Assembly (NCBI GenBank): GCA_964397755.1
Contig: CAYNJY010000002.1
Span: 15,620-79,619, forward strand
Reading direction: 5' to 3'
DNA length: 64,000 nt
Source of the DNA: an uncultured Gammaproteobacteria bacterium
Lineage (GTDB): Bacteria; Patescibacteriota; Microgenomatia; UBA10105; UBA927
In this document: one piece after another, positions 1 to 64,000 of the stretch
Numbering within the stretch: the first letter of the stretch is position 1
Layout of the letters: every line of letters begins with the position of its first letter
Position numbers and translations under genes: made by a program
The notes under the pieces: generated by a model
The model's input: the letters and a program-made list of their open reading frames with translations, nothing else
The model's database searches: none
What the model was told of the DNA's origin: nothing

Positions 1-228
1 AGCCATAAGAGGGGACAGGTTGATGTGGGCTGCAAGGTGACCCTTCACGCTAACGGCAAGCGAGATGTTTTCACCGTGGTTGGTGAATGGGAAGCAAATC
101 CTAAGGAGAAAAAGATTTCCCACTCCTCGCCGTTGGGGAAGGCCTTACTCGGCAAAAAAGTTGGAGAGGAAGTAGAGGTTGAGGCTCCGGCTGGCAAACT
201 CCTTTATAAGATATTGCATATCGAGTAG
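1..228 (+). CDS. greA: Transcription elongation factor GreA, C-terminal (FKBP-like) part; 5' end lies outside the window
   Basis: The frame is open from position 1. The C-terminus (SPLGKALLGKKVGEEVEVEAPAG) matches the GreA C-terminal domain pattern. Confidence 0.65.
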   Translation, partial: SHKRGQVDVGCKVTLHANGKRDVFTVVGEWEANPKEKKISHSSPLGKALLGKKVGEEVEVEAPAGKLLYKILHIE

Positions 229-242
229 ATTAGTGGTATAGT
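214..242 (+). promoter_or_regulatory. Sigma70-like promoter (TTGCAT, 17 nt spacer, TATAGT) inside the greA 3' end, driving the lys leader
   Basis: TTGCAT at 214-219 and TATAGT at 237-242 are separated by exactly 17 nt. Confidence 0.4.
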
Positions 243-254
243 TTACGGGTTATT

Positions 255-341
255 ATGAGAAGCCAAATTCGATTTGTACATGACAGCAAAAAAGCTAAGA
301 AACGAACCCATCTGAGGAGGGGAAGTATTTTCGTGGTATAA
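255..341 (+). CDS. Candidate 28-aa leader peptide (MRSQIRFVHDSKKAKKRTHLRRGSIFVV) with four Lys codons in five positions; putative lysine attenuator leader
   Basis: The ATG at 255 to the TAA at 339-341 is an uninterrupted ORF. The Lys-codon cluster AAA AAA GCT AAG AAA sits at 288-302, about 20 nt before an intrinsic terminator. Confidence 0.35.
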   Translation: MRSQIRFVHDSKKAKKRTHLRRGSIFVV

Positions 342-361
342 ATCAATAATTTTTACTCGAG

Positions 362-390
362 AAACCCCTCTTTAGGAAGGGGTTTTTTTT
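362..390 (+). terminator. Rho-independent terminator / attenuator hairpin between greA and lysW
   Basis: The stem aaacccct (362-369) pairs with aggggttt (378-385) around an 8-nt loop, followed by a T-run to 390. The upstream GAGGAGGGG (314-322) can pair with CCCCTCTTT (365-373) as an alternative antiterminator. Confidence 0.6.
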
Positions 391-399
391 GTTGAGGGG

Positions 400-588
400 G
401 TGAAGCATATGCATGCACAATGTCCGATATGTGATGCCGAGTTTGAGATTCTTGGGTCAACCGAGGTCACAGAGATTATAAGTTGCCACGAATGTCAGAA
501 TAAGCTGGAAGTGGCGAGCATTCATAAAGATACCAACAGGGCAGAAGTGAAAGAAGCGCCGAAAATAGAAGAAGACTGGGGAGAGTAA
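400..588 (+). CDS. lysW: LysW amino-group carrier protein (likely ATG start at 409)
   Basis: About 60 aa with an N-terminal Zn-ribbon (CPICD...CHEC) and an acidic C-terminus ending EDWGE, the LysW signature. It lies immediately upstream of lysX. Confidence 0.75.
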   Translation: MKHMHAQCPICDAEFEILGSTEVTEIISCHECQNKLEVASIHKDTNRAEVKEAPKIEEDWGE

Positions 589-601
589 TACAATAACAAC
601 T

Positions 602-1465
602 ATGAGAAAGAAAAAAATACGTATTGGAATACTCCATACCACCATACGTGGCGATGAGAAGTTATTGATCGATGCGGCTCAAAACCGCGCTATCGATCTG
701 TCACTTATTGACGTTCGTGAGCAGGTCTTTGATCCGCTGGTAGAGCGACCTCGTGTGGATATTGTACTGGAGCGATGTGTGTCGACAGTGAAGGGGATGC
801 ACGCGGTGGATTTCTATGAAAGTCTTGGGATACCCGCGGTGAATCCATTGGTCATTGCCAGAACTTGTGAAAACAAGTTCGTGACGTCCCTTGCGCTCGT
901 TCGTCACCAGGTCCCCACACCGCGTTTTGCGCTGGTGTTTGGCGAGGAGCAGGCCAAAAAGGCCGTTGGTGTGATAGGTGGCTACCCGGCGGTCATAAAA
1001 CCGGTGACGGGTTCGTGGGGAAGACTGATTGCCAGGGTAAATGATGAACACGCACTGGAAGCAGTGCTAGAACAGAAGACGATATTGGGTGGACCGCATC
1101 ATCACGCATTTTATATACAGCAGTTTATAGAGAAACCGGGAAGAGATATCCGGATACACGTTATCGGTGGGCGGGCTGTTGCGGCAATATACCGGACGAG
1201 CAGTCATTGGATTACCAACACCGCGCGAGGAGCGGAAGCTATCGCATGTCCGATAGACAAGGATTTGGGAAAAATCGCAAAAAAAGCAGGGGAGGCGATC
1301 GGGGAAGGGGTATTGGGTATTGATGTTTTTGAAACCAGCGGGGGGTACGTCGTGAATGAAGTGAACCACACCATGGAGTTTAAAAACGTCCAGAGGGTTA
1401 CCGGCATTGATATAGCAGGGATTATCCTGGATTATTGCTTGTCCGTCGTACGGAGGCAGCTATGA
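602..1465 (+). CDS. lysX: LysX/ArgX ATP-grasp ligase (RimK family) that loads the substrate onto the LysW C-terminus
   Basis: RimK-like ATP-grasp sequence. It follows lysW directly, and its stop overlaps the argC start as ATGA. Confidence 0.7.
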   Translation: MRKKKIRIGILHTTIRGDEKLLIDAAQNRAIDLSLIDVREQVFDPLVERPRVDIVLERCVSTVKGMHAVDFYESLGIPAVNPLVIARTCENKFVTSLALVRHQVPTPRFALVFGEEQAKKAVGVIGGYPAVIKPVTGSWGRLIARVNDEHALEAVLEQKTILGGPHHHAFYIQQFIEKPGRDIRIHVIGGRAVAAIYRTSSHWITNTARGAEAIACPIDKDLGKIAKKAGEAIGEGVLGIDVFETSGGYVVNEVNHTMEFKNVQRVTGIDIAGIILDYCLSVVRRQL

Positions 1466-2514
1466 AAGGGAAAATCCGCGTTTCTATCATCGGAGGTTCG
1501 GGGTATGCAGGGGGAGAGCTGTTGCGCATTCTTTTATTTCACCCCCATGTGACCATCCATCAGGTGACGTCGCGGCAGTTTGCCAGCGAGTCGGTGAGCC
1601 GTGCACACCCGAATTTGCGCAAAGTCACTGACCTCATCTTTTGCGATATGGATGATCTGGTGCCCTGTGACGTGCTTTTCGTCGCGCTGCCTAATGGCGT
1701 TTCCATGAGTTACATGAAGGAATTTGTGCAAAAGGCCGAGTATATTGTAGATTTGGGAGCAGATTTTCGATTGAAAAATCCAAGCACGTTCGCCCATTGG
1801 TATCGCACCGCGCATCTGCTGCCAGAACTCCTGCCGCGATTTATCTATGGCATCGCAGAACTTCGTAGAAAGGAACTGAAAAAGGCTACATACGCCGCCT
1901 GCGCCGGTTGTGAGGCAACGGTTTCTATTCTGACACTCTATCCGTTGGTGAAACATCGGCTTATCGAGGTTGATCGGATCATCGTCGACGCAAAAATGAG
2001 CAGTTCCCAGGGCGGAAATACGCCGAGCCTTGCATCACACCACCCGGAACGCCACGGAGTCGTCCGGTCATACAAACCCACGGACCACCGCCATAGCGCC
2101 GAGATAGAACAGGAATTGTCCGTTTATGATGATCATATCCGTGTGTCTGTTTCGGCGACGACCATAGAAATGGTGCGGGGGCTTCTCGTCACTATCCATG
2201 TAGTGCCCAAGGGCGATGTCACCGAGAAAGATGTATGGACAGCGTACAGAACGGAATATCAGAACGAGCCATTTATACGAATCGTGAAAGAACGGGAGGG
2301 AATCTACCGTTACCCTGAGCCAAAGCTCCTTATCGGTACAAATTACTGCGATATAGGATTTGCCTTGAGCAAGCGGGAGAACCGGCTGGTGGCCATAGGC
2401 GCCATAGACAACCTTGGGAAAGGAACCGCCGGTCAGGGTGTCCAAGCGATGAATATCATGCTCGGTTTTGACGAACGGGCCGGACTGTCGTTCCCCGGCA
2501 TACATCCGGTGTGA
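1462..2514 (+). CDS. argC: N-acetyl-gamma-glutamyl-phosphate reductase family (LysY/ArgC)
   Basis: An NAD-binding GGSGYAGGELLR N-terminus and ArgC-like length. A GGAGG RBS precedes the ATG at 1462. Confidence 0.8.
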   Translation: MKGKIRVSIIGGSGYAGGELLRILLFHPHVTIHQVTSRQFASESVSRAHPNLRKVTDLIFCDMDDLVPCDVLFVALPNGVSMSYMKEFVQKAEYIVDLGADFRLKNPSTFAHWYRTAHLLPELLPRFIYGIAELRRKELKKATYAACAGCEATVSILTLYPLVKHRLIEVDRIIVDAKMSSSQGGNTPSLASHHPERHGVVRSYKPTDHRHSAEIEQELSVYDDHIRVSVSATTIEMVRGLLVTIHVVPKGDVTEKDVWTAYRTEYQNEPFIRIVKEREGIYRYPEPKLLIGTNYCDIGFALSKRENRLVAIGAIDNLGKGTAGQGVQAMNIMLGFDERAGLSFPGIHPV

Positions 2515-2518
2515 AGCT

Positions 2519-3313
2519 ATGATTATTCTAAAAGTCGGTGGGGGTAAAGCTATGAACTGGGAATATATAGCGGAAGATGTCAACGCCTTGCAAGAGGATG
2601 TGATCATCGTGCATGGAGCCAACGCATATGCCTCAGAGATAGCAGAAAAACTCGGGGTTAAAGAAACAGTTATCATGTCTCCTTCCGGACACACCAGTCG
2701 ATACACGGATAAGGAAGCCATGGATGTTTTGACCATGACGTATGCCGGATTGGTAAACAAGACGATCGTTTCTGTCTTAAGGAGACACAAGATCAATGCG
2801 GTTGGCCTCTGCGGAGCAGACGGCGGGGTTTGGATGGGGAAGAGGAAGCACGCCATTTTATCCCAGGAAAACGGAAAGGTGAAAGTTATCCGTGATTCTC
2901 TGACCGGTAACGTCGAGTCAGTGAATAGGAGTCTTATCATGCTTCTTGTCGATCACAAATATACACCGGTGCTCACGATACCGGCGATCACGCGGGAAGG
3001 GGAGCTTATCAACGTAGACAACGATCGGGCGGTTGCCGTTATGGCCCGGGATTTAGCGGTCAAGAAGATCGTCATGTTGTTTGAGGCGCCGGGATTACTG
3101 CGCGACAGGAGCGACGAATCGACGAAAGTTGCACATATCAGGAAAGATGAGATCGATATGTATATCCATAAGGTAGAGGGAAGGATGCGCAAAAAGCTCC
3201 TCGGTATCAAAGAAGCATTTTTGTTCGGGGTGACCGACGTGTATTTGGGCGACGGCAGGATCGCGCATCCGATCGCGAGTGCTTTGTCCGGTGCCGGAAC
3301 GGTTATCCAATAA
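2519..3313 (+). CDS. argB: Acetylglutamate kinase family (LysZ/ArgB)
   Basis: An amino-acid kinase fold with the N-terminus MIILKVGGG. The listed ORF starts at 2468, but the ATG at 2519 immediately after the argC stop is more likely. Confidence 0.75.
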   Translation: MIILKVGGGKAMNWEYIAEDVNALQEDVIIVHGANAYASEIAEKLGVKETVIMSPSGHTSRYTDKEAMDVLTMTYAGLVNKTIVSVLRRHKINAVGLCGADGGVWMGKRKHAILSQENGKVKVIRDSLTGNVESVNRSLIMLLVDHKYTPVLTIPAITREGELINVDNDRAVAVMARDLAVKKIVMLFEAPGLLRDRSDESTKVAHIRKDEIDMYIHKVEGRMRKKLLGIKEAFLFGVTDVYLGDGRIAHPIASALSGAGTVIQ

Positions 3314-3316
3314 ATT

Positions 3317-4477
3317 ATGAGTGCTTCATCGCCAAAAAATTATTTTGTTGCCTCTTACCCGGATCGGGGTGTCGCGTTTGCCGGTGGCGAGGGCATGTAT
3401 CTTACGGAAAAGAGAGGCACCAAGTACTTGGATTTCGGCAGCAACTACGGCGTGAGTATATTCGGGTATAACCACCCGAGAATTACTCGGGCCCTCTCTG
3501 ACCAGTTGCATCGGCTCGTGAGCCTGCACGGTTCGTTTGGAAACGATGTACGGCAAGAGGCAGCCAGACGCTTGGTCGAGCGTTGCGGCGGAAAGATTTC
3601 CAAGGTGTTTTTTTCTAATTCCGGGTCTGAGGCCATGGAAGCGGCGCTGAAGTTTACTAAACTTTTCACCGGTACCTCACGCTTTGTTGCTTTCCGAAAT
3701 AGCTATCACGGCAAAACGCTCGGTTCCCTTTCCGCCACATCAGGTGAAAAATATCGTCAGGCATTTGAGCCTCTCTTGTGGCACTTTACTCATGTCCAGC
3801 TTGGTGACAAAAAAAGCCTGGAAGAAGCTGTAAAGGGAGAGATCGCCGCGATCATTTTAGAACCAGTACAGGGAGAAGGAGGCCTCTACGCCGCGCCGGC
3901 AGGGTACCTGGAATATCTTCAGGCATTGTGTAGCGAAAGAAACATCCTATTGATTGTTGATGAGATACAATGCGGCACAGGGAGAACCGGCACGTTTTTG
4001 GCAAGCCAGCTGTATGGGCTGGCGCCGGACATCATGTGCCTCGGCAAGGGTATAGCAGGAGGGGTCCCTGTAGGAGTAACATTGGTGAGCGAATCTGTGG
4101 CAGAACGTATTCCTGTTCACGTGCATACCTCCACGTTCGGTGGTAATCCCTTAGCGTGTGCAGGCATCGTCGCCGTGCTTAAAGAGTTTGAAGATGGTGC
4201 GTTACTCAAGCACGTTGGCGATATGGGTGCATATTTTCTCCGGCAACTGAAGACCCTGACTCATCCGAGCATTGTTGACGTACGCGGCGTTGGTCTGATG
4301 CTCGGAATAGAACTGCGTGAGAATGTCACGCCAGTTTTAAAAGCGCTCCAGGATCGTCGCATTATTGCCATTCCCGCCGGGTCGCATATCGTTCGCTTCC
4401 TTCCGCCGTATATCGTCACTAAACAAGATATAGATACGGTTACGGCAGCACTCAAAAACATATTTCAACAGTTGTAA
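3317..4477 (+). CDS. argD: Acetylornithine / LysW-gamma-L-lysine aminotransferase (class III PLP aminotransferase, LysJ/ArgD)
   Basis: A class-III aminotransferase with the motifs GNHPR...DEIQCGTGRTG...LGKG. Confidence 0.8.
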   Translation: MSASSPKNYFVASYPDRGVAFAGGEGMYLTEKRGTKYLDFGSNYGVSIFGYNHPRITRALSDQLHRLVSLHGSFGNDVRQEAARRLVERCGGKISKVFFSNSGSEAMEAALKFTKLFTGTSRFVAFRNSYHGKTLGSLSATSGEKYRQAFEPLLWHFTHVQLGDKKSLEEAVKGEIAAIILEPVQGEGGLYAAPAGYLEYLQALCSERNILLIVDEIQCGTGRTGTFLASQLYGLAPDIMCLGKGIAGGVPVGVTLVSESVAERIPVHVHTSTFGGNPLACAGIVAVLKEFEDGALLKHVGDMGAYFLRQLKTLTHPSIVDVRGVGLMLGIELRENVTPVLKALQDRRIIAIPAGSHIVRFLPPYIVTKQDIDTVTAALKNIFQQL

Positions 4478-4487
4478 TAACGCCACT

Positions 4488-5150
4488 ATGTGTAGGTTTC
4501 TCCTCGTTCGATCCAAAAAAAGGCTGTACCCAGGGACATTGCTCCAGGCATTCGCCGGGATGTGTCAGAAAAGTCACGCGCCGGATGGAGATTGGCAGGG
4601 CGACGGGTGGGGTGTGGCGTGGAAAGAAGGTGATCATTGGCAGCTTATGAAATCTCTCGCGCCGATATGGGAGGAAGAGGATCGTTTTTCCTCTATCGGA
4701 CAATCACATATTTTTGTAGCTCACGCCAGAAGCGCAGGCTTTCCACAGCATAAGGGAGTTCTTGCGTATAACCAACCCTATATTCATAACGAGCTCGCGT
4801 ATGTATTTAACGGCATGATGCGAGGGGTCGCATTGTCGATAAACGTGCCGGGGAATATCGGCGCCCAAAAAATATTCTCCTTAATCGTCAATGCCGCAAG
4901 CAGAAATAGGCCGGACGAATCTTTGTCCTACGTGCGGGATTTACTGCGAAGACATACAAAAAAGACTGAAGGGATGAATATAGGTCTCGTCCTGGGGGAT
5001 ACGCTGTATGCGCTTTGTGATTATGAGAACAATCCTGACTATTTCAGTCTTCGTTACTATGCAGATGAGAAGTTCACCCTGATTTGTTCAGAGCCAATCG
5101 GCGCTTATGAGTGGAGAATTATGGGTAAAGGTGAAATACTTACATTCTAA
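4488..5150 (+). CDS. Class-II (Ntn) glutamine amidotransferase-like hydrolase, EgtC/YafJ-like
   Basis: Starts Met-Cys (MCRFLL), the Ntn nucleophile position. DGWGVAW, HARSAGF and YNQPY resemble the GATase_4/6 / EgtC family. It is the last gene of the lysW operon. Confidence 0.55.
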   Translation: MCRFLLVRSKKRLYPGTLLQAFAGMCQKSHAPDGDWQGDGWGVAWKEGDHWQLMKSLAPIWEEEDRFSSIGQSHIFVAHARSAGFPQHKGVLAYNQPYIHNELAYVFNGMMRGVALSINVPGNIGAQKIFSLIVNAASRNRPDESLSYVRDLLRRHTKKTEGMNIGLVLGDTLYALCDYENNPDYFSLRYYADEKFTLICSEPIGAYEWRIMGKGEILTF

Positions 5151-5188
5151 ATACCTAAAGAGGGTTAGTTTAGTTATAATGGGACTAT

Positions 5189-6640
5189 ATGGTAACCATC
5201 GATGAGTTGAAAAAAACACGTTTGGAAAAACTGGAAGCCCTTAAAAAACGTGGAGTTGATCCGTATCCAGGTAAAGCTTTACGCAAGCAAACCATCAAAG
5301 AGGCGCGTAGCAGTAGGGGAGAGGTTTCCGTGGCCGGTCGGGTGGTGGGGCTCCGCGGGCACGGGAAGATCGTGTTTACGGATTTGACGGATGAGACAGG
5401 GAAAATCCAGTTGGTTTTTAAGGCCGACAGCCTTGATCAAAAGATATATAGCTTCCTTGAGTTCATCGACATCGGTGACTTTCTGGACGTCCAAGGGGAG
5501 GTCGGCAAAACGCAAGCCGGCGAGGTGTCGGTTTTTGCGAAAAACTTCCAGATTATCACAAAGGCCCTTCGCCCCCTGCCTGACCAGTGGTCAGGTTTCA
5601 AAGATGTCGAAGAGCGCTACCGGCAACGCTACGTGGATCTCCTGATGAACCCTGACGTGCGGGAGATTTTCGTCAAGCGAGCCAACGTGATTCGGTTTTT
5701 ACAAGAGTATCTTTACAAAGAAGGGTTCATGGAGGTGGAGACACCGGTTTTACAGTCTATTTACGGCGGAGCCGCGGCTAAGCCATTCACCACCCACCAT
5801 AATGCTTTGGACATCGATTTTTACCTGCGCATTTCCGATGAGTTGTACTTAAAACGATTGATCATTGGAGGATTTGAAAAAGTGTACGAAATCGGCAAAG
5901 ACTTTCGCAACGAAGGCGTCGATCGGAATCACAACCCGGAGTTTACGATGCTTGAGTTTTACTGGGCGTATGCCGATTACGAGAAGCTCATGGAGTTTAC
6001 CGAGGGTATGTTTGCGGCGCTCCTTACGGCAGTGCATGGCTCTCTGGTCCTGGAATATCAAGGAAAGCAGCTTGATTTTACCCCGCCCTGGCCGCGGGTA
6101 ACCTATAGGCAAGCGCTCCTGAAGCACACGGGTATAGATATTGATGAGGCCGATACCGCAGAAAAACTAAAAAAATTCGTCAAAGAGGAGGGGATCGCTT
6201 TTGATGAGAAGAGAACCGTTGGTTACGGGGCGCTCCTTGATGCGCTGTATAAACAAACGACGCGAGCACACCTTGCAGGCCCACTTTTTCTTACCGAGCG
6301 GCCGACAGCCTTTGTCTCGCTGGCTAAACGATTGTCGACTGATCCGCGGAAAACTGCATCCTTTCAGCTTTTGGTTGCCGGCGAGGAACTGATTAATGCG
6401 TACAACGAACTTAACGATCCGCAAGATCAGGCTGACCGCTGGCGGGCGTCCGAGAAACTTGGGAAAAAGGGGCAAAGGGAGCATGAGGCCTTTGATAAAG
6501 ACTATATCCGGGCGCTTGAATACGGTATGCCGCCGACTGCCGGATGGGGACTGGGGATAGATAGGCTAGTCGCTATCTTGACCAATCAACGCTCCATTAA
6601 AGACGTCATCCTGTTTTCTACGCTTCGACCTGAGAAATAA
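5189..6640 (+). CDS. lysS: Lysyl-tRNA synthetase, class II
   Basis: Full length (483 aa) with an N-terminal OB anticodon-binding domain plus the class-II core (FRNEG, GGAAAKPF, GLGIDRL). Confidence 0.9.
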   Translation: MVTIDELKKTRLEKLEALKKRGVDPYPGKALRKQTIKEARSSRGEVSVAGRVVGLRGHGKIVFTDLTDETGKIQLVFKADSLDQKIYSFLEFIDIGDFLDVQGEVGKTQAGEVSVFAKNFQIITKALRPLPDQWSGFKDVEERYRQRYVDLLMNPDVREIFVKRANVIRFLQEYLYKEGFMEVETPVLQSIYGGAAAKPFTTHHNALDIDFYLRISDELYLKRLIIGGFEKVYEIGKDFRNEGVDRNHNPEFTMLEFYWAYADYEKLMEFTEGMFAALLTAVHGSLVLEYQGKQLDFTPPWPRVTYRQALLKHTGIDIDEADTAEKLKKFVKEEGIAFDEKRTVGYGALLDALYKQTTRAHLAGPLFLTERPTAFVSLAKRLSTDPRKTASFQLLVAGEELINAYNELNDPQDQADRWRASEKLGKKGQREHEAFDKDYIRALEYGMPPTAGWGLGIDRLVAILTNQRSIKDVILFSTLRPEK

Positions 6641-6696
6641 CCGCGATACCAATATACCTACCTGCCTGCCGGTAGGCAGGCGAATGTAGACAAGTT

Positions 6697-7263
6697 ATGG
6701 ATAGACAAGAAGCGTATCAACTGGTTACCTCGTGGACGAAGAACCCAAACCTCGTCAAACATATGCTCGCGGTTGAGGCGATCATGCGGGTGCTCGCTCG
6801 GCACTTCGAGGAAGATGAGGAAGTATGGGGGATGGCTGGGCTTCTTCATGATGCGGATTACGAGATGTTTAAGGATATTGATCCCAAGAAGCATCCTTCA
6901 AGGGTTTTTGAAGAACTAGAGAAGCGCCAAGCTGATCCACGAATAATTCAAGCCATCCGAGCCCACGCCTGGGGATGGCGAGACGATTTGCCACAGCCGC
7001 AAACGAAGATGGAGTGGTCGCTTTACTGCTGCGATGACCTTTCGGGCTTCATCATCGCTTGTGCCCTAGTGCGGCCTGACCGGAAACTTGCCTCGTTGAC
7101 TGTTGAGTCTATTCGCAAGAAATGGCCACAGAAGTCCTTTGCTGCGGGTGTGAAACGGGAACAGGTCGAGTTGTGTCAAGAGAAATTAGCCATACCACTG
7201 TCTGAGTTTACAGAGCTCACGCTGGCAGCTATGCAGAGCATCCACGAAGGACTCGGTCTGTAA
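6697..7263 (+). CDS. HD-domain metal-dependent phosphohydrolase
   Basis: Carries an HD motif (LLHDADY) and is about 190 aa. Confidence 0.55.
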   Translation: MDRQEAYQLVTSWTKNPNLVKHMLAVEAIMRVLARHFEEDEEVWGMAGLLHDADYEMFKDIDPKKHPSRVFEELEKRQADPRIIQAIRAHAWGWRDDLPQPQTKMEWSLYCCDDLSGFIIACALVRPDRKLASLTVESIRKKWPQKSFAAGVKREQVELCQEKLAIPLSEFTELTLAAMQSIHEGLGL

Positions 7264-7275
7264 TTTCATGATATC

Positions 7276-7289
7276 ATGTTCTAGAACAT
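7276..7289. promoter_or_regulatory. Palindromic operator-like box ATGTTCTAGAACAT, copy 1, 11 nt upstream of rdgB
   Basis: A perfect 14-bp palindrome. The same 13-mer TGTTCTAGAACAT recurs at 15492-15504. Confidence 0.4.
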
Positions 7290-7299
7290 CGAAACATAA

Positions 7300-7920
7300 A
7301 TGCACAAACTTCTTATTGCAACAACAAATCCCGGGAAATTAGCAGAGATTAAAAGATTTTTGTCTGATCTGGCCCTGGAGCTCGTTAGCCTTAAGGATGT
7401 AGGCATTACTGAAAGAGTCAAGGAGATAGGAAAGACGTTTGAGGAGAACGCTGTCCTTAAGGCAAAATTCTATGCTGAAAAATCGGGTCTCCCTACGCTG
7501 GCTGATGATGGTGGATTTGAGGTTGATGCCCTTGGCGGTGAGCCGGGAGTCAAATCGCATCGCTGGATTCACGGCGATCGCGAAGACGAGGATGAGGAGC
7601 TTATACGGTACACATTTCAGAAAATGAAGGGTTTACCCCGAGCGAAACGAGGTGCCCAATTGCGGTTGGTGCTTGCACTCATACTACCTGATGGATCGAT
7701 CCATACTGTGACCGATGCGGCGCGAGGTGTGATCCCTCTCAAGCCTTCTAACGAGCGCGTTCCCGGTTTTCCGTATCGGTCCATTTTGTATCTTCCCGAT
7801 ATAGGAAAGTTCTACAATCACGATTTGTTAACTGACGAAGAAACAGAGAAGTATAATCACCGCAAACGGGCACTTGATGCATTAAAACCTATACTGCGAA
7901 AGTATTTGACATCAGAATGA
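7300..7920 (+). CDS. rdgB: Non-canonical purine NTP pyrophosphatase (RdgB/Ham1 family)
   Basis: The N-terminus MHKLLIATTNPGKLAE is the Ham1 signature. Confidence 0.8.
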   Translation: MHKLLIATTNPGKLAEIKRFLSDLALELVSLKDVGITERVKEIGKTFEENAVLKAKFYAEKSGLPTLADDGGFEVDALGGEPGVKSHRWIHGDREDEDEELIRYTFQKMKGLPRAKRGAQLRLVLALILPDGSIHTVTDAARGVIPLKPSNERVPGFPYRSILYLPDIGKFYNHDLLTDEETEKYNHRKRALDALKPILRKYLTSE

Positions 7921-7934
7921 TGCATACGTATAAT
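7906..7934 (+). promoter_or_regulatory. Near-consensus sigma70 promoter (TTGACA, 17 nt spacer, TATAAT) launching a roughly 270-nt 5' leader
   Basis: TTGACA at 7906-7911 and TATAAT at 7929-7934 are separated by exactly 17 nt. Confidence 0.55.
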
Positions 7935-7940
7935 ACGTTT

Positions 7941-8208
7941 ATTAACAACGTATAAAAGCGTTTACATACCGAACTTTCCCTCGGTAGAGTCCTTCGACAA
8001 GCTCAGGATGAACTGCTTGAAGGCACGCAGCTTTCCGGAAGTACTACAACAGGAGTATATAAGGAAAGACGGGATTTCCCGTTATAGAAAAAGAGTTATG
8101 TCGCTATTGACGCGGAGTAACTCATGAGGTTAAGCAGGTGACTGCGTAGCAAAGAAAAGTGGCACCACGAGAACACCTCGTCTTTTCATAAAAAGGAGGT
8201 GTTTTTTT
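7941..8208 (+). promoter_or_regulatory. T-box riboswitch-like leader of the histidine-phosphatase + serS operon
   Basis: Antiterminator: helix A1 GAAAAG (8154-59) pairs with CTTTTC (8182-87), a 7-nt bulge UGGCACC sits at 8160-66, and helix A2 ACGAG (8167-71) pairs with CTCGT (8177-81). A competing terminator runs 8173-8208, with stems at 8173-79 / 8196-8202 and inner 8182-86 / 8191-95, followed by U7. Its 3' arm sequesters the AGGAGG SD. Confidence 0.5.
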
Positions 8209-8844
8209 GTGGGAAAAATGTATCTTGCCAGACACGCGGAGTCAGTCGCCAACACGCAAGGTATGTATCAAGGGCAGACGTACGATACTGGTTTATCAAA
8301 GCTTGGTTTGCAACAAGCGCAATCGCTTGGCCGTCGCTTTCATGGCCTTCACCTTGATCAGGTCGTGACCTCGCCGCTTTGGCGTACGCGGTTGACTGCG
8401 GCAGTCGTAGCAAGAGGGAAGAATATTCCACTTGTGGTAGATAGTCGGATCAGCGAAACAAACCACGGAGCGTGGGAGGGATTGCGGAAAACTTCGGTAG
8501 CGGCCCGCTGGCCGAGGTTATATCGGCAATGGCTACGGTTACCATCGACGGTTCATTTTCCCGGCGGTGAGGCGTTTAGAGAGACGCGCGCACGAGTGCT
8601 TGAGTGGTGGAAATGTGCATTGCGCTATCCTGGCACCCAGCTAGTGGTTACTCATGACAACATTTTGCGGATCATTGTTGCCCAAGTTTTGGGGTTACCG
8701 CTTGATAACATCTGGCAATTCCATGTGTATCCGACCGCGATCACCACAGTTGCCGTTACAGGTGGTAAACCCACTATTAGAACTCTGAACGACACTAGGC
8801 ATGTAGAGGAGTGCGACCAGCGCCTTGCAAAGCACGCGCTTTAG
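8209..8844 (+). CDS. Histidine phosphatase superfamily (phosphoglycerate-mutase-like) protein; possibly a phosphoserine-type phosphatase
   Basis: Has the RHAES catalytic motif near the N-terminus. The start is GTG at 8209 or ATG at 8218. serS follows after 15 nt. Confidence 0.7.
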   Translation: MGKMYLARHAESVANTQGMYQGQTYDTGLSKLGLQQAQSLGRRFHGLHLDQVVTSPLWRTRLTAAVVARGKNIPLVVDSRISETNHGAWEGLRKTSVAARWPRLYRQWLRLPSTVHFPGGEAFRETRARVLEWWKCALRYPGTQLVVTHDNILRIIVAQVLGLPLDNIWQFHVYPTAITTVAVTGGKPTIRTLNDTRHVEECDQRLAKHAL

Positions 8845-8859
8845 ACGTATTCTAAACGT

Positions 8860-10125
8860 ATGTTGGATAGTACATTCATACGAGAACATTTGGAATTGTG
8901 CAAGCAGGCGGCCAAAGACAAGGGTCGAGATATGGACTGGAATGGGCTGCTTTCTCTGGATGATCAGAGAAGGGAGCTCATTGGGAAGGTGGAGGGGCTG
9001 AGAGCGGAGAGGAATGCAATCTCCAATACACAATCTCCAATATCCAATACTAGGGGAAAAGAGATCAAGAAGGAATTGAAGGCATTAGAAGAAGAATTGC
9101 GGGGGGTTGAGGAGAAGTTTGGACTGTTAATGCTGACGGTTCCCAACGTACCGGACAAAAGCGTGCCGGTTGGGAACGATGCATCGGGAAATGTGGAAGT
9201 GAAAAAATGGGGCAAGGTGCCAAAAGTTGATTTTCCCGTCCGCGACCACATAGAACTTGCAAAATCACTGGACCTTATCGACTTTGAACGCGGCGCCAAA
9301 GTGGGTGGTGCGCGGGCATACTTCCTCAAAAACGAGGCCGCCCAGATGGAGCTAGCTCTCATGTGGTATACCCTTCACAAGCTTGTGGGGAAAGGGTATA
9401 TGCCGCTTATCGCTCCATCGTTGGTTCGCGAGTTTACACTCTTTGGCAACGGTCAATTTCCGTGGGGTCGGGAAGAGGTCTATAGGGTTGAGAAAGACGA
9501 TATGTACTTGGCCGGGACTGCAGAGGTTCCCGTAACCGCATACTTCGCGGACGAAGTCCTTGCCGAAAAAGACTTGCCCAAAAAGCTTGTGGCCTTCTCC
9601 CCCTGTTTCCGTCGCGAGGCCGGAAGCTACGGTAAGGATACCAAAGGGGTTTATCGACTACACCAATTCAACAAGATTGAACAAGTAATTGTCTCAACCA
9701 ACGATGTGAACAACTCTCTTACTCTTCATGAGGAGTTATTAGCTAATGCAGAAGAAATTTTGCAAGACCTCGAACTGCCGTACCGGGTGATGCTCATGTG
9801 CACGGGCGAGATGGGCGAGCCGCAGGTGAAGAAGTATGACGTAGAAACGTGGATGCCTAAACGCCGGGCACCAGACGGCGCCCTGGGGGCATATGGGGAG
9901 ACGATGTCGAACTCATTCATGGGGGATTTCCAAGCTCGTAGACTTAAGATCCGGTACAAAGCCAAAGACGGAACGGTTATGTTCTGCCACACGCTCAATA
10001 ACACCGCGATTGCTTCGCCGCGGATTCTTATCGCCATCTTTGAAAACTATCAGCAGAAAGACGGATCTATTAAAATTCCGAAGGTGCTCCAATTCTTCTT
10101 AGGAAAGAAAGAAATTCGTCGATAA
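8860..10125 (+). CDS. serS: Seryl-tRNA synthetase
   Basis: An N-terminal coiled-coil arm plus the class-II core (421 aa). Confidence 0.9.
   Translation: MLDSTFIREHLELCKQAAKDKGRDMDWNGLLSLDDQRRELIGKVEGLRAERNAISNTQSPISNTRGKEIKKELKALEEELRGVEEKFGLLMLTVPNVPDKSVPVGNDASGNVEVKKWGKVPKVDFPVRDHIELAKSLDLIDFERGAKVGGARAYFLKNEAAQMELALMWYTLHKLVGKGYMPLIAPSLVREFTLFGNGQFPWGREEVYRVEKDDMYLAGTAEVPVTAYFADEVLAEKDLPKKLVAFSPCFRREAGSYGKDTKGVYRLHQFNKIEQVIVSTNDVNNSLTLHEELLANAEEILQDLELPYRVMLMCTGEMGEPQVKKYDVETWMPKRRAPDGALGAYGETMSNSFMGDFQARRLKIRYKAKDGTVMFCHTLNNTAIASPRILIAIFENYQQKDGSIKIPKVLQFFLGKKEIRR
9017..9052 (+). repeat. About 14-nt tandem duplication (caatctccaataca / caatctccaatatc / caatact) inside the serS N-terminal arm, encoding ISNTQSPISNT
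   Basis: A direct tandem repeat is read off the sequence. The reading frame is preserved. Confidence 0.6.
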
Positions 10126-10148
10126 TTTTTCAAGGCCTTATGTAACTC

Positions 10149-10793
10149 ATGCGTTGGCTTTCCTATATTTATCCCCAAACCATTGCTCGCTTCACATCTG
10201 CCTACAACAAAGATATTCGAGTGGTAGAGGAACATGGTCGATACAAAGTCCTTGTCAACGGCTCGCCGCAGTCAGGGCTGTATATTAAAAAGCTCTGGAT
10301 CCATGCGTTTGCACGAGCACCTCTTCCAGATACGTCAGGCGTGAAGAACATCCTTATTCTTGGTATTGGCGGTGGCACAGTCATCCATCTAGTATCGAAA
10401 AAGTATCCATCCGCTGATATCGAGGCAGTCGATATAGATCCAACAATGGTTGAAATTGCAGACACATACTTTGGGTTGAGAAAGGTTCCAAATCTCGCTG
10501 TCGTTGTTGAGGATGCGAAGCGTTTTGTCGCAAAGAGTACTTCGAAGAAGCGCTATGACATCATCGTTGTCGATATTTTTGTCGGCAGTACAGTCCCAGA
10601 TTTTGTTGCAAAAAGCCCGTTCCTTCAACGCCTTGCCGGTATGCGGAGAGATGAGGGCATTGTCATACTTAATTACTTACGAGAGAAAGAGTACCTGATG
10701 CGCTCAGACGTACTTGATAAAACGCTCCGCACGATATTTTCAGATGTGCGTGATACGAAATGGAACAATAACCGCGCGTTCTTCGTTCGATAG
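10149..10793 (+). CDS. Spermidine-synthase-like / class I SAM-dependent methyltransferase fold protein
   Basis: Contains a Rossmann GIGGG motif (ILILGIGGGTVIH) and an acidic VDID; about 214 aa. Confidence 0.5.
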   Translation: MRWLSYIYPQTIARFTSAYNKDIRVVEEHGRYKVLVNGSPQSGLYIKKLWIHAFARAPLPDTSGVKNILILGIGGGTVIHLVSKKYPSADIEAVDIDPTMVEIADTYFGLRKVPNLAVVVEDAKRFVAKSTSKKRYDIIVVDIFVGSTVPDFVAKSPFLQRLAGMRRDEGIVILNYLREKEYLMRSDVLDKTLRTIFSDVRDTKWNNNRAFFVR

Positions 10794-10823
10794 TCTCCTT
10801 CTTTGTGATAAAATTGTTTCATC

Positions 10824-13577
10824 ATGTTTAAGTTTCTTTCGAAGCTCCTTGACACGAACGAAAAGGAGCTCCGAAGTCTACGCGCAGTTGTCGAGAAGAT
10901 TAACAGCCTCGAGAATGAAACGAAAAAGCTCAAGGACGCTGACTTTGCAAAGAAAACTGTACAGCTGAAAGAGCGGTTGACAAGCGGTGATGCCCTTGAT
11001 GACGTTCTTCCCGAGGCGTACGCACTTGTCCGAGAAGCGGCTCGCCATACGATCGGAGAACGCCACTATGACGTACAATTGATCGCGGCTATCGCGCTCC
11101 ACCAAGGGAAAGTGGCAGAGCAGAAAACAGGAGAGGGAAAGACCTTGTCCGCTACCCCCGCGTTATATCTCAACGCGCTCACCGGTCGGGGAGTTCACCT
11201 CGTCACCGTCAACGACTACCTTGCCCGACGGGATGCCGGATGGATGGGGTCAGTGTTTTACCTTCTGGGGTTGTCAGTTTCCGCAATCATTAGTGATCAA
11301 TCATTCCTGTACGATCCGACATTCGAGGACAAAAGCTCCGTAGACTGGAGACTGAGACATTTGCGTCCGATTAGTCGCAAAGAGGCGTATCAAGCGGATG
11401 TCACCTACGGGATAAACAGTGAATTCGGGTTTGACTACTTGCGCGACAACATGGCAACAGACATGAGCCAGCTCGTGCAGCGAGACTACCACTTTGCGAT
11501 TATCGACGAAGTGGATTCGATTTTGATTGATGAAGCTCGTACCCCGCACATCATTTCCGCGCCGGCAGAGGAAGCCACCCACAAGTACTACGAGTACGCG
11601 AAACTGGTTGGGAAGCTAACGCCGCAGGTGGACTTTGTCATTGACGAGAAGCTTCGTACAGCCCACCTGACTGATCACGGGATCGTGAAAGTGGAAAAAA
11701 TGATGGGATTGGGGAACATCTATGAGAGCGACTTTGAGACCGTGCACCACATAGAAGCAGCGCTCAAAGCGAGTACGCTTTTTCGCAAGGAAAAAGATTA
11801 CATTGTAAAAGATGGTCAGGTTGTTATCGTTGATGAGTTTACCGGCAGACTTCTTCACGGCCGAAGGTTTAGCGAAGGAATTCATCAGGCGATTGAAGCC
11901 AAAGAGGGGGTAACGATCCAGCAGGAAAGCCGGACGCTTGCGACGGTTTCACTCCAAAACTACTTTCGTATGTACGAGAGGCTTTCCGGTATGACCGGAA
12001 CCGCGGCAACCGAGGCAGAAGAGTTTCGGAAAATCTACGGACTCGATGTGGTCGTCATCCCCACGCACCGGCTGATGGTTCGTCAGGATTTTTCCGATAG
12101 CGTCTACAAAACGACGCGCGCCAAGTACACGGCGGTCGTCGGCGACATTACTGAGCACTACAAGCGCGGTCAGCCGGTGCTGGTCGGAACGACGTCGATT
12201 GAAAAGAACGAACTCCTGAGCGACTTTCTCAAACGCAAAGGAATTCCTCATCAGCTACTCAACGCGAAGAACCACCTCAAGGAGGCAATGATTATCGCAG
12301 AGGCTGGTAAAAAAGGAGCGATTACTGTGGCAACCAATATGGCTGGACGCGGCGTGGACATTATCCTCGGCGGTTCCCAAAAGGAGAAGTGGGAGGTAGA
12401 AAGTGAGCAGGAATGGGAGCGGGAGACGAAAGATTGGCAGAAACGACACGATGAGATTGTTGCCGTAGGCGGCCTTCACGTCATCGGCACCGAGCGGCAT
12501 GAGTCGCGGCGGATAGACAATCAACTTCGCGGCCGGTCTGGCAGACAAGGCGACCCCGGGTCGAGCAGATTCTTTGTCGCGCTCGATGACGACATTATGC
12601 GGCTCTTTGGCGGAGATCAGGTAGCTCGCCTCATGACCATCTTCAAGCTTCCGGAGGATGTGCCGCTTGAGCACCAGATGGTTTCCAAGTCCATTGAGCA
12701 AGCGCAGGTGAAAGTCGAAGGATTTCACTTTGACAGCCGTAAGCACCTCGTTGAGTACGACGATGTGCTCAATAAGCAGCGTGAGATCGTGTACAAACGC
12801 CGAAGGAAAATTTTGGAAGGAGAAAGCCAAAAAGAGGCAATATTGAACAAAATCCAAACTGAAATTGCAAACATTGTATCCGTTTATGCAGGAGCTGAGA
12901 ATGCGATAGAGAGAGAAAAAATTGTCGGAGAATTTGCCTCTATTATTCCGTTTGATCCATCGTCTCAAGAGCAGCTTCAGAAACAGTTGCAGCAGGCACA
13001 CACAGTTTCCGACATTGCTGACTTTTTAGCAAAGATTAGCGCCGACATGTACGAACAGCGAGAGAAACAGGTGTCAAGTGAGATTACGCGGCAAATCGAG
13101 CGCTGGGTGAGTTTGCAGGTCATAGATAATCTCTGGATGGATCATTTGGATGCCATAGATGATTTGCGTGAGGGTATTGGACTTAGAGGTTATGGCCAGC
13201 GGGATCCTCTCGTTGAGTACAAAAACGAAGCCTTCACCATGTTCGAGCGTCTCATTGCAACTATCGATAAGGAAATCGTCTACCGGATTTATAAGGTACA
13301 GGTCCAGACGGCCCCCACCTCCGCGATGGCTTCGGCGGGCAAGCCCCAAGCCCCAACTCTTCCCCAAGTTGTACCATCTACGGTTCCAGCAGGAGGCAAT
13401 CCGCAACCAAGCGTCATTCGTCGGATCACACACGTCCAACCTTTACCCAATCCCCAAACCCTCACCCCCAACCTCTTAAAAAAACTCGGTCGCAACGATC
13501 CCTGTCCGTGCGGAGCGAAAAAACCAGATGGCACTTCAAAAAAGTATAAACATTGTTGTTATCCAAAGTATGGATAA
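10824..13577 (+). CDS. secA: Preprotein translocase ATPase SecA
   Basis: 917 aa with DEAD-like motors and a C-terminal Zn finger (CPCGAKK...HCC). Confidence 0.95.
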   Translation: MFKFLSKLLDTNEKELRSLRAVVEKINSLENETKKLKDADFAKKTVQLKERLTSGDALDDVLPEAYALVREAARHTIGERHYDVQLIAAIALHQGKVAEQKTGEGKTLSATPALYLNALTGRGVHLVTVNDYLARRDAGWMGSVFYLLGLSVSAIISDQSFLYDPTFEDKSSVDWRLRHLRPISRKEAYQADVTYGINSEFGFDYLRDNMATDMSQLVQRDYHFAIIDEVDSILIDEARTPHIISAPAEEATHKYYEYAKLVGKLTPQVDFVIDEKLRTAHLTDHGIVKVEKMMGLGNIYESDFETVHHIEAALKASTLFRKEKDYIVKDGQVVIVDEFTGRLLHGRRFSEGIHQAIEAKEGVTIQQESRTLATVSLQNYFRMYERLSGMTGTAATEAEEFRKIYGLDVVVIPTHRLMVRQDFSDSVYKTTRAKYTAVVGDITEHYKRGQPVLVGTTSIEKNELLSDFLKRKGIPHQLLNAKNHLKEAMIIAEAGKKGAITVATNMAGRGVDIILGGSQKEKWEVESEQEWERETKDWQKRHDEIVAVGGLHVIGTERHESRRIDNQLRGRSGRQGDPGSSRFFVALDDDIMRLFGGDQVARLMTIFKLPEDVPLEHQMVSKSIEQAQVKVEGFHFDSRKHLVEYDDVLNKQREIVYKRRRKILEGESQKEAILNKIQTEIANIVSVYAGAENAIEREKIVGEFASIIPFDPSSQEQLQKQLQQAHTVSDIADFLAKISADMYEQREKQVSSEITRQIERWVSLQVIDNLWMDHLDAIDDLREGIGLRGYGQRDPLVEYKNEAFTMFERLIATIDKEIVYRIYKVQVQTAPTSAMASAGKPQAPTLPQVVPSTVPAGGNPQPSVIRRITHVQPLPNPQTLTPNLLKKLGRNDPCPCGAKKPDGTSKKYKHCCYPKYG

Positions 13578-13636
13578 AAGAAAAAGCAAGCGCAGTCCTC
13601 CTGAAATCGCTGCACCAGTATCCCTACCGGAACCAT

Positions 13637-13665
13637 TTGACATATTAGCATATATATGCTAATGA
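13637..13665 (+). promoter_or_regulatory. vapB promoter (TTGACA at 13637-42) overlapped by a 20-bp perfect palindrome ATTAGCATATATATGCTAAT (13644-13663); likely RHH autorepressor operator
   Basis: The palindrome is read off the sequence, 11 nt upstream of the RHH gene start. Confidence 0.45.
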
Positions 13666-13674
13666 TGTCTTACC

Positions 13675-13896
13675 ATGCAGCTTATTCGAACCACTCTCCG
13701 CTTAAATGAGGCGCTTAAGAAAGAAGCGGAGCGTCTCGCTCTCGAGCAGGAGAAAACGCTACAGGATATTTTCAATGACGCACTGGAGCGCTATCTTGCA
13801 CAGAAAGCCCGCAAGGAAGCGACGAAAATTCGTTTTCGCACCCACCGGCTCGGCGCACCGCTTGACCGCTTGACCCGCGCGGATTACTACCGGTAG
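13675..13896 (+). CDS. Ribbon-helix-helix (CopG/VapB-like) antitoxin
   Basis: 73 aa with an RHH-like N-terminus, located 3 nt upstream of the PIN gene. Confidence 0.55.
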   Translation: MQLIRTTLRLNEALKKEAERLALEQEKTLQDIFNDALERYLAQKARKEATKIRFRTHRLGAPLDRLTRADYYR

Positions 13897-13898
13897 CC

Positions 13899-14321
13899 AT
13901 GATTCTTATAGATTCAAATATTCTCGTTTACGCCATCAATCGGGATTCTCCAAAACACAAGCGAGCCAAAGCATATCTGGCAGACCACCAGAAAGAACTT
14001 GCCCTGGCACAGCAAAATATTTTGGAGACCGTGTGGGTGCTCACACACCGAAAGTTTACTCACCCTATGACTTCCCGCGCAGCACTTGATGCAGCAAGCC
14101 GAATTGCGACGGTGGCTACCCTTATTACGCCGGTGAGAGCCACATATTATCTCGCGTGCGACCTCATCAAACAGCACCGTTTGTCAGGAGATCGCGTTTT
14201 CGATGCGTACCTTGCAGCAACAATGCTTACCAATGGAGTGACGTCGATTGCTACCGATAATGTGGGTGATTATGCCGGGTTTCGTGGAATTGCCGTGATC
14301 AATCCGTTTTCTTCGTCCTAG
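13899..14321 (+). CDS. vapC: PIN-domain toxin (VapC-like)
   Basis: MILIDSNILVYA... is a PIN N-terminus with acidic residues; 140 aa. Confidence 0.7.
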   Translation: MILIDSNILVYAINRDSPKHKRAKAYLADHQKELALAQQNILETVWVLTHRKFTHPMTSRAALDAASRIATVATLITPVRATYYLACDLIKQHRLSGDRVFDAYLAATMLTNGVTSIATDNVGDYAGFRGIAVINPFSSS

Positions 14322-14970
14322 CCAGACGCGCGTCTTTGAGGTATTCAACATCCCCCGCGACGTCTGACTTACGCCATACGTGATGTCGCAGCGCTGTGGT
14401 CACAAAGATATTACGATGGTAGCGGCAGGTACCGTAGCGGTGAATTGCCTTAAGGTGGGCAGGGGTGCCGTAGCCGGCGTTTCGTTGCCATTTATACTCA
14501 GGAAATTCGCGGTGGAGCTCACGCATGAGGCGGTCGCGTTCGACTTTAGCGACAATGCCGGCAAGAATTACCTCGGGAACTGTGGCATCGGCGTCAACAA
14601 GGGTCCTTACTCTATGAGTCTTTCCTTGAATACGTCCGAGCCTGAGCCGGCCGTCAACTATGTAGGTATTTGCCTCAACCCGTTTGATGAGGGCTCGAAT
14701 CGCTTCGCGGTTGGCTCTTTGGATGCCGCGGTTGTTGATCTTCCTTGAAGAAACAACTTCGATGTTGATTGTAGCCTTGAGTTTTCTGAGTGCCTGATAG
14801 ATTCGCCGGCGATGGGCGGGAGAGAGGAGTTTGCCGTCACGAATTTTTAAGCGAGCAAGGCGAGCCACCTTGACTGGCGGGCAGTTGAGCACTACTGCTA
14901 GAGCCACCAGCGGTCCGGCCAGCGCCCCACGACCAGATTCATCAATTCCACACACTATCATCTTCTCCAC
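14299..14970 (-). CDS. rnhB: Ribonuclease HII
   Basis: Carries the RNase HII motif GIDESGRG(A)LAGP(L)V. Confidence 0.85.
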   Translation of the reverse strand: MEKMIVCGIDESGRGALAGPLVALAVVLNCPPVKVARLARLKIRDGKLLSPAHRRRIYQALRKLKATINIEVVSSRKINNRGIQRANREAIRALIKRVEANTYIVDGRLRLGRIQGKTHRVRTLVDADATVPEVILAGIVAKVERDRLMRELHREFPEYKWQRNAGYGTPAHLKAIHRYGTCRYHRNIFVTTALRHHVWRKSDVAGDVEYLKDARLARTKKTD

Positions 14971-15012
14971 CCAGGTGCATTATATGGTAAAATAAACATC
15001 CGGAGGTGGGGT

Positions 15013-15438
15013 GTGGATCAGAGAGTTCTTGATTTTCTCGCCAAGCATCGCGTATGCTCGTTGACAACGTTACTTGCCGACGGCTCGCCGCATGCGGCGG
15101 CGCTACACTATTCACACAGAAGTGAACCGCTGACCCTCTATTTTTCTACCGAGAACACCAGTAAAAAATGTCAGGCCCTTCTGGATGGAAAGCCGGGGAA
15201 AGCGTCGGTAGTTGTGGGCTTTAGCGAAGAGGAGTGGGTGACCTTGCAGATGGATGGAGAGGTACAGGTCGTTGAGGATGCAATATTGCCTAAGGTTCAT
15301 GAACTCCACTACGCTAAACATCCAGACTCGGCAAAATATAAAGACGATCCGGCGACAGTATTTTTAGTATTCACTCCCTCTTGGTGGCGCTCCACTGATT
15401 TCAACACAACTCCTCCAACGATCCTTCAGTCAACATAA
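15013..15438 (+). CDS. Pyridoxamine 5'-phosphate oxidase-like FMN-binding split-barrel protein
   Basis: A PNPOx-like domain of about 140 aa. Confidence 0.55.
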   Translation: MDQRVLDFLAKHRVCSLTTLLADGSPHAAALHYSHRSEPLTLYFSTENTSKKCQALLDGKPGKASVVVGFSEEEWVTLQMDGEVQVVEDAILPKVHELHYAKHPDSAKYKDDPATVFLVFTPSWWRSTDFNTTPPTILQST

Positions 15439-15484
15439 TTTTTCACCACACAGCAACGTAAAGCAAAACCACCGCGCGAGCTCT

Positions 15485-15510
15485 GTTATCGTGTTCTAGA
15501 ACATGATAAC
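15485..15510. promoter_or_regulatory. 26-bp near-perfect palindrome GTTATCGTGTTCTAGAACATGATAAC (copy 2 of the TGTTCTAGAACAT box) upstream of kamA
   Basis: The only mismatch is the g15491/t15504 pair. The core is identical to the box at 7277-7289. Confidence 0.45.
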
Positions 15511-15652
15511 AAGGAACGGATCACTATGCTGGAGATCAATACTACCGTACGTATTCTATTCCGAAGAAAAAAATTACGAAGAAAAAAAATTGACCTGTTG
15601 ACATTTCAAAAATTTCTTACTACTGTTAATTCATTGTTTGTTGTCACACACC

Positions 15653-16789
15653 ATGACGATCGTCGTTCCCCCGTTGCAAAATTCTCCGGATAGTAAACAA
15701 TCGCCACTTCGTCCCCGAGGAACCGAGGTGATGTTGCCACATGGAGGACTGCCGGAAATTTTTCCTCCATACCTTGCAGACCTCATCGAGCGCACCGGCG
15801 GACCCGATGGACCAATCGGCAGACAATTTGTAGCCCGACCAAACCTCGAGAGTCGCTACTTTAAAGTGGGGATGAAAGATCCGCTCATGGAAGATTACCA
15901 CGAGGTTGCCCCGGGACTGGTCTATAAATATAGAAGCAACAGTAAAGACAAAAAGAAAAAGGGAGACTTTCCGTATAACGGCCGAGCGCTCTGGACGATC
16001 ACTCGCCACTGCGCCGCCTACTGCCGGTTCTGCACACGAGGCCGCGAAGTTGGGATTCCTCCAGGAAAAGAAGGTGGAAGTGCGGCGGCACTTGCCCATA
16101 CCCCGCATCTTCTCATGGACCAGATTGAGGAGACTCTCACGTTTATTACCAATGAACCGGGGCTTAACGAAATTATTCTCTCTGGCGGAGATCCCATGAC
16201 CGTGAATCCTAAAATACTTCAGTATGTCTTGGGGAAACTTGGAGAGCTCCAGCGGTTAGGGAAGTTGCGCATCATTCGCATCGGCACACGCGTGCCGGTC
16301 CATAATCCGCTCCTTTTTCGTGACGAACACTACGAGGCAGCGAAACAAGTCAGGAACCTGCGGCTCATGGTCCACATCAACCATCCGTTTGAACTCACGC
16401 CGCAAACGCGAGGGGTGCTTGAAAGATTCCGTAGGGAAGTCGGGGCGGTTGTCATGAGCCAGTCAGTGCTCCTCAAGGGCGTTAACGACAGCGCCGAGAC
16501 GCTGTATACACTCTTTTCCGAGCTCGCTTCCGAAGGAATCATCCCTTACTACGTTTTCCAAAACGATCCGGTCTATTGGGCGAAGCACTTCACGGTTCCT
16601 ATAAAACGAGCGATTAAAATCTGGCAGAAACTCCGGCCGAGATTATCTGGGGTGGCGGCCACCGCGCGTTTCGTCATCGACGTCCCCCAAGGTTACGGCA
16701 AAGTTCCGTTGCCAGAGGGCGCTGCCTGGAATATTGATTACAACAAAGGCTATCACGACTTCAAAGGAAAACGCTTTTCGCTTGAATAA
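15653..16789 (+). CDS. kamA: Lysine 2,3-aminomutase family radical SAM protein (KamA/EpmB-like); start ambiguous (ATG 15653 or ATG 15731)
   Basis: Has the CAAYCRFC radical-SAM cysteine triad in KamA/EpmB context. Depending on the start, length is 352 or 378 aa. Confidence 0.75.
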   Translation: MTIVVPPLQNSPDSKQSPLRPRGTEVMLPHGGLPEIFPPYLADLIERTGGPDGPIGRQFVARPNLESRYFKVGMKDPLMEDYHEVAPGLVYKYRSNSKDKKKKGDFPYNGRALWTITRHCAAYCRFCTRGREVGIPPGKEGGSAAALAHTPHLLMDQIEETLTFITNEPGLNEIILSGGDPMTVNPKILQYVLGKLGELQRLGKLRIIRIGTRVPVHNPLLFRDEHYEAAKQVRNLRLMVHINHPFELTPQTRGVLERFRREVGAVVMSQSVLLKGVNDSAETLYTLFSELASEGIIPYYVFQNDPVYWAKHFTVPIKRAIKIWQKLRPRLSGVAATARFVIDVPQGYGKVPLPEGAAWNIDYNKGYHDFKGKRFSLE

Positions 16790-16812
16790 GGTAGCGGTGT
16801 ATAATTATCAGC

Positions 16813-18027
16813 GTGAGGCGACTTGCCTTTCTATCCTTCCATACGTGTCCATTGGCCCGGTTAGGAACTTACGATGCAGGCGGACTGAATGTGTACGTCC
16901 ACCGGCTGGCGTGCGCGCTCTACGACCGCGGCTGGCAGGTTGATATTTTTACCAGAGCGCATCCAGGATGCCGGCAGGTCATTCAGCACGAACGCGGGGT
17001 GCGCATCATCCACTTGCCGGTTGCCGCCAGTGTACCAAAGGGAAAATTGCTTCCGTACACGGGTGCGTTTGCCCGTTCGATCGTTAGGTATACCAAGAAA
17101 GAGGAAGGCGCCTATGACTTGATCCATAGTCATTATTACCTCTCAGCCAAGGCTGGCCTTGAGGTTGCCAAACGCCTCAGTGTTCCACACGTTGTCACCT
17201 TCCATACACTGGGGAAACTCAAACAGCTCGTTGGCGAAAAAGTTGAAGCGGCTAGAATCGCGGTTGAAAAACGGCTGATGAGCGAGGCAACGGGTGTTAT
17301 CGCTTCGACTCCGCTTGAGGAGCGGGAGCTCGTATATGGCTACGGAGGGGAGAAGAAAAAAATTTGGGTAGCGCCGCCGGGTGTGGACGAAATCCTTTTC
17401 CGGCCACGACCGAGGGAAAAAGCCAAGCGCCGACTCCGCCTCGGAGAGAAGAAAATCATTCTTTTCGTAGGTCGGATTGATACGATTAAAGGAATCTCAA
17501 CCCTTCTTGAGGCGGTGGCACTCCTCCACAACAGGAAGTCAGTCGAACACGGAACAGCCAAAGTGTTGTTGGTAGGCGGGGATACTGCCAGTCGAAAGTT
17601 CTGGGAAACGGATGAGGTTAAAAGGATTCAGAAAATCATCAAAGCCAAGGACCTGGGGTGTTGCGTCTCTTTCCTGGGAGCCAAACCGCACAGTGAGCTC
17701 CCTTGGTATTACAGTGCGGCCAACGTCGTTGTCCTTCCGTCTCTTTATGAAACATTTGGTTTGGTGGTACTTGAGGCCATGGCCTGTGGCGCGGCAGTCG
17801 TCGCCTCGCGCGTTGGGGGGCTTCCTTATCTTGTTGAGGATAGAAAAACAGGGCTTCTGTTTCGGAGTCAAAATGCCGCAGACCTTGCCCAAAAGATCTC
17901 GTACCTCCTCTCCCACGAAGAAGTTGTGAGGAAACTCGCTGCGGCGGCAACCGCGTTTGCCCGCCGACAAACCTGGCACAATCAAGCCAAGAAAATTTCT
18001 GATATCTACCGAAGGATTTTTAGATGA
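16813..18027 (+). CDS. Family GT4 (GT-B) glycosyltransferase
   Basis: An N-terminal GGLNVYVHRLA motif and a C-terminal EX7E-like region. GTG start 7 nt after a TATAAT, so apparently leaderless. Confidence 0.7.
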   Translation: MRRLAFLSFHTCPLARLGTYDAGGLNVYVHRLACALYDRGWQVDIFTRAHPGCRQVIQHERGVRIIHLPVAASVPKGKLLPYTGAFARSIVRYTKKEEGAYDLIHSHYYLSAKAGLEVAKRLSVPHVVTFHTLGKLKQLVGEKVEAARIAVEKRLMSEATGVIASTPLEERELVYGYGGEKKKIWVAPPGVDEILFRPRPREKAKRRLRLGEKKIILFVGRIDTIKGISTLLEAVALLHNRKSVEHGTAKVLLVGGDTASRKFWETDEVKRIQKIIKAKDLGCCVSFLGAKPHSELPWYYSAANVVVLPSLYETFGLVVLEAMACGAAVVASRVGGLPYLVEDRKTGLLFRSQNAADLAQKISYLLSHEEVVRKLAAAATAFARRQTWHNQAKKISDIYRRIFR

Positions 18028-18096
18028 GAGAGAAGCTCGTCTATCAGTAAAACTCATTGTTGCGTCTAACATTGGGAGAGGCTACAATGACAAATC

Positions 18097-18834
18097 ATGA
18101 CCGGGGAGAGAAAGATTGCGCCAGTTACGACGCAAGGAATCCTCGTAACGCTTCTTATCGTCGCTTCGTTTCTGTTAGGGTCGCTTTTTACCAAGGTGAA
18201 GTACCTGGAGCGCGGGGCGACTGTGGCAAGCACCGCCGGCAGTCAGCAACAGCAGCCAGCAGCCGTTAAGCGCAAGTACAATTCATTTGACGACGCTCTG
18301 AAAGCCTTGGCAAAGGAAGCCAAGGTTAATGAGAAAAAGTTCCTCGAGTGCGTGAGCAGTGACGCTAAGAAGTCTGTTGTTGATGCCGATACAAGCCAAG
18401 GAAATAGCGTTGGAGTGAGTGGAACGCCGGCATTTTTCACCAACGGGAGACTCTTGGCCGGCGCCTATCCTCTTGAGGAATTTAAAAAACTTATCGACGA
18501 AGAGCTTGCCGGGAAAGCCGATCCTTCCGTCACACGGGTCAAGATTGATCTGGGGAACGCATCGACGAGGGGGGCATCCGGCGCACCAATTACGTTTGTC
18601 GAGTTTTCCGACTTTGAGTGCCCCTTTTGCGCCCGGGCCTACCCGACGGTCAAGCAGGTCCTTGATGCGTACAAAGGAAAAATTCTTTTCGTCTACAAAC
18701 ACTTTCCGCTCACCAGTATCCACCCGCGGGCGCAAAAGATGGCGGAAGCGTCCGAATGTGCCCGTGATCAAGGGAAGTTTTGGGAGTTCCACGACGCGGT
18801 GTTTGAGAACCAGGGAGATTGGGCGGGACTATAG
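18097..18834 (+). CDS. Membrane-anchored DsbA/BdbD-like thiol-disulfide oxidoreductase with apparent circular permutation
   Basis: An N-terminal TM is followed by the DsbA C-terminal half (GVSGTPAFFTNGRLLAGAYPLEEFKKLI). After that comes the DsbA N-terminal half (ITFVEFSDFECPFCAR...KILFVYKHFPL...QGKFWEFHDAVFENQ). Confidence 0.6.
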   Translation: MTGERKIAPVTTQGILVTLLIVASFLLGSLFTKVKYLERGATVASTAGSQQQQPAAVKRKYNSFDDALKALAKEAKVNEKKFLECVSSDAKKSVVDADTSQGNSVGVSGTPAFFTNGRLLAGAYPLEEFKKLIDEELAGKADPSVTRVKIDLGNASTRGASGAPITFVEFSDFECPFCARAYPTVKQVLDAYKGKILFVYKHFPLTSIHPRAQKMAEASECARDQGKFWEFHDAVFENQGDWAGL

Positions 18835-18865
18835 AGACAATAAGACAGGAAGACAGGAAGAGGGG

Positions 18866-18890
18866 AGAGCTCGTCAGAAGAGCTCTTTTT
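18866..18890 (+). terminator. Rho-independent terminator after dsbA-like gene
   Basis: The stem AGAGCTC (18866-72) pairs with GAGCTCT (18880-86) around a 7-nt loop, followed by TTTTT. The ruvB stop codon lies inside this hairpin. Confidence 0.55.
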
Positions 18891-19917
18891 GTTTGGACGG
18901 AACTTTATAGGTTTTCCCGAGGTGTTTGAAGGCGGATTCGGTCGCAACGCGCCCGCGCGGGGTCCTTTTGAGGAAACCTATCTGTAAAAGATACGGCTCG
19001 AGCACCTCCTCCACGGTACCAATATCCTCTGAAAGCGCTGCGGTGAGCGTTTCAATGCCGACAGGATCACCATTGAACTTATCAATGAGGGTCAGTAGCA
19101 GTCGGCGATCAGAACTGTCGAGACCCCTGCTGTCAACCTCAAGGAGCGAGAGCGATCTCTCAAGTATAGACTGGGTAATACGTCCATCACCTTCCACTTG
19201 GGCAACATCACGTACCCTTTTCAAGAGTCGGAGCGCGATGCGCGGTGTGCCCCGGCTGCGACATGCCAGCTCAGCACGGGTTGTTCGGTCGATCGCGACG
19301 CCCAGTTTTTTCGCTGCGCGGGTAAGAATTTCTTCAATTTCGGACGGTTGATAGAATGAGAGTCGAGTAACGACGCCGAATCGGTCACGCATGGGAGACG
19401 ATAAAAGTCCAATCCGGGTCGTCGCACCGATAATCGTGAACTGCGGCAGATCGAGCCTCAACGTTCGTGCGGATGGTCCTTTGCCGATGACGATATCTAA
19501 GGCGTAGTCTTCCATTGCAGGGTAGAGCGTCTCCTCGACGACTTTATTGAGCCGGTGAATTTCATCGATAAAGAGTACGTCTTTCGGCTCAAGATTGGTG
19601 AGTATCGCCGCGAGGTCTCCTGCCCGTTCTATTGCAGGGCCTGAGGTAACGCGGATATTCACCCCGAGCTCTTTGGCGATGAGGTGGGCGAGAGTTGTCT
19701 TTCCAAGACCCGGAGGGCCATAGAGGAGGATATGTTCAAGCGCCTCCTTCCGTTTCTGGGTGGCCTTCATGGCAATCGCAAGTGTTTTCTTGACAGACTC
19801 CTGTCCGGCAAACTCAGACCAACTCACGGCCCTCAGTGATCGAATAAGCGTTTCTTCCTCGACCGGGGTAGCATCAGGCAGGGGACTGCCTAGAGAGTGT
19901 TTTTTTACTTGTGTCAT
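18874..19917 (-). CDS. ruvB: Holliday junction helicase RuvB
   Basis: An AAA+ protein with a Walker A motif (GPPGLGKTT) and a RuvB C-terminal domain. Confidence 0.9.
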
Positions 19918-19920
19918 AGG

Positions 19921-20490
19921 TTACTTCGCAAGCAGCGTCAGGGCGCGGCGTATTTTTTGCTCCACTGTGACTTCTTGGGACGTTAACTTCTTTATAGCAC
20001 CTAAAGCTTCGTGACGGGCAAAACCCATTGAGAGGAGCGCCTCAAGGAGTTCTCGGGTTTCGCTTGTACTATCCTCAGTAAGATCAAGGTCGGAAATGCC
20101 CCCGAGCTTACTTCGTAGCTCAATAATAATTTTCTGCGCGTTCTTTTTTCCGAGGCGCGGAATCGATAGAAAAAAGTCCGAATCGCCTGCTGTAACTGCT
20201 CGCTCAACTGCATCCACACCACGATCGACGACCGTGAGCGACGTTTTTGGTCCGATTCCGGAAACAGTTAAGAGAAGCTCAAACAAGGAAAGCTCTCTCG
20301 TACTTTGAAAACCAAATAAGAGGAGTGCATCTTCCCTGACATGCGTGTGGGTATACACGGTCAGTATTGAGCCGTCCCGCAGGGAACCTCTCAATTTCTC
20401 TGGAACATAGACTGCATAGCCAACGCCGCCAACTTTAATAATAATTGGGTTCTTGGTCGCTACGATCTGTCCTTCAAGGAGCGCAATCAT
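19921..20490 (-). CDS. ruvA: Holliday junction DNA-binding protein RuvA
   Basis: About 189 aa with HhH motifs, located between ruvC and ruvB. Confidence 0.85.
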   Translation of the reverse strand: MIALLEGQIVATKNPIIIKVGGVGYAVYVPEKLRGSLRDGSILTVYTHTHVREDALLLFGFQSTRELSLFELLLTVSGIGPKTSLTVVDRGVDAVERAVTAGDSDFFLSIPRLGKKNAQKIIIELRSKLGGISDLDLTEDSTSETRELLEALLSMGFARHEALGAIKKLTSQEVTVEQKIRRALTLLAK

Positions 20491-20975
20491 ATACGTTTTG
20501 CCTTCATCTTGTATGAGAAAGCGTGAGTAAGGGCGATGGCAATCGCGTCAGTTACATCGTCTGGCTTGGGCACCGTTTTTAAGTGGAGTGTTCGCATAAC
20601 CATACGCTGTACCTGCGTCTTGTCAGCGCTTCCGCTTCCGGCGACTGTTCGTTTCACGGTAAGTGGAGGATACGAAGCGACAGGAACATTGCGCTTTGCT
20701 GCTGCAAGGAGTACGACCCCGCGGGCCTGGCCGACGGCGATTGCGGTTTTGGCATTAGCTGAAAAGTAGAGATCTTCGACACTCATACAGTCTGATTGAG
20801 CACGCGTGAGAATTTTTGTAAGTTCCGCATAAATAACCTGGAGTCGATCGGGTAGAGGAGCATCTTTTGACGTTGTGATGAGACCACAGGAAAGGAGTTT
20901 CACCTTCGGCCCATCGACCGTAATCACTGCCCACCCGACGCGCGCTGTGCCCGGATCTACCCCTAAAATCCTCAC
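20487..20975 (-). CDS. ruvC: Holliday junction resolvase RuvC
   Basis: MRILGVDPGTARVGWAV is the RuvC N-terminus. Confidence 0.85.
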   Translation of the reverse strand: MRILGVDPGTARVGWAVITVDGPKVKLLSCGLITTSKDAPLPDRLQVIYAELTKILTRAQSDCMSVEDLYFSANAKTAIAVGQARGVVLLAAAKRNVPVASYPPLTVKRTVAGSGSADKTQVQRMVMRTLHLKTVPKPDDVTDAIAIALTHAFSYKMKAKRI

Positions 20976-21038
20976 CGTACCATTTATACCACCAGCAAGC
21001 GAAGTTTTCCAGCAACGTCGTGTTGTATAATACTACAT

Positions 21039-21416
21039 ATGCTGCTTCGGTATTTTTTTGTGCTCGCTGGTGCTACGCTCACTATTGCAGGGGTTAGCTT
21101 GGTATGGCCCAAGCTGACGAGTCGTTCGAGGCCAGAGACACTAGGAAAAGTGCATGAGCTTGTTTTAAAAACAGAGCTGGGTCAAAAGGCGGCAGAGATT
21201 TTAGGCGTTGAGGACGAGTCAACAGTTGTGCCAATTAATGTTGCGTCCGCGGCAGCGCAGGTTGCGGTATCAGTTCTTAGTAGCGTACAGGAAAAGACAC
21301 AGCAGGTGGTTGTAAGCCAGACGATTTCCGTGCTCGCCAAAAAGTACGAGGAGTTGCCGACAGAGCAGAAAAAACAGTTTGAAAATCTTATTTGCAAACC
21401 TCAGGAGCAAAAATGA
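21039..21416 (+). CDS. Hypothetical N-terminally membrane-anchored small protein
   Basis: The ORF has an N-terminal hydrophobic segment. Its ATG is 7 nt after a TATAAT, and its stop overlaps the next gene as ATGA. Confidence 0.35.
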   Translation: MLLRYFFVLAGATLTIAGVSLVWPKLTSRSRPETLGKVHELVLKTELGQKAAEILGVEDESTVVPINVASAAAQVAVSVLSSVQEKTQQVVVSQTISVLAKKYEELPTEQKKQFENLICKPQEQK

Positions 21417-22162
21417 GTATTGTGTACGCGTTCATCTCGGTTTTTGTTGTCAGTCTGCTCTCTCTGTTGGGTGTGGTGCTCCTTTTTTTCGATCGACGTA
21501 TGGTCAATCGCTTTATTACCTACGCCCTCGCCGTCTCCTCGGGTGTACTTCTGGGCAGTGTTTTTTTTAATTTGTTGCCGGAAAGCATCGAGCTTCTTCC
21601 TGATGGCGCATTCCAATGGGTGTTGATTGGTTTTGTGAGTTTCTTTGCGTTAGAAAAGATGCTTTCCTGGCATCACCACATTGAAGGGGATCATCATGGC
21701 AAGGGAGAGAAACCAGTCGCGTATCTCACGCTTATTGGCGATGGGGTACATAACTTTACTGACGGCGCGCTCATTGCCGGTGCATTCCTCACGTCCCTCC
21801 CTGTCGGAATAACTACCACGCTTGCGGTGATTGCTCACGAGATTCCGCATGAGCTGAGTGACTTTCTGATTCTCCTCCATGGGGGGTTTACGAGACGAAA
21901 AGCGCTATTATTTAACTTTATCTCGGCGACTACAGCGATAGTGGGCACGCTCACCGTATTTGTGCTCGCGGGTAAGTTTCGTGGTATCGAAAGATTTCTG
22001 GTGCCATACGCCGCGGGGAATTTTATATATATTGCCGCAAGCGATCTGATTCCTGAGCTTCTTAAGAAGCGAAAGCCCCATACGTCGTTTTTTCAGCTTG
22101 TTTCACTTGCAGTCGGTATCGCGCTCGTGCAATGGACACAGTTGCTCTTCGCGCACGTGTGA
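21413..22162 (+). CDS. zupT: ZIP family metal (Zn/Fe) transporter
   Basis: HEIPHELSDF is the ZIP signature. An AGGAG RBS precedes the ATG at 21413. Confidence 0.8.
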   Translation: MSIVYAFISVFVVSLLSLLGVVLLFFDRRMVNRFITYALAVSSGVLLGSVFFNLLPESIELLPDGAFQWVLIGFVSFFALEKMLSWHHHIEGDHHGKGEKPVAYLTLIGDGVHNFTDGALIAGAFLTSLPVGITTTLAVIAHEIPHELSDFLILLHGGFTRRKALLFNFISATTAIVGTLTVFVLAGKFRGIERFLVPYAAGNFIYIAASDLIPELLKKRKPHTSFFQLVSLAVGIALVQWTQLLFAHV

Positions 22163-22196
22163 TAACGTAGTTTGTCTTCGTGATACAATACTCTCC

Positions 22197-23207
22197 ATGA
22201 ATGAAGGGCTGAAAAGACGAGCACGCGAGCTCCTCTCTGCGCTCGACCTTATGAGCAAGCGAAAGGCAATTCGCGAGGTAGAGGAGCGAACAACCCATCC
22301 AGAATTTTGGAACGATAGAGAATCAGCGACGAAGACAATGAGGAAGTTGGCAACCCTTCAAAGGGAACTGGAAGAAGGGGAAATGCTGGAGTCTTTGCTC
22401 GTCGAAGGTGAAGAGAAGGAGCTTTCGCGTCTTACTGAGAAGCTTGAATTCGCCCTCTATTTATCACAACCGTACGATCAGCGCGATGCAATTCTTGCGA
22501 TACACGCCGGTCAAGGAGGAACGGAAGCCATGGATTGGACGGCAGTGCTCTACCGCATGTACAGCCGTTTTATCGAGCGTAAAGGCTGGCAAATGGAGGA
22601 GATTGACTTTACGCCCGGGGACGAAGCAGGAGTTAAGTCGGTCACCGTCTCGGTAACCGGACGCTACGCGTTTGGATTTCTCAAAGCAGAAGCCGGGGTA
22701 CACCGGCTTGTTCGCCAGTCGCCGTTTAATGCAGATAAGCTTCGGCAGACGTCGTTTGCTATGGTCGAGGTCTGGCCGGATATTGAGAACGAAGCATTCG
22801 TAGAAGTTAAGGAAGACGACCTAGAGTGGGACTTTTTTAGAAGTAGCGGCAAAGGAGGTCAGAATGTGAATAAAGTATCAACGGCGGTCCGGCTCCGACA
22901 CAAGCCGACGGGCATCGTCGTAACGAGCCAATCTCAGCGGTATCAAGCGCAAAATAGAGACTACGCGCTGAAAGTGCTGCGAGCAAAACTCTGGATGATA
23001 GCGCAGGAGGAAACTCGTCAGGAAAAGCTGAGTTTGAAAGGCGCCTACAAAACCCCGGGGTGGGGCAACCAGATTCGCTCCTACGTTCTTCACCCCTACC
23101 ATATGGTGAAGGATTTGCGCACTCAGTACGAGACAGCTGACACCCAGCGCGTCTTGGACGGAGACATAGAAGACTTTATGGTTGCGTACTTGAAAAAAGA
23201 CTCGTAA
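22197..23207 (+). CDS. prfB: Peptide chain release factor 2, encoded without the programmed +1 frameshift
   Basis: Contains the SPF and GGQ motifs. It is a single continuous frame from the ATG at 22197, with no internal in-frame UGA site. Confidence 0.85.
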   Translation: MNEGLKRRARELLSALDLMSKRKAIREVEERTTHPEFWNDRESATKTMRKLATLQRELEEGEMLESLLVEGEEKELSRLTEKLEFALYLSQPYDQRDAILAIHAGQGGTEAMDWTAVLYRMYSRFIERKGWQMEEIDFTPGDEAGVKSVTVSVTGRYAFGFLKAEAGVHRLVRQSPFNADKLRQTSFAMVEVWPDIENEAFVEVKEDDLEWDFFRSSGKGGQNVNKVSTAVRLRHKPTGIVVTSQSQRYQAQNRDYALKVLRAKLWMIAQEETRQEKLSLKGAYKTPGWGNQIRSYVLHPYHMVKDLRTQYETADTQRVLDGDIEDFMVAYLKKDS

Positions 23208-23216
23208 CGATCGATA

Positions 23217-23699
23217 ATGGAGGGAAGTATGGAAAAAAACCACACGGACGAGAACGACGACGTGGTATCAACAGGCCCGAATCAGACGCCAATACCTGTA
23301 CCCTCTTTTTTCACGCCGGAGCGCATTGTCCTCATGGTCTACGGACTTCTTATCGCCCTGGGTATCGGCACAGGGTATCTCCTTTCACGAAAGTCTGTTT
23401 CTGGCAGTCTCGGCGGTAAGCCGACGATGGTGAAGACGAGTACCGTCGCCGGAATCACCGATACAGAGACATTCAAAGACTGGGCTGTGGGGGTGATTGA
23501 GAAAGACGGAATGGGGAACGAGGGCACACACAAACTTATCCGTGAAGGTGGTCCGTCACAGACAGTATGCCTTATCTCTTCGGTACTTGATTTGGATGAA
23601 TACCTAGGAAAGAAGGTAAAGGTGTGGGGAAAAACGGAAGCCGCGAAAACGTGTGCATGGCTCATGGACGTAGGAAAAATTGAACTAGGTGAGCAATGA
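23217..23699 (+). CDS. Hypothetical single-pass membrane protein upstream of ftsEX
   Basis: 160 aa with one TM segment. Its stop overlaps the ftsE start. Confidence 0.35.
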   Translation: MEGSMEKNHTDENDDVVSTGPNQTPIPVPSFFTPERIVLMVYGLLIALGIGTGYLLSRKSVSGSLGGKPTMVKTSTVAGITDTETFKDWAVGVIEKDGMGNEGTHKLIREGGPSQTVCLISSVLDLDEYLGKKVKVWGKTEAAKTCAWLMDVGKIELGEQ

Positions 23700-24427
23700 T
23701 TGTCTTTAATCATGTTACGAAGCGCTACGCCGGGGAACACCCAGCCCTCACAGATTGCTCTGTTACCATCGACGGCGGGGAATTTCTTTTTGTGATCGGG
23801 CCTTCGGGTGCCGGCAAAACGACATTCCTGCGACTCCTTATTCGAGATCTTGTTCCTACCAGCGGCACCATTGTTGTTGACAACCAAGATATTGCGTCCA
23901 TTGCGCCGCACGAACTGTTCCTCCTTCGCCGAAAAATCGGCACGGTCTTCCAGGATTTTAAACTCCTCATGGACCGGACCGTCTACGAAAACGTTGCGGT
24001 CGTTCCAGAGATTTTAGGTACATCATCGCGAGAGACCCTCCGAGACGTCATGGATGTTCTCGCGCTCGTCGGGCTTGCGGATAAGCGCCACTATTTCCCG
24101 TTGCAGCTTTCAGCCGGAGAGATGCAGCGCACCGGTATTGCTCGCGCTATCGTCGGCGGGCCGAAAGTCGTCCTTGCCGATGAGCCGACAGGCAACCTTG
24201 ATCCACAGACATCATGGGAGATTATGCGGATACTCAAGGAAGTGAATGCGATGGGGACAACAGTAATTATGGCAACCCACAATGCAGAGATTGTCAATCA
24301 CCTAAGGGCTAGGACGTTAACGCTTTTGCACGGTCATCTTGTAGGAGATGAACAGAAAGGTCACTATCGCGTCGTCGGCAAGCGCACCCATAACGGCCGT
24401 GCGCCTAAGGTATCCCAACGGACATGA
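23696..24427 (+). CDS. ftsE: Cell division ABC ATPase FtsE
   Basis: Carries Walker A (GPSGAGKTT), the LSGGEQQR-like signature (LSAGEMQR) and a Walker B motif. Confidence 0.85.
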   Translation: MIVFNHVTKRYAGEHPALTDCSVTIDGGEFLFVIGPSGAGKTTFLRLLIRDLVPTSGTIVVDNQDIASIAPHELFLLRRKIGTVFQDFKLLMDRTVYENVAVVPEILGTSSRETLRDVMDVLALVGLADKRHYFPLQLSAGEMQRTGIARAIVGGPKVVLADEPTGNLDPQTSWEIMRILKEVNAMGTTVIMATHNAEIVNHLRARTLTLLHGHLVGDEQKGHYRVVGKRTHNGRAPKVSQRT

Positions 24428-25320
24428 AACTTTTAGAGACTGCCCAGAAACACATGGAAAGGTCGCCGTATCAGGCATTTGCGGCGATTCTCACCATGTT
24501 TTTGACCTTCTTGCTTTCCGGTGTGTTTTTACTTAGTAGTGTGGCGTCAGGTGAAGTCATCAAGTTTTTTGAAAGCAAACCGCAGATCACAGTGTTTTTT
24601 CAGGATAAAGCGGGGGACGCTGAAGCAAAGCAACTACAACAGAAACTTGAGTCGACTCAGAAGATCTCCGCCGTGAAATACGTTTCCAAGGAGGAGGCGC
24701 TTTCCATTTATCGTGAACAGAACAAAAGCGACCCGTTGCTCCTTGAGCTTGTAACAGCGGATATTCTTCCAGCCTCCCTTGAGATTTCTGCGAAGAATCC
24801 CTCTGATCTCAAAGACCTGGAGCCCTTGGTAAGTGAGTCGGAAGGGGTTGACGAGGTCGTATACCAAAGAGATGTTGTGGAGAGTCTTCTTGTTTGGACG
24901 CGCGCGATTCGTCTCGTCGGTGGGAGCCTGGCGTTCGTCCTTGCTATCAATTCTGTCCTTACGATCATGACGATTATTGCGATGCGGGTCGCTCTCAAAA
25001 GGGAAGAAATTGATGTCTTGAAGCTTGTCGGTGCATCACCATGGTATATCAGGGGGCCGTTTGTCGTTGAAGGAGGGCTCTACGGAATCTTTGGTGCGGT
25101 TGTGGCAGCTCTCCTCATTCTTGGACTCGTGCTCTGGATGCGTCCGTTTCTTTTTACCTTTCTTGGAGTTGTCCCTAATATAAACCACATGCTTACAAAT
25201 CCGGTGGGTTCGTTTTTTGTCTGGTCAGCTGTCGGATTTATCGTCGGTTTCGGATTCATCGGTTTCTTTCTTGGAAGTATCGGGAGTCTTGTTGCCCTTG
25301 TTCGATACCTCAAGTTTTGA
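24424..25320 (+). CDS. ftsX: Cell division permease-like FtsX
   Basis: Four TM segments with a periplasmic domain. Translationally coupled to ftsE. Confidence 0.8.
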   Translation: MKLLETAQKHMERSPYQAFAAILTMFLTFLLSGVFLLSSVASGEVIKFFESKPQITVFFQDKAGDAEAKQLQQKLESTQKISAVKYVSKEEALSIYREQNKSDPLLLELVTADILPASLEISAKNPSDLKDLEPLVSESEGVDEVVYQRDVVESLLVWTRAIRLVGGSLAFVLAINSVLTIMTIIAMRVALKREEIDVLKLVGASPWYIRGPFVVEGGLYGIFGAVVAALLILGLVLWMRPFLFTFLGVVPNINHMLTNPVGSFFVWSAVGFIVGFGFIGFFLGSIGSLVALVRYLKF

Positions 25321-25329
25321 AGGCCATGC

Positions 25330-26457
25330 ATGAGACTCACACGACTGCTCGCCGCAGTTTTTATTTCGCTTCTGTTCACCATCCAGGTTTTGGCTACGGA
25401 AGACGTTGATCGGACGGTTGAGGAGCTTCAACAAAAGATCAGTGAACTGCAGAGTCAGGAGAATACTCTTGCAAAACAAGTTCAACTTACTGACGCAGAC
25501 ATACGCCTCCGGAGCCTTCGTATAACGAGTATTCGACAAACTCTTGAAAAGCTTACACAAGAAATAGCAGTACTCGCTACAGAAATAGAACGCCTAGACG
25601 TCGAATTAACAAAACGGACAGAACTTGTGCTCCGTCGTATTCCAGCAACATATAAGCGTCAGGTTTCGCCGCAGTTTGGCATTCTTTTCTTCAGCAATGG
25701 GTTCTCTGAGTTTCTGACCCGCGCGAAATACCTTTCATCAGTTCAAGAAGACGACGCGCGTCTCCTTGTCCAACTAAAAAAGACGCAGAACACGTATACC
25801 GAACGGAAAGACACGAGAGAGAAGAAGAAAACAGAGCAACAGTCGCTGAAGCAACAGCTAGAACGAGAAACTGCGGCACTCAACCAGCAGAAACGCGATA
25901 AGCAAGCGCTTCTGGAACAGACCAGGAGTAGTGAAGCGGTCTATCAGAAACTCCTCGCCCAAGCACTTGCAGAAAAGCAGGCGCTCGAGCGAGCCATTGT
26001 TGACGCAGTTGCAATTGGACCCATTCGGAAAGGCGAACCGATTGCTCTGGTTGGCAACACCGGTTATCCCGGATGTTCAACTGGGGCGCATCTTCATTTT
26101 GAAGTACACAAGGGAGGTGGGTGGGTCAACGCAGAGGAATTTCTTTCTGGACGGGACGTATTTGACCAACAATTTGGGCTTCGAGTACAGATGGGGACTG
26201 GGCAATGGGACTGGCCGCTTGAAGGAGACATTATGGTGACCCAGCGGTATGGGAAAACACCGTACTCATGGCGCTATACGTATAGTGGCGGCGTTCATAC
26301 AGGCATTGATATGCTGAGCAATTCAAATAACGTTGTTCGAGCGCCACGTGATGGTACGTTGTATTCTTCAAGCCAGACATGCGGCGGGAGCATCATCAAG
26401 ATTAAATACATTGATCACGGTGATGGGCTTATCAGTTTTTACTTGCATGTACAGTAA
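25330..26457 (+). CDS. Coiled-coil M23 metallopeptidase (EnvC/PcsB-like FtsEX partner) with intact catalytic motifs
   Basis: A signal peptide and a long coiled coil lead to a C-terminal M23 domain (HTGIDM...HLHFEV). Confidence 0.75.
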
Positions 26458-26467
26458 CCGCGGGACT

Positions 26468-27364
26468 ATGCGGAACCCCTCGATGAGACTCGGGACAAGC
26501 TGGTGGAACTTTCTTCAAGCAATCACGTGTTTATTTATTGGTCTTGCCTTAGCCAGGCTATTGGTGTCACCGGTTGAGGCCGCGGTGGTGATTAATGAAT
26601 TTCTTCCGAATCCGGCAGGATCTGATACCAACGAGTGGGTGGAGTTTTATAATGGCGGCAGTTCGATTGAGGATCTCACCGACTACTTTTTTGATGACGA
26701 TAGCGACTTCTCCTCGGATAGCGGTTCATCTTCGAAAGTTGCTCTTTCAGGACTTCTGTCAGCACAAAGCACTTGCTTTTGGGAGTTGTCGTCCTACCTT
26801 AACAATAACGGAGACGTCCCAACCTTGTTTAGCCTCGCTGGAACAGTGGTGGATACCTATACGTATACAACAACCCAAGAGGACAAGTCATTTGCTCGGG
26901 TACCGGATGGAGGGTCGTGGCAAACTAATCAAACACAGACAAAGTCGTCAACGCGATGTAGTGATCTCGCTCCAACCCCAACACCCACACCTACCTCGAC
27001 CCCAACACCTACAGCGACGCCCACCTTAACTCCCACGCCGACCCCGGCGGCAACACCCACACCGACCCCCACTCCGACAGCCACGCCCAAACCTACGCCG
27101 ACCCCAACCGTAGCCGCGACCTCAACACCATCGCGCCAACTGACCCCTACGCCAACCAACACTCCTTCCCAGGTTCTGGGTACTGCCGCGCTAGCCACTC
27201 CTTCTTCCTCACCAACATCGGAGGCGTCAGCAGCTCCTCCACTCAAGCCGTTTATGATCGCATCCTCTTTCGTGGCTGCCGGGCTGGCGCTTCTGGCTGG
27301 GCTTTTGGCCTGGCAAAAGTGGGAGGCTGTCAAGAAAAATCAGCCTGAGCAAAACGAGGGTTGA
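26468..27364 (+). CDS. Lamin-tail-domain (LTD) surface protein with Thr/Pro-rich linker and C-terminal hydrophobic anchor
   Basis: [23 protein letters not shown] is the LTD signature. A (TP)n linker ([17 protein letters not shown]...) is followed by KPF, a TM segment and a charged tail. Confidence 0.6.
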
Positions 27365-27381
27365 TCGGCTATACTTGAGGA

Positions 27382-27792
27382 ATGAAGTTTTGGCGGTGGT
27401 GGTGGCCGGTTATAGTCTGGATGTTTTTGATCTTTATTCTCTCTAGCCAAGAAAGTGTCCTCGTTTCGGATAAAAAGCTCGTCAATTTCCTCTTCTTTAA
27501 GACACTCCATGTGCTAGAGTATGCGCTTTTGTACGTTCTCTACTACCGAGCTTTGAAGAACAGCCTCTTTTCTGAGAAAGTAGTCAATATGTATGCGGTC
27601 GCATTTTTTTTGACTACTTTGTATGCGCTGACTGACGAAATTCATCAATCGTTCGTGCCCACCCGGGAAGGTAAGCTCCGCGATGTTATAATTGACGCCA
27701 TCGGAGGAGGTCTTTCATGGAGCCTTATCGAGTGGTTACCAAAAGCGCCGCCGAGACTTCGGCGCTTGGCAAAAATCTTGCGCGTCTTGTAA
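27382..27792 (+). CDS. VanZ-like membrane protein
   Basis: A small polytopic membrane protein with VanZ-like topology and motif (TDEIHQSFVP). Confidence 0.5.
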   Translation: MKFWRWWWPVIVWMFLIFILSSQESVLVSDKKLVNFLFFKTLHVLEYALLYVLYYRALKNSLFSEKVVNMYAVAFFLTTLYALTDEIHQSFVPTREGKLRDVIIDAIGGGLSWSLIEWLPKAPPRLRRLAKILRVL

Positions 27793-28163
27793 AACAGAGA
27801 AAAGGTCGCGTCGCGATGGTTTTTTGCTTTTACGGCGAGCTCGGGAGTGGGAAAACAACATCTATCCAAGGACTTGCAAAGGGGTTGGGAGTTTCCTCTC
27901 GCCTTCTCTCCCCCACGTTCATCATTGTACGACGTTATCTGTTTGACCAAAGAATTTTTTATCATATAGATCTCTATAGAACGAACGCCACCAGCGATCT
28001 ACTCGGGTTAGGACTTGAAGAAATGCTCAATGATCCGAAAGCTGTCGTTGCCATAGAATGGGCAGATAAACTCGGAGAGCTTCTTCCTTCTCAGCGAGTT
28101 GATATCGCATGTATGACTCACGTGAACGGAAGCCATTCGTTCCGTATAACAGAGTATGGATAA
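27717..28163 (+). CDS. tsaE: tRNA threonylcarbamoyladenosine biosynthesis protein TsaE
   Basis: Has the P-loop GELGSGKTT in a YjeE-like context. It overlaps the upstream ORF by 76 nt. Confidence 0.75.
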   Translation: MEPYRVVTKSAAETSALGKNLARLVKQRKGRVAMVFCFYGELGSGKTTSIQGLAKGLGVSSRLLSPTFIIVRRYLFDQRIFYHIDLYRTNATSDLLGLGLEEMLNDPKAVVAIEWADKLGELLPSQRVDIACMTHVNGSHSFRITEYG

Positions 28164-28764
28164 AGTAAAAACCATTAGGGAAGCTGCTGATATACTTCGG
28201 GAGGGCGGGATCGTCGTTTTTCCTACCGATACGGCGTTTGGCATAGGGTGTAGAATAGATCGGCCAGCTTCGGTGGACCGCCTTTTTGAAATCCGTAGGC
28301 GCCCCCGGACGCAGGCAACGCCGGTACTTATTTCTTCTCACGAAACGGCACTGACGTACTATTCTCCCCCACCAGATATTGTGCGACGATTAATGAGGAA
28401 ATACTGGCCAGGGGCGCTCACCATTATCGCCGCGTGTAAAAAAGAGCGTATGTACTCCCCTATTCGCGGGGGTGGTGAGACCGTCGGACTACGGATGCCA
28501 AACCATGAAGGAGTGCTTTCGCTCATCCGGGGCGTAGGGATACCTATCCTAGGACCATCGGCGAACTTTCACGGTTTACCAACCCCCTACCGCCTTGAGG
28601 ACATAGACCTAAACCTCGTTGCCTTGGTTGATGCGGTCGTTGCCGGCGTGTGCCCAGTCGGGAAAGTCTCTACGGTGGTGGACTGTTCCGTGGCTCCTGC
28701 GAAAATCATTCGGCAAGGAGCTCTTGATATTTCGGATGATCTTTCTGACAATAGATCTCTATGA
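28156..28764 (+). CDS. tsaC: L-threonylcarbamoyladenylate synthase (YrdC/Sua5 family)
   Basis: A YrdC domain (VVFPTDTAFGIGC...GGETVGLRMP). Confidence 0.8.
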   Translation: MDKVKTIREAADILREGGIVVFPTDTAFGIGCRIDRPASVDRLFEIRRRPRTQATPVLISSHETALTYYSPPPDIVRRLMRKYWPGALTIIAACKKERMYSPIRGGGETVGLRMPNHEGVLSLIRGVGIPILGPSANFHGLPTPYRLEDIDLNLVALVDAVVAGVCPVGKVSTVVDCSVAPAKIIRQGALDISDDLSDNRSL

Positions 28765-29096
28765 ATACGGCAGTACTTGAGATAGATAGCTCAGAACAGG
28801 ACACGGTGTCCGTGTTTCTCTCGGTTGGCGGGAGGCGAATTGAAGAGAAGAAGACGCGAGGTAGCCTCTCCCAGGAGCTCCTTCCTCTCATTGGTGCGCT
28901 CCTTCGTAAGCACAACCTCTCTGTCTCGTCAATTTCGTCAATGAAACTTCATACCGGCCCCGGTTCATTTACCGGCCTTCGTGTTGGCGCGGCCGTTGCG
29001 AATTGCCTTGGCTGGTTACTCTCTGTTCCGCTCAACAACGAGAAACCAGGCGAGCCGGTATACCCTGATTACGAGAACAAGGCCGATACTCGCTAG
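28761..29096 (+). CDS. tsaB: Short TsaB-like protein (N-terminal YeaZ domain only, 111 aa)
   Basis: Carries the GPGSFTGLRVG motif, at about half the usual TsaB length. Confidence 0.5.
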   Translation: MNTAVLEIDSSEQDTVSVFLSVGGRRIEEKKTRGSLSQELLPLIGALLRKHNLSVSSISSMKLHTGPGSFTGLRVGAAVANCLGWLLSVPLNNEKPGEPVYPDYENKADTR

Positions 29097-29125
29097 CAAT
29101 TTTTCCAAAACCTCAGTAAGATGGA

Positions 29126-30010
29126 ATGAGTATGCCATTTCGGGTCGTCGCTCATTTTTTCATCCCACACGAAAGCAATAACCATCGCCCCAAAGCGCTC
29201 CACGTCGACGCGCTCTTCGCGTATGTCCTTCTTCTGCTCGTGTTTAACTTTGTCGTCCGAATGCTTCATAGGTCACTCCCAGACGTCTTAGGCTATGCTA
29301 CCGATATTCGCGTCGAGCAGCTCTTTGCGGCAACAAACGCCAAACGACAGGAAGCAGGGCTGTCGCCACTCTCGCTTAACCAGTCACTGTCTGCCGCAGC
29401 AGCAAAAAAAGCGAGCGACATGTTTGCCAAAGATTATTGGGCGCATACGAGCCCGAATAACAAAACGCCGTGGGATTTTTTGCTGGGAGAAGGCTACCAA
29501 TATACCTTGGCCGGTGAAAATCTTGCAAAAAATTTTTCAACGAGCAAGCAGGTGGTCGACGCGTGGGTAGCGTCCCCGACTCATCGGGATAATATCAACA
29601 AGCCGGGATACCGCGAAATCGGATTTGCCGTAGTAAACGGAATTCTCAACGGTGAAGAAACGACGCTCGTTGTTCAAATGTTTGGTACTCCCGCGCCGTC
29701 GGAGACAATGATCCCGTCGACGAGTGAGGAAGTCCGCGTTCCGGTCGTTGCCAGAGCACCTGGTCTATCCTCAAGCGTCGCACCCGCGTCACTCGGTGTC
29801 ATGAAGACGCCTCGGATTGATATTCCGTCAGTGACCAAAAATGCAGTATCCGCGCTGTTTGGTGTTGTCGTCGGAGCGCTTCTCATTGACGGCGTCTTCG
29901 TCTATCGCCGCAGAACAGTCCGACTCACTGGACACAACGTCGCGCACCTCATGTTTCTCGGGACAATGTTTTCGTTCTTTACGTTTCTTCCCCAAGGGAC
30001 TTTGCTATGA
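29126..30010 (+). CDS. CAP/SCP/PR1-like domain protein, membrane anchored
   Basis: A CAP domain (YWAHTSPN...GENLAKNFST...AWVASPTHRDN) flanked by hydrophobic segments. Confidence 0.65.
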   Translation: MSMPFRVVAHFFIPHESNNHRPKALHVDALFAYVLLLLVFNFVVRMLHRSLPDVLGYATDIRVEQLFAATNAKRQEAGLSPLSLNQSLSAAAAKKASDMFAKDYWAHTSPNNKTPWDFLLGEGYQYTLAGENLAKNFSTSKQVVDAWVASPTHRDNINKPGYREIGFAVVNGILNGEETTLVVQMFGTPAPSETMIPSTSEEVRVPVVARAPGLSSSVAPASLGVMKTPRIDIPSVTKNAVSALFGVVVGALLIDGVFVYRRRTVRLTGHNVAHLMFLGTMFSFFTFLPQGTLL

Positions 30011-30255
30011 AGCACGCCCAGCGTATCCATTTTTTGATTCTTGTCGTTCTCCTATTGGGTGGTGTTGCGACATTCTTTTCTGTCACCGGTGACCGTACGC
30101 TGCAAGTCATTACCGGCGTTCTCACTGCTACCGCGTACGTCACTTGGGGCATCATGCATCACAGCCTCCAAGGCGATTTGCACCCGCGCGTTGTGGTAGA
30201 ATACATTCTTATCGGCGCAATGGCCGTTGTAGCGATAGTAACGATCGCACGCTAG
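30007..30255 (+). CDS. Small two-TM membrane protein
   Basis: 82 aa with two hydrophobic helices. Translationally coupled to the upstream gene. Confidence 0.3.
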   Translation: MKHAQRIHFLILVVLLLGGVATFFSVTGDRTLQVITGVLTATAYVTWGIMHHSLQGDLHPRVVVEYILIGAMAVVAIVTIAR

Positions 30256-30267
30256 GAAGCGTACCAT

Positions 30268-31017
30268 ATGAAAGGAGTCGTTCTTGCTGGAGGGGTTGCT
30301 ACCCGACTGAGACCTCTGACGCTTGTCACCAACAAGCATCTTCTTCCTGTCTACAATAAACCGATGATTTTCTATCCAATGGAAACAATGCAGAAAGTCG
30401 GAATCAAAGAGGTCCTCCTTACGACAGCGGGTGACCATGTCGGAGATTTCGCGAATTTACTCAAGTCCGGAGAGGATTTCAACCTACGTCTTTACTATGC
30501 GATCCAGCAGAATCCAACCGGCGGTATTGCCGACGCGCTGGCGCTGGCCGAAGAGTTCGCGCGAAATGAACCTATTCTGGTCATTTTGGGCGACAACATT
30601 TTCAACTTTGACCTCAAAGCTTCCCTTGCCAAATTTGAAACGCAGATACAAAACAGCGGCAAGGGAGCGATGGTTTTTGGCGTCCATCGCAACACCGAGG
30701 CTCGGCAATACGGAGTAATAGATATGGATAGTAAAGGGAGAGTCCTGTCGATCGAAGAGAAGCCGGAAACGCCAAAATCCGATATCGCGCAAACCGGTAT
30801 ATATGTGTACGACAGACGGCCGTTTGAGTTCATCCGCCGGCTTAAACCGTCAGCACGAGGTCAACTCGAAGTGACGGATCTGAACAATATGTACCTCGAA
30901 GAAGGAACACTTCTATGCGAAGTGATCGATTGGTGGGTGGACGCAGGCACATCCCATGACGAGCTTCTCCGGGCCAACGTTCAGGTAGCGGAATTCGTCA
31001 AACAAGGGAAACTATAG
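30268..31017 (+). CDS. rmlA: Glucose-1-phosphate thymidylyltransferase-like sugar nucleotidyltransferase (short form)
   Basis: Has the GXGTRL motif (LAGGVATRLRPLT). rmlB follows directly. Confidence 0.7.
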   Translation: MKGVVLAGGVATRLRPLTLVTNKHLLPVYNKPMIFYPMETMQKVGIKEVLLTTAGDHVGDFANLLKSGEDFNLRLYYAIQQNPTGGIADALALAEEFARNEPILVILGDNIFNFDLKASLAKFETQIQNSGKGAMVFGVHRNTEARQYGVIDMDSKGRVLSIEEKPETPKSDIAQTGIYVYDRRPFEFIRRLKPSARGQLEVTDLNNMYLEEGTLLCEVIDWWVDAGTSHDELLRANVQVAEFVKQGKL

Positions 31018-32034
31018 ATGAGACTCCTCGTGACCGGCGGCGCCGGCTTCATCGGTTCGAATTTTGTCCTCTACTGGATGGCGCATCATCCAGGTGATGA
31101 CATTGTGAATCTTGATGCGCTTACGTACGCAGGGAATCTCGAAAACTTGATTTCTGTTGCCGAGAACCCGCGGTATCGGTTTACCAAGGCTGATATTTGT
31201 GATGCGAAGGGTGTGGCGGCGGCAATGGCGGGCGTTGATATCGTCGTACATTTTGCGGCAGAAACCCACGTTGATCGATCAATCCTTGAACCGGCCCCGT
31301 TTATCATGACGAATGTTATTGGGACACAGATTCTTCTTGAGCAGGCGTTGAAAGCAAAGGTCAAACGATTTCATCACATCTCGACAGACGAGGTGTTCGG
31401 GTCGCTCGAACTTGATGATTTGAATAAATTTAGTGAACGAACATCTTACGATCCCAGAAGTCCATATTCAGCAAGTAAAGCAGCTTCAGATCACCTTGTA
31501 CGAGCGTTCTACCATACGTACGGTTTGCCGGTTACCATAACCAACTGTTCAAACAACTACGGTCCGTATCAGTTCCCTGAGAAGCTTATACCCCTTACTA
31601 TCACCAATATTCTTGAAGGCAAAAAGGTTCCCGTCTATGGTGACGGCTTGCATGTCCGCGACTGGCTCTACGTTGAGGATCACTCGAGGGCAATAGAGTT
31701 GGTGCTTGAGAAAGGCAAGGTCGGCGAAACCTACTGTGTCGGCGGACTTAGAAAGGACCTGAATAATAGTACGATTATCAGAAAAATTTTCTCACTCATG
31801 GGGGCGGATGAATCGGTGGTAGAGTACGTGAAGGATAGGCCTGGTCATGACCGCCGCTACGCTATCGACTGGACGAAAATTAAAAGCGAACTCGGGTGGG
31901 TGCCTCAGCATGACTTCGATACGTGGCTTGCCAAAACCATTGATTGGTACCGGGCCAACCAGTCTTGGTGGAGGAGAGTCAAAAGCGGTGAGTATCAAAA
32001 ATATTATCGTCAACAGTACCAAGGCGCATCATGA
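31018..32034 (+). CDS. rmlB: dTDP-glucose 4,6-dehydratase
   Basis: TGGAGFIGSNF plus YxxxK in an extended SDR; 338 aa. Confidence 0.85.
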   Translation: MRLLVTGGAGFIGSNFVLYWMAHHPGDDIVNLDALTYAGNLENLISVAENPRYRFTKADICDAKGVAAAMAGVDIVVHFAAETHVDRSILEPAPFIMTNVIGTQILLEQALKAKVKRFHHISTDEVFGSLELDDLNKFSERTSYDPRSPYSASKAASDHLVRAFYHTYGLPVTITNCSNNYGPYQFPEKLIPLTITNILEGKKVPVYGDGLHVRDWLYVEDHSRAIELVLEKGKVGETYCVGGLRKDLNNSTIIRKIFSLMGADESVVEYVKDRPGHDRRYAIDWTKIKSELGWVPQHDFDTWLAKTIDWYRANQSWWRRVKSGEYQKYYRQQYQGAS

Positions 32035-32921
32035 TGAACATACTCGGAACGGGCTTGTCTGGGCTAATCGGCTCAAGGGTGGTGGAGCTTCTTTCGTCAG
32101 AGGTTAATTTTAACAATATTAGTCTAGAGACTGGCGTTGATATCACCGATTATCTCGCGGTTGAAAAACACCTCAAGCAAAATGATGGCAGGTGGGTGTG
32201 GCATTTTGCCGCCGCAACTGATGTCGCAGCCGCCGAAAAAGAGCGGAGCCAAGCTCAAGAGTCGGTTTCGTGGAAAGTCAATGTTGAAGCCACGAGAAAC
32301 ATTGCCCAGATTTGCCAACAGCTGGGCAAACATCTGTTGTATCTGTCGACTGATTATGTTTTTAGAGGAACGCAGGAGTTTTATACCGAGAGAGAAGAGC
32401 CTAATCCTGAGGGTTGGTATGCCACAACGAAATACGAAGGCGAAAAAATCGTCTTAGCGCTTGGCGAGTTGGGACTGGTCGTGCGACTTTCCAACCCCTA
32501 TCGCGCCAATCCAGTTGGCAAGCGGGATTTTGTCCACAAAATGATGGATAGGTTCGCCTCAGGCCAACCAATTGCAGCGCCTTCTGATTCTCGCTTTAAT
32601 CCTACCTTTGTTGACGATTTGACTTATGTGCTCAAAACTTTGGTTGAAACCAACGCTTCTGGAGTTTATCATGCGGGTGGCGGTGGGGGTTTGTCGCAGT
32701 ATGAGGCGGCTATGGCTATCTGCGACACCTTCGGTTATAAGCGAGAATTAGTGAGCCCGACAACGTTTGTGCAATTTATCGAGGGACGAGCGCCATTTCC
32801 TAAGTTGGCGATACTCGCCAATGGCAAAATTGAAAAATTGGGACTCAGGATGCGCACCTTCTCTGAAGGTCTGGTCGAAGTGAAACGGCAGGAAAAGAGA
32901 ATAGCCCAAAGTCTGGCCTGA
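32031..32921 (+). CDS. rmlD: dTDP-4-dehydro-6-deoxyhexose reductase (RmlD-like)
   Basis: An RmlD-like substrate-binding SDR, coupled to rmlB. Confidence 0.65.
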   Translation: MMNILGTGLSGLIGSRVVELLSSEVNFNNISLETGVDITDYLAVEKHLKQNDGRWVWHFAAATDVAAAEKERSQAQESVSWKVNVEATRNIAQICQQLGKHLLYLSTDYVFRGTQEFYTEREEPNPEGWYATTKYEGEKIVLALGELGLVVRLSNPYRANPVGKRDFVHKMMDRFASGQPIAAPSDSRFNPTFVDDLTYVLKTLVETNASGVYHAGGGGGLSQYEAAMAICDTFGYKRELVSPTTFVQFIEGRAPFPKLAILANGKIEKLGLRMRTFSEGLVEVKRQEKRIAQSLA

Positions 32922-32954
32922 AGTTGTCCTTTCCGTTATAATGGGGGAAACCTG

Positions 32955-32981
32955 GGACGCGGGAGCGCGTCCATACTTTTT
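32955..32981 (+). terminator. GC-rich hairpin (GGACGCG/CGCGTCC, GGAG loop) followed by T5, between rmlD and ugd
   Basis: The hairpin is at 32955-32972, and the U-tract ends 3 nt before the ugd ATG. Confidence 0.35.
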
Positions 32982-32983
32982 CT

Positions 32984-34282
32984 ATGACGATTGCCTTTGT
33001 TGGACACGGCTATGTGGGACTGGTGACGGCGGCGGTCTTTGCGGATTTAGGGAACACCGTCTGGGTGGTGGGGAGGACAAAGGAAAAAATTGAAAAGCTC
33101 AAGAAAGGGACGGTCCCGTTTTATGAGCCAGGACTCGCCGAATTAGTGAAACGCAACGTCGAGGCGAGACGGTTACTCTTTACGCTCGATTACGGCGAGG
33201 CAGTCCCGCCGTCGAGTATTATTTTTATTTGCGTTGGAACGCCCTCGAAAGACAACGGGGAGGCAGATTTGGGGAGTGTGTTTGACGCGGCAGGAAAGAT
33301 AGGGAAAAGCATGGTCGGCTATAAAGTTGTTGCCACCAAGAGCACGGTTCCTCCAGGGACAAATAAGAAGATAGTCGAAATTATAATGAAGGCGAAGCCC
33401 GAAGGGTCCTCCTTTGCGATTGCGTCCGTCCCTGAATTTTTGCGGGAAGGTAGCGCAATCGCAGACACGCTCCGCCCGGATCGGGTGGTCATCGGTACCA
33501 CCTCCGATCGGGCCGAGGCCATGCTTCTGGAGCTTCATACATCCATCGACGGCAAGGTGGTCTTGTGCAACGTCGAGACTGCGGAGCTTATCAAATACGC
33601 TTCCAATGCTCTGCTCTCTACCAAGATATCTTTTGCGAACGCCGTCTCTTTTCTGTCTGAGAAAGTCGGTGCCGATGTTGAGAAAGTGCTCGAAGGGGTG
33701 GGTCTTGACCGTCGTATCGGCCGGAGTTTTCTTTTCCCCGGCGTCGGCTACGGCGGGAGCTGCTTCCCCAAAGATGTGAAGGCACTTATATCGATCGCAG
33801 CAGAGTATGGGTACGCGTTTAACTTACTGAAAGCTGTCGATGAAATAAATCGTCAAGCAGTGCTTAACTTTGTTGATAAAATCACTCGACACTTTCATGG
33901 GAAGGTTACGGGCCAAAAAATTGCGGTGCTCGGTCTCTCATTTAAGCCGAACACGGATGATATGCGTGAAGCCCCATCGATCGGAATTATTACCGAGCTT
34001 GTCAAACGTGGGGCGCTGATTAAAGCCTATGATCCTGTGGCTATGAACAATGCAAAGCAGGTATTGCCGAAAGGAGTCATATATGCCAGGGATGCTTACC
34101 AGGCAGCCGCAGGGGTGGACGCAGTAGCGGTCGTTACCGAGTGGAACGAGTTTCTTCAGCTTGACCTCGTACGTCTTGCAAAAAGGATGAAGAGTTTGGT
34201 ATTGTTTGATGGTCGAAACATATATGATCCTGCCCGAGCCAAACAACTAGGTTTTTTGTACTACGGTATCGGGCGAATGTAA
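32984..34282 (+). CDS. ugd: UDP-glucose 6-dehydrogenase family
   Basis: An N-terminal GxGxxG (VGHGYVGL), a catalytic Cys region (GGSCFPKD), and 432 aa. Confidence 0.85.
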   Translation: MTIAFVGHGYVGLVTAAVFADLGNTVWVVGRTKEKIEKLKKGTVPFYEPGLAELVKRNVEARRLLFTLDYGEAVPPSSIIFICVGTPSKDNGEADLGSVFDAAGKIGKSMVGYKVVATKSTVPPGTNKKIVEIIMKAKPEGSSFAIASVPEFLREGSAIADTLRPDRVVIGTTSDRAEAMLLELHTSIDGKVVLCNVETAELIKYASNALLSTKISFANAVSFLSEKVGADVEKVLEGVGLDRRIGRSFLFPGVGYGGSCFPKDVKALISIAAEYGYAFNLLKAVDEINRQAVLNFVDKITRHFHGKVTGQKIAVLGLSFKPNTDDMREAPSIGIITELVKRGALIKAYDPVAMNNAKQVLPKGVIYARDAYQAAAGVDAVAVVTEWNEFLQLDLVRLAKRMKSLVLFDGRNIYDPARAKQLGFLYYGIGRM

Positions 34283-34293
34283 GAGGAGACACC

Positions 34294-35253
34294 ATGGCTG
34301 CCAAAAGAGCATTTATCACTGGAATCGCAGGATTTGCAGGAAGTCACCTCGCGGAGCACCTCCTCTCAAGGGGATTTGATGTGTACGGGCTCTGTCGGCC
34401 GAGAAGTAAAACAGACAATATCGAAACAATAAAAGCTAAACTTCATTTAGAAGATGCGGATCTTCTTGACTCCCACAGCCTCTACACGACAATAGCACGG
34501 ATAAAGCCACAGTATATCTTTCACTTGGCTGCTCAGTCGTTTGTGCCCACATCGTGGGGATCTCCGTCTGTGACGCTAGAGGTAAACATTGTGGGATCTG
34601 CGAATATTTTTGAGGCAGTTCGGCAGGTTGGGATTGATCCAGTGATCCAAATAGCGTGTTCCTCAGAAGAGTACGGACTCGCGCAACCAAACGAAATGCC
34701 AATTAAGGAGACAAATCCGTTGCGTCCGCTTTCGCCGTACGCAGTCTCGAAGGTGGCAATGGACTATCTTGGGTATCAGTATTATCAATCATATAGAATG
34801 AGGATCGTTCGCACACGGGGATTTAATCACACAGGGCCGCGACGTGGCGAGACGTTTGCGGAATCAAACTTTGCAAAGCAGATAGCGCTTATCGAAAAAG
34901 GGAAACAAGAGCCAGTTATCTCCGTTGGCAATCTTGACGCGGCGCGTGATTATACCGACGTTCGGGATATGGTGCGAGCATACCTTTTGGCAGTTGAGAA
35001 GTGCGATCCGGGTGATGTGTATAACATCTGTACGGGAACATCCATTCGCATTGGCGACATGCTGAAACTGTTGCTTTCTTTTAGTAAAGTTAAAGCGGAG
35101 ATTAGGACCGACCCTTCCAGGATGCGGCCATCAGACGTACCGATTCTCATCGGCGACAATACGAAGTTTGTAAAAAGGACCGGATGGAAGCTTGAGATTC
35201 CTTTCAATAAAACAATGGAAGACCTTCTCAACTACTGGCGGCAGCGTGTGTAA
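34294..35253 (+). CDS. NAD-dependent epimerase/dehydratase (extended SDR; GDP-mannose-4,6-dehydratase / Rmd / UXS-like)
   Basis: An ITGIAGFAGSHL N-terminus and 319 aa. Confidence 0.65.
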   Translation: MAAKRAFITGIAGFAGSHLAEHLLSRGFDVYGLCRPRSKTDNIETIKAKLHLEDADLLDSHSLYTTIARIKPQYIFHLAAQSFVPTSWGSPSVTLEVNIVGSANIFEAVRQVGIDPVIQIACSSEEYGLAQPNEMPIKETNPLRPLSPYAVSKVAMDYLGYQYYQSYRMRIVRTRGFNHTGPRRGETFAESNFAKQIALIEKGKQEPVISVGNLDAARDYTDVRDMVRAYLLAVEKCDPGDVYNICTGTSIRIGDMLKLLLSFSKVKAEIRTDPSRMRPSDVPILIGDNTKFVKRTGWKLEIPFNKTMEDLLNYWRQRV

Positions 35254-35262
35254 TTCCTCGAT

Positions 35263-36372
35263 ATGAAAGTCGTCGTCGTCGTTCCCACCTATAACGAGCG
35301 GGAAAGCATACAGGACCTTCTGAACGGTCTTAAAAAGGCAGCCTCAAGAATTACCGGTCATACGCTGTCGTACCTTATTGTAGATGATACATCGCCAGAC
35401 GGAACGGGGTCAGTTGTTGCTTCCTACCAGAAATCACATACAGACGTCTATCTTCTCAGCGGGAAAAAGCAAGGGCTTGGGCGAGCACTGCTTCGTGGTA
35501 TGCTCTATGCGATAGATCATCTGGGAGCAGATATCGTCGTTCAGATGGATGCGGATTTATCACACGACCCAGCAGTATTACCGGAGTTCATCCGGAGAAT
35601 CGATCGGGGAGCGAATTTCGCTGTCGGCAGTCGCTACATACCAGGCGGGTCGATACCGGGAAACTGGGCCCCGCATAGAAAGCTATTTAGTGTCATCGGA
35701 AACGCTGTCGTGCGTTTTGGCTTAGGATTTTCTCATATCCACGATTGGACGGGAGGCTACCGTGCCTATCATAAACAGTTTGTTTTGGGATCGAAGGATG
35801 AGCTCGGGAAATATAGCGGTTATGTTTTTCAGATCGCCTTTCTCCACAAGTCCATCAAACTAGGCGCACATATTGTCGAGGTACCCATTCATTTTACCGA
35901 TCGGCGTTTTGGTCACTCAAAGATCGCTCCTTCCCAGTATGTCCGCGATGTTCTCCTGTATGTTTTTCGTTCGCGGTGGGAGCAAACGGTTGGTGGGCCG
36001 TCTGGAAAATTTTTAGTCGTTGGCACCATCGGGCTTATGATTAATACTGCGGTTCTGGAACTACTGGTGGCGCTCGGGTTGCATCCGGCAGGAGGGTCGG
36101 CGATTGGCGCAGAATGTGCGATAGTGAGTAATTTCTTTCTCAACAACCGCTGGACGTTTGTGCACCGGCGCATCACCGGCGGCAGAACAGTGAGGAAATT
36201 TTTCCAGTTTAACGTAGCCTCTCTTGGTGCTATGGTGATTCAGGCAGGCACGGTATGGCTCGGTACGATGGCAGCGGGTATCCAGGCGTATCGGCTATTT
36301 TACCTCTTAGGCGTTGGCTTTGGCCTTATCTGGAACTATACAATGTACTCGAGGGTGATTTGGAAGAAATAA
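35263..36372 (+). CDS. GT2 polyprenol-phosphate sugar synthase (DPM1/GtrB-like) fused to a C-terminal GtrA-like 4-TM domain
   Basis: A VVVVPTYNERESI GT2 N-terminus with DAD and a C-terminal GtrA-like membrane domain. Confidence 0.75.
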   Translation: MKVVVVVPTYNERESIQDLLNGLKKAASRITGHTLSYLIVDDTSPDGTGSVVASYQKSHTDVYLLSGKKQGLGRALLRGMLYAIDHLGADIVVQMDADLSHDPAVLPEFIRRIDRGANFAVGSRYIPGGSIPGNWAPHRKLFSVIGNAVVRFGLGFSHIHDWTGGYRAYHKQFVLGSKDELGKYSGYVFQIAFLHKSIKLGAHIVEVPIHFTDRRFGHSKIAPSQYVRDVLLYVFRSRWEQTVGGPSGKFLVVGTIGLMINTAVLELLVALGLHPAGGSAIGAECAIVSNFFLNNRWTFVHRRITGGRTVRKFFQFNVASLGAMVIQAGTVWLGTMAAGIQAYRLFYLLGVGFGLIWNYTMYSRVIWKK

Positions 36373-36379
36373 TACCTTA

Positions 36380-37978
36380 ATGAATAGCCTAAAAAAATCT
36401 GTACAACGCTCTCTTCCGGCTGTTATGTTGCTGCTGATTCTATGTATTGGTGCATACCTGCGCCTATTTCGAATTTCCGAGTACTTGACGTTTTTGGGAG
36501 ATGAGGGTCGAGACGCCTTGGTGGTGAAGCGAATGCTGGTTGAGAAAAAGTTTACGCTTCTGGGTCCCACCGCCTCAGTTGGCGGGTTCTTTTTAGGACC
36601 TATCTATTACTATTTTATGATGCCGTTCTTGGCTTTGTGGCGTTTGGATCCGACCGGGCCGGCTGTCATGGTGGCATTGTCTGGAGTTGCCACAATATAT
36701 TTGGTTTGGAGACTAGGGTCTGAATTATTTTCCCCTCTAACAGGGATGATTGCCGCAAGCTTATACGCTTTTTCTCCTCTGGTGATTGCCTATTCGCGCC
36801 ACTCTTGGAATCCCAATCTTGTTCCGTTTTTTGCCACCCTTCTCATTTTTTTCCTGTGGAAGTGGTCGAAGGACGGTCGGCTGGTTAGCGCTTTTTGGGC
36901 GGGCGTAGTCGTGGGAGTCGGTTTGCAGCTTCACTACCTTTTTTTATTTTTAGTTCCGATCTCATTGATCTGGGCAATGCTCAACTGTCGGGGAGGACGC
37001 CGCAGAGCCCAAATTATAGGAGTCGGTCTCGTGGGGTTTTTATGCGGATACGCGCCTTTTCTGGCCTTTGAAATCCGCCATAACTTTCCTAATACCCAGT
37101 CGATCATTCGCTTTCTCCTAAAAGGGGAAGAGACCGGTTGGAGTGCCAAAATTTTTCAGCAGAACATTTCCGATGTAGTGTTTAGACTCTTTGGCCGGTT
37201 GGTGCTGAGACTGCCTCCCCGAGAACAATGGGAACTTAAACCCGTTTGGCAAATGATTTCGTGGATTGTCGCGACCAGGCTGGCCATTTTGACGAGTCTA
37301 CTTTTTATCATCGGAGAGATGTTTCGCTTCGTGCCAACGCGAGTGTTTCGGTTGCTTGAGGGCCGACACCCCCAGTTGTCTCAGAGAGCGTTCGTGCTAC
37401 TGTTCCTTTGGTTTGCCGTGCCGGTCGTTCTTTTCGGATTTTATCAGCGCGGCATTTACGACTATTATCTGGGTGTTATGTTTGCGGTTCCTTTTTTGGC
37501 AGTCGCTTTGATTTTGACCGTGTTGTGGCATATAGGTCCGACTAAATGGTTGGCTGTGGCTGTTTGGATAGGCTTGGTTTTCCTCAACTGGCAGGGAAGA
37601 CCTTTTCGGTACCCTCCTAATAATCAGCTTGCCCAAGCCAAAAGGATTGCGGCCGAGGCGCTCGCCAAAACCGAGGGTAAGCCCTTCAATTTTGCTCTGA
37701 TTACTTCTTTAAATTCTGATCACGCGTACCGGTACTTCTTTGAGATTTGGGGTAATCCTCCGGTGACGATCGAAAACGAGACGGTAGATCCGGAACGCAA
37801 GACGGTCTCCGGTCAGCTTATCATTATCTGCGAAACTGTGGCTTGTAAGCCACTTGGGCACCCATTGTGGGAGATTGCGGGGTTTGGCAGGGCGCAGATT
37901 AGCGGAGAGTGGGATGTGCCGTTTGTCAAGATATTCAAGCTTGTCCACTACGCGGCAGACCAAAAGGAGAGGATATGA
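36380..37978 (+). CDS. GT-C glycosyltransferase, family 39/83 (ArnT/PMT-like)
   Basis: A polytopic protein with LGDEGRD in the first extracytoplasmic loop, the PMT/ArnT catalytic loop. Confidence 0.65.
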   Translation: MNSLKKSVQRSLPAVMLLLILCIGAYLRLFRISEYLTFLGDEGRDALVVKRMLVEKKFTLLGPTASVGGFFLGPIYYYFMMPFLALWRLDPTGPAVMVALSGVATIYLVWRLGSELFSPLTGMIAASLYAFSPLVIAYSRHSWNPNLVPFFATLLIFFLWKWSKDGRLVSAFWAGVVVGVGLQLHYLFLFLVPISLIWAMLNCRGGRRRAQIIGVGLVGFLCGYAPFLAFEIRHNFPNTQSIIRFLLKGEETGWSAKIFQQNISDVVFRLFGRLVLRLPPREQWELKPVWQMISWIVATRLAILTSLLFIIGEMFRFVPTRVFRLLEGRHPQLSQRAFVLLFLWFAVPVVLFGFYQRGIYDYYLGVMFAVPFLAVALILTVLWHIGPTKWLAVAVWIGLVFLNWQGRPFRYPPNNQLAQAKRIAAEALAKTEGKPFNFALITSLNSDHAYRYFFEIWGNPPVTIENETVDPERKTVSGQLIIICETVACKPLGHPLWEIAGFGRAQISGEWDVPFVKIFKLVHYAADQKERI

Positions 37979-38745
37979 GGCGTCCGTATTTGACGGTCGT
38001 TATACCCGCCTATAACGAGGAAACAAATATTCGTTTGGGAGCACTGGACAAGGTGATGCGCTACCTGGAGCACCAAACGTATCTCTGGGAGGTTGTCCTG
38101 GTTGACGACGGATCGACAGACGCCACACCGTTTCTTTTGGATAATTTTGAAAGGTCCAATCGCAATGTCCGCATCGTGCACAAATCCCACCAAGGCAAAG
38201 CCGCGACGGTGATTTCGGGCGTTGCGGTCGCCGCCGGGGATATTGTCCTTTTTACCGATTTAGATCAGGCGACCCCCATAGATATGCTCGAGAGGGTACT
38301 TCCTTGGTTTGGGCGGGGTTTTGAGGTGGTAATCGGTTCGCGCAATACCCACCGTGAGGGCGCGCCACTGCTCAGACGGCTCATGGCGCGGGGGTTTATA
38401 TATCTTCGCACCTTATTTTTGGGGCTCTCATTAATTTCTGACACGCAGTGTGGTTTTAAGGCCTTCAGGCGGGAGGCGGCTCGCTCGATTTTTGCCAAAC
38501 TTATGCTTTATACCAAGAAGCATCAAGCGAAAGGCTCGATGGTCTCGGCCGGTTTTGATGTCGAAACGTTGTTTCTAGCCAAAAAACTCGGCTTCAACAT
38601 AAAAGAGGTAGCGGTGGAGTGGCATTATGTAGAAACACGACGCGTTAATCCCCTGAAAGATTCTTGGCAGGGTTTGGTTGATATCCTCAAAATCCGTTGG
38701 AACTCTATAACTGGGAAATATATAGATTCAGTAGATAAAAGATGA
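37975..38745 (+). CDS. GT2 glycosyltransferase, DPM-synthase-like
   Basis: LTVVIPAYNEE...VVLVDDGSTD...DLD. An ATGA overlap couples it to the upstream gene. Confidence 0.75.
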   Translation: MRRPYLTVVIPAYNEETNIRLGALDKVMRYLEHQTYLWEVVLVDDGSTDATPFLLDNFERSNRNVRIVHKSHQGKAATVISGVAVAAGDIVLFTDLDQATPIDMLERVLPWFGRGFEVVIGSRNTHREGAPLLRRLMARGFIYLRTLFLGLSLISDTQCGFKAFRREAARSIFAKLMLYTKKHQAKGSMVSAGFDVETLFLAKKLGFNIKEVAVEWHYVETRRVNPLKDSWQGLVDILKIRWNSITGKYIDSVDKR

Positions 38746-39893
38746 AACGTAAATCTTCGGGTTTAAAGCTGTTGCGGGTTTTATATATTCTTGCCTCAAT
38801 CCTTTTGTTTCTCTACTCCTATACACAAGTGGATCTTAACTTGACGCTGTCGCGGGTGAGTGAGTGGCAAACGGTGCAAAAATTTTTTCAGAGCATCGGT
38901 TACTTCAATCGGCCGTTATCGACATGGCTCTATGCTGGGTTTCTCGCGGTCTTTTTTGCTCTCTATGTCTGGGTGATTCACCTTGTGAGAAATGGAGAGA
39001 TGAGTGAGCGAAATCTCTGGCAGGTGATTGTGACTATGACAGCGATCCTGGTTTTCTCGTATCCGGCCTTTTCCTACGATATGTTCAACTATATGTTTAC
39101 CGCCAAAACCGTGCTTTTTTACCACAAGAATCCGTATCTCGTGATTCCTCTTCAATTTGCGGGAGTAGAACCATGGGTCAACTTTATGCGTTGGGTGCAT
39201 CTGCCCAGTGCGTACACGCCATTATGGGTACTCTTTACCTTACCGGCGTATCTAGCGGGCTTCGGATTTTTTCTCACGATCATGTGGAGCATCAAGCTTT
39301 TGGTCGCGGTGTTTCATGTCTCAACTATCTGGGGCATAGGTAAAATTCTTGAGAAAGTTGAGCCCAGACATAAACTTTTGGGCATGGCGATTTTTGCCCT
39401 CAATCCGCTGATTATTATCGAAAACCTAGTGTCGTCTCATAACGATGTCGTTATGATGGCGCTTGCGATGTGGGGGATACTTCTGTTTCTGGAAAAGAAA
39501 AAACTGGTATCGTGGTTTGTCCTTTCTCTTTCAGTTTCTGTAAAACTTTTAACAATATTTCTCATCCCTGTGTTTCTTTTTGCATACAAAAAGGCGATGA
39601 ACTGGCGAGTGTGGTCGCTGGTTGCCATGCTTACCGGCTTTACCCTTGTGATTTTTCAGAGGGAGGTACTTCCCTGGTACTGGGTGTGGATTGTGCCGTT
39701 TGTGGCACTCCTGCCTCGGCAGAGGTGGATAACGACCATCTCAACCGGCGTCTCCCTTGGCCTCCTTCTTCGCTACACACCATTTCTCTATCTTGGTCAC
39801 TGGGACCCACCGGTGCCGCTGATCAAGCTGTGGGTTACCTGGGTTCCCATTGTCGCTTCACTCTTCGTTGCGGTCATGAAGTATCGACCGTGA
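38742..39893 (+). CDS. Polytopic membrane protein, possible GT-C fold glycosyltransferase
   Basis: About 11 predicted TM segments. No confident family assignment. Confidence 0.35.
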   Translation: MKRKSSGLKLLRVLYILASILLFLYSYTQVDLNLTLSRVSEWQTVQKFFQSIGYFNRPLSTWLYAGFLAVFFALYVWVIHLVRNGEMSERNLWQVIVTMTAILVFSYPAFSYDMFNYMFTAKTVLFYHKNPYLVIPLQFAGVEPWVNFMRWVHLPSAYTPLWVLFTLPAYLAGFGFFLTIMWSIKLLVAVFHVSTIWGIGKILEKVEPRHKLLGMAIFALNPLIIIENLVSSHNDVVMMALAMWGILLFLEKKKLVSWFVLSLSVSVKLLTIFLIPVFLFAYKKAMNWRVWSLVAMLTGFTLVIFQREVLPWYWVWIVPFVALLPRQRWITTISTGVSLGLLLRYTPFLYLGHWDPPVPLIKLWVTWVPIVASLFVAVMKYRP

Positions 39894-39962
39894 AGAGCTC
39901 CATGATTCCACTCTTCGTTTTCATTTGCTCCGACTTCTCTCCATTGGGTATAATCAGAAGAT

Positions 39963-41483
39963 ATGGTAGCGGCCAAAAAGACGTGGCGGCGGATGATCCT
40001 GTGGGCTACTCTCATCATTCTTGTCTACTTTGCTTCAAGACTCACGAACCTTACTGCACTTCCGATTTTTACCGACGAGGCGATCTACATCCGCTGGTCG
40101 CAGATTGGAGCGCGGGATGCCAACTGGCGCTTCATCTCCCTCACCGACGGCAAACAACCGATGTTTACATGGTTTATGATGGCGCTCTTGCGTGTCGTTC
40201 CCGGCGATCCCCTCTATGTTGGCCGTCTTGTCTCTGTGTTTGCCGGAGCAGGAAGCATGGTAGGGTTGTGGTTTTTGGCGTACGAGTTGTTTAAGAGCCG
40301 AAAGGTAGCGTTTTTCTCGAGCGGCCTTTACCTTATTTCTCCCTTTGGTTTGATGTATGACCGGATGGCTCTCTACGACTCCCTTGTTGCGACGTTTTAC
40401 ATCTGGAATTTTTATCTTGCTATTCTTCTCGTTCGTCGTATACGTCTTGATGTAGCTCTTATCCTTGGTATGATTTTGGGAGCGGGGATGCTCAATAAGA
40501 CGTCAGGGTTCCTGAGCCTCTATCTTCTTCCGATGACGCTTCTCCTTTTTGACTGGCACCGGAAAGACCGTTTCAGACGGTTTCTCACGTGGTTTCTCCT
40601 TGCTATTCTTGCGGCCCTACTGTCTCAGGTTCTTTATAGTATTTTGCGCTTATCTCCCTTTTTTCACATGGTTGCACAAAAAGACCAGGTGTTCATTTAT
40701 TCGTTCGGTGAGTGGATGCAGCACCCCGTGCAGTTTCTCGAAGGAAATCTCAAAGGGTTGTTTGATTGGCTCATTCACTATTTGTCCGTACCGGTGTTTA
40801 TCGCGACGATGATTCCGCTCTTGTTATGGCGAGAAAGAAGACGCGAGAAACTCCTCTTGGCACTTTGGTGGCTTATTCCTTTTCTTGGGCTTGCCTCATT
40901 CGGCAGGGTGCTCTACCCTCGATTTATTTTTTTTATGGTTATGCCGCTTCTCGTATTGGCCGCCACGACAGTTTTCTGGCTGTGGGTGAATTACCAAAAA
41001 TCTTTTTTGGGCATCGTCCTTTTCGGTCTTGTATTTTTCCCAAGTATTATTACCGATTACTTTATCATTACCGACCCTCTTCATGCCCCTATTCCCTATG
41101 CGGATAAAGGGCAGTATATCGATAATTGGCCAGCGGGGTGGGGCATACCTGAAGTCAATCAATTCGTAATAGACGCTTCAAAGAAAGGCAACGTGACGGT
41201 TTATACAGAGGGGACTTTCGGGCTCTTACCGTACGCGGTGGAGATGTATGTCGTGGACTATCCCAATGTGGAGGTGAGAGGTATATGGCCGCTTCCGAAG
41301 GATATGCCAAAGGAGATTCTTGAGTCTGCACGCCTTCAACCGACGTTTCTTGTACTGAATCAGTCTCAGGAGCTCCCGGGCACATGGCCAGTCACGCTAG
41401 TTTTTGAAAAGCAAAAAGGGAACAGAAAGGATCGAAAACTCCGTTTCTATCAGGTTGAGACTCCACCCGCATCCTCAGTATGA
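39963..41483 (+). CDS. GT-C glycosyltransferase, family 39-like (PMT_2)
   Basis: FTDEAIYIRW is the DE loop. A polytopic protein of 506 aa. Confidence 0.6.
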   Translation: MVAAKKTWRRMILWATLIILVYFASRLTNLTALPIFTDEAIYIRWSQIGARDANWRFISLTDGKQPMFTWFMMALLRVVPGDPLYVGRLVSVFAGAGSMVGLWFLAYELFKSRKVAFFSSGLYLISPFGLMYDRMALYDSLVATFYIWNFYLAILLVRRIRLDVALILGMILGAGMLNKTSGFLSLYLLPMTLLLFDWHRKDRFRRFLTWFLLAILAALLSQVLYSILRLSPFFHMVAQKDQVFIYSFGEWMQHPVQFLEGNLKGLFDWLIHYLSVPVFIATMIPLLLWRERRREKLLLALWWLIPFLGLASFGRVLYPRFIFFMVMPLLVLAATTVFWLWVNYQKSFLGIVLFGLVFFPSIITDYFIITDPLHAPIPYADKGQYIDNWPAGWGIPEVNQFVIDASKKGNVTVYTEGTFGLLPYAVEMYVVDYPNVEVRGIWPLPKDMPKEILESARLQPTFLVLNQSQELPGTWPVTLVFEKQKGNRKDRKLRFYQVETPPASSV

Positions 41484-43015
41484 AGGGAACCCATACTACT
41501 AGCTACTGGGTTATTGCGATTCTCCTTGTTTGTGCGGCAGTTCTTTGGCCGCTTGTTCGGCCAGGGTTCTACCTGTCCGATGATGGCGAGTGGATGGTCA
41601 TTCGTTTGAGCGCGTTTTTTCAAAGCCTCAGAGACGGGCAAGTGCCCACTCGGTTTTTAGGGAGACTCAACCATAGTTACGGTTACCCGGTCTCCAACTT
41701 CTTATATCCTGGTTTTCTCTATCTAGGATCTGTGATCCACGGACTCGGATTCTCGTTTGTGAACTCCGTAAAAATTATCCTCGCAGGCTCCGTTATAGCG
41801 ACGAGTCTCGCACTTTTTTTCTGGCTGCGCCTACAATTTACAATCCTTCCGAGCTTATTCGGTGCGGCAGGGTTTGTGTTTGCTCCGTATCTGCTCTACG
41901 ACCTGTACGTGCGCGGTTCGGTCGGCGAGGTGTTAGCCTTTGTTCCTGCCGCAATCGGCTTGTTTAGTATTGATTCGAACAAGCGACTGTTATTCCCTTT
42001 GGTAGTCGCACTGCTTATTGTCAGTCATAATTCTCTCGCGGCCATATTGCTTCTTGTGCTTCTCGGTTACCTCGTGGTTCGGAAGAAAGAGCATTGGTGG
42101 AGGGAAGTCCTCTTGGGGCTAGGGTTAGTCTCTTTTTTCTGGTTCCCGGCGCTCGTCGAGCGACAATTTGTGGTATTTGACAGCGTTTCGGTGTCCCGCC
42201 CACAGGAATATTTTGTTTCTGGAAATCGATGGATACTTTTGGGACCGGGAGCTTTGTTTGCGCTTCTCCTCGTTCTTTTGATCCAAAGAAAACGCGACAA
42301 AAAAGATCGTTTCTTTCTCCTTGTCTGTATCCTCAGCGTGTTCTTTTCAACTTCGCTCTCACTGCCCGTGTGGTCACTTCCGGTTTTCGCTAAGCTCGTT
42401 CAGTTTCCCTATCGCTTTAGCGCGGCACTTACTCTCTGCGGTTCCTATTGTATCGCGCGTGCGCTTGAGGGGATATCTCGCCAACACCGAGCATTGGTTT
42501 TGATCACGTGGATGACTCTCTGGTTTATCCCTGCCGTATCGATTCTCCGGGCGGTTACGTTTGTTCATCGCCCAGAAGGCTACTATACAACCAACGAAGC
42601 TACAACAACGGTTGCTGATGAGTATATGCCGCGATGGGTGCAAGAAAAGCCTACGCGCAGGCCACCCACAAAGGTTGAATGGCGAGAGGCCGATGGGAAA
42701 TTCACGATACAGGAGAGTACTAGTCGACGCATAGTGGCAGATGTTAGAGCACAACAAGACAGCACAATGCAAATCAACACGATCTATTATCCCGGCTGGG
42801 GAGTCACCGTGGACGGAGCGCGGGTTCCGATAGACTATCAAAATCTTCTTGGAGTGATGCGCATTATGGTGCCCCAAGGGGAGCACCGCGTTGTGGCAGA
42901 GTTTCGCGAGACGCCGACACGATTTTTTACAGACTTTCTCTCGGCAATAAGTATTCTTTCCTACAGTTGGATTTTTGTTAAGGCCGCTAAGGGGAGAATG
43001 CTATCAACGGTATGA
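41480..43015 (+). CDS. Divergent YfhO-family GT-C membrane protein (paralog A)
   Basis: An N-terminal DDGEW...LRDGQVPTRF motif and the C-terminal YYPGWGVTVDG...VPQGEHRV motif shared with the YfhO proteins here. Confidence 0.5.
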   Translation: MKGTHTTSYWVIAILLVCAAVLWPLVRPGFYLSDDGEWMVIRLSAFFQSLRDGQVPTRFLGRLNHSYGYPVSNFLYPGFLYLGSVIHGLGFSFVNSVKIILAGSVIATSLALFFWLRLQFTILPSLFGAAGFVFAPYLLYDLYVRGSVGEVLAFVPAAIGLFSIDSNKRLLFPLVVALLIVSHNSLAAILLLVLLGYLVVRKKEHWWREVLLGLGLVSFFWFPALVERQFVVFDSVSVSRPQEYFVSGNRWILLGPGALFALLLVLLIQRKRDKKDRFFLLVCILSVFFSTSLSLPVWSLPVFAKLVQFPYRFSAALTLCGSYCIARALEGISRQHRALVLITWMTLWFIPAVSILRAVTFVHRPEGYYTTNEATTTVADEYMPRWVQEKPTRRPPTKVEWREADGKFTIQESTSRRIVADVRAQQDSTMQINTIYYPGWGVTVDGARVPIDYQNLLGVMRIMVPQGEHRVVAEFRETPTRFFTDFLSAISILSYSWIFVKAAKGRMLSTV

Positions 43016-44676
43016 AAAAACACAGAGTGCCTGTTTTGTTACTGCTTATTTTTTCCGTTTGGAGTATCAAGCCTTTATTTTCATCTGGTTTTTTCCCGAT
43101 GCATGACGATACGCAGGTAGGGAGGGTTGTTGTCATGGGGAGAGCACTCCGCAATGGCCAATTTCCGGTTCGGTGGGTTTCGGATTTAGGATATGGGTAT
43201 GGTTACCCAATGTTTAATTTTTATGGACCCTTGCCGTATTATGTTGGCGGGGCGCTCCACGCACTCGGAGTGAGCGGACTTGTCGCAACAAAAGCCATGT
43301 TTGTCATAGGTATCGTGTCTAGTGCAATGATGATGTATGGCCTCGCCTCATGGGTTTTTGGAAGGTTAGCAGGGTTACTTTCGGGACTTTTGTACCTGTA
43401 CGCACCATACCACGCGGTTCAAATATACGTCCGGGGAGCAGTGGGGGAGTTTTGGGCTTCAGGGTTTTTACCGTTGATACCATTAGGAATTCTGCTTACG
43501 TGTAGAGAAAAAGAACGACGGAGGGGCATATTGATTGGGGGCATCGCACTTGCATTGGTCATACTCTCTCATACAATTTTCGGGTACGTCACTACCCTCC
43601 TCCTTGTGCTGTCACTCATTCTGTACTGGCTCATGCGTTTTGTGAGAAGAACGTACGATACCAAGCTTCTAACTTCACACGTCCTTCTTCTTGTAACGGG
43701 CCTTGGGCTCTCAGCCTTTTTTTGGTTCCCTGCACTGGGAGAGATGAGACATACCGCCGTAAAGGAACAAATAGGAGGGTCAGCAAGTTTTCTCGATCAC
43801 TTTGTTTGCCCATTGCAACTATGGAATTCACCGTGGGGTTTTGGAGGGTCCGTTCCTGGGTGTATTGATGGTATGTCGTTTAAACTTGGTAAACTTCATG
43901 TGATTCTTGCTGTCATTGTGCTTGTCCTTGCAATTGCGAGAAAGAGATTCATGAGGAAGGAACGGCACATCATTTTTTGGGCGTCGGTTATCGGCGGGGC
44001 GTCACTTTTTCTTGCTCTGCCACAATCGGCATTGGCTTGGCTTCACCTGCCGAAGTTTGCCTATGTTCAATATCCGTGGCGCTTTCTTTCTTTCGCACTC
44101 ATCGGCATTTCGTTTGTTGGAGGAGGCCTCGTTCAAGGGGTACCGGCTGGTTTTCGACGGGTGATTACGACGACGATTTTGGCTGCAGCTGTTCTCGTTG
44201 TGAACGCAAAACTGTTTATTCCTCAGTACCAGTACCCCCGAACACTTTACACGTTTGAGTCAGAAGAGGATCTGAGGTGGCGCGTATCAAAAATCTCCGA
44301 TGAGTATCTTCCTCATGGAACCCTCCGGCCTTCTCGCTACGAAGAAATCGCCCGTGAAGCATTGCCGAGCACGCCGACACTGAAAGTGGAAACCGAAATT
44401 GACACAGAGACCTACATCAAGTTTCTCGTCGCGAGTAAAACTTCGCAAACAGTTACCATCCATCGTGCGTATTTTCCCGGATGGCGCTATTTCGTTGATG
44501 GACAAGGCGTCGTGCCGCAGATTCGACAGGGCTTGCCGCTCCTCACCGTGCTTCCCGGCGACCACGTTATTGAGTTGCGATTCCGTAATACGCTGATTCG
44601 TACTGTTGCAAACCTCATCTCTCTCGTCACGGCGATCGTGTATGTGTCTACGTATGGGAAAAAAACCTACGCTTAA
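43012..44676 (+). CDS. Divergent YfhO-family GT-C membrane protein (paralog B, tandem to 41480)
   Basis: An N-terminal MHDDTQ...LRNGQFPVRW motif and the C-terminal YFPGWRYFVDG...LPGDHVIEL motif. Confidence 0.5.
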   Translation: MKKHRVPVLLLLIFSVWSIKPLFSSGFFPMHDDTQVGRVVVMGRALRNGQFPVRWVSDLGYGYGYPMFNFYGPLPYYVGGALHALGVSGLVATKAMFVIGIVSSAMMMYGLASWVFGRLAGLLSGLLYLYAPYHAVQIYVRGAVGEFWASGFLPLIPLGILLTCREKERRRGILIGGIALALVILSHTIFGYVTTLLLVLSLILYWLMRFVRRTYDTKLLTSHVLLLVTGLGLSAFFWFPALGEMRHTAVKEQIGGSASFLDHFVCPLQLWNSPWGFGGSVPGCIDGMSFKLGKLHVILAVIVLVLAIARKRFMRKERHIIFWASVIGGASLFLALPQSALAWLHLPKFAYVQYPWRFLSFALIGISFVGGGLVQGVPAGFRRVITTTILAAAVLVVNAKLFIPQYQYPRTLYTFESEEDLRWRVSKISDEYLPHGTLRPSRYEEIAREALPSTPTLKVETEIDTETYIKFLVASKTSQTVTIHRAYFPGWRYFVDGQGVVPQIRQGLPLLTVLPGDHVIELRFRNTLIRTVANLISLVTAIVYVSTYGKKTYA

Positions 44677-45382
44677 TGTTGTTATTCCCGCCTATAACGA
44701 GGAGGCAGAACTTGAGGAACGTATCGTGACGCTCCGGCGATTTCTCGATAGGAACCTGACTGACTTTACATGGACTATTACGATTGTCGATAACGCCTCG
44801 ACTGACAAGACATGGACAATCGCTCTGAAACTTTCGAAACGCTATCATGGTGTTGTCGCCTATCATTTGGATAAAAAGGGCAGAGGAAGAGCAGTGAAAT
44901 ATGCATGGCGCCATTCGACCGCAGACATTGTTTCTTACATGGACGTCGACCTTTCCACAGACCTCAAACACTTTCCCCCTCTCGTGCGGAGTCTCCAGAG
45001 AGGGTATGATATCGCGATTGGTTCTCGCAACGCCCGCGGGGCGCGTGTGTACGGACGAGGACTTCTGCGTAGCATTACTTCGAAGGGCTACATTGCCCTT
45101 ATCAAACTGTTCTTCTGGGTTCATGTAAGCGATGCTCAGTGCGGCTTCAAAGCAGTCACCCGAGGCGTTGTGGAGACTCTCCTGCCGCGCGTAAAGGACA
45201 ACGAATGGTTTTTTGACTCGGAGCTCTTGATTATTGCGGAAAAATTGGGGTATCGCATTTTCGAGGAGCCCGTCACGTGGATAGATAATCCTGGCTCGAC
45301 TGTTCGTGTATGGAAAACCGCACTCGGTGATCTTCGCGGGTTGTGGCGACTATTCGTCGAAAAACCATGGCGACACCTATGA
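44654..45382 (+). CDS. GT2 glycosyltransferase, DPM-synthase-like
   Basis: LNVVIPAYNEE...TIVDNASTD...DVD. Confidence 0.75.
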   Translation: MGKKPTLNVVIPAYNEEAELEERIVTLRRFLDRNLTDFTWTITIVDNASTDKTWTIALKLSKRYHGVVAYHLDKKGRGRAVKYAWRHSTADIVSYMDVDLSTDLKHFPPLVRSLQRGYDIAIGSRNARGARVYGRGLLRSITSKGYIALIKLFFWVHVSDAQCGFKAVTRGVVETLLPRVKDNEWFFDSELLIIAEKLGYRIFEEPVTWIDNPGSTVRVWKTALGDLRGLWRLFVEKPWRHL

Positions 45383-46821
45383 GAGACATAGACATCGCAG
45401 TCATCAAGAAACGGTCAGTGAGCGGTATCCTCGCGTTAACAACGCGGACGTTTCTTCTCCAGCTCATCGCGTTTGGTGCAACATTCCTCCTTACGATCTT
45501 TCTCTCGCCGGCCGTGTTCGGCATTTTTACCGTCGTCTCTGCGGTTATTTCCTTCTTGGGGTACTTTTCGGACATCGGCCTGGCAGCAGCGCTCATTCAA
45601 AAGAAAGACGATATTAGCGACGATGATCTAAAAACGACGTTTACAATCCAGCAAACGCTGGTCGGCACAATGACCATCCTCGCTCTCGTTTTTTCGAGAA
45701 GCATAGCGTCGTTTTATCGCCTTGATACTGCAGGGTTGTGGCTGTTTCGGGCGCTGGTTTGTTCGTTTTTCCTCTCTTCTCTCAAGACAATACCGTCAGT
45801 GCTCCTTGAACGGAGACTGGAGTTTCAAAAACTTGTCATCCCAACGATCGCCGAGACATTGGGGTTCTACATTGTTGCGGTACTTCTCGCCTGGCTTGGA
45901 TGGGGCATTGCGAGTTTTACTATCGCAGTGTTAGTCCGCGGCGTTGTCGGGCTTGTGGTGATCTACTGGATTCGCCCATGGAACATACGGGTAGGCTATT
46001 CGCGCCAGTCGCTTTCTACCCTTCTTCGTTTTGGATTTCCGTTCCAGCTCAATTCGTTCCTTGCGCTTCTCAAGGATGATCTTTTGACGGTATACCTTGG
46101 AAAAATTTTGCCTTTTAGTCAGGTAGGGTACATAGGGTGGGCGAAGAAATGGGCAGAAGTGCCACTCAGGCTCATCATGGATAGCGTTATTCGAGTGACG
46201 TTCCCCGCGTTTTCGCGGCTTCAACGATCATCGAAGTATCTAGAGGCCGCCATAGAGAAGACACTCTTTGGGTTGTCTGCCTCTATTTTCCCAATCACCG
46301 TAGGCCTCCTTTTCTTCGTCGAGCCGCTTGTCGCGGTCCTGCCCAGGTACGGAAAGTGGGAGCCAGCGCTTCTCTCGTTTTATCTTTTTGCCCTCGCCTC
46401 TGCGGTTGCAAGCCTTTCAACGCCTTTGACGAATGCGCTAAACGCTGTTGGTCGTATTCGTACAACTCTTCAGCTTATGGTTGGGTGGACCGTGATTACG
46501 TGGATATTGACCGTGCTTCTTGTGCGATACATAGGATTTAACGGCGTTGCGTTGTCTTTGTTTCTTATAACCTCTAGCCTCGCGATTGTTGTCAGGCTCG
46601 TCAAGCGCGTTGTGCCATTTTCCTTCTGGCAGAGCGTCCGGATGCCACTTTTCTGTGCATCTCTCCAGGGTATCTGGTATGCTGCGATTCGAGGCCGAGT
46701 TCCTGATGCCATTGGCTGGCTTCTCCTTGTGGGCGGAAGCGGTGTTATACTCTATGGAGGGCTTCTTTGGTACCTTGAGAAGCCCCGCGTGCGTAGTCTT
46801 GTGGCGATATTTCGAACATGA
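45343..46821 (+). CDS. wzx: Wzx-like oligosaccharide flippase (MOP superfamily, polysaccharide biosynthesis protein family)
   Basis: About 12-14 TM segments with a Polysacc_synt-like N-terminal region. Confidence 0.65.
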   Translation: MATIRRKTMATPMRDIDIAVIKKRSVSGILALTTRTFLLQLIAFGATFLLTIFLSPAVFGIFTVVSAVISFLGYFSDIGLAAALIQKKDDISDDDLKTTFTIQQTLVGTMTILALVFSRSIASFYRLDTAGLWLFRALVCSFFLSSLKTIPSVLLERRLEFQKLVIPTIAETLGFYIVAVLLAWLGWGIASFTIAVLVRGVVGLVVIYWIRPWNIRVGYSRQSLSTLLRFGFPFQLNSFLALLKDDLLTVYLGKILPFSQVGYIGWAKKWAEVPLRLIMDSVIRVTFPAFSRLQRSSKYLEAAIEKTLFGLSASIFPITVGLLFFVEPLVAVLPRYGKWEPALLSFYLFALASAVASLSTPLTNALNAVGRIRTTLQLMVGWTVITWILTVLLVRYIGFNGVALSLFLITSSLAIVVRLVKRVVPFSFWQSVRMPLFCASLQGIWYAAIRGRVPDAIGWLLLVGGSGVILYGGLLWYLEKPRVRSLVAIFRT

Positions 46822-47735
46822 GATCACCAACAGTTTCTGTCGTTACGACTGCATATAACGAGGAGTCGCGCCTTTCCCGGACGCTTTCCTCGGTTTCGTC
46901 GTGGGCGGACGAAATTATAGTTGTTGACTCGTCATCGACCGACAAAACCGCGTCCGTCGCAAAAAAATTTACGGAAAAAGTGTTTCGTCAGCCCAACTAT
47001 CCGATGCTCAATAAAAACAAAAACTTTGGCTTCGGGAAGGCAACAGGAGATTGGATACTCTGTCTTGACTCGGATGAAGAGATCCCGAAAGAACTCGCCG
47101 ATGAAATACGCCTGACGATTCGGGAGGATAAGAAAAAGGCGTATGTCGGCTACTGGATCGCGCGAAAAAATATTATCTTTGGCAAGTGGATTGCACATGG
47201 AATCTGGTGGCCGGACAGACAGCTTCGATTGTTTCGACGAGCGAGTGGGAGTTTTCCGTGTAAGCATGTTCACGAGTACCTTACGGTCGACGGCCCGATG
47301 GGCGAGCTTATCGAGCCGTACATACACTATAACTATGAATCAGTCGCGCAGTATCTTCACAAGATGTCAACGATTTATACAGAGAGCGAGGTGCAAAGTC
47401 TGACCGCGTCAAACTACGTACCAGTGTGGTACGACGCCCTCAGATTTCCGATTTCTGATTTTGTAAAGATTTATTTCGCCCAGGAAGGATTCAGAGACGG
47501 TTTACACGGCCTCGTTCTTTCCCTTCTCCAGTCGTTTTATTCGTTTATTGTTTTTGCGAAGCTTTGGGAAAAGCAGAAATTTCGTGAACAGGAGATCCCG
47601 CTAGGCAAGGTCGAAAGAGAGCTCATGCAACGTGGCAAAGAGATTCACTACTGGCTACTGGCTGAAAAAATCAAGCAGGCGTCTTCACCTCTCTCTAAGA
47701 TTCTCTACAGGTTTTTGCGTCGGGTCACATCCTGA
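46818..47735 (+). CDS. GT2 glycosyltransferase
   Basis: VSVVTTAYNEE...IIVVDSSSTD...DSDE. Confidence 0.75.
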   Translation: MRSPTVSVVTTAYNEESRLSRTLSSVSSWADEIIVVDSSSTDKTASVAKKFTEKVFRQPNYPMLNKNKNFGFGKATGDWILCLDSDEEIPKELADEIRLTIREDKKKAYVGYWIARKNIIFGKWIAHGIWWPDRQLRLFRRASGSFPCKHVHEYLTVDGPMGELIEPYIHYNYESVAQYLHKMSTIYTESEVQSLTASNYVPVWYDALRFPISDFVKIYFAQEGFRDGLHGLVLSLLQSFYSFIVFAKLWEKQKFREQEIPLGKVERELMQRGKEIHYWLLAEKIKQASSPLSKILYRFLRRVTS

Positions 47736-47747
47736 AGCGTATAGATC

Positions 47748-48671
47748 ATGAAACACGTTGCCGTAGTTATTGTGAATTGGAACGGGAAAGAGGACACCGT
47801 TCTCTGCCTCTCATCGCTAAAAAAAATAAGAAAACCAGCGGTAAAACTTTCGGTTATCGTCGTTGACAATGGGTCGACAAACGACTCAGTGACGGTTATT
47901 AGGAAGGCTCATCCGTGGGTCAAGCTTATCGAGACGAGAAAAAATCTTGGGTTTACCGGCGGCAACAACGTCGGGATCAAGAAAGCGCTTGACGACGGAG
48001 CTGACTGTGTGTGGCTTCTGAATAACGACACATTGGTAGACCGGGATGTGTTGTCTGCCCTTGATGCATTTGATGATTCGACAGTTGGCCTTGTTGGCTC
48101 GAAAATTTACTTTGCTCCTGGTTACGAATACCACAAAGATCGGTATGCAACAAGTGAACGGGGACGGGTGCTTTGGTATGCCGGGGGACTCATCGATTGG
48201 TCCAATATGTACGCCTCACATCGAGGGGTAGACGAGGTAGATCGCGGGCAATACGACATAGTTGTGGAGACGCCGTTTATTACAGGTTGTTCGATGATGA
48301 TTCGCCGCGAGGTGCTTGAGCGCGTTGGGCGTCTTGATGATCGATATTATCTCTATCTTGAAGATTTTGACATGTGTCTCCGAGTGAAGCGGGCAGGATT
48401 TAAGCTCATATATTTCCCGGCATCAAAATTGTGGCATGTCAATGCTGGTTCTTCAGGAGGCGCAGGAAATCCGCTCCACGATTACTACCTTAGCCGCAAT
48501 CGGTTTCTTGTAGGGATGCGTTATGCATCGATGCGAACAAGATTTGCACTTTTGCGAGAGGCGGCACGCTTTTTCATGTTTGGGTCGCCGGTGAAGCGAA
48601 AAGCAGTTGTTGATTTTTTCTTGGGCAAATTTGGGAATCAATATGAGCCCCAAAAATTCACTCGTCAGTAG
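47748..48671 (+). CDS. GT2 glycosyltransferase (rhamnosyltransferase-like)
   Basis: VAVVIVNWNG...VVDNGSTD...DxD. Confidence 0.75.
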   Translation: MKHVAVVIVNWNGKEDTVLCLSSLKKIRKPAVKLSVIVVDNGSTNDSVTVIRKAHPWVKLIETRKNLGFTGGNNVGIKKALDDGADCVWLLNNDTLVDRDVLSALDAFDDSTVGLVGSKIYFAPGYEYHKDRYATSERGRVLWYAGGLIDWSNMYASHRGVDEVDRGQYDIVVETPFITGCSMMIRREVLERVGRLDDRYYLYLEDFDMCLRVKRAGFKLIYFPASKLWHVNAGSSGGAGNPLHDYYLSRNRFLVGMRYASMRTRFALLREAARFFMFGSPVKRKAVVDFFLGKFGNQYEPQKFTRQ

Positions 48672-49422
48672 TGTCGTGATCGCAAGGAATGAGGGGACTC
48701 GTATCGGCGAGTGCCTGCGAGCGTTGTCGTGGTGCAATGAGATGGTTGTGATTGATAACGGTTCAACAGATGAAACAGTAACGCTGGCAAAAAAGCATGG
48801 AGCCAGAGTTGTGTCTGCCAAAGAGATGAATTTTAGTGAACTACGCAATCGGGGAAAAGAAGAGACGCATGGAGAGTGGATTCTCTACGTTGACGCTGAC
48901 GAAATTGTGACGCCTGCGCTTCGGGATGAAATTCAAGGACTTGTGCGATTGTTTGATAGAGTAACCTTTGCGCAGAGCTACTTTATTAAGCGCAAGAATA
49001 TCTACCTCGGCCATCTATGGCCGTATCAGGATAAAATGAAACGACTTTTTTGGAGGAATGCCCTTACGCGGTGGAACGGAGAGCTGCACGAGACAGCCAC
49101 GGTCACTGGATCAGTCGGGACTTTGCAAAACCCATTGATTCATACGACGCATCGGACACTTGAGGAGATGGTCGCCAAAACCAACGAGTGGTCGAAGATT
49201 GAAGCAAAGCTCCGACTAGACGCGCAGCACCCTACAGTTGTCCCGTGGCGATTACTACGCGTGATGGCAACTGCGTTTTTTGATCCGTTTATCCGCCAAG
49301 GAGGATGGCGCGCGGGTACTATCGGTTGGATCGAGAGTATCTACCAAGCTTTTAGCATATTTATTACCTATGCAAAGTTGTGGGAGCTTCAGAACAAAGA
49401 CACTAAGACGGTAAGACACTAA
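48643..49422 (+). CDS. GT2 glycosyltransferase
   Basis: VSSVVIARNE...VIDNGSTDET...DADE. ATG at 48643. Confidence 0.7.
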   Translation: MSPKNSLVSSVVIARNEGTRIGECLRALSWCNEMVVIDNGSTDETVTLAKKHGARVVSAKEMNFSELRNRGKEETHGEWILYVDADEIVTPALRDEIQGLVRLFDRVTFAQSYFIKRKNIYLGHLWPYQDKMKRLFWRNALTRWNGELHETATVTGSVGTLQNPLIHTTHRTLEEMVAKTNEWSKIEAKLRLDAQHPTVVPWRLLRVMATAFFDPFIRQGGWRAGTIGWIESIYQAFSIFITYAKLWELQNKDTKTVRH

Positions 49423-49434
49423 GACGGTAAGACA
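49399..49434 (+). repeat. 16-bp tandem duplication (gacactaagacggtaa x2.25) spanning the stop codon of the GT2 gene and the RBS region of the following yfhO
   Basis: Direct repeat read off the sequence. The second copy supplies the TAA stop at 49420-22. Confidence 0.6.
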
Positions 49435-49436
49435 AA

Positions 49437-51707
49437 ATGAAACGACTCCATACTTGGTGGCCCGTGGGATTTATTTTGGCCGTGTGGTTCCTTTTTGCTT
49501 CTCCCTATTTTTTAAAGGGGTTGGTGCCGTTTCCGTCTAAATATCTCGTGACGTTTTTTCCTCCGTGGAATGCAGCCTACGGCATGCCGGTAAAAAATAA
49601 TGCCATGCCGGATGTCATCACACAAGTTTATCCATGGAAGAAGTTAACTATAGAGACATGGAAAATGGGGCAAGTTCCTTTATGGAACCCATATAGCTTT
49701 GCAGGAACACCACATCTGGCTAACTACCAATCTGCAGTGCTCTCACCTTTTAACCTACTCTTTTTTGTTTTCTCAGAGATAGATGCATGGAGTCTTCTCG
49801 TCCTTTTGCAACCATTGCTCGCTGGGATTTTTATGTACATGTTCCTTAGGGAACTCGGCCGGTCTGATGTCGGTAGCACCATAGGCAGTATGGCATTCAT
49901 GTTCTGCGGATTCATCGTCGTCTGGATGGCGTATGGGACGCTTGGCTACGCCGCACTCTGGCTGCCGTTTATTTTGTGGGCAATGCACAGGAATAAGGGG
50001 TTACTGGTAAGTGTTGGTCTTGCACTGTCGTTTTTTTCAGGGCATTTTCAGATAAGCATCTATGTCGCCGCTCTTTCTTTGGCGTACGCACTCTTTCTCG
50101 GGTGGAAAAAGTACATAGTTTTTTGGCTTGCTGGGATACTTTTTGCCATGCCGCAGATACTTCCCGCATATGAAGCTTACGGGAATACAGTGCGCAGTGG
50201 AAGTTTCGCAAAGGGAGAAATTATTCCTTGGCAATACCTTATAACACTTTTTGCTCCGGATTTTTACGGCAATCCGGTCACGAGGAACGATTGGTTCGGC
50301 CACTACGCGGAATGGGCAGGCTTTATCGGTGTCATCCCGCTGGTTTTTGCTATCTATTCTATAATCTCAAAGAAAACGAAGCAGGAGATTTTTTTTGTTG
50401 CTGCCGCACTTCTCTCACTGTTGTTGGCTCTCCCGACGCCGCTCACCAGCCTCCTTTTTGCGTTGAAGCTTCCAGCTCTTTCAACCAGCGCTGCGGCGCG
50501 AATCATCGTCATCACGAGTTTTTCACTTTGCGTCCTTGCCTCTTTCGGTTTAGATCGACTGCTATCTGAATGGAAGAAGCGCGACCAAAAGAACATTCGC
50601 TTTTTGAGTTTTCTCACTGTCATATTTCTTCTTTTTGCGTGGGGAGCCTTGCTCGGATTTACCATTCTTCCAGTGGATAAGCTCGTTGTGGCGAAACGCA
50701 ATTTTCTGTTGCCAAGCGCATTTCTCATGGCCGCGATATTTCTCTTTTGGAGCGGCTTGCTCTTCAAGGGCCACCTTCGAAAAATCGCTTTAGGATTTTT
50801 ACTGGGGTTAACAGCTTTCGATATGCTTCGCTTCGCCGGCAAGTGGATGCCGTTTGACCCTCGAGAGTACGTATACCCGCAGATGCCGGCCATCGAGTTT
50901 CTTCAGAAAAACGGGAGGAAGTCTCGAGTATTCGGCAATGTCGGTAATGAGCTCGCAACGACCTTCGGCGTTCCTTTGCTTGAGGGCTACGACCCCCTCT
51001 ACCCACGGCGCTACGGTGAATTTATATCTGCACTTTCAAACGGGTCTGTCGGTGAACTCGCTCGTTCCGTTGTGGCAGTAGATAAGCATGGCAAATATAC
51101 AGAGGATGCGTTCCAACTTTTGGGAGTCCGATATGTGCTCCACCGTATAAGCGACGCTAGAAATATTTGGGCGTATCCCGTATGGAATTATCCACACTAT
51201 ACTTCTGTATACAAAGACGAGCATTTCGAGGTGTTTGAGAATACGAAGTCATATCCTCGGGCATTTCTCGCATCAGCGTATAGACGTGCTTCCTCGGGTA
51301 GCGATATTCTTCAAGCACTCTTTGACTCAGCAACAAACCGCCGAGAGACGCTGGTACTTGAAGAAGAGCCAGAAAGAGAGCCACAGGAGGGAGAAGGGGT
51401 CGTCGAGATTGTCGGCTATGAACCAACACGTGTTACTATTCGCGTACACACAGCAGTCCCCAAGCTCCTTTTCCTTTCCGATGCATATCACGATGGATGG
51501 AAGGTGTTTGTGGACCGGTCACCCGCGAAACTTCTTCGAGCAGATTATGTTTTTCGCGCGGTGTCTGTGCCAGAAGGAGAGCATACAGTAGTCTTTTCCT
51601 ATCAGCCGAGGAGTCTTCGGATCGGAATCGTCATTGCGACCTTGGTTGGTTTCATGTTTATGCTCGGTAGTGTCCGGAAAATTCTCTATGACCATCGGTT
51701 TTCATAA
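49437..51707 (+). CDS. YfhO-family GT-C membrane glycosyltransferase (copy 1)
   Basis: An N-terminal YPWKK...GQVPLWNPYSFAGTPHLANYQSAVLSPFN YfhO motif and a C-terminal YHDGWKVFVD...VPEGEHTV motif. Confidence 0.75.
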   Translation: MKRLHTWWPVGFILAVWFLFASPYFLKGLVPFPSKYLVTFFPPWNAAYGMPVKNNAMPDVITQVYPWKKLTIETWKMGQVPLWNPYSFAGTPHLANYQSAVLSPFNLLFFVFSEIDAWSLLVLLQPLLAGIFMYMFLRELGRSDVGSTIGSMAFMFCGFIVVWMAYGTLGYAALWLPFILWAMHRNKGLLVSVGLALSFFSGHFQISIYVAALSLAYALFLGWKKYIVFWLAGILFAMPQILPAYEAYGNTVRSGSFAKGEIIPWQYLITLFAPDFYGNPVTRNDWFGHYAEWAGFIGVIPLVFAIYSIISKKTKQEIFFVAAALLSLLLALPTPLTSLLFALKLPALSTSAAARIIVITSFSLCVLASFGLDRLLSEWKKRDQKNIRFLSFLTVIFLLFAWGALLGFTILPVDKLVVAKRNFLLPSAFLMAAIFLFWSGLLFKGHLRKIALGFLLGLTAFDMLRFAGKWMPFDPREYVYPQMPAIEFLQKNGRKSRVFGNVGNELATTFGVPLLEGYDPLYPRRYGEFISALSNGSVGELARSVVAVDKHGKYTEDAFQLLGVRYVLHRISDARNIWAYPVWNYPHYTSVYKDEHFEVFENTKSYPRAFLASAYRRASSGSDILQALFDSATNRRETLVLEEEPEREPQEGEGVVEIVGYEPTRVTIRVHTAVPKLLFLSDAYHDGWKVFVDRSPAKLLRADYVFRAVSVPEGEHTVVFSYQPRSLRIGIVIATLVGFMFMLGSVRKILYDHRFS

Positions 51708-52725
51708 TCCTTACCTTGACGGATTTGGCGGAGGTGAGCGCTATACGCTCTCGCTTGCCTCTCATTGGTCGAAGAACCACGCGGTGGTTCTTTTTTGGGA
51801 CAGCGATGCGATACGAGAAGAAGCTAAAGTAAGATTCAATATTGATCTTTCGAGGGTAAAAACTACTCAAAATATTTTTAGAGGAAAGAATTTGTTCAGA
51901 AAACTCTTTTTGACACGAAAATATGACCTTATTTTTTTCCTGAGCGATGGCAGTATACCCATGAGTTTAGCCCACGGGAACATTCTCCATTTCCAAGTTC
52001 CGTTTGAACGCATTGAAACAAACCCATTGAAAGTATCTCGGTATCAAGCTGTTGTATGCAATTCGTTCTTCACCAGGAAACACCTTGACCAGCGTCTTTC
52101 TCGCAAGTCGATTGTTATTTACCCGCCTGTTTCTGTGAAAAACATACGTCCCCAAAAGAAAGAATCAATCATTCTCTCTGTCGGAAGATTCAACCGTTCA
52201 AAAAAACTAGACGTACTTATCGATGCTTTTGCAAAAGGTTATGAGCGCGGTTTTCTCAAAGGGTGGCGCTTACTCCTGGTTGGCGGATTGTTGCCATCTG
52301 ATGAGGAATATTTCCAAGCGCTCAAGACCAATGCGAGGAGTCTGCCCATTGAGTTCCTGCCTAATATACCCAACGATCAACTCGCTCCGTTATACGGGAA
52401 AACGTCTCTCTATTGGCACGCGACGGGGCAGAACGAAACGGACCCTCAGCGTATGGAGCATTTTGGCATCTCGACAGTAGAGGCCATGGCAGCAGGCTGT
52501 ATTCCCGTTGTCTTTCGTGGTGGAGGTTTACCAGAGATTGTAACTCATGGTAAAAACGGTTTCCTCTGGAAACGCGTGGAGGAGTTCTTGGACATGACAA
52601 AAATAGCTTTAGAAGATAATCCAAGAACACGCTCACTGCGAAGAGAAGCGCAACAACGGGCTCGAGATTTTGATGAAACAATATTTTTTGAAACGTTTGA
52701 TACGTTATTAGAGAAAATTGTTTGA
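51688..52725 (+). CDS. Family GT4 (GT-B) glycosyltransferase
   Basis: GFGGGERY at the N-terminus and an EX7E-type C-terminus. ATG at 51688. Confidence 0.7.
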   Translation: MTIGFHNPYLDGFGGGERYTLSLASHWSKNHAVVLFWDSDAIREEAKVRFNIDLSRVKTTQNIFRGKNLFRKLFLTRKYDLIFFLSDGSIPMSLAHGNILHFQVPFERIETNPLKVSRYQAVVCNSFFTRKHLDQRLSRKSIVIYPPVSVKNIRPQKKESIILSVGRFNRSKKLDVLIDAFAKGYERGFLKGWRLLLVGGLLPSDEEYFQALKTNARSLPIEFLPNIPNDQLAPLYGKTSLYWHATGQNETDPQRMEHFGISTVEAMAAGCIPVVFRGGGLPEIVTHGKNGFLWKRVEEFLDMTKIALEDNPRTRSLRREAQQRARDFDETIFFETFDTLLEKIV

Positions 52726-52729
52726 GCGT

Positions 52730-54976
52730 ATGAAGACACGTCGTCGAGAGATTTGGTGGTTTGTGATATTGGTTGGGGTCGTTGGGGTATTCTTTTGGCA
52801 GACACTTTTCTACGGACGACTGCCGGTGCCAAGCGATGCGCTCGTCGGTCTCTATCATCCATGGCGTGATCTTTACGCCGAGTCGTACCCACGCGGCATT
52901 CCTTTTAAAAACTTTCTCATTACCGATCCCGTGCGTCAACAGATCCCATGGCGTAAAATAGCAATTGACCAATGGAAGGATGCGAACCTTCCATGGTGGA
53001 ACCCGTATACTTTTTCTGGTACGCCGCTTGCGGCAAATATACAGGCAGGAGCATTTTATCCTCTCAATATTCTCTTTTTTCTTTTCTCATTTCCGGTTGC
53101 TTGGACCATCCTTATTATGCTGCAGCCTTTGCTTTCTGGAGCCTTTTTGTTTTTCTATCTCCGTTCGCACAGACTCAGTCCGATAGCGAGCGTATTCGGT
53201 GCACTCGCGTGGGCGTTTGGAGGGTTCTCAGTTGCTTGGTTGACGTGGGGGACCATGGTGCATGTTATGGCATGGCTTCCCCTGGTGCTCTTGGCAATCG
53301 ATCGAGTGATTGAAGGAAAAAAGCGACAGAAATGGACGTTGGTATTGAGTGGAGCGATAGCGATGTCACTCTTTGCCGGGCACAGCCAGATATTTCTCTA
53401 CGTTGTCTTGGTTACGGTGGGTTATGGCATCTGGAGACTGCGGAACCAAGCACAAAAATTACGCAGTGTTTCAAGAAAGTGGTTGGTTATCGCGCTCCTT
53501 GGGGCGGTACTCATGACGGCGATCCAATGGGTTCCCTTGCTGTCATTTTTGCCGGAGACTTCAAGGCTTGCGGATGGGCAGACATGGCAGAAAGCCGGCT
53601 GGTTCATCCCATGGAAGCATCTCGTGCAGTTTGTAGCTCCGGACTTCTTTGGTAATCCAACAACGCTAAACTATTGGGGCGAGTGGAATTATGGAGAGTT
53701 CATCGGGTATATCGGGGTTATTCCACTTCTGTTTGCTGTTGCCGCGATGAGGATCAAAGCACGCATGCCTCGGTTTTGGTTGTGGGTTCTTGGAATTTCC
53801 CTTCTTTTCGCTTTGCCTACACCGGTTGCCAAACTGCCATACATACTCAAGATTCCGGTTCTGTCCTCACTCCAACCCACGAGACTCCTTTCCATTGCGT
53901 CATTTTCAGTGGCAATTTTTGCATCCTTTGGACTTGATGCATGGCTGAAAGGAAAAAAGCGAGTATGGTGGCCGGTAATTTTTCTTGCACTCTTTTTTAG
54001 CGGCTTGTGGTGCATTGTCTTGTTTGGTTCACACATCGGAATTAGCGTACTACCTGAGAATTTAGAAGTAGCTAAACGAAATCTTATTTTGCCAACCGCG
54101 CTCTTCGTCGGAGGAACCACAGTGTATCTGCTTGGTTCGCTCAAGAAGTTTCGATACATTTGCGTCGTTGTGCTTCTTGTTCTTTCTGTTTTTGACCTTC
54201 TCCGTTTTGGTTGGAAGTTCACACCATTTACAGACGTCAAATACTTTTTTCCAACGACGAATGTTATCGAATTTTTACAACATCAACCTAAGCCATTTCG
54301 CGTGATGAGTTTAGATGATCGGTTGTTTCCTCCCAATGCATCGGCATACTACGGGTTAGAATCGATTGAGGGGTATGACCCCATCTATAGCCGTTCATAC
54401 GAAGAATTTATCGCTTCATCCGAACGAGGAAGGCCGGACACCACTCCTCCGTATGGATTTAATCGGATTATTACTCCTCAGAATATCGATTCTCCACTCA
54501 TCCCGCTTCTCAATGTGCGTTATGTCTTAAGTCTCGTTGATATTGAGCGCCCATATTTGCGCAAAGTATTTGAGGAAGGAGAAACAAGAGTCTACGAGGA
54601 TGTTCGTGCCGTTGGGCGAGCTTATTTTGTTGAAAAAGTGATCTACGAACATGATAGTCAAAAAATCTTAGAGCATTTGTTTGACAAAGACCTTACGCCC
54701 ATGGAGCTCGCTTTTGTTCAAAAGCCACTTTCTCTTTTGTCAGTCCCTCTCATGCTAAGCGAACATGTGGTTATCGATGAGTACAACTCGAACACGATTC
54801 GCCTCGGCGTTCAGGCAGAAAATACACGTTTTCTCCTGATCTCGAATATCTACGATTCCAATTGGAACGCGTATATAGACGGGAAAGCGACAGATATCAT
54901 TCGTGCGAACTATATCTTTCAAGGCCTCGTTGTGCAGGAAGGCAAGCACGAGATCGTCTTGCGATACCGTGGGTAA
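52730..54976 (+). CDS. YfhO-family GT-C membrane glycosyltransferase (copy 2)
   Basis: YHPWRD...ANLPWWNPYTFSGTPLAANIQAGAFYPLN at the N-terminus and YDSNWNAYIDG...VQEGKHEI at the C-terminus. Confidence 0.75.
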   Translation: MKTRRREIWWFVILVGVVGVFFWQTLFYGRLPVPSDALVGLYHPWRDLYAESYPRGIPFKNFLITDPVRQQIPWRKIAIDQWKDANLPWWNPYTFSGTPLAANIQAGAFYPLNILFFLFSFPVAWTILIMLQPLLSGAFLFFYLRSHRLSPIASVFGALAWAFGGFSVAWLTWGTMVHVMAWLPLVLLAIDRVIEGKKRQKWTLVLSGAIAMSLFAGHSQIFLYVVLVTVGYGIWRLRNQAQKLRSVSRKWLVIALLGAVLMTAIQWVPLLSFLPETSRLADGQTWQKAGWFIPWKHLVQFVAPDFFGNPTTLNYWGEWNYGEFIGYIGVIPLLFAVAAMRIKARMPRFWLWVLGISLLFALPTPVAKLPYILKIPVLSSLQPTRLLSIASFSVAIFASFGLDAWLKGKKRVWWPVIFLALFFSGLWCIVLFGSHIGISVLPENLEVAKRNLILPTALFVGGTTVYLLGSLKKFRYICVVVLLVLSVFDLLRFGWKFTPFTDVKYFFPTTNVIEFLQHQPKPFRVMSLDDRLFPPNASAYYGLESIEGYDPIYSRSYEEFIASSERGRPDTTPPYGFNRIITPQNIDSPLIPLLNVRYVLSLVDIERPYLRKVFEEGETRVYEDVRAVGRAYFVEKVIYEHDSQKILEHLFDKDLTPMELAFVQKPLSLLSVPLMLSEHVVIDEYNSNTIRLGVQAENTRFLLISNIYDSNWNAYIDGKATDIIRANYIFQGLVVQEGKHEIVLRYRG

Positions 54977-55002
54977 CGTGATACGCTCGAACGCGTTTTT
55001 GT

Positions 55003-55914
55003 ATGACAAATAAACCAAGTGTTAGTGTCGTTATTCCGAACTGGAATGGTGTGTACCTCATGAAAAAGCACCTGTCGAAGGTAATCGCAACTGTTCCTGG
55101 TGCAGAGGTAATTGTCAGTGATGATGCCTCACGTGATGGTTCGGTTGAGTGGCTGCGGAAAAACTTTCCAAATGTTAAGGTCGTAGCGAATAAAGATCGT
55201 CAGGGTTTTGCCGGCAACGTCAATCGGGGGGTCGCCTACGCAATAGGCGATATTATTATACTTCTCAATACAGATGTTGAGCCGGAGGTAGGATTTCTCG
55301 CGCCACTTCTGAAACATTTTTCCGACAAGAGCGTCTTTGCCGTTGGATGCCTGGAAAAAAGTTACGAACATGACGGCGTCGTCCTTCGAGGGCGGGGAGA
55401 GGCGAGATGGAGAAAAGGTTTGTTTGTACACTCTCGGGGAGACGTTGGTAAGACCGATACTGCATGGGTATCGGGAGGAAGTGGGGCATTTCGTAAATGG
55501 ATATGGGATGAGCTTGGCGGCATGGATCCACTGTTTAATCCTTTTTACTGGGAAGACATAGATCTTTCCTATCGGGCGCTCAAAGCTGGCTACAAACTTG
55601 TTTTTGAGCCAAAAAGTATCATTGGACACTACCATGAGGAAGGAAAAATTAAGCGCGAGTTTACTCCGGAAGAGGTCAAGCGCATAGCATACCGCAATCA
55701 ATTTACGTTTATTTGGAAAAACCTTTCCGATCCGTTGACACTCCTCGCGCACTGTCTCTTGACACCAATACGATTGGTGCGGGCGATGGTAGGAAGAGAC
55801 ATCCTTCTCTTCCAAGGATACCTTGCTGCTCTTTGGCAATTGCCAAAGATCCTTCGTTCTCGCAGGAACTCGCAAAGGTTTTGGCGGCGGAGGGATCGGG
55901 AGTTGTTCGGATGA
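55003..55914 (+). CDS. GT2 glycosyltransferase
   Basis: VSVVIPNWNG...VSDDASRD...DxD. Confidence 0.75.
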   Translation: MTNKPSVSVVIPNWNGVYLMKKHLSKVIATVPGAEVIVSDDASRDGSVEWLRKNFPNVKVVANKDRQGFAGNVNRGVAYAIGDIIILLNTDVEPEVGFLAPLLKHFSDKSVFAVGCLEKSYEHDGVVLRGRGEARWRKGLFVHSRGDVGKTDTAWVSGGSGAFRKWIWDELGGMDPLFNPFYWEDIDLSYRALKAGYKLVFEPKSIIGHYHEEGKIKREFTPEEVKRIAYRNQFTFIWKNLSDPLTLLAHCLLTPIRLVRAMVGRDILLFQGYLAALWQLPKILRSRRNSQRFWRRRDRELFG

Positions 55915-56798
55915 AGACATGCTACTTGTGTAGAAAATCTACCGTTCCCTTTTTAGACAAGAACGGATATACCATCATCCGCTGTTCCTCGTGTGGTCTT
56001 GAGCAGACGATACTTGAAGAAGACTACCAGAGATTCGTAAAGCGCCATTACTCGCAGGGGTACTTTACCGGAGATCCCAAGCGCAGTGCTTACGTAGATT
56101 ACAAAGATGACAAAAAGCTCATCGTGCGAAACATGAGAAAAATTCTTTCTAGAATTTCAATGCTTAAGCCTTCAGGGAGGCTGCTTGATGTCGGTTGTGC
56201 GTTCGGATTTTTTATTGAGCTATCCAGCACATTTGGGTACGACGCGTACGGATTTGACGCATCAGACTTCGCGATACGGCACGCAAAGAAGAACGGTATA
56301 GGTGAGCGCGTGCGCGTTGCGACAATCGATTCCGTCGGATATAAACAAGGGTCGTTCGATGTCATTACCCTTCTGGATGTTTTTGAACATCTTGAAGACC
56401 CGGCAAAAAATCTTCGGAAGCTACGAAAGCTGCTGCGAGATGATGGTATCATTGTGATTGCAACAGGAGATACAGAGAGTTTTGCTGCGCGAATTCTTAA
56501 ACGCCGATGGACATTTTATATCCCTCCACAGCACCTCTTCTTTTTTAACAGACGTACACTCGGGATACTCCTCGAAGAATCAGGGTTTACGCCTCAAGCG
56601 TGGTTTCGCGTTGGGAAGTGGTTGAGTCTTCGATACGTCTTACATCTTGCTCGAACCACGGGGGAAAGCAGACTTGCTCAGAGACTTTTCCCGTTTGTGG
56701 CGCGAAGTCCTTTGGGGAGCGTGCCACTCTATCTTCCGATGCGGGACAACATCGTTGTTATAGCGAAAAAATCCCATGAAGGCACGCACGTGGTTTGA
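55911..56798 (+). CDS. Class I SAM-dependent methyltransferase with N-terminal Cys4 zinc ribbon
   Basis: A CxxC...CxxC N-terminus and motif I (LLDVGCAFGFF). An ATGA overlap couples it to the upstream GT2 gene. Confidence 0.7.
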   Translation: MKTCYLCRKSTVPFLDKNGYTIIRCSSCGLEQTILEEDYQRFVKRHYSQGYFTGDPKRSAYVDYKDDKKLIVRNMRKILSRISMLKPSGRLLDVGCAFGFFIELSSTFGYDAYGFDASDFAIRHAKKNGIGERVRVATIDSVGYKQGSFDVITLLDVFEHLEDPAKNLRKLRKLLRDDGIIVIATGDTESFAARILKRRWTFYIPPQHLFFFNRRTLGILLEESGFTPQAWFRVGKWLSLRYVLHLARTTGESRLAQRLFPFVARSPLGSVPLYLPMRDNIVVIAKKSHEGTHVV

Positions 56799-59295
56799 TC
56801 GAATGGTGCCGGTTTTGTTTTTTATCCTTACCGCTCTCTTCTTCCGCAGCTACTTTTTGAAGAACCAGGTACCACTTCCATTTAATCTGTTAGTTTCCTT
56901 CTACGCCCCATGGAGATACGAGACGTGGGCTGGCTACGGCGCTGGTGTGCCAAACAAACCTCTTGGCTACGATAACCTGAAGCTCTTCTATCCATACAGA
57001 AAATTTACGACAGAGGAGTTGAGTAGAGGCAAGATGCCACTTTGGAACCCGTATGTTTTTGCTGGCAACGTACATCATGCGACGTATCAATCAGCAGTTT
57101 TTTATCCGCTCAATGTCATCTATCATGTTCTCCCCCTTGTTGACGCGTGGAGCCTTATGGTCATGATACAGCCTGTGCTTGCCGGATGGTTCACGTATCT
57201 GTTCTTGCGTTCGCTCAATCGTTCCCAGGGAGCAAGCTGGCTTGGAGCGCTCGGGTTTGCCTATTCGGGGTGGATGATAGCCATGTGGGAGGAAGTGCTG
57301 GTTATCGTTCACACTATTCTGTGGCTCCCCCTTGCTCTCTATGCATCCAATTTGATTTGGATGAGGAACCAAACATTCAAAGGGATAGCCGTGTTGATTT
57401 TTGCTCTTTCTCTGGCAGTTTTTGCTGGATTTCCGCAGATGACCGTATACTTCTTCGGAATCGTCATCGCATGGAATATATACCACGTACTCTCTTCGTC
57501 TGTCACGGAAGAGCGGCGTAAAAAATTCGTGGCGATGATTTTCGCAGTCGCGTCGACGGTACTCCTGACGGCCGTCCAGTGGGTTCCCGCATCTGAAGCG
57601 TATGTTCTCGCTCCTCGAGCAAAAGTCGATTCCTCTTTCCTATTCAACAAATTTTTTTCTCCACTAACACATCTCCTGACCTTTCTCGCCCCTGATTTTT
57701 GGGGCAGTCCGGGGACGTATAATTATTTTGCAAACGCCATTTATATTCAGGAGCGAACACTATTTGTGGGTCTTGTAATTTTCCTTTTTGCCTTTTTTGC
57801 GTTTGTAAAGGATAAAGAACGTACCGCAGTTTTTTGGAAGGCCAGCACACTCCTAACACTCTCACTTGGTTTCGCCTTTCCAACGAGCTGGGTGTGGCAT
57901 ATATTTCGTGTCCCGGTGTTATCTGTCGCACAGCCTCTTCGGATACTTATACTCCCGGTTTTTGGCCTGTGTGTTCTTGCGTCGTACGGCATCGATACGT
58001 TCCAGAAGGAGCGATCTTTGAACGTAATGCGCCGGATACTACAAATCGTTGTCATTATATTTGTGGGTCTATGGATCTTTACGTTCGCCTCATATGTCCT
58101 CCATGTGCAGCAAGCGTCAATGATAAAAGCTTGCAATACGCCCATGCTCCATCGATGGTACTGCAGCTGGTTTACCGACCCCGATGTTCAAAAGCGCATT
58201 GCCCTCTATGGGGCGGTGTCGATTCGAAATCTCGTTATTCCCACAATAACACTACTTGTGATGATCGGTGTTGTTGTGTATTTGAGACGACAACCCTTCT
58301 GGTTCATCACGGGTCTCTCTGTGATTACACTGGGATCTAGTATGTATTTTGCACAGAAAATGCTGTATTTTTCCGATAGACAATTTGAATATCCTCTCGT
58401 TAGTCCGGTAAATAAACTCAAAGAACTTGCCGGTTATGACAGGGTATGGAGTTATGGCGACGGTTATATCGTTCGAAATATTCTTTCCTACTATCGTATT
58501 TTTTCAGCCGAAGGATATGAGGCTCTCTACGCTCATCGCTACGGAGTCTTGTTACATACGATTCAAAATAGTGGCAGAGTGAGCGACCGCATTCAGAGGA
58601 ACGATGCGACCTTGAGCGAGACCGGTCAGTTTGAGCGAATGACCCACAATCCGATACGGCTTCGGTTGATGTCGCTTCTGGGAGTTAAGTATGTTTTGGA
58701 ACACACAGATCCACACGCGGATCAGACATTGGCGCCACTCGAGCGATTTCCTCCTGATTTGTTTACTCTTGCCTGGGAAAATGATATATGGCGCATATGG
58801 GAATACAAACGTTCCCTTCCTCGCGCTTTTGTTGTTCACACAATAGTAGTAGAGAAAGATCCGCAAAAAATTGTAGACATACTCATTGATGAAAATACAG
58901 ACCTTCTAACCACCGCAATCGTTGAAGATGAAAAGATTACACTTTCTCAGATAGAAAGTGCCTCTGTGGATACTGTTGAAATCGTTGACTATCAACCCAC
59001 ATCGCTAGACATACGGGTGAACATAAGCGCAGATGGACTCCTCTTTTTGTCTGACACATACTATCCGGGGTGGAAGGCCTTTGTCGATGATATTGAGGCA
59101 AGGATTTATCGGACCAACTACACATTTCGCGGAGTTTTGGTGCCCAAAGGAAGTCATACGGTTCGGTTTGTCTACCAACCGCAATCATTTACAATGGGAG
59201 TGTCAGCGAGCATTATTGGAGTAATAATGTTTTTAGGACTTATTATATACGCTCGCCGGAATTTAGCTTCGCAAGGGGGCCCCTTGCGAAGCTAA
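56776..59295 (+). CDS. YfhO-family GT-C membrane glycosyltransferase (copy 3, 839 aa)
   Basis: YPYRK...GKMPLWNPYVFAGNVHHATYQSAVFYPLN at the N-terminus and YYPGWKAFVDD...VPKGSHTV at the C-terminus. Confidence 0.75.
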   Translation: MKARTWFDRMVPVLFFILTALFFRSYFLKNQVPLPFNLLVSFYAPWRYETWAGYGAGVPNKPLGYDNLKLFYPYRKFTTEELSRGKMPLWNPYVFAGNVHHATYQSAVFYPLNVIYHVLPLVDAWSLMVMIQPVLAGWFTYLFLRSLNRSQGASWLGALGFAYSGWMIAMWEEVLVIVHTILWLPLALYASNLIWMRNQTFKGIAVLIFALSLAVFAGFPQMTVYFFGIVIAWNIYHVLSSSVTEERRKKFVAMIFAVASTVLLTAVQWVPASEAYVLAPRAKVDSSFLFNKFFSPLTHLLTFLAPDFWGSPGTYNYFANAIYIQERTLFVGLVIFLFAFFAFVKDKERTAVFWKASTLLTLSLGFAFPTSWVWHIFRVPVLSVAQPLRILILPVFGLCVLASYGIDTFQKERSLNVMRRILQIVVIIFVGLWIFTFASYVLHVQQASMIKACNTPMLHRWYCSWFTDPDVQKRIALYGAVSIRNLVIPTITLLVMIGVVVYLRRQPFWFITGLSVITLGSSMYFAQKMLYFSDRQFEYPLVSPVNKLKELAGYDRVWSYGDGYIVRNILSYYRIFSAEGYEALYAHRYGVLLHTIQNSGRVSDRIQRNDATLSETGQFERMTHNPIRLRLMSLLGVKYVLEHTDPHADQTLAPLERFPPDLFTLAWENDIWRIWEYKRSLPRAFVVHTIVVEKDPQKIVDILIDENTDLLTTAIVEDEKITLSQIESASVDTVEIVDYQPTSLDIRVNISADGLLFLSDTYYPGWKAFVDDIEARIYRTNYTFRGVLVPKGSHTVRFVYQPQSFTMGVSASIIGVIMFLGLIIYARRNLASQGGPLRS

Positions 59296-59309
59296 CGCGG
59301 GATAAGCAT

Positions 59310-60950
59310 GTGAAAAATGCTTGGTTACTTGGTATCGTGGCGTTAGCACTTTTACTGCGAGTTTATCGTCTGGCTGAGGTTCCTGTCGGATTTCATGGCG
59401 ATGAAGCAAGCATCGGCTACAACGCGTACAGTCTCCTCAAAACCGGCAAAGATCAAAACAATAATGTTCTCCCCCTGGCCATCGATCAGTTCGGAGACTT
59501 TCGCCCTGCGGGGTACCACTATTTGACTATCCCGTTCGTTGCCGTCTTTGGACTTACGGAGCTGGCCGTGAGACTCCCTTCAGCTCTCCTCGGTGGACTC
59601 TCGGTTGTTCCGTTTGCTCTTCTTCTCTATCAACTGTTTAAGAGACAACAACTGGTGCTGCTTGGCGGACTTCTTCTTGCAATTTCCCCATGGCATATAG
59701 CGCTTTCAAGGGCAACATCGGAAAGCGTGGTTGCTCTTTTTTTGGTCCTTTGGGGTGCATATTTTTTTGTCCGCTTCGGTAAGAATCTGAAGAACCTTTG
59801 GTATGCCGGCTTCTTTTTCTTTTTGAGTTTCTTTTTTTACCACTCAGCTCGATTGTTTGTACCACTCCTCGTGTTGGTATATACCCTTTTGAGATTTTTT
59901 GAAGCCAAAAGTGATGTTCAGAAGCAAAAGCCACTTCTTTGGTTCACTGCCGGCATTGTCGTGGCCTCGGTGGTTATATTTTTTGTTTCATATGGGCGAG
60001 GTCGAGTAAGACAAGTGAGCATCTTGCGCTCCCCGGGAGACATGCAAACCCTGAGAGAGCAGGTTCTTGAAGATGTCGGTGTTGTCCCTTGGGCCGCGCG
60101 TGCACTTCATAATAAGGTGACACACTATCTCATAACCGTTGCTCGCAATTATTTTGAACACTTTACTGGAAATTTTCTTTTCCTCGAGGGGGGTCAACCA
60201 GTGCGCTACCGTGTGCCGTGGAGCGGACTCATGTACCTCATCGAGGCCCCCGCAGTCGCTATCGGCTTCATTGGTCTTATCGTATTTATTACTAGAACGA
60301 AAAACCAGTTAGGAGCGTTCCCTCTCTTGTGGCTCTTCCTGGCACCCATTCCAGCGGCATTGACCTTCGGTGAGCTTCCTAACGTGCAACGAGCCCTTTT
60401 TATGGTGCCATCGCTGGTACTTCTTTCTGCCTATAGCATAGTTCTTGTGGTTGATAAGACAGTAACAAGGCTCAGGACGTTCCTTGTGGTTGGTCTGATA
60501 CTTGCGTATGGATACGAGGGAGTAGTTTTTTTCCATAACTATTTTCACCATAGTTATACCCATGAGCCGTGGTATCGAAACGTTGGTGAAAAAGAATTGG
60601 TATTTGACGTAGCCCGATTTGCAGCGGAGGGAAAGAAGGTTGTTATGACATCACAAAATGACAACAATCTCGTCTTTCATCTCTTTTACACGCGCTTCGA
60701 CCCGGCAAAGTATCAGGCGCTTGGTTCACCGCGGGATAAAGATAACCTTCAGTTTGGCAACTTGACCTTTACCTACAGGCACTGTCCACTGGAGGGAAGC
60801 GAACAGGATGCGGCACTAGGGGAACTTGGTGTGATGTATGTCAATCGCGGAGAATGCAAACTTCCCAAAAACAGTGAACTCCTCAAAGACATCACGCGAC
60901 TCGACGATTCAATTGCCTTCCGCATTCTTCAAATCAAGCCTTCTCAATAA
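59310..60950 (+). CDS. GT-C glycosyltransferase, family 39-like (PMT_2)
   Basis: HGDEASIGYNAYSLLKTGKD is the DE loop. A polytopic protein of 546 aa. Confidence 0.65.
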   Translation: MKNAWLLGIVALALLLRVYRLAEVPVGFHGDEASIGYNAYSLLKTGKDQNNNVLPLAIDQFGDFRPAGYHYLTIPFVAVFGLTELAVRLPSALLGGLSVVPFALLLYQLFKRQQLVLLGGLLLAISPWHIALSRATSESVVALFLVLWGAYFFVRFGKNLKNLWYAGFFFFLSFFFYHSARLFVPLLVLVYTLLRFFEAKSDVQKQKPLLWFTAGIVVASVVIFFVSYGRGRVRQVSILRSPGDMQTLREQVLEDVGVVPWAARALHNKVTHYLITVARNYFEHFTGNFLFLEGGQPVRYRVPWSGLMYLIEAPAVAIGFIGLIVFITRTKNQLGAFPLLWLFLAPIPAALTFGELPNVQRALFMVPSLVLLSAYSIVLVVDKTVTRLRTFLVVGLILAYGYEGVVFFHNYFHHSYTHEPWYRNVGEKELVFDVARFAAEGKKVVMTSQNDNNLVFHLFYTRFDPAKYQALGSPRDKDNLQFGNLTFTYRHCPLEGSEQDAALGELGVMYVNRGECKLPKNSELLKDITRLDDSIAFRILQIKPSQ

Positions 60951-60957
60951 TCTTGCT

Positions 60958-62646
60958 TTATTGAGCTTGAACAACACGAAATACTACTGAATTATCCCCT
61001 CGCTTTATATTACTGAGAGCTCTGGTACCATCGGGTGTTGGACACGTTCCGTAATTGACATAGAGAATGTTTGGAAGGCCGGTTAATCCTTCAGTCTTGG
61101 GATCCACTCGCAGTGGGCATTCTTCTTGGGAAAATTCATACGAACCGAAGTTGATGCGGTCAAAATCAGGAATCTCGGGTTGGCGGGTATCTTTTTGAAA
61201 CAAACCGGGATCGTAGCGGCCATAGAAGAGGAAGAAGATGGTGGGTGCGGATTCCCGATTGGTGACGACGGCTTTTTGATAGGAAGGAAGAAGTTCATTT
61301 ACTTCAGAAACAAGCGCCTGATACCCTTCGTGTCGATACCACGGTTTATGGATCGGGAGATGAACGAAGTATTGGTGGAGGTAAAAAGAAACATTGTAGC
61401 TAGCAAACAGTAATAAAGAGATAATGAAAAACTTCTTTGTTGAAGTTGACCACATAAGACTAAGGAGCCACAGTACGCCAAGGGCTGTTACCATGGAAAA
61501 TGCAGGTAACATGAGGACTGTCCTTTGAAGATTTGGAACGTCATCGAACGCGAGACTACTTCCAATAGGAGCAAGGAAAATCCAAGACAGGAGAATGAAT
61601 CCTCCTTGACCGCCCTTGGATATAAGCCAATAAAGTCCAGCAAGAAGCAGTGGTAATTCAAAGAGGTAGAGAAGCCCGCTACCAGTGACTCGATAACGGG
61701 CTGGTAAGGCTTGATCGGTGAAGAGAAACGGATATGAGAAATGAGAAAAGTAGTTTTGGGAAAATTGATCAGCATATCCAATGAGCTTATTGTGATAGAG
61801 CCTTGTTACAAATCGATTGGATCCGGCAACGCCATTTTCACGAATATATTCATCGAGATTGAGTTGGGTTTTTTGATCTGCAAAAAGACTGACCGTACGG
61901 AGTCGCAGTGAAAGGTTGGGTGTTGAGAGAACTACCATAAGGGGCAAGAGGATTGTAAGAAAATAGAGAATGATGGGGAGCTTAAGATTGCGCCAGATTC
62001 CCGAAATTGGAGTAGCTTTAATTCCGGGAATCGAAGTGGGGTAAACAAGCATCAAGATCGGAATAAACAGCGGCAGAAATGCACGCGGGGCTTGGTAGAG
62101 CAAGAGGGCGAGGGCAAAGGAAGCGAATGAGGCAAGAAGTAGCCATAGGGTGGAGCTCTTCGTCCATTTCATATACAAAAGTATTCCAAGACAAAGGAAA
62201 AACGTGACAACAACGTTTTCCGTTGCTGTGCGCGAGAGATTGATGTGCCATGGACTAATAGCTAAAAAGAGAGATGAAAGAAGCGAGATGTAAGATGTAA
62301 GACGAGATGATTTGAATAATTCTTGTACCAGGAAAAATAGAACAAGAATGGTTAATGTTCCAAAGAATGCAGAAGGGAATCGTACAGAAAAGATACTAAG
62401 GTCAAAAAGGGCAATTGATGGAATAGCAAAATAGGAGTATCCTGCTGGGCTGTAGATAAAAGACTTAAGGTGGAGCGGCAGTAAGTTGCCGCTCATATCC
62501 CGACCGGTTTTGAGGATTGAGTATGCGTTATATCCCAAAAACGCCTCATCGCGGTGAAGTCCAGCTGGAATCTCACCAAGCTTAGAAAAGCGAAGAAATC
62601 CTGCGATTATTAGAATCAAAAACAATATCAGTTTTGCTTGTTTCAT
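60958..62646 (-). CDS. GT-C glycosyltransferase, family 39-like (PMT_2), convergent paralog of 59310..60950
   Basis: HRDEAFLGYNAYSILKTGRD. The overall architecture is colinear with the neighbouring gene. Confidence 0.65.
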   Translation of the reverse strand: MKQAKLILFLILIIAGFLRFSKLGEIPAGLHRDEAFLGYNAYSILKTGRDMSGNLLPLHLKSFIYSPAGYSYFAIPSIALFDLSIFSVRFPSAFFGTLTILVLFFLVQELFKSSRLTSYISLLSSLFLAISPWHINLSRTATENVVVTFFLCLGILLYMKWTKSSTLWLLLASFASFALALLLYQAPRAFLPLFIPILMLVYPTSIPGIKATPISGIWRNLKLPIILYFLTILLPLMVVLSTPNLSLRLRTVSLFADQKTQLNLDEYIRENGVAGSNRFVTRLYHNKLIGYADQFSQNYFSHFSYPFLFTDQALPARYRVTGSGLLYLFELPLLLAGLYWLISKGGQGGFILLSWIFLAPIGSSLAFDDVPNLQRTVLMLPAFSMVTALGVLWLLSLMWSTSTKKFFIISLLLFASYNVSFYLHQYFVHLPIHKPWYRHEGYQALVSEVNELLPSYQKAVVTNRESAPTIFFLFYGRYDPGLFQKDTRQPEIPDFDRINFGSYEFSQEECPLRVDPKTEGLTGLPNILYVNYGTCPTPDGTRALSNIKRGDNSVVFRVVQAQ

Positions 62647-62650
62647 TTAA

Positions 62651-62996
62651 TTAGAGAATGCCAAGTTCAACAAGTTTTTCTCTAAGTTTTTCAGGAGATT
62701 CAAAAAGAATTGTTGTTATGTCCATTTGTCTAGCCGGTATTAAGGAAGATTCCTTATCATCGATAAAAATAGTTTCTTTTGGAAGAACCTTAGCCCTTTC
62801 TAATGCAAACGAATATATTTTGCGATTTGGCTTTCTGACTCTCACCTCGTGAGAGAAAATGCCCCTTTGAAACCAAAGTAAAAAACCAAATCGCTCATCC
62901 AACTTCTCGACTCTTTCTCGAACATTGTCCGCTAAACTTTTTCGTTCCATTAGTAAACAAGACGCCGCCGAGATCAAAGAGAATAGCTTTCATCAT
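62651..62996 (-). pseudogene. HAD-superfamily hydrolase disrupted by a frameshift at an A5 homopolymer
   Basis: Motif I (MMKAILFDLGGVLF) is read from the ATG at 62996 in one frame and terminates after about 33 codons. The rest (KPNRKIY...FIDDK, motifs III/IV) continues in the +1 frame, with the junction at acgAAAAAg. Confidence 0.55.
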
Positions 62997-63003
62997 GGTT
63001 TGA

Positions 63004-64000
63004 TTATAAACTCCTGTATCGAAAAAATAGGAATATCACTACTGTTAATGAAAGAGTGCTTACAACATTAGAGAAGAACCTAATGGGGGATTCGGTGAAG
63101 CGAACGGCGATCTCGTGAGTTCCTTGTGGAACTTGAAAGGTAATAAGTCCTCGGTGGTTGGCATCCTGGAATTGGATGGGGACTTTCTGGTTGTTTACGC
63201 GCGCCTGCCAGCCAGGAAAGTAGAACGTGTTGTCAAGAATTGTGGCCTGTGTCTTGGCAACGATTCTGTATATATGGCGTACGGTGTTTCGTTCCCGCTC
63301 CTCGATGGTTGCGTCACCGCTTATGATCTGGGCAGGGGACGGAGCTCCTTTCGACGGGTTTCCGGCGGACCATACTGTTGTTGCCGCTCCGTGATAGTCA
63401 GTGGTACCGGCATACGTTTCGTAGAAACTGTCGGGGTGGTCGGTGAAACCGGCAACACGAGCATATGAAAATGAGACAATGATAAGGAGTATGGCTACCA
63501 GCACGGGAATGTTTTTGTGTTTGGTAGAGTTGAGAAAAAAAGTAGACACAGTGCTCGTAGCGAAACTCGCAATGGCGACGAAGCGCCACGGAAATTGGAT
63601 TTTCTTAAGAAGCGGCAGCGCTTCCCAGATAATTGAGCTGATAGGAAGCATGATCGCTATGCTTGCGCCGAAAGTAATAAGCCAAAAAATAACAAAGTTT
63701 CTATTTTGGGGCCTCTTCTTAAGGAGCAAAAAGCCTCCGAGGGCCAGGAGAAAGTGGAGCATTCCAATCTGAGGAGAAAGTCCTCCTGATTTTGTGATGT
63801 CCGGTCCGAGTCCCCATGGGCTTACAAGAAGTTGCTCAAGTTTTGGAAAGTGATTTCGATACATAGAGCCAATAAAGATATCGCCGTGGGTGTAGCGTTG
63901 TTCGAGGATTGCTGGGATCCAGAAGTATGAAGCAAGCCCAAGACCAAGAACAAGTAGGCTACATGCCCGAAGAATCTGTCTCGCGTCATGACGAGCGGTG
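63004..64000 (-). CDS. YfhO-family-like GT-C membrane protein, partial (N-terminus beyond the window edge)
   Basis: The frame stays open upstream of the annotated Met to the window end. It carries the C-terminal FYFPGWQARVNN...VPQGTHEI motif. Confidence 0.5.
   Translation of the reverse strand, partial: TARHDARQILRACSLLVLGLGLASYFWIPAILEQRYTHGDIFIGSMYRNHFPKLEQLLVSPWGLGPDITKSGGLSPQIGMLHFLLALGGFLLLKKRPQNRNFVIFWLITFGASIAIMLPISSIIWEALPLLKKIQFPWRFVAIASFATSTVSTFFLNSTKHKNIPVLVAILLIIVSFSYARVAGFTDHPDSFYETYAGTTDYHGAATTVWSAGNPSKGAPSPAQIISGDATIEERERNTVRHIYRIVAKTQATILDNTFYFPGWQARVNNQKVPIQFQDANHRGLITFQVPQGTHEIAVRFTESPIRFFSNVVSTLSLTVVIFLFFRYRSL

Follow-up and report, generated by a model that had tools for sequence, protein, structure and literature searches.

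Leader-peptide attenuators of Proteobacteria (trpL, hisL, leuL, thrL, pheL and ilv) contain a run of regulatory codons and mutually exclusive 1:2, 2:3 and 3:4 helices, with a terminator placed just ahead of the first structural gene. T-boxes (RF00230) and lysine riboswitches (L-box), the customary RNA regulators of lysine and aminoacyl-tRNA genes, follow a terminator-versus-antiterminator logic, for which uncharged tRNA-Lys or lysine is the signal. In Thermus thermophilus, the lysine (α-aminoadipate) cluster reportedly has a leader-peptide attenuator upstream of hcs.

Features of all these systems recur in the leader of lysW in a Microgenomates/CPR bacterium of ~37–40% GC, where we analyzed a 64,000-nt stretch of DNA, referred to as the window. 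Judged from its sequence, this element is very probably a leader-peptide transcription attenuator that senses charged tRNA-Lys and controls readthrough into lysWXYZJ, probably together with an amidotransferase-like gene and lysS. An earlier note had proposed a Thermus-like Lys-codon attenuator of the LysW operon here, and the proposal is upheld by conserved in-frame Lys codons and by mutually exclusive helices with lineage-specific compensatory sequences.

The Thermus leader, read from the sequences of five loci (L060, L063, L064, L067 and L070) as MLAREKKLRRGGAG upstream of hcs, resembles the window element in several respects. In both, a short ORF contains tandem Lys codons, with a G-rich segment and an intrinsic terminator after them, both place the ATG ~8–12 nt past the −10 hexamer, and both would act on AAA/LysW lysine genes. 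KK...LRRG is common to the window and Thermus peptides, and two relatives (L004 and L001) also carry a copy ahead of an hcs-like gene. On the other hand, the hosts differ, the window element immediately precedes lysW and not hcs, Lys codons number four in it versus two in Thermus, and its stop codon is past the antiterminator strand, whereas the Thermus stop lies inside the strand. With a covariance model built on the CPR leaders (R1), Thermus loci L060, L062–L065, L067, L069, L070 and L073–L075 had no matches at E ≤ 1. By analogy, the window element would work like the Thermus leader; homology by descent is unproven, and the resemblance is confined to KK...LRRG and the overall design.

All features described below lie on the forward strand. 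The 3′ end of the upstream gene greA (25–228, stop codon 226–228, NCBIfam GreA matches) overlaps a promoter-like element (214–242), composed of a −35 hexamer TTGCAT (214–219), a 17-nt spacer and an extended −10 TGgTATAGT (234–242). Direct reading places TATAGT at 237–242 and TG at 234–235. Because its −35 matches TTGACA at just 3 of 6 positions and is thus weak, the element was absent from the list of a consensus promoter scan, and it was retained only because its position is conserved. A TTGACA plus TGn promoter is found at the equivalent position in 10 of 11 relatives, and the window element aligns with that of L004 leader A. Transcription is predicted to start near G249.

The leader ORF (255–341, 28 codons, MRSQIRFVHDSKKAKKRTHLRRGSIFVV) was taken from the ORF list and confirmed by direct reading. 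Its ATG is 12 nt past the −10 and ~6 nt from the predicted start site and has no Shine-Dalgarno sequence (SD), whereas the SD of lysW is strong, so the leader is near-leaderless. Its translation would have to be leaderless-like. Codons 12–16 (288–302) are AAA AAA GCT AAG AAA, reading K K A K K, and a run of K-x-x-K-K type is found at the same place in every member of the leader family. The frame is kept in L004 leader A (MSHLSQNLVNKSKKQTHLRRGISA), and synonymous differences separate the two. The promoter, the 28-codon ORF and its Lys run, and a strong terminator had all been read from the letters in the earlier note, and each was found where it had been placed.

The intrinsic terminator (362–390), identified by a terminator scan and by folding, has a stem of 362–371/375–385, a UUA loop and a U run at 383–390 with eight U residues. 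Its hairpin ΔG is −13.5 kcal/mol, and it is conserved among relatives. The lysW gene starts at ATG 409, 18 nt past the U run, is preceded by the SD GAGGGGG (394–400) and stops at 586–588. It matches NCBIfam LysW, and Pfam Zn_ribbon_LysW is recorded for it on the identical public contig. Of the two starts suggested previously, GTG 400 is merely the start of the longest ORF and was dropped, and ATG 409 was kept. As the start is so close to the U run, lysW would be transcribed only by readthrough, and there is no room for a promoter of its own between the end of the U run (390) and the beginning of the SD (394). Further downstream (602–6640, NCBIfam) are lysX, lysY (argC-like), lysZ (argB-like), lysJ (argD-like), a gene for a 220-aa class-II amidotransferase-like protein and lysS. 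No convincing terminator was found downstream of lysW ahead of 7900, and these genes are probably under leader control.

Three segments of the leader can form alternative helices. Segment 1 (302–312) provides the 5′ side of an anti-antiterminator hairpin by pairing with 317–334, according to the fold, the 1:2 hairpin of the RNAalifold consensus and pair counts; the window's own version of this hairpin is weak. Segment 2 (311–333) is the 5′ strand of the antiterminator, consisting of 311–322 (UCUGAGGAGGGG) and 328–333 (UUUUCG). Segment 3 (358–376) is its 3′ strand, consisting of 358–363 (CGAGAA) and 365–376, and overlaps the 5′ arm of the terminator. The pairing of GAGGAGGGG (314–322) with 365–373, suggested before as an antiterminator, does occur, as part of a longer helix (311–322/365–376) that is accompanied by a second one (328–333/358–363).

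The antiterminator is more than competitive with the terminator. It belongs to the minimum-free-energy fold of the window leader, which has a z-score of −2.46, and it was matched by none of 500 shuffles. Helix energies are −20.6 for the antiterminator versus −13.5 for the terminator, and whole-fold energies are −39.3 kcal/mol for the antiterminator state versus −32.4 kcal/mol for the enforced terminator state. In the energy model, therefore, the window leader at equilibrium settles in the antiterminator state even without a ribosome, so it is termination, not readthrough, that would need an active ribosome. The classical behavior in which no translation gives termination is not predicted here.

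With lysine scarce, transcription would begin near 249, the 5′-proximal AUG 255 would be translated without an SD, and the ribosome would pause on Lys codons 288–302. A ribosome stalled at 300–302 has a footprint reaching to about 312–314, which includes segment 1 (302–312). Segment 2, left free, could then pair with 358–376 once this is transcribed, the terminator 5′ arm would be locked up, and RNA polymerase would enter lysW. With lysine plentiful, the ribosome would traverse segment 2 to the stop codon and would occupy or sterically separate the antiterminator strands during transcription of 362–390. The local terminator hairpin could then form, and transcription would end before lysW.

Folding with the ribosome footprint masked agrees with the first half of this scheme in the window and with both halves in most relatives. 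When a ribosome is placed on Lys codon 300–302, the antiterminator still forms in the window, and with a ribosome at the last Lys codon it forms in 12 of 13 CPR leader copies. With the ribosome moved to the stop codon, 12 of 13 leaders fold into the terminator, segment 2 being masked in them. The window stop codon (339–341) is 17 nt beyond the 311–322 strand, however, and a ribosome with its A site there covers ~324–352, not 314–322. The pure energy model predicts that the antiterminator then persists (−30.6 versus −23.8). Thus, of the attenuation geometry in the earlier note, the stalled ribosome that leaves the segment free is reproduced for the window and for 12 of 13 leaders. The corresponding segment is masked from the stop codon in 12 of 13 leaders, but in the window a ribosome there does not literally cover 314–322. 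Because the stop-codon ribosome misses 314–322, the OFF state of the window would have to come from interference of a steric or kinetic kind, or from another ORF (280–315).

This alternative-frame small ORF, MTAKKLRNEPI, contains two Lys codons and ends with UGA at 313–315, abutting segment 2. According to masked folding, the terminator fold would result from a ribosome placed at this stop. On sequence comparison it is probably not the conserved frame, and as a real conserved leader it was rejected, L004 leader A having no ATG-initiated ORF in that frame.

The same leader layout was found ahead of lysW in 10 other Microgenomates loci (L001, L003, L004, L081/82, L083, L084, L085, L090, L095 and L097). 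The common layout is a promoter, an ATG 8–14 nt past the −10, a Lys-rich ORF of 15–28 codons, a C-rich/G-rich hairpin, the antiterminator and the terminator. A CPR covariance model, which matches the window at 262–390 only, detected extra copies before homocitrate-synthase-like (hcs-like) genes in L004 (1853–1977) and L001 (8560–8672), bringing the CPR leader copies to 13 in total. The antiterminator is the equilibrium state without a ribosome in 9 of these 13.

Antiterminator sequences are lineage-specific, being GGGGUUAGU/ACUAACCCC in L003 and L085, GCUUGUUA/UAACGAGC in L001 and GGGGAAGAGGUU/AACUUCUUUCUC in L090. The antiterminator was assessed by per-sequence folding and shuffling; G runs are offset by one column in the MAFFT alignment (A1). 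In all 11 leaders, the terminator arm is sequestered far better than in shuffles (0–6 of 500 match), with independence overstated by the phylogenetic relatedness of the leaders. The helices of the OFF state have 90% paired cells, and both sides have changed in 6 of their 11 pairs, a level reached by none of 500 shuffles, again among related leaders.

Lys accounts for 44 of 226 leader residues (19.5%) versus 6.9% in window proteins (binomial 3.5e-10, with independence overstated as the leaders are related). AAR codons number 44 in the ORF frame versus 25 and 22 in the other frames. In part, this Lys excess is confounded with an A-rich composition and with the A stretch possibly pairing with the U run. 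A loose detector for a Lys-rich small ORF plus terminator, run on all loci, gave 3.84 matches per 100 kb with the true ones counted in, and had matches in 19 of 133 lysW upstream regions, which span ~60 kb together.

Could the switch be made of RNA only? Such an attenuator would be set by a metabolite, as a riboswitch, or by an RNA-binding protein, with the ORF left untranslated. In its favor, an SD is missing at the leader ATG, the helices of the switch have good support by themselves, and the conserved AAGAAAC..CCC..GGGG could be an RNA motif. Yet no Rfam family matches any copy at gathering or permissive thresholds in the window and 29 loci, where the only matches are tRNAs, one cobalamin riboswitch and sub-threshold T-boxes. 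At the nucleotide level there is no conservation in the 5′ half of the leader, so nothing like a conserved aptamer is present. The ATG is held 8–14 nt from the −10, its frame is open in 11 of 11 leaders, its A-rich tract is read as Lys, and variation is synonymous at Ala, Leu and Gly codons, as in the GCT/GCG/GCC variants for the Ala of R-K-x-A-K-K. Moreover, unrelated Chloroflexi and Thermus leaders share just the Lys-codon run with the CPR leaders. We regard an RNA-only switch as quite improbable.

It is quite improbable that the hairpin simply serves greA as a terminator or leaky insulator, with lysW transcribed by constitutive partial readthrough and the Lys ORF incidental. No other terminator follows greA, so its transcripts would end at 390, and the −35 of the window promoter is weak, both of which fit this explanation. 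In L001 and L004, however, greA is 1.3–2 kb away with genes between, and the leader and terminator still adjoin lysW. The copies before hcs-like genes do not adjoin greA either, and conservation extends to promoter, ORF, Lys codons and antiterminator. A stand-alone small gene for a Lys-rich micropeptide or sRNA, with its own promoter and terminator and unrelated to lysW control, is highly improbable. It would suit the 140–200 nt that separate terminator and lysW in L001, L003 and L004, but these spacers are hairpin-rich, and a search for a lysW promoter of their own found none convincing. In the window, L081–L085, L090, L095 and L097, lysW starts 18–51 nt past the terminator. In the peptide itself, only the Lys run and the residues that the helices encode are conserved.

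Compared with the Proteobacterial attenuators, the leader-peptide attenuator proposed here senses lysine and is near-leaderless without an SD. Its antiterminator is the thermodynamic default, and termination is predicted to need a translating ribosome, so no 'superattenuation' would be expected without translation. Compared with T-boxes and the L-box, its ~140-nt region in the window is not long enough and is devoid of their conserved cores. No T-box match was obtained in 1–1200 of the window even at E ≤ 10, and the five-helix aptamer of the lysine riboswitch was not matched at 200–410 by the gathering or E-value threshold.

A Lys-specifier T-box does hold the equivalent position in the relative L149, between greA and lysW (89 bits, E 3.5e-20). 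Its specifier loop is GAA-AAG-A, in which AAG denotes Lys. The T-box of L007 is missing its 5′ end and its specifier is unreadable. The L149 specifier, the leader copies before hcs-like genes, the presence of hcs and hacA in the L003 operon and that of lysS downstream of the window leader all support the Lys-attenuator reading. The earlier note had argued, should the attenuator be real, for lysine rather than ornithine as the operon's product. The Lys-codon leader would indicate that this LysW system serves lysine and not ornithine or arginine, which homology alone leaves unsettled. Relatives appear to use three solutions for control, a leader peptide, a Lys T-box and a divergently transcribed gene adjoining lysW, which makes them a natural set for comparison. 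That this divergent gene, which has no Pfam hit, is a regulator is only inferred.

Eight Chloroflexi loci also have Lys-rich leader ORFs and terminators upstream of lysW, for example ...DKKAKK... and ...KKQIKKPKRPFWSA. At least one of the Chloroflexi leaders has a possible SD; (near-)leaderless ORFs are found in 10 of 11 CPR leaders and in Thermus and are not established for Chloroflexi. We consider it an even call that the window leader belongs to a broad, uncatalogued class of Lys-codon attenuators that guard LysW/α-aminoadipate lysine genes across three or more distant phyla (Microgenomates/CPR, Chloroflexi and Deinococcus-Thermus). Members of such a class would often be leaderless or nearly so, with a KK-x-x-KK(P) run, readthrough as the default and termination that needs a ribosome at the stop. 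If so, Lys leaders could be a sequence-only marker that tells lysine-making from arginine-making LysW systems, and some CPR bacteria would both make lysine and monitor tRNA-Lys charging.

CPR bacteria (Patescibacteria) are usually described as lacking amino-acid biosynthesis, and to our knowledge almost nothing is known about their gene regulation. With its candidate attenuator, such an organism would here have a lysine operon under regulation. The conceptual surprise is limited because the attenuation mechanism is of a textbook type. In a full-text literature search, no publication on Lys leaders of CPR or Chloroflexi came up. The leaders of CPR, Chloroflexi and Thermus, having no Rfam match, could become a family for annotation.

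Two minor observations concern other parts of the window. PDB contains no sequence match to the 220-aa amidotransferase-like protein, and a diverged T-box lies ahead of serS.

The lysW operon of the window is preceded by what is very likely a real, conserved Lys-sensing leader-peptide attenuator, with regulatory steps that are all inferred. All the parts named in the earlier note lie where it placed them on the forward strand, from the greA 3′ end (25-228) into the 180-nt greA-lysW intergenic region: a promoter-like element (TTGCAT at 214-219, 17-nt spacer, TATAGT at 237-242), a leader ORF (255-341; peptide MRSQIRFVHDSKKAKKRTHLRRGSIFVV*) with Lys codons AAA AAA GCT AAG AAA at 288-302, a terminator (stem 362-371/375-385, eight-U run 383-390), and GAGGAGGGG at 314-322, the complement of 365-373. 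The promoter has an extended -10 (TG at 234-235) and is not listed in a consensus promoter scan, because its -35 matches only three of six consensus positions. The lysW SD GAGGGGG (394-400) starts four bases past the U run, leaving no space for a separate lysW promoter.

The operon continues on the same strand with lysW (ATG 409, end 588), lysX (602-1465), argC-like lysY (to 2514), argB-like lysZ (to 3313), argD-like lysJ (3317-4477), a 220-aa class-II amidotransferase-like gene (4488-5150) and lysS for lysyl-tRNA ligase (5189-6640). The 4488-5150 protein is class-II glutamine-amidotransferase/Ntn-hydrolase-like with weak EgtC and GATase_4 matches, and no PDB sequence match was found for it. 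Its gene keeps the same place between lysJ and lysS in the relative loci L001, L004 and L090. A LysK-type M20 deacylase was not seen in the window operon, and the amidotransferase-like protein might be a non-orthologous replacement freeing lysine from LysW-gamma-lysine.

The closest LysX relatives come from metagenome contigs and MAGs (identity up to 84%), and an identical LysX occurs on a contig from the assembly of run ERR3478686. Those credibly labelled are Gottesmanbacteria, Roizmanbacteria and Levyibacteria of the Microgenomates group (Patescibacteria/CPR). L001, L002, L003, L008-L010 and others are TPA-assembled MAGs titled ‘uncultured Gammaproteobacteria’, ‘Thermoplasmatales’ or ‘Halobacteriales’; with their clearly Microgenomates-like LysX, greA and gene order, such records are probably mislabelled.

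The conservation check proposed in the earlier note shows the window layout before lysW in ten further Microgenomates loci. The leader peptides are MKKDTYKGRKNAKKPLVLEG (L081, paired with L082), MKIDLYKIDRKSAKKPLTLEG (L083), MKIDIYLFRKEAKKPFLVEG (L084), MINNFVLLRKGEKKPFYMTGCLL (L001), MKQTNYIVNEPKKRPPFIRG (L003), MHKTFIKSEKISNKRPFSIRG (L085) and MANILTQDTRKPAKRTRQEEGSLLR (L004), and, in more distant Microgenomates, MKFEQFIISESKKRLS (L097), MISQTNPKQKKEKKPFP (L090) and MEIRNIQKKKGKKLL (L095). A covariance model built from eight of the Microgenomates leaders has a single window match (262-390), and recovers the L097, L090 and L095 leaders plus two additional copies. One copy, leader A (L004 1853-1977; peptide MSHLSQNLVNKSKKQTHLRRGISA), is directly 3′ of greA and before a 475-aa homocitrate-synthase-like ORF; the other (L001 8560-8672; peptide MKINYYKKGKKQGSLNGGYF) precedes another homocitrate synthase (hcs)-like gene. 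In L001 and L004, greA is 1.3-2 kb from lysW, yet the leader keeps to lysW, which assigns the element to the lysine genes rather than to greA.

The order in L004 (1806-3485) is greA, leader A, hcs-like gene, leader B and lysW. The window leader (205-395) most resembles leader A, its closest relative, yet stands directly before lysW, an arrangement suggestive of the loss of one leader together with the hcs-like gene. A strongly structured spacer of 140-200 nt separates the attenuator terminator from lysW in L001 (3669-3813), L003 (3676-3814), L004 (3621-3819) and L143 (21-157), with fold energies of -45 to -87 kcal/mol and with neither a good promoter nor an Rfam match. It could be a repeat/MITE-like insertion or a second RNA element, and is absent from the window and L081-L085.

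Several features suggest that the leader ORF is coding. Lys makes up 44 of 226 leader residues (19.5%) vs 6.9% in window proteins (binomial 3.5e-10, although the sequences are not independent), and AAA/AAG triplets occur 44 times in the ORF frame vs 25 and 22 times in the other two. The ATG frame is open in 11/11 leaders, with stops nearly always present in the other frames. In the R-K-x-A-K-K motif, the Ala codon is GCT, GCG or GCC and the x codon is free; the window and leader A differ synonymously at Leu (CTG/CTA) and Gly (GGA/GGG) codons. Nucleotide conservation is absent in the 5′ half, fitting a leader peptide rather than an aptamer. The main weakness of the attenuator reading is the SD-less leader ORF. 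A TTGACA-16..18-(TGn)TAnAAn promoter-like element precedes 10 of 11 leaders with the ATG 8-14 nt 3′ of the -10, as similarly spaced in the Thermus hcs leader, so the predicted 5′ UTR is 0-7 nt without SD. In the leader-bearing organisms, lysW carries a strong GGAGGTG-type SD, so that the leader has to be translated in a leaderless-like way.

Segment 2 (311-333) can pair with segment 1 (302-312) as a weak anti-antiterminator or with segment 3 (358-376) as an antiterminator. The fold comparison proposed earlier makes the antiterminator the more stable state: over 249-391 without a ribosome, it has -39.3 kcal/mol vs -32.4 with the terminator enforced, and with a ribosome on Lys 300-302, -24.6 vs -23.5. 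The nascent transcript folds as the antiterminator (-20.6) before the 3′ arm is made; the terminator hairpin by itself has -13.5. When the upstream strand was shuffled with the terminator arm held fixed, the observed sequestration of that arm was reached in 0-6 of 500 shuffles for each of 11 leaders. The antiterminator strands are GGGGUUAGU/ACUAACCCC in L003 and L085, GCUUGUUA/UAACGAGC in L001, UUGCU/AGCAA in L004, and GGGGAAGAGGUU/AACUUCUUUCUC in L090, whose terminator stem also differs; these lineage-specific sequences amount to compensatory change. The consensus predicted by RNAalifold combines the 1:2 hairpin with the terminator and so represents the OFF state. In an alignment fitted to the model, 90% of cells are paired with double changes at 6 of 11 pairs (0/500 shuffles).

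With a ribosome at the last Lys codon, the antiterminator is predicted in 12 of 13 CPR leaders, and with a ribosome at the stop codon, the terminator is predicted in 12 of 13. The proposal that a ribosome at the stop covers the antiterminator strand agrees with the other leaders but not with the window, the sole exception. The window frame is shifted relative to L081-type leaders, and its stop (339-341) is 17 nt beyond segment 2. The footprint (~324-352) breaks the 328-333/358-363 extension but not 311-322, and by the energy model only, the antiterminator persists (-30.6 vs -23.8). The remaining 311-322/365-376 helix would have to close a 42-nt loop running through the ribosome and, on one side, with 2 nt to spare, so steric and kinetic exclusion of the antiterminator may favor the local terminator hairpin. 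Alternatively, an ORF in another frame (280-315, MTAKKLRNEPI*) also contains two Lys codons and has its stop right at segment 2, but is not kept as an ORF in leader A. Because 9 of 13 leaders favor the antiterminator at equilibrium when no ribosome is present, CPR Lys leaders are predicted to read through into the operon by default, with termination needing a translating ribosome, unlike trp-type attenuators.

Several independent lines point to lysine, rather than ornithine, as what the LysW operon serves, in keeping with the earlier note. The regulatory codons are Lys codons. A T-box between greA and lysW in L149 (89.2 bits, E 3.5e-20, just below the Rfam cut-off of 93) has the specifier loop GAA-AAG-A, for which Lys is likelier than Arg because the AGA register puts a pyrimidine at a conserved purine position. 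Leader copies precede hcs-like genes in L004 and L001, an hcs-like gene lies between lysY and lysZ in many relatives, and L003 has hcs-like and HacA-family genes after lysY. The window lysS follows in the operon direction, and no terminator up to 7900 is convincing. Counting against lysine, no hcs homologue was found in the 64-kb window.

The suggested Thermus parallel is also seen, as MLAREKKLRRGGAG and a terminator precede hcs in Thermus loci, which we take to be the experimentally characterised Thermus attenuator. In eight Chloroflexi loci, from Anaerolineae and Phototrophicales MAGs, lysW is preceded by Lys-rich leader ORFs, each with a terminator behind it: one was found in L066, L068 and L080, and two in tandem, ~350 nt from lysW, in L058, L059, L076, L077 and L079. 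Examples are MFYTSDKKAKKNIT of the first type, which shows a comparable antiterminator, and MTSYTIIITKKQIKKPKRPFWSA of the second. The second tandem leader has a conserved ...KKQxKKPKRPFWSA peptide, and its coding sequence CCCUUCUGG complements CCAGAAGGG within its terminator. No Rfam family matched any CPR, Chloroflexi or Thermus leader examined, and published descriptions of CPR or Chloroflexi Lys leaders were not found in the literature searched. The window attenuator is of a known kind; its phylum and its position are new.

Other controls occur as well. A T-box replaces the leader-peptide attenuator before lysW in the Microgenomates relatives L149 (589-852) and L007 (38-236); the L007 copy lacks its 5′ end and is broken up by repeated CCCGATTTAATCGGG hairpins. 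The window itself has a diverged T-box-like leader at 7952-8188 (RF00230, 53.8 bits, E 3.6e-11, below the gathering score of 93), which follows a perfect consensus promoter (TTGACA-17-TATAAT, 7906-7934) and is followed by a terminator-like hairpin (8167-8181). This region (7906-8208) immediately precedes a histidine-phosphatase/PspA-like gene (8209-8844) and serS (8860-10125); the apparent specifier-loop sequence is GAA-GGC-A. T-boxes of the Microgenomates lineage are missed by the Rfam cut-off. Neither leader nor T-box precedes lysW in many other Microgenomates, among them L005, L006, L009, L011, L013, L031, L144 and L145, where a divergent ~219-aa gene abuts lysW (e.g., L011 3057-3716, minus strand). 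No Pfam match was found for its product. The intergenic region shared with lysW is AT-rich with TTAACA...TGTAAATA-like repeats, and the divergent gene may encode an uncharacterised regulator of the lysW operon.

What the first reader, a model, noticed from the sequence alone, without database searches (positions are those of the whole stretch)
400..5150. LysW carrier-protein operon that ends in an EgtC-like Ntn amidohydrolase instead of LysK
The lysW-lysX-argC(lysY)-argB(lysZ)-argD(lysJ) genes are contiguous and coupled. The final canonical step, release of Lys/Orn from the gamma-carboxyl of the LysW C-terminal Glu, is normally done by LysK, an M20 peptidase. No M20 gene is present here. The operon instead ends with a 220-aa class-II glutamine amidotransferase-like Ntn hydrolase, with Cys2 as nucleophile and DGWGVAW and HARSAGF motifs. 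Enzymes of this family, such as EgtC, hydrolyse gamma-glutamyl amide bonds, which is exactly the chemistry needed to cleave LysW-gamma-Lys. A non-orthologous replacement of LysK, or a variant amino-group-carrier pathway, is therefore plausible. lysS and a lysine 2,3-aminomutase gene are nearby. The locus sits in a genome whose small genes and large GT-C glycosylation repertoire suggest a reduced lineage, where a de novo lysine or ornithine route would itself be notable.
Basis: partly seen in the sequence, partly recalled or inferred. Interest (0 to 1): 0.7.

Follow-up and report, generated by a model that had tools for sequence, protein, structure and literature searches.

The report
Ntn amidase replaces LysK; Gln-ended LysW
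A lysine-biosynthesis operon that builds lysine on the small carrier protein LysW ends in a cysteine Ntn amidohydrolase instead of the usual metallopeptidase LysK, and across many uncultured bacterial lineages this enzyme travels with LysW, including LysW variants that end in glutamine and would need this kind of amidase before they could work.

Summary
Window 400-5150 holds a tightly packed lysW-lysX-lysY-lysZ-lysJ operon followed after 10 nt by a 220-aa Cys-Ntn protein. Its confident model is closest to EgtC (TM about 0.75), but it fails the EgtC and Pfam thresholds.

- **Co-conservation:** in 38 of 39 evaluable genomes from several phyla the Ntn gene directly follows lysJ (median gap 2 nt). 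A second gene order puts it between lysY and lysZ.
- **Pathway:** relatives carry homocitrate synthase, homoaconitase and homoisocitrate dehydrogenase in the same cluster, so the product is lysine.
- **No LysK:** no M20 gene is found in the window, 10 kb upstream, or any related locus. A Thermococcaceae control has M20 LysK in the slot after lysJ.
- **New finding:** 11 of 32 LysW in these clusters end in EDWGQ, not EDWGE, with at least 5 independent switches. Of Q-ended LysW loci sampled independently of the Ntn gene, 33 of 33 evaluable ones carry it. None of 120 canonical-type LysW ends in Q.

Best reading: one amidase releases lysine from LysW and, where needed, converts LysW-Gln to LysW-Glu, as Dop does for Pup. 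I found no report of this. It is untested biochemically, and whole-genome absence of LysK was not checked.

The parts
367..392 (+). Terminator-like hairpin plus T-run after the greA 3' end. It marks the likely upstream boundary of the operon.
   Evidence: stem 367-382 followed by TTTTTTTT; greA C-terminus at 25-228
400..588 (+). lysW, the amino-group carrier protein. It is a zinc ribbon (CxxC...CxxC) with the C-terminal tail EEDWGE. The terminal Glu gamma-carboxyl is the attachment point.
   Evidence: aligns end to end with the T. kodakarensis, T. thermophilus and S. tokodaii LysW structures
602..1465 (+). lysX, the ATP-grasp ligase that loads 2-aminoadipate on LysW. Its specificity signature is H-I-T-NV, which is the LysX or bifunctional kind, not the ArgX kind.
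   Evidence: signature positions from PMC12998189
1462..2514 (+). lysY (argC family), the reductase of LysW-aminoadipyl phosphate. Its start overlaps the lysX stop by 4 nt.
   Evidence: TIGR01850, 378 bits
2516..3313 (+). lysZ, the [LysW]-aminoadipate kinase.
   Evidence: NF010659, 276 bits, cut-off 223
3317..4477 (+). lysJ (argD family), the class-III aminotransferase that makes LysW-gamma-lysine.
   Evidence: Aminotran_3, 350 bits; LysJ models 318-324 bits, below their strict cut-offs
4488..5150 (+). Cys-Ntn amidohydrolase with a class-II glutamine-amidotransferase fold. It is the proposed LysW gamma-glutamyl amidohydrolase, releasing lysine from LysW and able to deamidate LysW-Gln. Invariant residues: Cys2, Arg81, Asn108-Gly109, Gly125, Lys128.
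5189..6640 (+). lysS, the class-II lysyl-tRNA synthetase, 38 nt downstream of the Ntn gene. The same neighbour follows the Ntn gene in L016, L024, L030 and L038. It is probably co-transcribed and is not part of the pathway itself.

Best explanation
The 220-aa protein is a LysW-specific gamma-glutamyl amidohydrolase that carries out the last step of carrier-protein-mediated lysine synthesis in place of the M20 metallopeptidase LysK.

Proposed mechanism:
1. The initiator Met is removed, leaving Cys as the N-terminal nucleophile.
2. Arg81 holds the free alpha-carboxylate of the C-terminal residue of LysW.
3. Asn108-Gly109 form the oxyanion hole.
4. The thiol attacks the gamma-carbonyl of LysW-Glu(gamma)-Lys and lysine leaves.
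5. Water hydrolyses the LysW-gamma-glutamyl thioester, which regenerates LysW-Glu for LysX.

The simplest gamma-glutamyl amide is glutamine. The same enzyme would therefore also turn a LysW that is encoded with a C-terminal Gln into the ligation-competent Glu form. That makes the E/Q identity of the last codon nearly neutral wherever this enzyme is present. The logic is the same as for Pup (PupQ/PupE) and Dop, which is both deamidase and depupylase.

Shown here: gene content, conserved synteny, the fold, conservation of the catalytic residues, absence of M20 from the loci, and the restriction of LysW-Gln to Ntn-containing clusters in my samples.

Inferred: the substrates, both activities, and the absence of LysK from the whole genomes.
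For: **Synteny**
- The Ntn gene directly follows lysJ in the window and in 38 of 41 representative-genome loci. These are labelled Gottesman-, Levy-, Roizman- and Shapirobacteria, Paceibacterota, Saccharimonadales, Dehalococcoidia, Coprothermobacterota, Acidobacteriota and Aminicenantes.
- Two of the three exceptions are cut by contig ends.
- The median lysJ-to-Ntn gap is 2 nt.

**Second gene order**
- lysW-(HCS)-lysX-lysY-Ntn-lysZ-lysJ occurs in 27 metagenome loci and in MAGs labelled Gammaproteobacteria.
- That subfamily has 2,947 clusters at E <= 1e-10.

**Lysine pathway**
- Homocitrate synthase, homoaconitase large and small subunits, and homoisocitrate dehydrogenase lie inside or next to these clusters. 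In L005 they lie directly after the Ntn gene.
- The window's LysX signature H-I-T-NV equals that of L005.

**No M20**
- E. coli ArgE detects T. thermophilus LysK at 1.8e-8, and an authentic Thermococcaceae LysK was used as a second probe.
- Neither finds anything in the window, the 41 genome loci or any LysW-containing metagenome locus.
- Control cluster L170 has Peptidase_M20 immediately after lysJ.

**Fold and active site**
- The model has pLDDT 93.4.
- The best PDB matches are EgtC (a gamma-glutamyl amide hydrolase), then stand-alone class-II GATase domains, then the GlmS and PurF glutaminase domains.
- Cys2, His79-Ala80-Arg81, Asn108-Gly109, Gly125 and Lys128 are invariant in 40 sequences from both subfamilies.
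- In the profile alignment, the Asp that binds the free alpha-amino group of glutamine (GlmS D123) falls at G125, in the invariant Gly125-Ala/Ser126 segment. This is what one expects if the glutamyl residue is the end of a peptide chain.

**LysW-Gln**
- 11 of 32 LysW in Ntn-selected genomes end in EDWGQ, with at least 5 independent E/Q switches.
- A metagenome scan for ...P-x3-EDWGQ-stop, independent of the Ntn gene, gave 107 LysW-Q loci. Of these, 33 of 33 evaluable ones carry the Ntn gene and none carries an M20.
- 0 of 120 LysW closest to the three characterised LysK-type systems end in Q, and 116 end in E. Fisher p = 1e-8.
- All three solved LysW end in EDWGE.

**Precedent**
- Dop deamidates PupQ and also removes Pup from lysines (PMC8599861).
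Against: - There is no biochemical evidence.
- Whole genomes could not be scanned, so an M20 LysK/ArgE encoded elsewhere is not excluded. In Thermus lysK lies outside the main cluster. An Anaerolineales E-type cluster (L171) has neither hydrolase nearby.
- The window and 10 kb upstream lack the genes that make 2-aminoadipate, so the source of the substrate in this organism is unknown.
- The active-site mapping rests on a weak profile alignment (hhalign E = 0.043) plus the fold match. It does not rest on a superposition I could inspect.
- One family member (L039, Peregrinibacteria) is an orphan with no lys genes within 6 kb.
- A few lysW-Q genes stand alone (L072, L136, L145/L081), so the rule that a Q terminus implies a nearby Ntn gene could not be evaluated there.
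- The canonical-LysW control was ranked with a profile that has E in its last column. This slightly disfavours Q-ended sequences.
Confidence: 0.72

Rival explanations
1. Maturation enzyme only. The Ntn protein only deamidates LysW-Gln to LysW-Glu. Lysine is released by an ordinary M20 LysK/ArgE encoded elsewhere in the genome.
For: - LysW-Gln is tightly tied to the Ntn gene.
- lysK can lie outside the cluster in known organisms. L171 has no hydrolase in its cluster.
- Whole genomes were not scanned.
Against: - About two thirds of Ntn-type clusters, including the window, encode LysW-Glu, which needs no maturation. The Ntn gene is still retained and translationally packed into the operon.
- The repeated E-to-Q switches require the amidase to be there already, kept by another function.
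- The Ntn gene occupies the LysK slot.
- No M20 is found in about 150 loci.
Confidence: 0.1
2. Transamidase or editing enzyme. The gamma-glutamyl-thioester intermediate is resolved by the amino group of 2-aminoadipate instead of water, which passes LysW from lysine to the next substrate without ATP. Alternatively, the enzyme strips wrongly loaded amino acids such as glutamate from LysW.
For: - The chemistry is the same as in the best explanation.
- Gamma-glutamyl transfer to amines is known for other Ntn enzymes such as gamma-glutamyl transpeptidase (established knowledge).
- Synteny alone cannot separate hydrolysis from transfer.
Against: - The ATP-dependent ligase LysX is present in every complete cluster. 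This would be unnecessary if transfer were the main route.
- Editing alone leaves the release step without an enzyme.
Confidence: 0.08
3. Ordinary free-glutamine glutaminase. It makes glutamate (the amino donor for LysJ) or ammonia for the pathway and does not act on LysW.
For: - It has a class-II glutamine amidotransferase fold with an intact Cys, Arg and Asn-Gly set.
- Some sources name members 'glutamine amidotransferase'.
Against: - There is no acceptor or synthase domain or partner.
- The Asp that binds the alpha-amino group of free glutamine is replaced by an invariant Gly-Ala.
- This reading does not explain why LysW-Gln occurs only with this gene.
- It does not explain why M20 is missing from all the clusters.
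Confidence: 0.05

Closest known systems
LysK, the [LysW]-lysine hydrolase (M20 metallopeptidase, ArgE homologue; PDB 5xoy) of the LysW/AmCP lysine pathway in Thermus, Sulfolobales and Thermococcales
   Same: - The same pathway step is proposed.
- It has the same position in the operon, directly after lysJ (compare window 4488-5150 with L170).
- The partner genes lysW, X, Y, Z and J are the same.
   Different: - The fold and mechanism are unrelated: a cysteine N-terminal nucleophile forming a thioester, against a di-metal M20 peptidase.
- LysK is not known to deamidate a C-terminal Gln. In my sample, LysW relatives of the LysK-type systems never end in Gln.
EgtC, the gamma-glutamyl-hercynylcysteine sulfoxide hydrolase of ergothioneine biosynthesis (PDB 4zfj/4zfk/4zfl)
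   Same: - It is the closest solved structure (TM 0.72-0.77).
- It is a stand-alone class-II GATase-fold Cys-Ntn hydrolase that cleaves a gamma-glutamyl amide to release an amino-acid amine.
   Different: - Identity is 17%, and the protein scores 44 bits against the EgtC cut-off of 218.65.
- No egt genes are nearby.
- The proposed substrate is a protein C-terminus, not a free gamma-glutamyl compound.
- The residue that binds the alpha-amino group is lost.
Pup and Dop (deamidase of Pup, also the depupylase) in Actinobacteria
   Same: - A small carrier or tag protein is conjugated through the gamma-carboxylate of its C-terminal Glu.
- Some lineages encode Gln and others Glu at that position.
- One enzyme both deamidates the Gln form and cleaves the gamma-glutamyl-lysine amide (PMC8599861).
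   Different: - Dop has a glutamine-synthetase-like fold and uses ATP-derived phosphate, so it is not an Ntn hydrolase.
[quoted passage not shown]
- LysW is linked to the alpha-amino group of a metabolite for biosynthesis.
- This is an analogy only, not homology.
Glutaminase domains of class-II amidotransferases (GlmS, PurF) and stand-alone YafJ-like proteins (PDB 1te5, 3mdn)
   Same: - The fold is the same.
- The N-terminal Cys, the Arg for the alpha-carboxylate and the Asn-Gly oxyanion hole are shared.
   Different: - There is no synthase domain.
- The TDxE motif with the Asp for the substrate's alpha-amino group is replaced by an invariant G-A/S-Q/E-K.
- The protein is below the Pfam GATase_4 gathering score.

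Membership tests
LysW/AmCP-mediated lysine biosynthesis cluster | Small zinc-ribbon carrier protein ending in EDWGE | tested here: met
   Window 400-588 scores 35.3 bits on Pfam PF21344, above the cut-off of 27. It aligns end to end with three solved LysW proteins. It is below the stricter NCBIfam cut-offs (48.5 against 75, and 43.3 against 53.2).
LysW/AmCP-mediated lysine biosynthesis cluster | LysX ATP-grasp ligase, LysZ kinase, LysY reductase and LysJ aminotransferase encoded together | tested here: met
   - TIGR02144: 322 bits, above 275.6.
- NF010659: 276 bits, above 223.
- TIGR01850: 378 bits, above 233.6.
- Aminotran_3: 350 bits.
- The LysJ-specific models score 318-324 bits, below their cut-off of 700.
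LysW/AmCP-mediated lysine biosynthesis cluster | M20 hydrolase LysK for release of lysine | tested here: not met
   ArgE and authentic LysK probes find no M20 in the 64-kb window, in 10 kb upstream, or in any related locus.
LysW/AmCP-mediated lysine biosynthesis cluster | Supply of 2-aminoadipate (homocitrate synthase, homoaconitase, homoisocitrate dehydrogenase) | tested here: inconclusive
   These genes are absent from the window and from 10 kb upstream. They are present inside or beside the cluster in at least 15 related loci. The window's LysX signature is identical to that of L005, which has them.
EgtC (TIGR03442) | Score at or above the curated cut-off, and an ergothioneine gene context | tested here: not met
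   The score is 44.3 bits against a cut-off of 218.65. The neighbours are lys genes and no egt genes are present.
Class-II (Ntn) glutamine amidotransferase fold | Alpha-beta-beta-alpha Ntn fold with Cys directly after the initiator Met | tested here: met
   The model has pLDDT 93.4. Foldseek gives probability 1.0 to EgtC, GlmS and PurF. The MCR start is kept in 39 of 40 family members.
Class-II (Ntn) glutamine amidotransferase fold | Arg for the substrate's alpha-carboxylate and an Asn-Gly oxyanion hole | tested here: met
   R81 aligns with GlmS R73, and N108-G109 align with GlmS N98-G99. All are invariant. The alignment itself is weak (E = 0.043).
Class-II (Ntn) glutamine amidotransferase fold | Asp that binds the free alpha-amino group of glutamine (GlmS D123, PurF D127) | tested here: not met
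   The aligned position is the invariant G125-A/S126. No conserved acidic residue is present in that segment.
Class-II (Ntn) glutamine amidotransferase fold | Pfam GATase_4 gathering score | tested here: not met
   The score is 19.3 bits against 23. Some relatives pass.
Dop-like dual deamidase and de-conjugase (function only) | Carrier encoded with either Gln or Glu at the conjugating C-terminus, with the hydrolase present in both kinds of lineage | tested here: met
   - 11 Q and 21 E among 32 Ntn-type clusters, with at least 5 switches.
- 33 of 33 evaluable Q-type loci carry the Ntn gene.
Dop-like dual deamidase and de-conjugase (function only) | Demonstrated deamidase and isopeptidase activities | not testable with these tools
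   This needs enzyme assays with LysW-Gln and LysW-gamma-Lys.

The most novel reading that the evidence does not exclude
A widespread and so far unrecognised version of the carrier-protein lysine pathway exists in CPR bacteria, Chloroflexota, Acidobacteriota and marine MAGs labelled Gammaproteobacteria. In it, a dedicated Cys-Ntn amidase both activates a LysW that is genetically encoded as an inactive Gln 'pro-form' and releases the finished lysine. This would be a biosynthetic counterpart of the Pup/Dop system. It would also mean that metabolic reconstructions scoring this pathway as incomplete for lack of LysK undercount lysine prototrophy, including in reduced CPR genomes.
Probability: 0.6. 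Interest if true: 0.82.

Novelty: new variant of a known kind. Interest (0 to 1): 0.78.

Why it matters
- **An unannotated enzyme family gets a testable role.** It would add a non-homologous enzyme for a defined step of a well-studied pathway and assign a function to a family that is currently unnamed. The family has about 270 representatives (50% identity) at E <= 1e-10, and the mid-cluster subfamily has about 2,900 clusters (90% identity). Sources call its members 'hypothetical protein' or 'glutamine amidotransferase'.
- **It would reveal LysW proteins encoded with a C-terminal Gln.** These cannot be loaded by LysX as encoded, so an activation step would precede the pathway. This parallels PupQ/Dop and was not expected for an amino-group carrier protein.
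- **It changes how genomes are read.** Genomes with lysWXYZJ but no lysK, including Microgenomates-group CPR bacteria that are usually regarded as amino-acid auxotrophs, may have a complete final segment of lysine synthesis.
- **It is easy to test.** The prediction can be checked with two recombinant proteins and mass spectrometry.

Tried and rejected
- **PDB sequence searches.** The Ntn protein alone and as a profile gave nothing useful (E >= 0.007, partial). Only the fold search was informative.
- **RNA genes.** tRNA and Rfam scans of the window found nothing.
- **Promoter and terminator scan.** Counts were at the level of shuffled sequence. Only the hairpin plus T-run at 367-392 before lysW is worth noting.
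- **Organism name.** The window's proteins are singletons without names in the collection. Taxonomy therefore rests on named relatives (Gottesmanbacteria, Microgenomates).
- **Viral contigs.** There is no relative of the Ntn family and only a chance match to the LysW-Q pattern.
- **AlphaFold-DB fold search.** The library was not available.
- **Nanohaloarchaeal virus preprint.** It lists LysW, a GlmS-type glutaminase domain and a carboxylate-amine ligase among gene labels but draws no link between them. I could not verify gene adjacency.
- **L039.** This orphan Ntn homologue in a Peregrinibacteria MAG has ThrRS, rhomboid and deformylase as neighbours, which is uninformative.
- **An ornithine/arginine reading for the window.** I considered it and think it less likely. 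The LysX signature is not ArgX-like, and it equals that of a cluster with homocitrate-pathway genes. It is not excluded.
- **LysN replacement.** I rejected the idea that the Ntn protein replaces the 2-oxoadipate aminotransferase LysN, because a lone glutaminase domain cannot transaminate.

Full report
**1. What is in the window**

The + strand from 400 to 6640 carries seven closely spaced genes. Curated models identify them as follows.

| Gene | Coordinates | Evidence |
|---|---|---|
| lysW | 400-588 | Ends EDWGE; Pfam Zn_ribbon_LysW above threshold |
| lysX | 602-1465 | TIGR02144, 322 bits |
| lysY (argC family) | 1462-2514 | TIGR01850, 378 bits |
| lysZ | 2516-3313 | [LysW]-aminoadipate kinase NF010659, 276 bits |
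| lysJ (argD family) | 3317-4477 | Class-III aminotransferase |
| Ntn gene | 4488-5150 | 220-aa protein |
| lysS | 5189-6640 | Lysyl-tRNA synthetase |

- Gaps between successive genes are 13, -4, 1, 3, 10 and 38 nt.
- A hairpin with a T-run at 367-392 follows the 3' end of greA and precedes lysW.
- The other genes in the window are bacterial housekeeping and glycosylation genes.
- The nearest named relatives of the 220-aa protein come from Gottesmanbacteria and Microgenomates.

**2. The sixth gene**

- The protein starts MCRF and is only weakly recognised by sequence models. It scores 19.3 bits on Pfam GATase_4 (cut-off 23) and 44 bits on NCBIfam EgtC (cut-off 218.65). It has no sequence match in the PDB.
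- A model built on 23 homologues is confident, with pLDDT 93.4 and pTM 0.91.
- Foldseek places the model next to EgtC (TM 0.72-0.77, 17% identity). Next come stand-alone class-II amidotransferase domains (3mdn, 1te5) and then the glutaminase domains of GlmS and PurF.
- It is therefore a Cys-Ntn hydrolase of the class-II amidotransferase fold. It resembles EgtC in architecture but is not a member of the EgtC family.

**3. Co-conservation**

- A scan of one genome per species found 41 loci that encode relatives.
- In 38 of them lysJ lies directly upstream, with a median gap of 2 nt. Where the contig allows, the full order is lysW-lysX-lysY-(inserts)-lysZ-lysJ-Ntn.
- Two of the three exceptions have the Ntn gene at a contig edge. 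One (L039) is an orphan among housekeeping genes.
- The loci are labelled Gottesman-, Levy-, Roizman- and Shapirobacteria, Paceibacterota, Saccharimonadales, Dehalococcoidia, Coprothermobacterota, Acidobacteriota and Aminicenantes. Several 'uncultured Gammaproteobacteria' titles in that list look like placeholder names.
- The inserts between lysY and lysZ are homocitrate synthase alone, or homocitrate synthase plus both homoaconitase subunits and homoisocitrate dehydrogenase. In L005 these four genes follow the Ntn gene.
- These are therefore 2-aminoadipate lysine clusters in which the Ntn gene is an internal, conserved member.

**4. No LysK**

- E. coli ArgE detects T. thermophilus LysK (5xoy) at E = 1.8e-8 and the Thermococcaceae LysK at 2.3e-6.
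- Using ArgE and that authentic LysK as probes, no M20 protein is found at E <= 10 in any ORF of the window or the 41 genome loci. None is found in any LysW-containing metagenome locus either.
- Ten kb upstream of the window, taken from a second assembly of the same organism, also contains none.
- The control cluster L170 (Thermococcaceae) reads HCS-homoaconitase-HICDH-lysW-X-Y-Z-J-Peptidase_M20. The M20 enzyme there occupies exactly the position that the Ntn gene has in the window.

**5. LysW that ends in glutamine**

- *Ntn-selected genomes.* Reading the LysW genes of the 41 loci showed that 11 of 32 end in EDWGQ instead of EDWGE. On a LysX+LysY tree of 31 clusters this needs at least five independent changes. 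Near-identical LysW pairs differ only in this residue class, for example L006 (E) against L003 (Q), and L025 (E) against L028, L029 and L034 (Q).
- *Independent sample.* Those loci had been chosen through the Ntn gene, so I scanned the metagenome collection for DNA encoding [A/V/P/L]-P-x3-E-D-W-G-Q-stop. That pattern says nothing about the Ntn gene.
  - In 33 the contig covers the whole cluster. All 33 contain the Ntn gene and none contains an M20.
  - 27 of the 33 show a different order, lysW-(HCS)-lysX-lysY-Ntn-lysZ-lysJ, with a more distant Ntn subfamily.
  - That subfamily has 2,947 clusters at E <= 1e-10, and its named members come from marine MAGs labelled Gammaproteobacteria.
  - Three loci from that subfamily chosen through the Ntn gene all have LysW-Gln.
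- *Control.* The 120 LysW closest to a profile of the three characterised proteins include Thermococcales, Sulfolobales, Thermaceae and several Chloroflexota. They end in E in 116 cases and never in Q. Fisher p = 1e-8 against 11 of 32. All three solved LysW end in EDWGE.
- *Unevaluable cases.* A few lysW-Q genes stand alone with unrelated neighbours (L072, L136, L145/L081) and cannot be evaluated.

**6. Why this matters for function**

- LysX is an ATP-grasp ligase that activates the gamma-carboxylate of the last residue of LysW (established knowledge; see PMC12998189).
- A terminal Gln has an amide at that position and cannot be activated. A LysW-Gln must first be deamidated.
- Hydrolysis of the gamma-amide of a glutamine residue is the defining reaction of the class-II amidotransferase fold.
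- The bond to be cut at the end of the pathway, LysW-Glu(gamma)-NH-Lys, is the same kind of bond with a larger leaving group. EgtC cleaves a bond of that kind.
- An enzyme that cuts gamma-glutamyl amides at the LysW C-terminus explains three things together:
  - the missing LysK;
  - the conserved place of the Ntn gene in the operon;
  - the free drift between E and Q at the last codon only where this gene is present.
- The Ntn gene is kept in the two thirds of clusters whose LysW already ends in Glu, including the window. Deamidation therefore cannot be its only role.
- The Pup system has the same logic. Some actinobacteria encode PupQ and others PupE, and Dop is both the deamidase and the depupylase (PMC8599861).

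**7. Active site**

- In 40 sequences from both subfamilies the invariant positions include Met1-Cys2-Arg3, His79-Ala80-Arg81, Phe107-Asn108-Gly109, Gly125 and Lys128.
- A profile alignment to E. coli GlmS and PurF is weak (E = 0.043), but it agrees with the fold match and the predicted secondary structure. It pairs Arg81 with GlmS Arg73 (the substrate's alpha-carboxylate) and Asn108-Gly109 with Asn98-Gly99 (the oxyanion hole).
- It places GlmS Asp123, which holds the free alpha-amino group of glutamine, at G125 of the invariant Gly125-Ala/Ser126 pair. The residue roles in GlmS and PurF come from established knowledge.
- Keeping the carboxylate anchor while losing the amino anchor fits a substrate whose glutamyl residue is the C-terminal residue of a polypeptide. 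This is an inference, because I could not inspect a superposition.

**8. Lysine or ornithine**

- The published LysX specificity signature (T. thermophilus positions 182, 192, 203, 258/259) is F-I-T-NS for aminoadipate-specific LysX, Y-I-T-NA for bifunctional enzymes and I-Y-V-GF for ArgX (PMC12998189).
- Mapping through the 1uc8 alignment gives H-I-T-NV for the window. That is identical to L005, whose cluster includes the homocitrate-pathway genes. Most relatives have F-I-T-NS.
- Lysine is therefore the likely product.
- The window and its 10 kb upstream lack the genes for making 2-aminoadipate. The substrate source in this organism is open.
- L004 and L123 keep short remnants of HCS and HICDH between lysY and lysZ. 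This suggests those genes were deleted from the cluster in some lineages.

**9. Rivals**

- *Maturation-only deamidase with LysK elsewhere.* This remains possible because whole genomes were not scanned. It does not explain retention in E-type lineages or the position in the LysK slot.
- *Transamidase or editing role.* This uses the same chemistry and cannot be separated by genomics. The universal presence of LysX argues that hydrolysis is the main route.
- *Free-glutamine glutaminase.* This explains none of the LysW-linked patterns, and the lost alpha-amino anchor argues against it.

**10. Novelty**

- Full-text searches returned no paper describing an Ntn-type LysW hydrolase. The searches combined LysW or the amino-group carrier protein with amidotransferase, Ntn, CPR or Patescibacteria.
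- The string EDWGQ occurs in no paper of the library.
- A 2025 paper from the group that defined the pathway still names only LysK as the hydrolase.
- No Pfam or NCBIfam model is specific for the family, and sources call its members hypothetical or 'glutamine amidotransferase'.
- The library does not hold most subscription-journal papers, so an earlier mention cannot be ruled out.
- I classify the finding as a new variant of a known pathway: a non-homologous terminal enzyme plus a Gln-encoded carrier.

**11. Limits**

- There is no biochemistry.
- There was no whole-genome check for LysK.
- Taxonomic labels of many MAG records are unreliable.
- The canonical control was ranked by a profile with E in the last column.
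- The E/Q tree is a simple neighbour-joining tree.
- The active-site mapping is indirect.

Noticed in passing
L004:2242-2559 and L123:2012-2272: Short remnants of homocitrate synthase and homoisocitrate dehydrogenase lie between lysY and lysZ in clusters that otherwise lack these genes. They look like deletion scars. The window's abutting lysY and lysZ may derive from a similar loss.
   Followed up: partly
L025:5703-6779 (also the same gap in L028, L029, L034): A 1.1-1.2 kb insert lies between lysZ and lysJ. In L025 it holds a 358-aa ORF with no Pfam or NCBIfam match. In L028 the region is broken into shorter ORFs.
   Followed up: partly
L012, L017, L026, L036 (Levybacteria-like clade): The LysX specificity signature is F-M-T-GL, which is unlike any published LysX or ArgX motif. 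All four LysW end in QEDWGQ and no homocitrate synthase is in the locus. This clade may use a different substrate.
   Followed up: no
window 15638-16789 (+): This is a KamA-family radical SAM protein. Its best scores are 182 bits on an AblA-like model (cut-off 396) and 161 bits on the KamA family model (cut-off 199). It is below every cut-off, so it is not a confident lysine 2,3-aminomutase, and it has no evident link to the lys operon.
   Followed up: partly
window 5189-6640; L016, L024, L030, L038: lysS (lysyl-tRNA synthetase) lies directly downstream of the Ntn gene in the window and in four distant relatives. This is a recurring pairing of lysine synthesis with lysine charging.
   Followed up: partly
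L072:13043-13225, L136:4236-4418, L145:1951-2118 (same as L081): Lone lysW genes ending in EDWGQ have no lysX or other lys genes nearby. L072 looks archaeal, with an L10e-like ribosomal protein next to it. L145 and L081 are high in G+C.
   Followed up: partly
L065:6424-6957 and L142:4005-5707: L065 has two tandem lysW copies and L142 has two tandem lysX copies, both within Ntn-type clusters.
   Followed up: no
L167, L174, L175, L176 (MAGs labelled Gammaproteobacteria): The six-gene lysW-X-Y-Ntn-Z-J operon is flanked in a conserved way by PEP carboxykinase and an S9/S15 peptidase downstream, and by a CDGSH zinc-finger protein and a deaminase upstream. No homocitrate-pathway genes lie within 10 kb.
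   Followed up: no
L173:2791-5390 (upstream of the window in the same organism): The 10 kb before greA hold a two-subunit 2-oxoacid:ferredoxin oxidoreductase, an AMP-binding enzyme, a ferredoxin and NifU. This could bear on 2-oxoacid metabolism in this reduced genome.
   Followed up: no
window 35263-60950 (+): A long same-strand run of large ORFs follows a sugar-nucleotide gene block (30268-35253). It begins with GT2 and PMT_2-type glycosyltransferases. Only the first three ORFs were checked against Pfam.
   Followed up: partly
bioRxiv 10.1101/2025.02.15.638363, figure legend: A nanohaloarchaeal virus genome map lists LysW, a GlmS-type glutaminase domain and a carboxylate-amine ligase among its gene labels. 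This could be a viral carrier, ligase and amidase trio. Adjacency was not verified, and my viral-contig scans found no relative of the Ntn family.
   Followed up: partly

Follow-up and report, generated by a model that had tools for sequence, protein, structure and literature searches.

A 28-bp palindrome of Microgenomates that likely serves as a binding site of a Trp-repressor-like protein and as a promoter

Two copies of a shared palindromic box are present in the window (the whole 64-kb stretch of DNA that was analysed), whose host belongs to the Microgenomates (Patescibacteria) and is Gottesmanbacteria-like. The consensus of both boxes is a 28-bp palindrome, TGTTATCATGTTCTAGAACATGATAACA, with a functional unit of 28 bp, and sequence comparisons indicate that this palindrome recurs widely within a single group of uncultured, ultra-small bacteria, the Microgenomates. 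Because it flanks and covaries with the gene for a TrpR-like protein of 147 amino acids, the palindrome is most likely both a binding site for this protein and a promoter, and not a LexA box. On balance, we consider it probable that the boxes are portable 28-bp promoter-plus-operator modules controlled by a Trp-repressor-family protein specific to Microgenomates.

The features surrounding the two boxes are listed in Table 1, where sites are scored over 20 conserved positions (background scores are 13 or lower). The initial annotation had described two copies of the box, and both are confirmed: the first contains ATGTTCTAGAACAT, a perfect 14-bp palindrome at 7276-7289, and the second, reported as a 26-bp palindrome at 15485-15510, is indeed palindromic but truly spans 28 bp (15484-15511), with 13 of 14 arm pairs retained. 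The exact match common to both sites is a 17-mer, TATCATGTTCTAGAACA, found at 7272 and, reverse-complemented, at 15492. The segment TGTTCTAGAACA, the apparent core, proves to be a variable centre, and the conserved part consists of the outer arms, TGnTAnCATG. Sub-sites within the 28-mer recur with a periodicity of 8 bp (TGTT at positions 1 and 9, AACA at 17 and 25); as a check on specificity, the generic frame TGTT-N4-TGTT-N4-AACA-N4-AACA was sought in 1.3 Mb of SecA loci and yielded zero occurrences.

Table 1. Features at the two palindromic sites, in window coordinates
Feature	Position	Strand	Evidence or remark
HD-domain gene ending just 5' of site 1	6697..7263	+	Pfam HD; NCBIfam HDIG
Lineage-specific 36-bp spacer carrying site 1	7264..7299	+	Comparison with relatives
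Site 1, 28-bp copy TGATATCATGTTCTAGAACATCGAAACA	7269..7296	+	16/20 conserved positions
rdgB/Ham1 (XTP/dITP diphosphatase), putative target of the intact arm of site 1	7300..7920	+	Pfam Ham1p_like 1.9e-39; NCBIfam
PNPOx-like gene, stop at 15438, 45 bp 5' of site 2	15013..15438	+	Pfam PNPOx_N
Site 2, 28-bp copy TGTTATCGTGTTCTAGAACATGATAACA	15484..15511	.	19/20 conserved positions
55-aa ORF, start 14 nt past site 2, AAGGAA upstream	15526..15693	+	Called in the Logan contig copy
KamA-family radical-SAM gene (kamA)	15638..16789	+	Pfam Radical_SAM; NCBIfam KamA-family matches, below equivalog cut-offs

The earlier argument that such a repeat is unlikely to arise by chance within the window is weaker than claimed. 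Within the window, 146 pairs of 13-mers and 3 pairs of 17-mers are identical, and perfect palindromes of at least 12 bp occur at chance frequency (20 found, 15 expected). A motif shuffle test is still significant, with 7 matches at two or fewer mismatches versus 1.1 expected and 0 of 100 shuffles reaching this number; the remaining near-matches, at 56377 and 58691, lie within ORFs and are chance-like. In-window statistics are weak, and the motif is judged non-random because of its copies in other genomes.

A metagenome scan with the shared 17-mer yielded 72 loci with a bimodal distribution of mismatches to the 28-mer consensus, in which 34 sites carry 0-4 mismatches (18 of these are perfect) and a chance class carries 6-11. 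These 34 true copies are additional to the two in the window. Most sites reside 3-60 bp 5' of a start codon, and 21 of 36 occupy 30-60 bp junctions of co-directional genes. Five face gene ends only, including three located directly 3' of the regulator stop (two between convergent genes), and three sites lie inside a ligase ORF. Site density is low, with 2 in the 64-kb window, and 20-kb loci hold only the pair that brackets the regulator gene. Neighbouring genes lack a clear common function (Ser_hydrolase/UvrD, SpoU, cupredoxin, APH, FemAB, CutA1, PurP, DnaG, Tmk, PPDK and SNase), and those associated with DNA or the nucleotide pool comprise rdgB, DNA ligase, DnaG, UvrD/PDDEXK, RmuC, Tmk, NUDIX and SNase. 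What was initially annotated as the operator of a dimeric repressor is a real, conserved, dyad-symmetric motif of the protein-binding type beside many genes, to which a protein presumably binds.

A candidate for the helix-turn-helix regulator envisaged at the outset is the 147-aa Trp-repressor-family protein, whose gene is bracketed by the motif and covaries with it across lineages. Trp_repressor (PF01371) is the sole Pfam family above its gathering cut-off in this protein (45-54 bits versus a cut-off of 27). Its sequence matches in the PDB are the YerC/HisR-type structures 3FRW, 3KOR and 3G1C, and its AlphaFold model (pLDDT 82) matches solely TrpR or TrpR-like PDB entries (TM 0.7-0.8), 1TRR among them. 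Beyond the TrpR fold, the model adds two helices at the C-terminus, and the protein carries a tail rich in Trp and Arg. Scores against the NCBIfam equivalog for YerC/YecD (HisR), TIGR02531, are 27.2 and 30.4 bits and fall below its cut-off of 42.2. Gottesmanbacteria and Microgenomates commonly encode homologues, with 982 clusters at E<=1e-10. No TrpR-like gene was found in the 64-kb window by tblastn, and a cognate regulator is for this reason assumed to be encoded by this genome.

Sites bracket the regulator gene in loci L092, L105, L111, L113, L115, L117 and L160, at distances of 5-8 bp 5' of the ATG and 2-24 bp 3' of the stop. The gene occupies at least six different neighbourhoods and is flanked by sites on either side irrespective of the surrounding genes. 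An upstream site 3-8 bp from the ATG of the regulator's own gene is found in these loci (L111 and L160 taken together) and also in L128, L162, L166, L171 and L172, with a separation of only 3 bp in L128 and L166; the distance is 23 bp in L168, and L141 carries a site 239 bp upstream. The exception is L173, in which the regulator has no bracketing sites.

Palindrome and regulator change together. Regulators at 47-56% identity are bracketed by the symmetric variants TGTTACCATGTTTTAAAACATGGTAACA (L162), TGCTACCATGATTCGAATCATGGTAGCA (L168), TGTTACCATGTTTCGAAACATGGTAACA (L171) and TGTTACCATGTATCGATACATGGTAACA (L172), such that five symmetric site variants correspond to five regulator lineages. A simple rule that assigns one residue to one base fails. 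Two sites of the L172 genome differ in their centres, each of which is perfectly palindromic, and this would be unusual for a spacer that is not contacted. Moreover, an in-frame copy within the gene for ATP-dependent DNA ligase resides at a constant codon position in L124, L153 and L167, and it is of the window type in the first two and of the L162 type in the third. The copies in L124 and L153 are identical at 28 of 28 positions, while their flanks are roughly 60-65% identical as estimated by eye from the alignment. Fixation in position, tracking of the lineage variant and complete conservation of the 28 bp imply selection on the site in place.

The arms also bear on promoter function. The invariant arm positions T1, G2, T4, A5, A8 and T9 match the fixed bases of TGnTAnnAT and the variable positions 3 and 6 fall on its 'n', so that the arm TGnTAnCATG, when read inward, resembles an extended -10 element. 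In sigma-70 promoters of the extended -10 class (TGnTATAAT), the TG and one further base precede a hexamer with T1, A2 and T6, and transcription begins some 7 nt downstream. All lineage variants (TGTTATCAT, TGTTACCAT and TGCTACCAT) agree with this pattern in sequence, and a promoter scan flags TTGAAC-17-TATCAT with an upstream TG in L160. Ten asymmetric sites have a single downstream gene, and in all of them (10 of 10, p = 0.002) the arm farther from the gene is intact and the nearer one degraded; the ten are not all independent, as four have the TCGAAACA subtype. There is no enrichment of -35-like hexamers at the sites, and the predicted leaders are 15-25 nt, mostly without a Shine-Dalgarno sequence.

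We propose that each arm has a double role, contributing one side of a dyad-symmetric site bound by the 147-aa protein and also acting as an extended -10 element. Transcription would start at a purine at the centre of the palindrome, and a -35 element would not be required. With the regulator unbound, the gene-distal arm would drive a short-leader transcript into the gene, and bound regulator would exclude or block RNA polymerase. The regulator probably needs a small-molecule co-repressor and possibly binds as tandem dimers in the manner of TrpR.

Site 1 conforms to this asymmetric arrangement. In its upstream arm, TGATATCAT, the extended -10-like element is intact and directed at rdgB, and the downstream arm is of the degenerate TCGAAACA subtype, which is also found just 5' of the regulator ATG in L113, L115 and L160. 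The box falls between the TAA stop of the HD-domain gene (7261-7263) and the rdgB ATG at 7300, upstream of rdgB as originally stated, with a spacing of 10 nt from box to ATG. In the closest relatives, L083 and L084, no spacer separates HD from rdgB, which overlap (TAATG), and in L007 and L011 the spacer is 0-15 bp. In addition, three Gottesmanbacteria relatives with 78-80% RdgB identity carry no site at rdgB or kamA. Because conservation in orthologous intergenic regions thus fails at approximately 80% identity, which the initial annotation had named as grounds for refutation, rdgB and kamA are not conserved regulon members. The 36-bp spacer resembles the regulator-upstream subtype even outside the 28 bp. 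Site 1 probably arrived on a lineage-specific 36-bp insertion between formerly overlapping genes, by which rdgB would gain its own regulated start.

We give limited credence to a further possibility, in which the 28-mer is a self-contained, portable promoter-plus-operator cassette that forms, with the bracketed TrpR-fold gene, a system akin to REP/RAYT but with a repressor fold in place of a transposase. The 28-mer would then spread by insertion between genes and also in frame into genes. If true, transfer of a 28-36 bp module could add genes to the regulon or remove them in these ultra-small genomes, and the regulator gene itself could relocate between its own sites.

We regard it as unlikely, although a live rival, that the 28-mer is a selfish or mobile palindrome that inserts into junctions and ORFs, like REP/REPIN or Rickettsia palindromic elements, with the TrpR-like protein as an associated binding factor and not a physiological regulator. 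Within this explanation, site-gene-site would be a cassette moved or lost by recombination between flanking copies, and solo sites do occur where other genomes carry site-gene-site (L157 at cupin/AlaRS versus L171 and L162; L097 at GNAT versus L162). The discrete insertion at site 1 between genes that overlap in relatives, its match to the regulator-upstream subtype beyond the 28 bp, the in-frame ligase copy, the bracketing of the regulator in at least six neighbourhoods, the functional heterogeneity of neighbours and palindromy that is perfect through the centre all suit a selfish element. However, the 147-aa protein has no transposase, nuclease or recombinase domain, and no recombinase is present in the Pfam-scanned window ORFs (about half of them, with large ORFs from ~33 to 62 kb outside the scan). 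Low site density, maintenance of the lineage-tracking ligase site at one codon position and an arm asymmetry oriented by genes also argue against it.

At site 2, the target is ambiguous. The right arm (read leftwards) is perfect and the left arm carries one change (TATCGT); an identical 28-mer recurs in L100. Placement of this box upstream of kamA was correct, with 126 bp to the TTG start at 15638 or 141 bp to the ATG of the Logan call, but kamA is doubtful as its target, given this distance and a better-preserved arm that faces away. The intervening 55-aa ORF has zero family matches and overlaps the kamA start, and whether it is a real gene is uncertain. Site 2 could fire leftwards via its perfect arm, or toward the small ORF and kamA via its weakened arm.

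At gene ends and in the ligase ORF, a simple promoter would give antisense or truncated transcripts. It is conceivable, but rather improbable, that sites of the TrpR-like protein are not promoters but act as transcriptional roadblocks or insulators, or organise the chromosome as parS- or matS-like landmarks. Their placement in short co-directional junctions, at convergent 3' ends and inside an ORF is compatible with such roles, as are the very high conservation evident from 18 perfect 28-mers and the bracketing of the protein's own gene, and the extra C-terminal helices of the model could support higher-order assembly. Against these roles, the invariant arms fit an extended -10 element, their asymmetry is gene-oriented, start codons lie very near the sites and clustering in one chromosomal region is not evident.

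A function as an RNA hairpin (an intercistronic terminator, processing site or stabiliser) appears very unlikely. Many copies are located just 3' of stop codons and site 2 folds into a 12-bp hairpin (-16.5 kcal/mol, z = -3.5), but the fold of site 1 is unstable (-3.9 kcal/mol, z = +0.9), and recurrent arm mismatches (A·A and A·C, for example in L134 and the AAGATAACA variants) break pairing of the transcribed strand. A hairpin also requires no cross-genome sequence conservation, palindromic loop or covariation with a DNA-binding protein. Intrinsic terminators are not indicated at either site, where a terminator scan is blank and an A+U-rich stem lacks a U-tract or T run.

The initial hint of a LexA-type (SOS) box, which GTTC/GAAC half-sites and several neighbours that handle DNA or the nucleotide pool might recall, can be given almost no weight, as the window contains no GAAC-N4-GTTC box, the GTTC..GAAC centre varies between lineages (TTTTAAAA, TTCGAA and ATCGAT elsewhere), the consistently bracketed gene is TrpR-like rather than lexA, and neither lexA nor recA adjoins any site examined. 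The LexA motif of Patescibacteria is reportedly itself a direct repeat. In the text that cites it, a Patescibacteria LexA study is listed among reports of direct-repeat LexA motifs.

Among known systems, the operators of TrpR and HisR are palindromes that start with TGTA, and autoregulation applies to roughly half of hisR genes (PMC9413887). The promoter-plus-operator module resembles the system of E. coli TrpR (trp, aroH and trpR operators) in the family of its protein, by Pfam and predicted fold, and in a dyad-symmetric operator that starts with TGT, ends with ACA and has YYRR on the dyad (CTAG both here and in the trp operator). As with TrpR, the putative operator overlaps a predicted -10 region and the regulator gene appears to be autoregulated, and the 8-bp periodicity of sub-sites recalls tandem binding (1TRR; motif TGTAcTnGTnnACnAgTACA, PMC9413887). 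Unlike TrpR, the site is 28 bp rather than 20 bp with TGnTAnCATG as the conserved half-site, the protein has the added helices and tail, copies flank its own gene on either side and also occupy junctions between cistrons and the interior of an ORF, and a tryptophan pathway context is absent in the host.

By both sequence and fold, the closest relative with a solved structure is HisR (YerC/YecD-type, of Firmicutes; 3G1C, 3KOR and 3FRW), which shares a palindromic operator and frequent autoregulation. However, the 147-aa protein scores below the YerC/YecD cut-off (27-30 bits versus 42.2), and HisR has the motif cacTTTA-N6-TAAAgtg and a regulon of histidine genes, whereas the motif and neighbours here are unrelated to histidine. 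Features shared with REP/REPIN and their RAYT genes and with Rickettsia palindromic elements are short palindromes scattered between genes, two copies that bracket an associated gene, covariation of element and gene and, as in the Rickettsia elements, in-frame copies within protein-coding genes. In contrast to the IS200/IS605-like Y1 HUH transposase that defines REP/RAYT, the protein here has a helix-turn-helix repressor fold, with Trp_repressor as its only Pfam family and TrpR-only fold matches; the copy number appears low and the ligase copy keeps its position from lineage to lineage. CIRCE, with its regulator HrcA, belongs to another regulator family, differs in sequence, and combines a 9-bp spacer that is not palindromic with a coherent regulon of heat-shock genes, but it offers a parallel as a long, near-invariant palindrome over the promoters of several operons in small genomes.

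The two boxes reported upstream of rdgB and of a KamA-type gene are the local view of a clade-wide pairing in Microgenomates between a TrpR-family regulator and a 28-bp site. The finding is real, and is of more interest than a two-copy box. The perfect 14-bp palindrome that the initial annotation placed upstream of rdgB is present exactly as described (Table). The second copy claimed upstream of the KamA-type gene is also real, but its palindrome spans 28 bp rather than 26 bp. The word common to the two sites is a 17-mer, carried in inverted orientation. Recurrence of such a box had been considered improbable by chance, a claim overstated in view of the 146 identical 13-mer pairs and three identical 17-mer pairs in the 64-kb window, where short perfect palindromes are about as frequent as expected by chance. 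Other near-matches to the box in the window all lie within ORFs. Both sites are unchanged in a near-identical 12.5-kb Logan contig (ERR3478686). Over the 12.5 kb it differs from the window by 26 substitutions, 20 of which lie in a 46-bp stretch inside the PNPOx-like gene, a cluster that is a local recombination tract or a strain-variable patch.

Table. Coordinates and sequence variants of the features described (window positions unless a locus from another genome or metagenome is named).
Feature	Location	Sequence	Context
Perfect 14-bp palindrome	7276-7289	ATGTTCTAGAACAT	Between HD-domain gene stop (7263) and rdgB/Ham1 ATG (7300)
Site 1, full extent 28 bp	7269-7296		One good arm, one degenerate arm
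Site 2, 28-bp palindrome	15484-15511	TGTTATCGTGTTCTAGAACATGATAACA	One arm mismatch; 45 bp past PNPOx-like gene, 126 bp ahead of KamA-family radical-SAM gene TTG
Substitution cluster	15261-15306; Logan contig L001 10216-10261	EVQVVEDAILPKV vs EVRVVESSELPQV	PNPOx-like gene
Perfect sigma-70 promoter	7906-7934	TTGACA-17-TATAAT	rdgB 3' end
Promoter and untranslated leader	7906-8208	AAAGGAGG at 8192	Before His_Phos_1 gene (GTG 8209)
Promoter-like segment	13638-13672	TTGACA, palindrome, TAATGA	Just upstream of 73-aa ORF (13675-13896) and PIN-domain gene (13899-14321)
Perfect 20-bp palindrome	13644-13663	ATTAGCATATATATGCTAAT	Within the promoter-like segment
Perfect 20-bp palindrome	55830-55849	TCTTTGGCAATTGCCAAAGA	Within ORF 55713-56798
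Site variant	L162-165	TGTTACCATGTTTTAAAACATGGTAACA	Flanking regulator
Site variant	L168-170	TGCTACCATGATTCGAATCATGGTAGCA	Flanking regulator
Site variant	L171	TGTTACCATGTTTCGAAACATGGTAACA	Flanking regulator
Site variant	L172	TGTTACCATGTATCGATACATGGTAACA plus TTTTAAAA-centred site	Flanking regulator
Ligase copies	L124 1857-1884; L153 4071-4098		In frame, ATP-dependent DNA ligase gene
Ligase copy, L162-type variant	L167 1497-1524		Same ligase codon position
Solo site	L157 3054-3081		Between cupin and AlaRS
Solo site	L097 13332-13359		Beside GNAT gene
Sites at regulator leaders	L117 1263-1290; L092 1616-1643; L105 6014-6041; L162 9966-9993		Ahead of regulator
Different 28-bp near-palindrome	L082 425-452	TGTTTAGATTGTATTAACAATCTAAACA	Upstream of greA, Gottesmanbacteria relative
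G+C-rich perfect 28-bp palindrome	L168 8781-8808	CCTCCCCCTGCAGTACTGCAGGGGGAGG	Just upstream of rmuC, Microgenomates GW2011_GWC1_43_11

In one metagenome scan, the shared 17-mer matched 72 loci. Extension of these loci to 28 bp yields bimodal mismatch counts relative to TGTTATCATGTTCTAGAACATGATAACA, with 34 sites carrying 0-4 mismatches (18 of them perfect) and a chance class carrying 6-11 mismatches in 11 free positions. Exact copies of the asymmetric site 1 arm (…AACATCGAAACA) occur in L111, L113, L115 and L160, and of the site 2 28-mer in L100. Viral contigs gave two matches, both chance-type half matches, and the frame TGTT-N4-TGTT-N4-AACA-N4-AACA was not found in 1.3 Mb of SecA loci of other bacteria. 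Two further palindromes of 28 bp, one of them imperfect, were noted in other genomes. The one upstream of greA has TGTT…AACA ends in common with the motif but not the CATG frame, and the one upstream of rmuC is unrelated to the motif studied here.

The window holds housekeeping genes, and no tRNA, att site or Rfam family was found in it. RdgB homologues with 70-81% identity carry the label Candidatus Gottesmanbacteria; for the SecA encoded between sites 1 and 2, the best match is 71% identical and comes from a Patescibacteria MAG, with the next matches in Microgenomates. Examination of orthologous regions does not support rdgB and kamA as conserved members of a regulon, because the sites are absent at both genes in four loci from three relatives with 78-80% identical RdgB. 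No site occurs in 80 SecA-anchored genome loci. The HD-domain gene and rdgB overlap (TAATG) with no spacer in L083, L084 and L085, and a 36-bp insertion particular to this lineage therefore carries site 1. The region upstream of kamA in the same RdgB relatives has other neighbours and no motif, and its alignment was uninformative. Neither rdgB nor kamA is a conserved target at this distance. Elsewhere in the window, the promoter at the rdgB 3' end is followed by a ~270-nt untranslated leader with no Rfam match, which could be an undescribed leader or riboswitch, and the palindromic segment ahead of the PIN-domain gene resembles the promoter-operator through which a VapBC-type toxin-antitoxin pair regulates itself.

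Comparative genomics had been suggested as a route to a helix-turn-helix regulator, and provides a candidate. Many contigs carry two sites 480-500 bp apart that flank a conserved 147-aa gene, one lying 5-8 bp ahead of its ATG and the other 2-24 bp past its stop, regardless of whether the next gene is co-directional or convergent. The encoded protein belongs to the Trp_repressor family (Pfam 45-54 bits; cut-off 27), is a distant relative of 3FRW, 3KOR and 3G1C, which are of the YerC/HisR type, and falls below the YerC/YecD equivalog cut-off. Its AlphaFold model (pLDDT 82) matches TrpR and TrpR-like structures only, over residues 1-100, and includes two additional C-terminal helices. The family comprises 982 50%-identity clusters at E<=1e-10, with most top matches 145-152 aa in length; taxon labels of the homologues, where given, are Gottesmanbacteria, Microgenomates or Patescibacteria. 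The TrpR-like gene was not found in the 64-kb window by tblastn with the TrpR-like protein, nor did Pfam searches of about half of the window ORFs (most small ones included) reveal a helix-turn-helix candidate near the sites. At L173 the regulator occurs without bracketing sites and is followed by a NUDIX gene, whose family, like rdgB, cleans the nucleotide pool. In L111 and L160 a radical-SAM gene is transcribed divergently from the regulator; it was considered as a KamA candidate and rejected, as it is not a KamA homologue. At two loci the site stands alone (L157 and L097), where other lineages carry a site-regulator-site unit at the equivalent positions (L171 and L162). By their arrangement, these solo sites would be consistent with the regulator gene having been lost or gained through recombination between the two copies on either side of it.

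Regulators at 47-56% identity are each flanked by their own symmetric site variant. These lineage-specific variants therefore establish the invariant frame as TGnTAnCATG-N8-CATGnTAnCA, and what the initial annotation regarded as the core of the box is a centre that varies and is palindromic in every case (CTAG, TTAA or TCGA on the dyad). A residue-to-base rule linking a recognition-helix Glu with T at position 6 was contradicted by L173. The motif also occurs within a DNA ligase gene, where it encodes CYHVLEHDN and is identical at 28/28 positions between two contigs whose flanking coding DNA is ~60-65% identical (by eye from the alignment). A third contig carries another lineage's variant there, encoding CYHVLKHSN. 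This copy lies in the linker after the GDLG motif, and the closest site-less ligase homologues have equal linker length. That the ligase copy tracks the lineage variant in place is an argument that the DNA site is under selection.

The invariant arm positions (T1 G2 T4 A5 A8 T9) fit an extended -10 element, TGnTAnnAT (TGTTATCAT, TGTTACCAT, TGCTACCAT), and the lineage-variable positions 3 and 6 are non-critical positions of such an element. In all variants the start expected 7 nt downstream falls on a purine at the dyad, and a promoter scan independently called TTGAAC-17-TATCAT with an upstream TG at the L160 regulator site. Thirty-one sites have one downstream gene only; the 10 asymmetric ones among them all retain the element intact in the gene-distal arm, which points at that gene, with the defects in the proximal arm (p = 0.002; four of the 10 represent one subtype). 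Window site 1 obeys this rule, with its intact arm (TGATATCAT) directed at rdgB and a proximal arm (TGTTTCGAT) that lacks the critical A. The target of site 2 is ambiguous: its perfect arm is directed to the left, antisense to the PNPOx-like gene, and its weakened arm (TATCGT) faces kamA and a 55-aa ORF of doubtful reality. The -35-like hexamers are not enriched upstream of the sites, which is compatible with an extended -10 but is no evidence for one. In the most economical model, a TrpR-like repressor would have a dyad-symmetric operator that contains the -10 and start of a promoter. We infer the putative binding, repression, promoter activity and effector, as well as the presence of the regulator in the window's genome. 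If transcription starts at the palindrome centre, the regulator leader in L117, L092, L105 and L162 would begin GAACAUG. Each of these leaders has a 3-6 codon mini-ORF (MIT*, MVT*, MITLRL*) ending 0-5 nt before, or overlapping, the regulator AUG; the arrangement may be one of near-leaderless initiation and reinitiation that would take the place of a Shine-Dalgarno sequence. The leader uAUG is not universal, since the TCGAAACA and AAGATAACA variants lack it.

Among the 36 sites, 21 fill short co-directional gene junctions, three lie in divergent regions and five face gene ends only. The other seven comprise three within crude ORF calls (two DNA ligase, one FemAB-like), two that have one start-facing but no end-facing gene, and two that are unplaceable. 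The gene-end and intra-ORF sites are better accounted for by a roadblock, insulator or architectural role of the TrpR-like protein than by a promoter, and such a role may coexist with promoter function. The genes facing the sites are diverse, including the regulator, Ser_hydrolase followed by a UvrD-PDDEXK helicase-nuclease, SpoU, a 2'-5' RNA-ligase-like protein, cupredoxin (after a CsoR-like gene identified by eye), DnaG, APH, FemAB, CutA1, a zinc-type dehydrogenase, PurP, Tmk, PPDK and SNase. Associations with RmuC-regulator-hydrolase-UvrD, cupin/APH/CutA1, AlaRS and DHFR recur across lineages. Several neighbours act on DNA or the nucleotide pool (rdgB, NUDIX, DNA ligase, DnaG, UvrD/PDDEXK, RmuC and Tmk), a theme that is suggestive but not exclusive.

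A rival explanation is that the palindrome is selfish or mobile. The insertion between the HD-domain gene and rdgB, the in-frame ligase copy, the bracketing of the regulator gene in at least six different neighbourhoods, the solo sites, and the perfect palindromy across a variable centre all speak for such an element. However, there is no catalytic domain, site density is low, the ligase site changes in place with lineage, and the arm asymmetry is oriented to genes. An RNA hairpin fails for site 1 and for the recurrent mismatching variants; only site 2 of the two window sites folds, and a terminator was likewise rejected because there is no U-tract. The suggested likeness to LexA-type boxes is not supported, as GAAC-N4-GTTC is absent from the window and the literature points to a different type of motif.

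The operator-embedded promoter model concerns organisms for which, to our knowledge, almost nothing is known of transcriptional control. Patescibacteria (CPR) cannot be cultivated on their own and have very few regulator genes. A widespread regulator family, with hundreds of 50%-identity clusters, is now paired with a precisely defined 28-bp site, and this pairing, of which we found no description in the searchable literature, can be used to read regulons from metagenomes. A module whose arms double as extended -10 elements, and which occurs on a discrete insertion as well as within an essential gene, suggests unusually compact wiring of genes into a regulon in streamlined genomes. The DNA and nucleotide-pool neighbours hint at, and do not prove, control of DNA maintenance by a circuit other than LexA. 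In E. coli, the trp operator extends over the -10 in the way proposed for the operator here. TrpR and HisR motifs with frequent autoregulation have been described (PMC9413887), and tandem binding by TrpR is seen in structure 1TRR.
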